Shown piece after piece: positions 1 through 17,595 of a stretch of 17,595 bases of DNA. Positions within the stretch are counted from its first letter, which is position 1. Every line of letters begins with the position of its first letter. Source of the DNA: Candidatus Zixiibacteriota bacterium (GTDB taxonomy: Bacteria > Zixibacteria > MSB-5A5 > CAIYYT01); contig JBECKX010000125.1 in the NCBI GenBank assembly GCA_040235515.1, positions 1 through 17,595 on the forward strand, written 5' to 3'. The notes below the pieces were generated by a model. That model ran no database searches. It had not been told where the DNA came from and saw only the letters and a program-made list of their open reading frames with translations. Made by a program: the position numbers and the translations under genes.

Positions 1-321
1 ATAGAGTGCAGAGCGACCGGGAGTTGTGAATTCCAACCCGTAGAGAAACAGCAACTGGTTCAAAGGGATCGCCAGGAAACCGAGCCACAGCAGCTTGCCC
101 CAATCGCCCTTCTGAACCGGTTTCAGACGACCCGTGCTCCAGACGATCAGCATCAGCGCAGCCGAGGCAATTACAAAACGCAAAATCGCCAGCGTAAAGG
201 GCTCGAACGATTCCAGGGCGATCTTGGCGATAGGAAAAGTACCGCCCGCGAGCAACTGCCCGAATACAACTCCGGCGTAGAGCAGAAATGTTGAGGTGGA
301 TTCGCTACGGGAGTCTGTCAC
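1..321 (-). CDS. DMT/EamA family transporter, N-terminal part (runs off the left edge)
   Basis: Not in the ORF track. Manual translation from GTG at 321-319: MTDSRSESTSTFLLYAGVVFGQLLAGGTFPIAKIALESFEPFTLAILRFVIASAALMLIVW...WGKLLWLGFLAIPLNQLLFLYGLEFTTPGRSALY. This has the EamA pattern G.TF...K......P......RF and GL..TT. The frame is open to base 1. Confidence 0.88.
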   Translation of the reverse strand, partial: MTDSRSESTSTFLLYAGVVFGQLLAGGTFPIAKIALESFEPFTLAILRFVIASAALMLIVWSTGRLKPVQKGDWGKLLWLGFLAIPLNQLLFLYGLEFTTPGRSALY

Positions 322-369
322 GCTATGATTCTGGCAAGATGTTGGTAAATGGCTAATGGGAGTGAGACA

Positions 370-1158
370 TCAGATGACTTTCACGAAGCCGCCATCGATG
401 TTAATCGCGACACCATTGATATAGGCGGCGCGTTCACTTGCGAGGAATGCCGCCAGGTCTCCCAGTTCCTCTGGTTTGGCCAATCTGCGCGCGGGGATAT
501 CAGCTTTCCATTCCGAGTAGACCCGTTTCGTCGATTTGCCGCTGCGTTTGGAGATCGCTGCAGCCAGTTCATTCAGCCGCTCGGTCGCGGTGAATCCGGG
601 GCAGAGAGCATTGGCGGTAATACCGTACTGCGCATAGTCGTTGGAAATCGACTTCACCAAACCATGCACCCCGGGGCGAACCGTCGATGAGAGCACCAGC
701 CCTTCGCTGGCCTGCAAGGCGGAGATTGATGTGACCGCGATGAGCCTCCCCCACTTCCGCTTCTTCATCGCCGGCAACGCTTCCTGACAGAGCAGGATCG
801 TCGATTTAAGATTGAGCTTGTAGGCTGCATCCCACTCATCGGCCTTGATATCAGCCACATGCTTCGAGGGCGGACCGCCGGCGTTACAGACCACGATATC
901 GGGCTCACCCAGTTGCTTACGGATCTTCACGAATGCGCCTGCTACCTGCTTCTCGCGAGTCACATCACAGACCACAGGATAGACATCGACACCATAGTGT
1001 TTTTTCAGCTCTCCCTTCGCGACATCGAGATTCGGTTTGCTGCGAGAGAGTATGGCGACTTTCGCGCCCTCCTGAGCCAGTGAGCGGGCGATCGCCTTGC
1101 CGATACCGGCGGACGCTCCGGCGACGACAGCAACTTTTCCTTCGAGTCCCAAATCCAT
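370..1158 (-). CDS. Short-chain dehydrogenase/reductase (FabG-like, atypical catalytic motif)
   Basis: 262 aa. AGASAGIG Rossmann motif, CNAGGPP, NALCPG..ATER, and C-terminal FLASERAAYING..I.IDGG. The YxxxK position reads SSTVR. Confidence 0.92.
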   Translation of the reverse strand: MDLGLEGKVAVVAGASAGIGKAIARSLAQEGAKVAILSRSKPNLDVAKGELKKHYGVDVYPVVCDVTREKQVAGAFVKIRKQLGEPDIVVCNAGGPPSKHVADIKADEWDAAYKLNLKSTILLCQEALPAMKKRKWGRLIAVTSISALQASEGLVLSSTVRPGVHGLVKSISNDYAQYGITANALCPGFTATERLNELAAAISKRSGKSTKRVYSEWKADIPARRLAKPEELGDLAAFLASERAAYINGVAINIDGGFVKVI

Positions 1159-1173
1159 CTGCTGCTTCGTTTC

Positions 1174-2532
1174 CTATTTCGCTTCTTCAAGCATATGTAC
1201 AACGGTGATGACTCCGCGATGGAAGTCGTTCAAGGAGAACTTCTCATTCGGCGAGTGGGCGTTGTCGTCGTGCTGACCGAATCCGAGCAGGAGCGTGTCG
1301 AGCCCAAGTTCTGCCTTGAAGACATTGACGATCGGAATCGAACCGCCCTCTCGCATAAACACCGGCTCTTTGCCGTACGCTTTCTGCAACGCCCTGGTCG
1401 CGGCCTGCACGAGGAAACTGTCGCGACCGACGATAGCGGGATTCGCGCCACCATACTTCATCACCTCGACTTTGACACCGGCGGGTGCAGCCTTCTTCAC
1501 AAACTTCTCGAACTTCTCGAGAATGTCATCCGGGTTCTGGTCCGGCACAAGACGCATCGTCACCTTGGCGCCAGCCCACGATGGAATAATCGTCTTACTC
1601 CCTTCGCCGGAGTAGCCGCCGTAAATTCCGTTAATCTCACAGGTTGGCCGTGCCCAGATGCGCTCCAGGGTGCTGAATCCTTTCTCACCCGCCAGACCGA
1701 TCGAACCGGTCTTCTTGAGGTAGGCTTCCTCGGAGTGCGGCAATGCCGCAAAGGCGTCGCGCTCCCACTGCTCGAGCGAGCGGACATCATCGTAAAACCC
1801 GTCGATCTGAACATGATAATCTTCGCCGTGAAACTTCGCGATCAGCCGCGCCAATTCCGTGACAGGGTTACAGATCGAACCACCAAAACTGCCGGAGTGA
1901 AGGTCACGGTCCGGGCCGGTCAGCTTGATTTCGGCGGCGGCAATACCGCGCAACCCGTAGGTAATGGCAGGAACCTCCGGGCCATACATCGCAGTATCGG
2001 AGACGACGACCGCATCCGCCTTGAGTAAGTCGTGATTCTGTTGAATGAAGAGATCGAGGTTGTTGGAGGCGATTTCCTCTTCACCCTCGATTACGAACTT
2101 AAGATTGACCGGTACCGGCTCGCCCGACTTGAGGTACGATTCGACCGCCAGCAGGTGGATCAGAAACTGGCCTTTGTCGTCCGAAGCTCCGCGAGCGATG
2201 ATGTTGCCGTTCTCGATCGTGGGTTCGAATGGAGGCTTCTTCCAGAGATTGAGCGGATCGACCGGCTGTACATCATAGTGCCCATAGACCAGCAGCGTTC
2301 GCTTGTTCTCGGGACGGGAATATTCCGCGTAGACGATAGGATGCCCCTTGGTGGGATAAATCTTCGCCTTCAACCCGAGACCCTCGAATTTTGCGCGTAC
2401 GTGCTCCGCGCACTTCGCGACGTCATCCTTGTATTTCGAGTCGGCTGACACCGAAGGGTAGCGCAGCAACTCCTTGAGCTGGTCGATGAAGTTCTCGCGA
2501 TTCTCTTCGATGTATTGCAGGGCCTTATCCAT
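1174..2532 (-). CDS. M20 family metallo-dipeptidase (M20/M25/M40 hydrolase)
   Basis: 452 aa. Motifs YGHYDVQP, RGASDDKG, EGEEE, DLHSG.FGG, GGSIP, HSPNE. A purine-rich RBS (AGGAGAGAG) lies upstream on the minus strand. Confidence 0.93.
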   Translation of the reverse strand: MDKALQYIEENRENFIDQLKELLRYPSVSADSKYKDDVAKCAEHVRAKFEGLGLKAKIYPTKGHPIVYAEYSRPENKRTLLVYGHYDVQPVDPLNLWKKPPFEPTIENGNIIARGASDDKGQFLIHLLAVESYLKSGEPVPVNLKFVIEGEEEIASNNLDLFIQQNHDLLKADAVVVSDTAMYGPEVPAITYGLRGIAAAEIKLTGPDRDLHSGSFGGSICNPVTELARLIAKFHGEDYHVQIDGFYDDVRSLEQWERDAFAALPHSEEAYLKKTGSIGLAGEKGFSTLERIWARPTCEINGIYGGYSGEGSKTIIPSWAGAKVTMRLVPDQNPDDILEKFEKFVKKAAPAGVKVEVMKYGGANPAIVGRDSFLVQAATRALQKAYGKEPVFMREGGSIPIVNVFKAELGLDTLLLGFGQHDDNAHSPNEKFSLNDFHRGVITVVHMLEEAK

Positions 2533-2580
2533 AGTCTCTCTCCTGAGCTCGTGGCAAATGCCGTTTTTGAATAATTGCTA

Positions 2581-2608
2581 AGCTTAGAAAACACCCCGTT
2601 TTTGTCAA
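2581..2608 (-). promoter_or_regulatory. Putative sigma70 promoter of the dipeptidase-SDR-EamA operon
   Basis: The minus strand reads TTGACA (2608-2603), 16 nt, TAAGCT (2586-2581), about 50 nt upstream of the ATG at 2532. Confidence 0.6.
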
Positions 2609-2689
2609 GCCCAATTGAACGATTAGGCGTATAGAGGAGTAGTAGTAGGTACAGGTTCCACAGATGTAGCTGAACCTCTCTTGTTTTGA

Positions 2690-2718
2690 TTGGAACAATG
2701 GAAACTGTGTGCTATCTT
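2690..2718 (+). promoter_or_regulatory. Putative sigma70 promoter (extended -10) of the peroxiredoxin gene
   Basis: TTGGAA (2690-2695), 17 nt ending in TGc, TATCTT (2713-2718). Confidence 0.45.
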
Positions 2719-2796
2719 ACGGGCTATAAGATGAACGAGCGTGAACCAGCCTGCTACAGCAAGTGCGCACCCTTGACTCAGCCGCGCGGAGGAATT

Positions 2797-3321
2797 ATGG
2801 AGCTTCAGATAGGAAAACCGGCACCAGATTTCAAACTGGTCGCCGTGATGCCGGACAAAGAACTGCAGGAAGTGCAGTTGTCAGACTACCGGGGAAAGTG
2901 GGTGGTTCTATTTTTCTACCCGCTTGACTTCTCGTTTGTCTGCCCGACCGAGATTCGAGGCTTCGACGAGAACATCTCGCGCTTTGTCGATGCCGACGCC
3001 CAGGTGCTCGGCTGTTCGGTGGACTCGCACTTCTCGCACCTGAATTTCATCGAGAAGGAATTCCGGCAGCTCAAGTTTCCGTTGCTCTCTGATATGACCA
3101 AGGAAGTGGCAAAGGCTTACAACGTGCTGCTCGATGACGGTTATGCCCTGCGGGGGACTTTCATCATCGATCCGGATGGGATTTTGAAATCGATCGTCGT
3201 GAATGACACCGCTATCGGCCGCTCGATCGATGAGACGATCCGCACGCTCCGTGCACTGCAGACCGGTCAACTGACCGGCTGTGGCTGGAATCCGGGCGAG
3301 CCGACTCTGGGAGTTCGCTAG
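2797..3321 (+). CDS. ahpC: AhpC/Prx1-type peroxiredoxin
   Basis: Motifs GKWVVLFFYPLDFSFVCPTE, SVDS.FSH, LRGTFIIDPDG, GRSIDE. The start is placed at ATG 2797 after the GGAGG RBS rather than the TTG at 2686 in the track. 174 aa. Confidence 0.92.
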   Translation: MELQIGKPAPDFKLVAVMPDKELQEVQLSDYRGKWVVLFFYPLDFSFVCPTEIRGFDENISRFVDADAQVLGCSVDSHFSHLNFIEKEFRQLKFPLLSDMTKEVAKAYNVLLDDGYALRGTFIIDPDGILKSIVVNDTAIGRSIDETIRTLRALQTGQLTGCGWNPGEPTLGVR

Positions 3322-3374
3322 ATCCATCGAGAACGTGCTGGAGTGCTGTCACGACATAGATTATCCCGAGACCT

Positions 3375-3410
3375 GCGTGGAGGACCGGTCGGTCCTCTGC
3401 GTTTTTGTTT
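3375..3410 (+). terminator. Rho-independent terminator after ahpC
   Basis: GCGTGGAGGACC-GGTC-GGTCCTCTGCGT stem (12 bp including G-U pairs) followed by TTTTGTTT. Confidence 0.8.
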
Positions 3411-3480
3411 GCAGGGGCGGCAGGCGCGACTGAATCAAGAAAAATCAGTGATTAAACTATAAGTGAAAGGTAGATACTCA

Positions 3481-3996
3481 ATGGCAGAACGCGCGAACAT
3501 GGTAACGGTTGGGGGCAAGCCGGTAACATTGATCGGCAACGAAATTGGAGTCGGTGACAAGATACCATCAGTCAAAGTCACAAGTCTCGACCAGAAGCTG
3601 GTTGATATAAAAGAGTACGAAGGCAAGGTGATTATACTTTCCACCGTACTCTCTCTCGAGACCTCCGTGTGCGATACCGAGACGCGCCGCTTCAATAAGG
3701 AAGCTGCCAGCCTCGGCGATGACATCGTAATCCTCGTCGTAAGCCCTGACCTTCCGTTTGCTCAAAAGCGCTGGTGCGGAGCAGCCGGAATCGACAAGGT
3801 CGAGGTATTCTCCGACTACCGCGAGCATGAACTGGCGAAGGCATTCGGTGTGTTAATCAAGGAGTCACAACTGCTCGCCCGCAGCATCTTCGTGATCGAC
3901 AAGCAGGGCAAGGTGCAGTATGTCGAGATCGTCAAAGAGGTCGGTACCGAACCTGACTATGAGAAGGCGATCGCCGTAGCGAAGAAACTGGTCTAG
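3481..3996 (+). CDS. tpx: Thiol peroxidase (Tpx-type atypical 2-Cys peroxiredoxin)
   Basis: Motifs VT.GG.PVTL.G, SLETSVCD..TRRFN, SPDLPFAQKRWCGAAG, LLARSIFVID, EPDYE. The ATG at 3481 follows AAAGGT and is preferred over GTG 3463. Confidence 0.9.
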   Translation: MAERANMVTVGGKPVTLIGNEIGVGDKIPSVKVTSLDQKLVDIKEYEGKVIILSTVLSLETSVCDTETRRFNKEAASLGDDIVILVVSPDLPFAQKRWCGAAGIDKVEVFSDYREHELAKAFGVLIKESQLLARSIFVIDKQGKVQYVEIVKEVGTEPDYEKAIAVAKKLV

Positions 3997-4020
3997 TTGA
4001 CCGCCTTACAGGAAAATCAG

Positions 4021-4058
4021 ACCTGCCGGACACGCGAGTGATCGGCAGGTTTTTCTTT
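4021..4058 (+). terminator. Terminator between convergent tpx and DUF456 genes (possibly bidirectional)
   Basis: ACCTGCCG-ga-CAC-gcga-GTG-at-CGGCAGGT followed by TTTTCTTT. An A-run (GAAAATC) lies upstream. Confidence 0.8.
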
Positions 4059-4063
4059 GCGGG

Positions 4064-4570
4064 CTATTCGAAAAGCACAGTGCCGGCGAAGGTGGTGATA
4101 AGCACCAGCGCTACGACGATCTGCAACACCGCGCCCACCATGAATCCCACGAAGGTTCCTATCCCCGATTTGAACGCTATCTTGAATGATTTACCCGCCA
4201 GGAGTTCGAAGGTCACCGCACCGATGAGCGGGAACAGTATCAGTCCTGCCAGACCGAAGAAAATCCCGATGATCAGGCCGATGAAGGCCCCGATAGTCCC
4301 CCACCACGACGCCCCCATCCGTTTGGCGCCGAAGACCTGGAGCAGATTCTGCAGGAGTACAATCGCGGCGACAGCGATCCCCCAATAGATGATGAAGTTG
4401 ACCGAGATATTGCTGAATCCGGTGAGGAGACCGTAGAGCAGCGCTGCGCCCCAGATGATCGGAAGGCCGGGCAGAACAGGCAGGAGTCCACCGACCAGGC
4501 CCACAAGCATAACTATCATCGTGAGACCGAATAGAATGATCTCTGACACTGTCAGACTGGCAAATTCCAA
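4064..4570 (-). CDS. DUF456 family integral membrane protein
   Basis: 168 aa, hydrophobic. Motifs GL.G.LLPVLPG, GAKRMGASWWG..GA.IG...G, G.G...GF..G. TTG start preceded by GGGGAG. Confidence 0.85.
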   Translation of the reverse strand: MEFASLTVSEIILFGLTMIVMLVGLVGGLLPVLPGLPIIWGAALLYGLLTGFSNISVNFIIYWGIAVAAIVLLQNLLQVFGAKRMGASWWGTIGAFIGLIIGIFFGLAGLILFPLIGAVTFELLAGKSFKIAFKSGIGTFVGFMVGAVLQIVVALVLITTFAGTVLFE

Positions 4571-4624
4571 AAATCAAACTCCCCGCCGGCGTACGTGCGT
4601 TTGGCGTAGTAACATCTAATGTCG

Positions 4625-6034
4625 TTACCCGCCCGCCGCTTGTCCAGTTGATATTCGCTCTCCCTCTCGACGGGAGGTCGACAAGTAGACAACTATCGAG
4701 ACGAACAGGCCGGGCAGAATCGGTTCCAGACCCCACCAGTACCCGCCCGCCGCGGTCCAGTTGGCCGAAAGCGCCCACACCAACGATACACCCCCGGAAA
4801 GCAGCATCGAGGCAATCGCTCCGGCTTCAGAAAGTCGCCGCTTGCCAAGATAGGTGCTGACAAGTGGAACCAGCAGAATCGGTGTGCCGATCGATCCGAA
4901 GTAATACCAGACCGACACGACCGACTCAAAATACATGGTGATTATCGCCGTGAGAATTCCGCCAAGCACCAACGCCCATTTGGTGAAGTAGTTGGCGCGC
5001 GCTTCCCCTCTCTTCCCCCAATCGGCGATGATATCCTTCCCCAGCGTGGATGCCGCAATAAAGAGGTACGAGTCCGCAGTTGAGATCACCGTTGCCAGCA
5101 TCGCAACCGCAAACAATCCCGACAGGCCGACCGGCAGAACGGCGTCCCCCAATAATGGGTAGGCCGCAATCGGATTGATATCTGCAGGCAGTATCGCTCT
5201 GGCATAGAGGCCGCAAGTGGTGGTCATCAAATCGAAGAGAAACCAGCAGGCTATCGAGACGAGGATCCCCTGCTTCGCAACACGCTCGCTCTTGGCGGCA
5301 TAGGCCACCTGGAAGAACGACGGCTCCACCAGAGTCGCGAGCGCAATCACGTACCAGACTGCTATGTACCAAAAAGAATTGCCGCCGCTCCAGGTGAAGT
5401 TCTCGGCAGGCACATGGGCTTTCAGAAAATCAAGTCCCCCGTAGCCGATCAGCAACGCCGCCGTGATTATGACAAAGCCGAGGTACATGAATGTGAAATG
5501 CCAGAGATCTGCACGCACAAGCGATTTAAACCCGCCCAGAAAGGCGTAAGCCCCCACCAACAGCGTGCCCACGACGATCCCCGCCCACTGCGGCCAACCG
5601 AAAAAGGTGCTACCCAGAACGCCGAGGATCAGAACGTAGGCCACCGGCAGCGTCCAGAGAAAGACTACGATCGCACCCAGTCCCGCCGCGTGACGACCGT
5701 AAACCTGGTTCAACCTGTCGGGGATCGTGATGAATTCCGTTCGTCGCGCCTTCGAAGCCAGCAGCCAGGCGAACAGCAGCGCCGCGATGTAGTACGGCAC
5801 GCCGAAAACAAACCAGTTGGATATTCCGAAGCGGTAAGAATACTCTCCCACGCCCAGAATCCCGCCATACCAGTTCGAGACCAGTGTAGCCACGAGCGCG
5901 GGCAACGTGAGTTTGCGCCCGCCGATTAAGTACTCAACGGTTGTCGAGACACTCTCCCGTCGCCGCAGCAGTCCAAAGACAACTATACCGGCGAGGTAAA
6001 GCCCAACTACCAGCAGATCGATCGTCGAGAGCAA
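4625..6034 (-). CDS. Sodium:solute symporter (SSS) family protein, probable thiamine/precursor importer
   Basis: 469 aa, many TM segments. Motifs EY.IGGRKL, ATLV..WYGG..G.GE, TIPDRL...YG, Y..LGG.KS....D, AT.ISTADS. The TTG start directly follows the TAG of the upstream receptor. Confidence 0.88.
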   Translation of the reverse strand: MLSTIDLLVVGLYLAGIVVFGLLRRRESVSTTVEYLIGGRKLTLPALVATLVSNWYGGILGVGEYSYRFGISNWFVFGVPYYIAALLFAWLLASKARRTEFITIPDRLNQVYGRHAAGLGAIVVFLWTLPVAYVLILGVLGSTFFGWPQWAGIVVGTLLVGAYAFLGGFKSLVRADLWHFTFMYLGFVIITAALLIGYGGLDFLKAHVPAENFTWSGGNSFWYIAVWYVIALATLVEPSFFQVAYAAKSERVAKQGILVSIACWFLFDLMTTTCGLYARAILPADINPIAAYPLLGDAVLPVGLSGLFAVAMLATVISTADSYLFIAASTLGKDIIADWGKRGEARANYFTKWALVLGGILTAIITMYFESVVSVWYYFGSIGTPILLVPLVSTYLGKRRLSEAGAIASMLLSGGVSLVWALSANWTAAGGYWWGLEPILPGLFVSIVVYLSTSRREGERISTGQAAGG

Positions 6035-8554
6035 CTAGCGCAACCGCAGTGAGAGTTCAGTGAAGATCGAGCGTTCCGCCGCGGGCGTGTACTCTGCCCA
6101 GAAGATATCGGCGGCATCCCGGAAGCGTACGGCACCGCCGTAGCCGAAATACTCATACTTCTCGTTGAAGATGTTATTGAGATTGATGCTCAGTTGCAAC
6201 GTTCCCAGATTGCTGAGCGATCCGAGGTTGAGCTTCCCGGTCACCGACGAAATGAAGTAGGGATCGATGGCCAACTCCTCAACATTGGCGTTTTCGACAT
6301 AGATCTTCCCGATGAAGCGGCCCCGCAGCGCCAGTTGGATCAAATCGGAATTGTATTCCGCGACCGCATTTCCGATGTACTCCGGAAAACCTGTGATGGT
6401 CTTGTCGGCATAGCTGAAAGTCTCGCTGCCGACGTAACCATAGTCGTCGGGATTGTCGTATACCGTCTCCACCACCTCGAATTCCTTGATTCGATTGTAG
6501 TTGTAGGAGACGTTACCGGAAAGCCGGATGCGGCTGCTCAGCTTGCGCGCCGCACTCAATTCGATGCCTGCGTGCACCGAACGATCAACATTGGTCGTTA
6601 TGGGCAGACCCAGGTCACTCAAACCACCGAACGGTACGATCTCATTGCGAAATTCCATCCAGAAGAGATTCGCGCCGTAGGTCGCATCGCTGTCGCGGTA
6701 CTCCGCCCCCAATTCGAAATCGTGCACCCGCTCGGCCTTCATGGTCGGATCACCGAAAATGACGGTTGAATCGTTTTGGGCCGCGAAACGAATGTCATCG
6801 ATCTCCAGTGACGGCAACGCATACGGGTCGTTGGCATCGTAAATCTCGTAATCCGCCGGCGCGCGTGAAGAGAGTGAGTAGCTGAGAATCAGGTTGGTGT
6901 TCCTGGCGACCCGGTAGTTCATCCCGACGCGCGGCGAGAGGAACGCCCAGTCAACATCGAAGTTGTAACCGGAGTATGGCCCCATCTCCACTTGATCGAA
7001 GTTGTAGGTCTGGTAGCGGAACTGCAGATTACCGTGGAACTGCAACCTGTCATTTAATCGATAGTTTTTGTTTACGTATGCTGCAGCAAAGTACTTCTCA
7101 CCGAAGTATTGATAGTACTTGTGTTGCGGGTCGATCTGATTGGTTACGCCCTCGGCCCAGGTGACCTGGCCCCAATGATCAGACTCGAAGTAGTAGAATT
7201 GTCCGCCGATATTGAGTTCGCCGCTTTCCTGCTGCAAGTCGAGGCGTGGGTTCCAACCCCACTGGTTCTTGCTGACATGCTGCTGCTTGACAATGTCGCC
7301 GGAGGTAATCACGCTGACCACTTCGCCTTCCGCATTTGTGATCTCAGTCGGCGGGATACTGAAATCATAGAATTGTTGGTCAGAGTCATACTGCTCGTAG
7401 TAACCGCTGCCATGAATGTGAAACAACGTATTGTCGAGTGAGAGGTTCTCCGCCAGCCTGATAACGTTGTGAACTTCATAGTGCGGCTGATTGAAGTTGT
7501 CTGTTTCGTTGGCGTAGGTCAGCGGGTTGAAGCGGCGATCCTCGTCGATCTGTTCTCTTGAGATTCCGTAATAGGCCAGGTGCATCTGCATCGGGCCACC
7601 ATAGATGTTCACCGTTGTGGTCATATTCGGATCGAGGCGTGCCAGGGAGAGGTAGTATGACCAGCCGTCATACCATGAATCCTTGCGGTAGCCATCCGAA
7701 AGCTGTCGGGAGTAGCGCCCGGAGAAATTCCAGCGACCGTCGATCAGCCCGGAATTGTACTCCAGCGATTGCTTCTCCATATCGCCCACCCATTCGCCAT
7801 CACTCCAGAACCCGCCGTAGCCGGTTGACAGCGCGATCGATCTCTCCTGCTCGATTCCGGCGGAGACGATATTGACCGATCCCCCGAACGAGGCATCTCC
7901 ATAGAGGGAGTTACCGATGCCGCGCTGCACCTGGATATCCTTAACATTCGAAGCGAAATCGGGAATATCGACGAAGTAGGTTGCCTGGTCTTCGGGATCG
8001 TTGAGCGGCACTCCATTGATGTAGGTAGATACCCGCTTGTCATCAAATCCCCGGATGCGGATGTAACTATATCCCAGCCCACCACCAGCATCGGCGTATG
8101 CATAGAGATTGGGGGTAGTCTCCAGCAACAGCGGGAACTCACCGATCGAATAGTCACGTTCGATCTCTTGACCGGTGAAGTCACTGAATGCCACCGGAGA
8201 GACGCCCGCCTCAGCACGGGACGCCGTAACCGTGATCCCCTGGCCGGGGTAAACGCTCGGCTGTAGCTCGACGCTGAGATTGCTCTGCTCGAACGCCTTT
8301 ACCATGCGCGGCTGAAAACCGACGTGCGTGAATGTCAAGTCGTGCCCGCCCGGACCTTCCGCGTCGAGTTGAAAGTTTCCCTGCTCGTCGGTGACGGCAC
8401 CGATTTTGCCACCATCGATAGAGATGTTCACACCCGGAATCGGCCGACCGGCGGGATCAACTACTTTACCCCGCAGCGATGCCGCCTGCAAGCAAGCCGT
8501 TGCAATGAGTACCGAGGCAACTAAGATTGAAAAGATTGTACGACAGCGTATCAT
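6035..8554 (-). CDS. TonB-dependent outer membrane receptor, probable thiamine uptake
   Basis: 839 aa. Signal peptide, N-terminal carboxypeptidase-regulatory-like domain (GKVVD..G.PIPGVNI...TD..GNF), plug (IRIRGFD...YINGVPLNDPE...VQRG...SLYG...GGSVN), then beta-barrel strands. Lies downstream of a TPP riboswitch. GAGG RBS. Confidence 0.92.
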   Translation of the reverse strand: MIRCRTIFSILVASVLIATACLQAASLRGKVVDPAGRPIPGVNISIDGGKIGAVTDEQGNFQLDAEGPGGHDLTFTHVGFQPRMVKAFEQSNLSVELQPSVYPGQGITVTASRAEAGVSPVAFSDFTGQEIERDYSIGEFPLLLETTPNLYAYADAGGGLGYSYIRIRGFDDKRVSTYINGVPLNDPEDQATYFVDIPDFASNVKDIQVQRGIGNSLYGDASFGGSVNIVSAGIEQERSIALSTGYGGFWSDGEWVGDMEKQSLEYNSGLIDGRWNFSGRYSRQLSDGYRKDSWYDGWSYYLSLARLDPNMTTTVNIYGGPMQMHLAYYGISREQIDEDRRFNPLTYANETDNFNQPHYEVHNVIRLAENLSLDNTLFHIHGSGYYEQYDSDQQFYDFSIPPTEITNAEGEVVSVITSGDIVKQQHVSKNQWGWNPRLDLQQESGELNIGGQFYYFESDHWGQVTWAEGVTNQIDPQHKYYQYFGEKYFAAAYVNKNYRLNDRLQFHGNLQFRYQTYNFDQVEMGPYSGYNFDVDWAFLSPRVGMNYRVARNTNLILSYSLSSRAPADYEIYDANDPYALPSLEIDDIRFAAQNDSTVIFGDPTMKAERVHDFELGAEYRDSDATYGANLFWMEFRNEIVPFGGLSDLGLPITTNVDRSVHAGIELSAARKLSSRIRLSGNVSYNYNRIKEFEVVETVYDNPDDYGYVGSETFSYADKTITGFPEYIGNAVAEYNSDLIQLALRGRFIGKIYVENANVEELAIDPYFISSVTGKLNLGSLSNLGTLQLSINLNNIFNEKYEYFGYGGAVRFRDAADIFWAEYTPAAERSIFTELSLRLR

Positions 8555-8614
8555 CAGATAACCTCACTTATGACTCGAGGCAGTTAGCCACCGCTAACCA
8601 CACTCTATTCCGCC

Positions 8615-8664
8615 AACAAAAACGCCGTTCCTGACTCGCGCAATGGAAGCGACCCGAAACGGCA
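8615..8664 (-). terminator. Intrinsic terminator in the riboswitch expression platform
   Basis: RNA UGCCGUUUC (8664-8656) pairs with GGAACGGCG (8631-8623), with an inner UCGC/GCGA helix, followed by UUUUUGUU (8622-8615). Confidence 0.65.
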
Positions 8665-8766
8665 ACGTGAGGTCCCTGAGATTCACTGATGGGAGTCTTC
8701 AGGAACTGATTCCGACACGGCACCCGACAACAGCGGTCAAGGTGCGTGTCGCGGCAAGTTTGACGC

Positions 8767-8857
8767 TGCCGTTTTCCTCCGCCGGTATTATCCGGGTCAG
8801 GTTCGAGGGTTGTTATCTCAGGCAGCCGGGTCAAGCCGGCCACCACTCCCAACGGCA
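8767..8857 (-). promoter_or_regulatory. TPP riboswitch (THI element) aptamer
   Basis: Minus strand: TGCCGTT GGGAGT GGTGGCCGG CTTGAC CCGGCTGCC TGAGA TAACAACCC TCGAACCTGA CCCGGATAATACCGG CGGAGGAA AACGGCA. It has P1 TGCCGTT/AACGGCA, a 9-bp P3, the conserved CTGAGA, GAACCTGA and TAAT loop, and CG.AGG. Confidence 0.95.
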
Positions 8858-8874
8858 TATGTTTCTTCTCGACA

Positions 8875-8902
8875 AAAATACGAGTCCGTCTCCGCGGCGC
8901 AA
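8875..8902 (-). promoter_or_regulatory. Putative promoter of the TPP riboswitch operon
   Basis: Minus strand TTGCGC (8902-8897), 16 nt, TATTTT (8880-8875). This would start transcription about 10 nt before P1. Confidence 0.45.
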
Positions 8903-8995
8903 TAAGATTTCTCAATCTTTTGTTGCGGCTATTCGCGCCGCAGTTCAACTGGACCTTTAGTTCCCCCTTAGCAGGCCGATTGTGAAAGGAATAAC

Positions 8996-9023
8996 TTGCG
9001 TTTTAGGCCTATTTTGATAGAAT
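8996..9023 (+). promoter_or_regulatory. Putative sigma70 promoter of the DUF1015-serA-serC operon
   Basis: TTGCGT (8996-9001), 16 nt ending in TGa, TAGAAT (9018-9023), with an A-rich stretch upstream. Confidence 0.6.
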
Positions 9024-9097
9024 AAGGCGAGTTTACAGGAGGTGACGGATTACCCGCGTAATCCCGTGTTGAGACTACATTTCGGTGGGTAGAGATC

Positions 9098-10345
9098 ATG
9101 GTTAAGGTTAAGGCTTTTAGGGGGTTGCGACCAAAAGCTAGTTTGGTTGAGCGGGTGGCGGCTCCACCCTATGACACCCTGTCATCCGAGGAAGCCAGGG
9201 AGATGGCGTCTGCAAATGAGCACTCCTTCCTGCGCGTTACAAAACCTGAAATCACCTTCGATCCGTCGGAAGACCTTTCCAAAGTCGACCTCTATCGGAG
9301 AGCCAAAGAAAACTTGCAGGCTCTGATCGACAACGAATCGATGATCCGTGATGAAAAAAATTCTATCTACATCTATCGCCTCAATTGGCGTGATGTCGAA
9401 CAAACCGGCTACATGCTCCTTTCCGCCGTCGATGACTACCTGAAGGGCGCCATCAAACGGCACGAGTTCACGCGCCCCGATAAGGAATCAGATCGCACGC
9501 GGCTCAGCGATGTCCTCAATGCTCAGCCGGGACCAGTTTTTCTATTCTATCCTCCGAACAACAACCTCGATAAGTTGCTCGAATCGACTACAGGGGGCGA
9601 ACCGAAGTTCGACTTCGTTGCAGCTGATGTTCGCCACCGAATCTGGATCATCGACGATCCCAAATTGGTCGCAGATATAGTTGCCGGATTTGCCGGGATC
9701 AAGGCCACCTATATCGCCGATGGTCACCATCGCTGCGCTGCAGCAGCCAATGTCTGCAAGGAACGTCGCGGCGCCAATCCGGGCTTCAGCGGGCAGGAAC
9801 CGTTCAACTTCTTCCTGACCGTTATCTTCCCCGAGAACCAGTTGCGCATTCTGCCATACAATCGCGTCGTCACGGACCTGAATGGTTTGAGCGTCGCTGA
9901 CTTCGTCGGCAAGGTGAGCGAGCGATTTGAGGTAACACCCTCCCCTGACAACAAACCGGTCGACCCCGAGGCTGAGGAAGCGATCGGCATGTATATTGAC
10001 GGCAAGTGGTACAGGCTGGTGCCGGGACCGAACTCGTACAATCAGCACGATCCGATCGAGTCCCTGCATATCAGCATACTCTCAAAGAACCTGCTCGAGC
10101 CACTGCTTGGCATCAGCAAACCCCGCACCGACAAACGAATCGATTTCGTCGGTGGAATCAGGGGAACGCGGGAATTGGTCAAGCTGGTCGACTCGGGAAG
10201 ATTTGCAGTGGCATTTGCGGTACCTGCTGTCACGCTTAAGGCTTTGCGCGATGTGGCTGACAAGGATGGCATCATGCCACCCAAGTCGACCTGGTTCGAG
10301 CCGAAGCTCAGGAGCGGCCTGGTCGTAAACCTGTTGAACGAGTGA
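9098..10345 (+). CDS. DUF1015 family protein (ParB/Srx-like IADGHHR motif)
   Basis: 415 aa. Motifs VKAFRGLRP, VAAPPYD, IKRHEFTRPDKE.DR, YIADGHHR.AAA, ILPYNRVV, RTDKRIDFVGGIRG, MPPKSTWFEPKLRSGL. Confidence 0.92.
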   Translation: MVKVKAFRGLRPKASLVERVAAPPYDTLSSEEAREMASANEHSFLRVTKPEITFDPSEDLSKVDLYRRAKENLQALIDNESMIRDEKNSIYIYRLNWRDVEQTGYMLLSAVDDYLKGAIKRHEFTRPDKESDRTRLSDVLNAQPGPVFLFYPPNNNLDKLLESTTGGEPKFDFVAADVRHRIWIIDDPKLVADIVAGFAGIKATYIADGHHRCAAAANVCKERRGANPGFSGQEPFNFFLTVIFPENQLRILPYNRVVTDLNGLSVADFVGKVSERFEVTPSPDNKPVDPEAEEAIGMYIDGKWYRLVPGPNSYNQHDPIESLHISILSKNLLEPLLGISKPRTDKRIDFVGGIRGTRELVKLVDSGRFAVAFAVPAVTLKALRDVADKDGIMPPKSTWFEPKLRSGLVVNLLNE

Positions 10346-10457
10346 CCATTTGGGCAAAGGCAATTACAACGACTTGAATGTATCAGAGTAGCTTCGGTCA
10401 TCACGACCGTTCCAGATAGTGGCAATTTCAGAACTCATGATTTGAGGTATTAGCGAA

Positions 10458-11351
10458 ATGAAGATATTGATTTCAGATGCATTCGATCCCTCGCTGCCGG
10501 ATGAACTCCGCAAGTATGGCGAAGTCACCGACAACAAGGATGAACTGCCGACCGCGGATGTCGTGCTTGTTCGCTCGAAGACTACGTGCAACAAGGAATA
10601 CATCGACAAGGGCAAGAAGCTCAAGCTGATCATTCGTGGTGGAGTAGGCCTTGACAATATTGATGTCGAGTATGCCCGGTCTAAAGGAATCGAAGTCCAC
10701 AACACGGCTGAGGCTTCCAGTATCGCTGTAGCGGAGCTGGCCTTCGCCCTGATGATCGCGGTGCCGAATCACCTGGTTCAGGCTGACACTTCGATGAAGG
10801 AAGGCAAATGGCTGAAGAAGGAATTGAAGCGCACTGAGCTGATGGGCAAGACGCTCGGCGTACTCGGCTGTGGGAAGATCGGGACTGAGATGGCAAAGCG
10901 CGCCGTCGCATTCGGTATGAACGTCGTCGGCTACGATCCTTCGGTCGACATCCACGATCAAATCAGCATCAAGGTCTCGATGGAAGAGATGCTGCCACTT
11001 TCCGACTATATCACGATTCACACTCCGCTTACCGAGAAAACCCTCGGCTTCATCAACAAGAAGACGATCGCCCTGATGAAGGATGGAGTGGTGATAATCA
11101 ACACGGGACGCGGCAAGTGTGTGATTGAGGAGGACGTGGCCGAGGCATTGAAGTCTGGCAAGATCGGTTTCTACTGCAACGATGTCTGGTATTCCGATCC
11201 GCCGAAGGACTCACCGCTGATCGGTGCACCCAATACCCTGTTGACGCCACATATTGGTGCATCGACGGAAGAAAATTTGCTGCGCATTGGCAAGGTGGTC
11301 AATCGCATCATCGGCAAGTTCCAGGGTACCTATAACAAGAGAATTTCCTAA
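10458..11351 (+). CDS. serA: D-3-phosphoglycerate dehydrogenase (short form, no ACT domain) / D-2-hydroxyacid dehydrogenase
   Basis: 297 aa. Motifs VRSKT, RGGVGLDNID, AVAELA, ELMGKTLGVLGCGKIG, H.PLT, NTGRG, TPHIGASTEE. Adjacent to serC. Confidence 0.8.
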   Translation: MKILISDAFDPSLPDELRKYGEVTDNKDELPTADVVLVRSKTTCNKEYIDKGKKLKLIIRGGVGLDNIDVEYARSKGIEVHNTAEASSIAVAELAFALMIAVPNHLVQADTSMKEGKWLKKELKRTELMGKTLGVLGCGKIGTEMAKRAVAFGMNVVGYDPSVDIHDQISIKVSMEEMLPLSDYITIHTPLTEKTLGFINKKTIALMKDGVVIINTGRGKCVIEEDVAEALKSGKIGFYCNDVWYSDPPKDSPLIGAPNTLLTPHIGASTEENLLRIGKVVNRIIGKFQGTYNKRIS

Positions 11352-11385
11352 CTGAGCGCCTGAGAATGGCATAAGGGACATTATT

Positions 11386-12468
11386 ATGGGACGCGTACAT
11401 AATTTCAATCCGGGCCCCTCCGCAATACCGCTTCCGGCACTGCAAACTGCGCAGAAGGAGCTGTTGGACTACAATGGGCTTGGACTATCCGTGCTCGAGA
11501 TGAGCCACCGCAGCAAGGATTTCGATGCGATCCTTGCTGAGACCAAGAAATCGCTCACGAATCTGCTCCAGATCCCGGAAAATTACAGCATCATCTTCCT
11601 GGGCGGTGGGGCATCGCTGCAGTTTGCGATGCTGCCAATGAACTTCCTCGCGCAGGACCAATGCGCGGACTACATCAACACCGGCGCGTGGTCGGCTAAA
11701 GCGATCTCGGAAGCTAAACTCTTCGGTAAGGTCAACATCGCAGTGACGTCAGAGGAAGCCAAATACACCTTCATTCCGTCACCGGAGCAACTCAAGCTTG
11801 ACCCGAGCGCGCAGTATGTCCACCTGACTTCGAACAATACGATCTTCGGCACGCAATGGCATTACTACCCCGATACCGGTAGTGTACCGCTGGTAGTCGA
11901 CATGTCGTCCGATATCCTCTCACGCAGTTTCGATATCAAGAAGATTGCGATGATCTATGCCGGAGCACAGAAGAACATCGGCCCGGCTGGTGTTACCCTG
12001 GTGATCATTCGGAATGACATGCTCGAAAAGGTCAAGGCTGGAATCCCGAAGATTCTCAATTACAAAACGCATACCGATAAGGATTCCACTTACAACACGC
12101 CGCCGGTATTCAATGTCTACATGATCCATCTCTTCCTCAAGTGGATCGAGTCGATTGGCGGACTTGCCGCCATGGAGAAGATCAATCGAGAGAAGAAGGA
12201 TATCATCTATAGCGTAATCGATGGGTCGGATGGCTTCTACAAGGGCACCGTGCGCGAGGACAGCCGCTCCTGGATGAACGCCACGCTGCGGCTTTCATCT
12301 GAGGAACTCGAAGCCACTTTTGTGACCGACGCCAAAGCCAATGGCTTCATCGGACTCAAGGGCCATCGCTCCGTCGGTGGTATTCGCGTCTCGATGTACA
12401 ACGGTGTGCCGCTCGAGGCCGTGGAGAAGCTGGCTGAATTCATGAAGGAATTCAGGAAGAAGCACTAG
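11386..12468 (+). CDS. serC: Phosphoserine aminotransferase
   Basis: 360 aa. Motifs NFNPGP, SVLEMSHRS, GGASLQF, TSNNTIFG, DMSSD, YAGAQKNIGPAG (PLP lysine), YNTPPVF, KGHRSVGG.R.S.YN. Confidence 0.97.
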   Translation: MGRVHNFNPGPSAIPLPALQTAQKELLDYNGLGLSVLEMSHRSKDFDAILAETKKSLTNLLQIPENYSIIFLGGGASLQFAMLPMNFLAQDQCADYINTGAWSAKAISEAKLFGKVNIAVTSEEAKYTFIPSPEQLKLDPSAQYVHLTSNNTIFGTQWHYYPDTGSVPLVVDMSSDILSRSFDIKKIAMIYAGAQKNIGPAGVTLVIIRNDMLEKVKAGIPKILNYKTHTDKDSTYNTPPVFNVYMIHLFLKWIESIGGLAAMEKINREKKDIIYSVIDGSDGFYKGTVREDSRSWMNATLRLSSEELEATFVTDAKANGFIGLKGHRSVGGIRVSMYNGVPLEAVEKLAEFMKEFRKKH

Positions 12469-12510
12469 GCCGGCGCCTGCAGTCTCAATCCGCCCGCTGC
12501 GTAAACAACC

Positions 12511-12553
12511 AATGCGTCAGGTCGCAAAGCTCTGCGCGTGCGCCTGACGCATT
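12511..12553. other. Strong inverted repeat after serC (hairpin without a U-tract)
   Basis: AATGCGTCAGG-t-CGCA ... TGCG-CCTGACGCATT: 11 perfect bp plus 4 bp. Confidence 0.6.
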
Positions 12554-12580
12554 ACAAGTTCACTATCCCCGATTTTCCGC

Positions 12581-12609
12581 TCGACAAAACCGAGATTCGG
12601 CCGTAATCT
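12581..12609 (+). promoter_or_regulatory. Putative promoter of the secreted dockerin-like protein gene
   Basis: TCGACA (12581-12586), 17 nt, TAATCT (12604-12609), about 40 nt before ATG 12652. Confidence 0.45.
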
Positions 12610-12651
12610 AAACAGTAAACTTTCGTCTTTACTTCACCGAACCGTTTAAGC

Positions 12652-13509
12652 ATGTGCACACTACGAACAGCGATCGCGATCATCTTGCTGACTGCCCTGC
12701 CCACCTTTGCGCAAGGCTCGATTTACGGTACCGTCAGCCTCTCCGGCGGCGGTGCGCCGGCGGAATCGGCACTACGATTCTTCGGGTACATCGATGGAAC
12801 CGATGACGAGGTTCGACTGGCGATCTGCGACGGCTCCGGCTACGACGGCATCAACTGGTGGGATGATTTTCAGAACTATGGGGATGAGGCGCCGGGACTC
12901 CCCTACCGCTACCTCTTCTTTGTCTCGAACACGGGCGAAGGCGCCGAGTTGAGCGCTGCGATTCCGAACAATTCGTTTCAGCAGGAGAACATTACATTGA
13001 CCGCAGCAGACTACCCGGAATCACCGGTAGTGCTCGCAACTGCTGAATCGGACGCGGTTCGCCTCAGTTGGAACGAAGTCACAGGCTGTAGCTACCATGT
13101 GTACCGACGACCCAACGGTGTGGCTACTTCATTCTTCCGAATTGATGACGCCACGGGTAATCTCGGACAGCCGGGCCTCAGTTCCCCGGGCTACCTCGAT
13201 TCCGATGTTAGCGCGATCGACCAGTACGAATACCTGGTTATTGCTCGCCGCGCCGACGGTACCTTCTCTCCCCCCTCTGATGCAGTCGCGGCAGTCGATG
13301 GAATCTGCGGGGATGTTGATGCGTCGGGTCTGGTGATCATTTCAGACGCGGTCTACATGATCAACTACATCTTTGCCGCCGGTCCGGCGCCGCTCGACCC
13401 GTTTGGTGGAGATGTCGACTGCAGCGGTGATCTCAATATCACGGACGCTGTCTATGTCATCAACTATCTGTTTGCGGGTGGACCTGCGCCCTGCGCGGGG
13501 TGTGAGTAA
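12652..13509 (+). CDS. Secreted protein with a beta-sandwich/FN3-like domain and a C-terminal dockerin-like twin repeat
   Basis: Signal peptide (…LLTALPTFA|QG). FN3-like motifs VRLSW, SYHVYRR, YLDSDV, YEYLV.A, FS.PS. Two C-terminal repeats GDVD.SG...I.DAVY.INY.FA.GPAP. Confidence 0.8.
   Translation: MCTLRTAIAIILLTALPTFAQGSIYGTVSLSGGGAPAESALRFFGYIDGTDDEVRLAICDGSGYDGINWWDDFQNYGDEAPGLPYRYLFFVSNTGEGAELSAAIPNNSFQQENITLTAADYPESPVVLATAESDAVRLSWNEVTGCSYHVYRRPNGVATSFFRIDDATGNLGQPGLSSPGYLDSDVSAIDQYEYLVIARRADGTFSPPSDAVAAVDGICGDVDASGLVIISDAVYMINYIFAAGPAPLDPFGGDVDCSGDLNITDAVYVINYLFAGGPAPCAGCE
13306..13506 (+). repeat. Twin dockerin-like (EF-hand-like Ca-binding) repeat
   Basis: CGDVDASGLVIISDAVYMINYIFAAGPAP / GGDVDCSGDLNITDAVYVINYLFAGGPAPC. 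The duplication is also visible in DNA (GATGTTGAT...GACGCGGTCTACATGATCAACTAC vs GATGTCGAC...GACGCTGTCTATGTCATCAACTAT). Confidence 0.85.
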
Positions 13510-13529
13510 AGAGCTAGTCGAGGGCTCGC

Positions 13530-14159
13530 TTAAATCGTCTCCGGTCGATTGGGGAGCTCATTGATGTCGTCAGGATCGATCGGGAGTTTCGCCTTGAGTT
13601 CGTCGCTGATCTCCGCAATCGCATTGACAACACCCTCAGAATGATCTCCACCCTTCATACCAGCCACGATCGTCTCCAGCGGCTTGTTCCAGTAGTCGTC
13701 CTCAACGGCTGCGGCAACCGCCGAATCAACCACGATTGCTGCTTGTCGCTCCGCGAGTGAGAGCAGAATCAGGACACCGGTCTTGTTGGCGGTTCGCTGA
13801 ATCGTGTCGAAGGCCCGGCTCGCGCGCTTCCAGACCAGCTTGCGCTTTCTGCTCGGCGATTGAAATAGAAACATCCAGAGGAGATAACCAATCACGAATC
13901 CGATGATTCCCCACAGCGTCGCCTGCTGGAAATCATAGAAGATACCCCAGTCGGAGGTCCTCGTCAAATAGAGTGATGCAACCATAGCGAGAAGAGCCAC
14001 CACAGCGCCCGCAACAAGTCGCTCCGTCAACCAGCCATGACAGCGCTCTGCAATTCTGACGACGATCTCAGCGCTGGTGCTCGTTTCGGCGCGACCAATG
14101 GCCGCAGTGATCGCATCAAAGTCCGCCTCCGAGAAATATCGTTTCACCAAATCAGGCAT
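13530..14159 (-). CDS. TPM domain membrane protein
   Basis: Motifs I..AI..AE..TSAEI.V, two TM helices, T..KTGVLI.LS..ER.A.IV.D, D.NELPN. The ATG at 14159 follows AGGA and is preferred over the overlapping TTG at 14186. Confidence 0.85.
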   Translation of the reverse strand: MPDLVKRYFSEADFDAITAAIGRAETSTSAEIVVRIAERCHGWLTERLVAGAVVALLAMVASLYLTRTSDWGIFYDFQQATLWGIIGFVIGYLLWMFLFQSPSRKRKLVWKRASRAFDTIQRTANKTGVLILLSLAERQAAIVVDSAVAAAVEDDYWNKPLETIVAGMKGGDHSEGVVNAIAEISDELKAKLPIDPDDINELPNRPETI

Positions 14160-14179
14160 ACCTGGTCCTGTCGCTTTCT

Positions 14180-14944
14180 TCACCAACCGCCACTGGCGCC
14201 TCCACCACCCGATGAACCACCACTGAACCCACCGAAGCTGCTTCCACTGCTGAAACTACTTCCCCCGCCGCTGCTCCAGCCACCGCTGCTGAGGAAGCTG
14301 CTCCAGGTGACCGGCTTGTCTTTCGATGCGAGCTTCGCCTGCGTGTACGCGGAGCGGATCGCCAGCGCGATACTCCCGAACACCATCAGGAATACGAACA
14401 TCGAAATCATCCAGGGGATATACCAGGGGAACGTATCATCGGCGAGCGGCGGTGGGCTATACTCGCCACCGATAGCCGCAATGATACCGTCCAGCGCGAC
14501 GTTGATTCCGGCTCCCCAGCGCTTGCCCCGAAACTCGACAGCCATATCGGACGTGCTGCCGACAATCAAACCGCTTTCGATATCGGTCAGCTCCGGCTCG
14601 AGTCCATAACCCACTTCAAGTCGTATCTTGCGGTCAGCCAGCGCGATCAGCAGCAGAACACCATTGTCGCGCTCCTTCCCTCCGATCCCCCATTTGTTGA
14701 ATACTCGATTGGCGAAATCCTCAAGATTATCCCCTTCAAGGGATGGAATGATCAAGATGCCGATCTCGTTGGCGGTGGAATCTCTGTAGTCAATGATCCG
14801 CTGGATGATTTCCTGCTTCTCCTGCCCATCAAGCAGACCGGCAAGGTCCATGAGCGGGGAATCATACGCCGGCACGTCGAGCGCACAGGCGTGCACGACC
14901 GGCAACAGCAGTAATGCAATGATCAGTAGAATTCTGCAGCGCAT
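14180..14944 (-). CDS. TPM domain protein (YgcG family) with Gly/Ser-rich tail
   Basis: Signal peptide; motifs D.A.LL, SLEG..LE.FA...F.KWGIG....DNGVLLLIA..DRK.R.EVGYGLE..LTD; one TM helix; tail FSGGSSGGGGASGGW. Confidence 0.92.
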   Translation of the reverse strand: MRCRILLIIALLLLPVVHACALDVPAYDSPLMDLAGLLDGQEKQEIIQRIIDYRDSTANEIGILIIPSLEGDNLEDFANRVFNKWGIGGKERDNGVLLLIALADRKIRLEVGYGLEPELTDIESGLIVGSTSDMAVEFRGKRWGAGINVALDGIIAAIGGEYSPPPLADDTFPWYIPWMISMFVFLMVFGSIALAIRSAYTQAKLASKDKPVTWSSFLSSGGWSSGGGSSFSSGSSFGGFSGGSSGGGGASGGW

Positions 14945-14950
14945 GATAAC

Positions 14951-15568
14951 TTAGTTCGATTCGAATGCTTCCTTCACGCTCGGAGCTGTTTCCGCTCCCG
15001 CGGTCGCCTTGAAGTACTCCTTCTCATACGGATACCCGAAAAACGACCCGGCAATCAGGGCCGCCACGCCGCGCTGTCGATACGTATTGTACTCGCGAAC
15101 GGTTTCGTTGAAGAGCCTGCGCTCCTGGGCAATCCTGTTCTCAGTGCCTTCCAGTTGCGTCATCAGATTCTGGTAGGTCTGTTCTCCCTTGAAATCGGGG
15201 TAAGCCTCCACGACGACATTGATGTAGGAATTCAGCCGCTGAGATAGCTGCGTCGCAAGTGAATCAAGCAGCGCCGGGTTTTGCTGGTTGAGCGCCTGCT
15301 GCGCTGTTCCCTGCAAGTCGATCACACGTTGCCGCAATTCGGTCACCTCTACCAGCGTGCTCTTCTGTCGTTTCATGAAATTGTCTACCGCAGCAACGAG
15401 ATTCGGTACCAGATCAAGTCGACGCTGATAGACGTTCTCGACCTGCGACCACTTCTCATCCACAGCCTGTGAGCGGTCTATCAACCCACCACGGGCGCTC
15501 CAGATCCACATACCGAGGCCAATGGCCACGATCAGTATCACCGCTATGACGATCCCTGCCACTTTCAT
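14951..15568 (-). CDS. lemA: LemA family protein
   Basis: N-terminal TM helix; motifs WSQVENVYQRRLDLVPNLV, VVVEAYPD.K, L..QLEGTENRIA.ERR.FN..V..YN, YF.A..GAE.AP.V. ATG 15568 lies 7 nt after GGAG (the track gives TTG 15574). Confidence 0.95.
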   Translation of the reverse strand: MKVAGIVIAVILIVAIGLGMWIWSARGGLIDRSQAVDEKWSQVENVYQRRLDLVPNLVAAVDNFMKRQKSTLVEVTELRQRVIDLQGTAQQALNQQNPALLDSLATQLSQRLNSYINVVVEAYPDFKGEQTYQNLMTQLEGTENRIAQERRLFNETVREYNTYRQRGVAALIAGSFFGYPYEKEYFKATAGAETAPSVKEAFESN

Positions 15569-15647
15569 TTCCAAACTCCGCTTTCAGATGTTCTGTAGCT
15601 ATGTCGACATTTGACTCTTCGCATTTCCACCCTCACTAACGGCAGTA

Positions 15648-15676
15648 AACATAAGTGCATTCACCACCGGTAACAA
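15648..15676 (-). promoter_or_regulatory. Putative promoter of lemA-TPM-TPM
   Basis: Minus strand TTGTTA (15676-15671), 17 nt, TATGTT (15653-15648). Confidence 0.4.
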
Positions 15677-15725
15677 GCGGGAACTGGTCTAGAGATTGGG
15701 GTATTTGCGGTGAGGAACGAGGGGA

Positions 15726-17468
15726 TTATCGCTTCAATTTGGCCTGCAGTACCGCATTTTCCGGATCAGCGGCGAGCGCCTTGCTCCAGGCGTCACGCGC
15801 CTCCTCGGTGTGACCCAGGGCGGCATGGATATCGCCGAGATGTTCGGTGACGACCGGGTCGTCGGGCACAAGTGTCACTGCCTTGCGAATCTGTGCGAGC
15901 GCCTCTGAATAGCGCCCCAGCTTGTAGAGCACCCAGGCGTAACTATCCAGGTAAGCCCCGTTGTCCGGTTCGGCTCCCACTGCCTTCTCGATCATGACCA
16001 ATGCTTCATCAAGCCTCTCCCCCTTGTCGGCAAGCATATAGCCCAGGTAGTTCAGAGTTGGATGGTGGTGGGGATTCAATGACAGGAGCAGCTCAAACGC
16101 CTCCACTGCCTTGTCGAACTCGCCCAATTTCTCATACTCGGCACCTGTTTGGAACAGCGCTCTGACGGTGTCGCCGCCATTTTCCACGACTTGCCGCAAA
16201 ACGACAATTGCCGAATCCGACATCTGCTTCTCGGAAAGGAGTTGCGCCATAAAGAGCCGAATGTTGTTCTGATCATCGCGTACCTGGCCAAGCGCCGTCT
16301 CAAGCACTTTCATCGCGCTGTCCGGCATCTCCTGCCTTTGCAGAATGAATGCCAGATTGGTCCAACCATCCGGCACGGTCGAGTCGGCAGCGATCAGATG
16401 ATCGAAATAGACTCGCGCGGAGTCGTAATTCTCCTGCTGGATTGCATAGCGCCCCAGATAGAAGAGGGCATAACGGTTCTCCGCATCGACCGACAGTATC
16501 TTGTCGAAGAAACGTTGTGCGACATCCGGCATATTCTCTCGCATCAGCACGATGGCGATTCGCTGCAGCACATCAATATCAAGTTCATCATCCTTCAGAC
16601 TCAATATCCGATCCGCGACAATCCGCACCGAATCTTTGTTGTCTTCGATATTGTAGCTTTCGAGCAGTTGCGCGAGCAGGAGCGGATCTCTCGGATGCAG
16701 AGTGATCCCGCGACTCAATGCCTGCTTGGCTGCCTCGTGGTGCCCCGCCTGGTGGAGATAGAGCGCGTATTGCCCATACTTCTGCGGATTATTCTGATCG
16801 AGATCGAGTGAGGATTTCATGAACGCGGCTGCCGAATCATACATCTGCGAGCCGGCGTACATTTCGGCGATCCGTTCAAACAGGTCTGCGTTCATCGAGT
16901 ATTGCGCCGCCCGGCGGAAGTAGCTGCCGGCGCGATTGATATCATTTGCCTGCGCGGCATAGAGTCCGAGGTTGTAATTGAAATTCACATCCGTCGAGTC
17001 CTGCTCCCATCCCTGCTGATAGGCGGCCTCGGCCTTTTCATGTTGCCCCAGTTCTCGGAAGGCATCACCCATCAAGCCGTAGACCTTGCTGTCTTTTCCC
17101 TTGATCGGCAGCAGGGTTTCGAGCGCCTGTGAAGGGCGATTGAGATTCAGGTAGAGTACTCCCAGCGAGAGCCGGATATCGTACGAAGTCGGCTCATACG
17201 AGAGCGCCTGCTCATATTCTCGCACCGCTGCGTCAAACGCGTGCTCCTGTTCATAGATCGTGGCGTTTACGAAATGGTCGTAAGCCGCTTCGTTGATCTC
17301 GGGGGCGGGCGCCGGAGGCGGCGCAGGAACCTTACCCTTCGCCGGCGTGCTCATGACATCATTCTGCTGCGACTGTGAAGCACAGCCGGTAAAGATGAGC
17401 ATCGTCAGGCTCAGGCAGAGCAGAGCCGCGAATATCCTCAGGTTGAATTGACGCATTGAGTATCGCAA
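15726..17468 (-). CDS. Tetratricopeptide-repeat lipoprotein
   Basis: Lipobox-like LIFTG|C, Pro-rich linker PAKGKVPAPPPAPAP, many TPR units, C-terminal LNYLGYMLAD...EPDNGAYLDS.AWVLYKLG...HLGD. The start could be ATG 17456. Confidence 0.9.
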   Translation of the reverse strand: MRYSMRQFNLRIFAALLCLSLTMLIFTGCASQSQQNDVMSTPAKGKVPAPPPAPAPEINEAAYDHFVNATIYEQEHAFDAAVREYEQALSYEPTSYDIRLSLGVLYLNLNRPSQALETLLPIKGKDSKVYGLMGDAFRELGQHEKAEAAYQQGWEQDSTDVNFNYNLGLYAAQANDINRAGSYFRRAAQYSMNADLFERIAEMYAGSQMYDSAAAFMKSSLDLDQNNPQKYGQYALYLHQAGHHEAAKQALSRGITLHPRDPLLLAQLLESYNIEDNKDSVRIVADRILSLKDDELDIDVLQRIAIVLMRENMPDVAQRFFDKILSVDAENRYALFYLGRYAIQQENYDSARVYFDHLIAADSTVPDGWTNLAFILQRQEMPDSAMKVLETALGQVRDDQNNIRLFMAQLLSEKQMSDSAIVVLRQVVENGGDTVRALFQTGAEYEKLGEFDKAVEAFELLLSLNPHHHPTLNYLGYMLADKGERLDEALVMIEKAVGAEPDNGAYLDSYAWVLYKLGRYSEALAQIRKAVTLVPDDPVVTEHLGDIHAALGHTEEARDAWSKALAADPENAVLQAKLKR

Positions 17469-17470
17469 AA

Positions 17471-17595
17471 CTATTTCGTTACCTTGCCTTTCACCTTGTA
17501 GAAACCACGCTTTCCGACCTTGAGGAGGTACTCACCCGCAACGGCGAGCTTGATCGTGTGGTCCTCTACTTTATCGCCGTCGATCGAAACACCAC
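17471..17595 (-). CDS. tyrS: Tyrosyl-tRNA synthetase C-terminal S4 domain (3' end only)
   Basis: Manual translation GVSIDGDKVEDHTIKLAVAGEYLLKVGKRGFYKVKGKVTK* with stop at 17473-17471. GV.IDG.K and L.VGKR.F are typical of the TyrRS C-terminus. Confidence 0.82.
   Translation of the reverse strand, partial: GVSIDGDKVEDHTIKLAVAGEYLLKVGKRGFYKVKGKVTK

Follow-up and report, generated by a model that had tools for sequence, protein, structure and literature searches.

A DUF1015 (SerBK) gene heading a serA-serC operon in a Candidatus Zixiibacteriota genome, with a conserved predicted Rex-type operator

The operon studied here raises the question of which protein could close the phosphorylated serine pathway, since it holds serA and serC with a DUF1015 gene in the position of serB. 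The window, a stretch of 17,595 nt from a Candidatus Zixiibacteriota genome, carries the three genes on its forward strand. It had been predicted that the DUF1015 protein takes the missing serB step, and also that the literature may already hold the serA/serC/DUF1015 association. The second point was right: the family was named SerBK by Price et al. (GapMind 2026, PMC13759103 / bioRxiv 10.1101/2024.10.14.618325), whose text already contains the SbnI fold and the anti-correlation with serB. The first point agrees with the slot in the operon, the SerK/SbnI fold and the absence of serB from the genome and its relatives, but it is not new. The gene in the window is an ordinary SerBK member, and the discovery value is small, as family, operon, fold and serB replacement have all been published. 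The phosphatase idea for DUF1015 dates back to Hofmann 2018.

Gene identities and family placement

Three ORFs were observed on the + strand at 9098-10345 (415 aa), 10458-11351 (297 aa) and 11386-12468 (360 aa), co-oriented as predicted and with intergenic gaps of 112 and 34 nt; no HAD gene lies within the unit. The first ORF, the sole DUF1015 copy of the genome, matched PF06245 over the full length of the profile (E 4.7e-99; 331.8 bits against a cut-off of 25.8; positions 1-322 of 325). Neither Pfam nor NCBIfam assigned a HAD model to its protein, and the HAD domain with DxDxT motif that marks HAD-type SerB/ThrH was not found in it. The third gene, serC, encodes phosphoserine aminotransferase and scored over the cut-offs of both TIGR01364 (499 bits, cut-off 443.6) and NF003764. 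The second encodes a D-2-hydroxyacid dehydrogenase of the short serA type, without C-terminal regulatory domains, and its best NCBIfam match was the PGDH model TIGR01327. The score of 284 lay below the full-length cut-off of 454 because only profile positions 35-298 of 525 were covered; the name serA is therefore given by best match and context. Only one other PF02826 protein was present in the genome, with a much lower PGDH score. Past serC, a strong hairpin without a T run (12511-12553, + strand), found by folding and absent from the list of the terminator scan, may form the 3' end of the transcript.

The closest named homolog of the DUF1015 protein had 67% identity. Identity was 43-48% to homologs from five Clostridium species and 47% to one from a Bacteroides species; these were chosen for their similarity to the protein and serve as stand-ins for CBO1128, BT1151 and CDIF630erm_01132; the high-confidence rule of GapMind is at least 40% identity to an experimentally supported member. 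In a quick tree the protein was placed with the serA-linked homologs of Clostridium and Bacteroides (44-53% identity) at SH-aLRT 100, apart from a divergent subfamily. A general link between divergent DUF1015 and selD was considered and rejected, being found at 8/8 phylum loci but at just 10/80 metagenome loci, many of them short.

Absence of serB and fold of the DUF1015 protein

The source genome (completeness 100%) was searched for SerB (HAD), ThrH and iPSP. No serB was found over the cut-off (best 29.9 bits against 144), no thrH, and no PspA-type protein, the sole histidine-phosphatase protein being GpmA; tblastn of the genome with real SerB and a SerB-like protein gave nothing at 1e-6. Two HAD-IB and two IMPase-family proteins without assigned role are retained, and IMPase-like SerB is known. 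The genome also has glyA, so serine could arise without the DUF1015 gene, and an SdaA-type dehydratase was not found in it.

The same pattern was observed in a phylum sample of 151 genomes. Close DUF1015 was present in all 77 genomes with this serC, and in 76 of them the two genes shared contig and strand at a distance of 927-1178 nt. The operon in the window is a clean SerBK example from a further phylum, in which the pathway mainly takes the form of the serBK-serA-serC cassette. The anti-correlation of DUF1015 and serB that had been proposed for checking was borne out, with serB over the cut-off in 0/79 genomes with close DUF1015 and in 1/151 overall, the one genome lacking any DUF1015 match. 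SerB-like HAD proteins under the cut-off occurred in 8 of the 79, and the one scanned was a glucosyl-phosphoglycerate synthase fusion; neither of the two named-locus genomes scored had serB over the cut-off. Long SerA was likewise found in none of the 79, and 31 of 33 SerA ORFs neighbouring DUF1015 were at most 346 aa, without feedback domain (one cut by the contig end).

The predicted model of the DUF1015 protein (pLDDT 93.6) agreed with the proposed likeness to SerK and SbnI. Every one of the nine Foldseek matches to E 1e-4 (best 1.4e-8) was to SerK, to SbnI or to 1vk1, a Pyrococcus protein resembling SerK, and structural alignment gave Z scores of 12.5 for SerK, 11.1 for SbnI and 5.5 for the next best. 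With SerK (5x0b), 226 residues were aligned at an rmsd of 5.8, covering model residues 97-415 against SerK 8-240, with a ParB/Srx catalytic domain and a SerK-type second domain. Identity in the structural alignments to SerK/SbnI was only 10-16%; phmmer and two profiles gave no significant PDB sequence match, and nothing usable came from the Atlas when PF06245 was left out of the search. Judged by the model, the protein is predicted to work like the free serine kinases SerK and SbnI, yet it belongs to a separate family.

Conserved residues fall within the aligned region. His122-Glu123 (9461-9466, + strand) was invariant in 118/118 close homologs and in the divergent subfamily. The phosphate/metal-binding motif IADGHHR lies at 9713-9733 (+ strand), exactly where it had been reported, and its D208-R212 were invariant in the same 118 homologs; profile positions 208-219 align with residues 64-75 of the SerK-like chain 1vk1 at E 0.61, not significant alone. 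Judged by the aligned ranges (97-415 against 8-240), the invariant E123 and D208 stand at offsets that would match the catalytic Glu E30 of SerK and the Asp of its DG.HR motif, so that Glu123 would be the counterpart of Glu30. We take this Asp to be D69. An invariant C-terminal motif, MPPKSTWFEPK (10274-10306, + strand), also lies in the SerK-aligned region, and the protein has a PPYD motif towards its N-terminus. GxxR is described as the P motif of the ParB fold in PMC12704722.

Promoter and predicted Rex-type operator

A promoter shared by the three genes had been proposed, and a sigma-70 candidate could be read by eye at 8996-9023 (+ strand), composed of a weak -35 (8996-9001), a 16-nt spacer and an extended -10 (9015-9023); the consensus scan, with 6 sites against 3.7 expected, did not list it. 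The candidate -35 is touched by a predicted Rex-type operator at 8980-8997, an imperfect palindrome with 3 mismatches to the consensus used. Under a matrix built from 25 sites, all from other contigs, it scored 12.1 bits, and 84 positions of the genome score at least as high. Its conservation was observed across loci: a predicted Rex-type operator preceded the operon in 10/10 family loci (that of the window counted), and among 40 further upstream regions 21 had a predicted site at p <=0.05, with about 2 expected, and 19 had no significant site. The Rex domain was present in 21/21 family genomes, with one homolog over the NCBIfam Rex cut-offs, and a perfect palindrome about 40 nt upstream of the genome's own rex has the form of an autoregulatory site.

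Binding of Rex at the predicted operator would probably tie transcription of the operon to NADH/NAD+; a CRP/FNR-type factor, whose motif is almost the same, might bind there instead. The predicted Rex regulon also includes citrate synthase, aconitase and glutamine synthetase, and therefore the presence of a Rex site cannot simply be equated with an NADH sink. Taken with a SerA without feedback domain, the predicted operator is a hint that the pathway encoded by the operon may be used in the direction of 3-phosphoglycerate from serine as well, and its conservation may give a clue to the direction of the SerBK reaction. This conserved predicted operator is what the locus would add to the published SerBK picture, as the main text of Price et al. 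(PMC13759103) does not mention one for SerBK.

Reaction direction, phosphate acceptor and comparison with known systems

The reading that we prefer, and hold to be reasonably probable, is that the first gene of the operon encodes a SerBK member acting as a Mg-dependent SerK/SbnI-fold phosphotransferase, which would complete the phosphorylated pathway of serine whichever way it runs. When serine is in excess, SerBK would phosphorylate it at the expense of ATP or ADP, then SerC and SerA would take phosphoserine to 3-phosphoglycerate with consumption of NADH. When serine is short, SerBK would free it from phosphoserine with water or Pi, and not ADP/AMP, as low-energy acceptor of the phosphate (PPi being the product in the case of Pi), and transcription would be linked by Rex to NADH/NAD+. 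Both serB replacement and serine use are known from homologs, to which the protein of the window is here likened. According to Price et al. (PMC13759103), one SerBK member complemented an E. coli serB mutant (serB::kan) in minimal medium, and BT1151 was needed for growth on serine as nitrogen source (fitness -2.2 to -2.6).

The BT1151 genetics lend support to the alternative role as serine kinase in the original prediction. A kinase working one way only, by which serine (and glycine via GlyA) would be turned under Rex control into 3-phosphoglycerate or phosphoserine while serine itself was supplied by glycine, by peptides or by a phosphatase that escaped recognition, is possible but rather unlikely. 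It would suit the fold, the predicted operator, the short SerA here and in the 31/33 neighbouring ORFs, the presence of glyA with no SdaA-type dehydratase found, and the serK-serA-aminotransferase clusters of Desulfurococcales, for which serine assimilation was proposed (PMC5120207); against it stand the rescue of serB::kan by a homolog, the conversion of 3-phosphoglycerate to serine in C. difficile extracts and the nearly complete absence of serB where DUF1015 occurs. That rescue would also be explained by a plain phosphoserine phosphatase, derived from the kinase fold with loss of kinase activity, since hydrolysis would be favourable, at an implied value of about -11 kJ/mol, and one purified DUF1015 protein was apparently outside the 11 NTP binders of a binding screen (PMC12704722), a result that also tells against the preferred reading. 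However, the screen, at 25 uM protein and without ADP among its ligands, could miss a weak binder, given that the Km of SerK for ADP is 2.4 mM; the nucleotide-binding motif is invariant and the BT1151 defect would be left unexplained, which makes this reading improbable. Another reading gives the protein no catalytic role and lets it regulate or scaffold SerA/SerC, sensing serine or nucleotides in place of the missing regulatory domain of SerA. This would fit the company of short SerA (long SerA in 0/79) and the scaffolds that exist among ParB-fold proteins, but a homolog by itself was enough to rescue the E. coli serB mutant (PMC13759103) and the acidic and DGHHR residues are invariant, and we regard it as hardly credible.

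The original prediction also held that phosphoryl energy could be conserved through ADP or AMP, and this part found no support, such serine formation being thermodynamically implausible. AMP as acceptor would bring little gain, provided that adenylate kinase is near equilibrium. For a reverse kinase recovering ATP or ADP, the K of 4e-4 given by Price et al. (PMC13759103) corresponds to +19.4 kJ/mol and a serine/phosphoserine ratio of 4e-5 to 4e-4 at an assumed ADP/ATP of 0.1-1; although the kinase fold would suit it and it is the simplest reading offered in that paper, the same objection is raised there, and we consider it very improbable. Phosphorolysis with Pi is feasible, as it would give a serine/phosphoserine ratio of about 0.1-14 for Pi/PPi of 10-100 (textbook energies). 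We tentatively suggest, as a possibility with the odds against it, that SerBK is a serine kinase/phosphoserine phosphorylase (phosphoserine + Pi -> serine + PPi), with the operon flipping under Rex to NADH-consuming serine assimilation. If true, some energy would be kept for the membrane pyrophosphatase of the genome, and the paradox left by the SerBK paper would be resolved. Pyrophosphatase content was tried as a discriminator between the readings and set aside, both membrane and soluble types being encoded. The main text of Price et al. has the word pyrophosphate once, in another context, and our literature search found no paper beyond theirs on the enzyme chemistry of SerBK/DUF1015.

Among known systems, the SerBK genes CDIF630erm_01132, CBO1128 and BT1151 share with the gene of the window the Pfam family, length class, serA/serC adjacency, a genome without serB and the SbnI/SerK fold. 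The order differs, since the loci of Clostridium and Bacteroidota read serC-serA-serBK and the operon in the window serBK-serA-serC, and Zixibacteria are not named in the main text of Price et al. (PMC13759103). The ADP-dependent SerK of Thermococcus kodakarensis (PDB 5x0b family, PMC5120207) has the same fold (TM 0.54 on target, Z 12.5), a DG.HR-type motif and a proposed role from serine to 3-phosphoglycerate, but only 13-16% identity and about 240 aa against 415, some 95 extra N-terminal residues of the latter being unaligned; SerK is described there as using neither ATP nor PPi, and its host as having a separate SerB homolog. SbnI, the free serine kinase of staphyloferrin B (PDB 5ujd, 5uje, 6nr6), also shares the fold (Z 11.1, E 6e-6), with 10-12% identity and a siderophore context instead of serA-serC. 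In Caldicellulosiruptor bescii, the serC-serA-Athe_2124 operon has a third gene, like the operon in the window, and a conserved Rex site where the latter has a predicted one, and Rex binding was reported by gel shift (PMC6391272, PMC8579813), while Athe_2124 is labelled 'hypothetical' and both phylum and SerC type are different. HprK/P kinase/phosphorylase (PMC2937029), in which one active site performs phosphorylation with ATP or PPi and Pi-driven dephosphorylation of phosphoserine to give PPi, is a precedent in mechanism only, its fold being unrelated to SerBK and its substrate a protein.

The serine operon and its surroundings

Three co-oriented genes were found on the forward strand, as the original prediction had claimed. 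ORF 1 (9098-10345) encoded a DUF1015 protein (PF06245, E 4.7e-99), with the IADGHHR motif exactly where it had been placed (9713-9733). ORF 2 (10458-11351) encoded a 297-aa 2-hydroxyacid dehydrogenase of serA type, with PGDH as best model, and ORF 3 (11386-12468) encoded SerC, over the curated cut-offs. The C-terminal half of the PGDH model was missing from ORF 2, so the regulatory domains are absent. The promoter proposed for this unit could be recognized by eye and keeps the standing of a by-eye candidate. The operon is real, intact and well conserved, and by family, context and tree its first gene almost certainly belongs to the published SerBK family.

The DUF1015 family was named SerBK by Price et al., who linked it to serA and serC and reported a high-confidence serB in just 3 of 50 genomes (PMC13759103). 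The phosphate-removing role was first proposed by Hofmann et al. 2018. With these two studies, most of the checks suggested earlier had already been done, including complementation, since the homolog CBO1128 rescued E. coli serB::kan (PMC13759103).

A TPP riboswitch (8757-8860, reverse strand, over the gathering score) precedes a TonB-dependent receptor (6035-8554, reverse) and a sodium:solute symporter (4625-6034, reverse), likely forming a unit for thiamine uptake that is oriented divergently to the serine operon. The riboswitch serves this transporter pair, upstream of the serine operon and outside that unit. Directly after serC, a 285-aa secreted-looking protein with a C-terminal dockerin-like domain was encoded (12652-13509, forward), followed by LemA and two TPM-domain genes, a common module (13530-15574, reverse). 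A tandem pair of peroxiredoxin-type genes (AhpC/TSA and redoxin) was located at 2686-3996 (forward).

Distribution of DUF1015 and serB

The genome, with a listed completeness of 100% and contamination of 0.16%, had one DUF1015 copy, whose closest named homolog (67%) came from Ca. Zixiibacteriota, the host being probably a member of this phylum. The proposed search for SerB and ThrH revealed no serB over the cut-off (best 29.9 bits versus 144; the control was over the cut-off in 8/14 genomes) and no thrH in this genome, and two tblastn queries, one a true SerB and the other a SerB-like protein, gave no match at 1e-6. GpmA was the sole histidine-phosphatase protein. Counting against a missing SerB, the genome also encoded a TIGR01490-like and an MtnX-like HAD-IB protein, together with two proteins of the IMPase family, one SuhB-like and one HisN-like, and an IMPase-type SerB exists in other organisms. 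glyA was present, and an SdaA-type dehydratase was sought in the genome and not found.

In the phylum sample (151 genomes, this one included), the protein was matched in 93, of which 79 were close (E 1e-60 or better, our own threshold) and 14 had 25-30% identity. serC of the window's type occurred in 77 genomes, all inside the 79, and in 76 of them it lay 927-1178 nt downstream of DUF1015 on the same contig and strand, leaving room for one short serA. In the two close-form genomes without serC, a contig end interrupted the operon inside serA. Nine genomes had long SerA; each belonged to the 14, and no genome of the 79 had it. Thus every genome with either marker, this serC or long SerA, carried a DUF1015 (86/86), and a marker occurred in 0/58 genomes lacking a DUF1015 match, these genomes being kin and not independent. 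As the suggested anti-correlation would have it, the only serB over the cut-off (1/151, on a 1.7-kb contig) was in a genome without a DUF1015 match; weaker HAD matches occurred in 8 of the 79.

Across phyla, the best 80 of 599 confirmed loci, many of them incomplete, included 33 with serA, 24 with serC and 21 with both (same strand, within 4 kb). SerA ORFs were at most 346 aa in 31 of those 33, and a different aminotransferase stood at 10 of the best 80 loci. A quick tree of 48 proteins grouped the window's protein with Clostridium and Bacteroides homologs (SH-aLRT 100), apart from 15 divergent ones.

A same-genus homolog (G043, L120:2019-3026), with serA directly after it, had 336 aa, matched residues 1-299 only and lacked the invariant C-terminal motif, which is a deletion or assembly error; the copies in genomes G143 and G125 were likewise fragmented. 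The divergent form keeps the catalytic motifs. It lay just downstream of selD in 8/8 loci fetched from the 14 genomes (L110-L117), two with cysteine synthase alongside. Among metagenome loci of this form (L121-L200), selD was seen in 10/80, mostly closest relatives; neighbours named by eye were aminotransferase-like at 15/80 (example L134:3796-4881) and purine-pathway-like at others. All nine long-SerA genomes (G005, G007, G019, G020, G024, G047, G112, G115, G120) carried the divergent form. Only G005 had a serB-like HAD (E 1e-15), adjoining its serA (L099), and in the other eight the divergent form may replace SerB.

A predicted Rex-type operator

An 18-bp predicted Rex-type operator (8980-8997) was conserved in 10/10 family loci including the window's, at 104-118 nt ahead of the start, with a variable upstream flank. 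rex was present in the genome behind a perfect palindrome, and a count of sites with at most one mismatch to the consensus gave 25, versus 1 in each of three shuffled genomes. Sixteen genes downstream of sites were scanned and 13 could be named; the predicted targets include Rex, citrate synthase, aconitase, malic enzyme, two glutamate-type dehydrogenases, glutamine synthetase and electron-transfer proteins. This predicted regulon spans TCA-cycle and nitrogen-assimilation genes (contigs C3, C108, C112, C121, C142, C151, C181, C191, C211). A matrix trained without the window's contig gave the operator 12.1 bits, a score that 84 genome positions reach, which makes this a weak site. With that matrix, 40 more upstream regions were examined, chosen by hand among the other 78 genomes and two of them belonging to family members; 21 of the 40 held a site with p of at most 0.05, three of these being perfect palindromes.

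Rex is not mentioned in the main text of the SerBK paper (PMC13759103), and the operator is one addition to that picture. For C. bescii, gel-shift evidence has been published that Rex controls a serC-serA-hypothetical operon, and a Rex-controlled serine-use step in Thermotogales is cited alongside (PMC6391272, PMC8579813). If Rex represses the serine operon, the operon would be on at high NADH, suiting the route from serine to 3-phosphoglycerate, which consumes NADH. The operator points only modestly to that direction, because NADH-producing enzymes are also in the predicted regulon and Rex can act as an activator (PMC6391272, PMC8579813).

Structure and phosphate transfer

In a model built from 118 sequences (pLDDT 93.6), the nine best Foldseek matches were SerK, Pyrococcus 1vk1 and SbnI (E 1.4e-8 to 9.8e-5). 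An independent search ranked SerK (Z 12.5, 226 aligned, rmsd 5.8) and SbnI (Z 11.1) ahead of sulfiredoxin and ParB-like chains (5.5 or less), so the predicted fold bears out the anticipated likeness to these free serine kinases; SbnI was also the top structural match of Price et al. (PMC13759103). Residues 1 to about 95, containing an invariant PPYD motif, were structurally unaligned. H122-E123, D208-R212 and a C-terminal motif were invariant, and by alignment offsets E123 and D208 would correspond to SerK E30 and D69.

Price et al. proposed a kinase acting in both directions, pointed out that running it in reverse is unfavourable (K 4e-4), called for biochemistry, and reported a fitness defect of BT1151 with serine as nitrogen source (PMC13759103). 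From that K, reverse kinase action would hold serine/phosphoserine at 4e-5 to 4e-4, by our estimate too low to feed growth, so the energy-conserving version originally suggested is unlikely. So weak a reverse reaction, together with the complementation, implies a lower-energy phosphate acceptor. A DUF1015 protein was among those purified in a ParB-fold binding screen and, in the text and table of that paper, was absent from 11 named NTP binders and had no pocket mutant (PMC12704722). It presumably did not bind ATP, CTP, GTP or UTP, a weak indication because the table has 29 proteins versus 28 in the text and the SerK Km for ADP is 2.4 mM (PMC5120207).

The best reading, which we consider somewhat probable, is a mechanism that works in both directions and uses a low-energy acceptor. 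By textbook energies, phosphoserine hydrolysis would be downhill by about 11 kJ/mol, and transfer to Pi would cost about 5-11 kJ/mol, workable when Pi exceeds PPi. Precedent for transfer to Pi is offered by HprK/P, the protein kinase/phosphorylase which dephosphorylates phosphoserine with Pi to yield PPi (PMC2937029).
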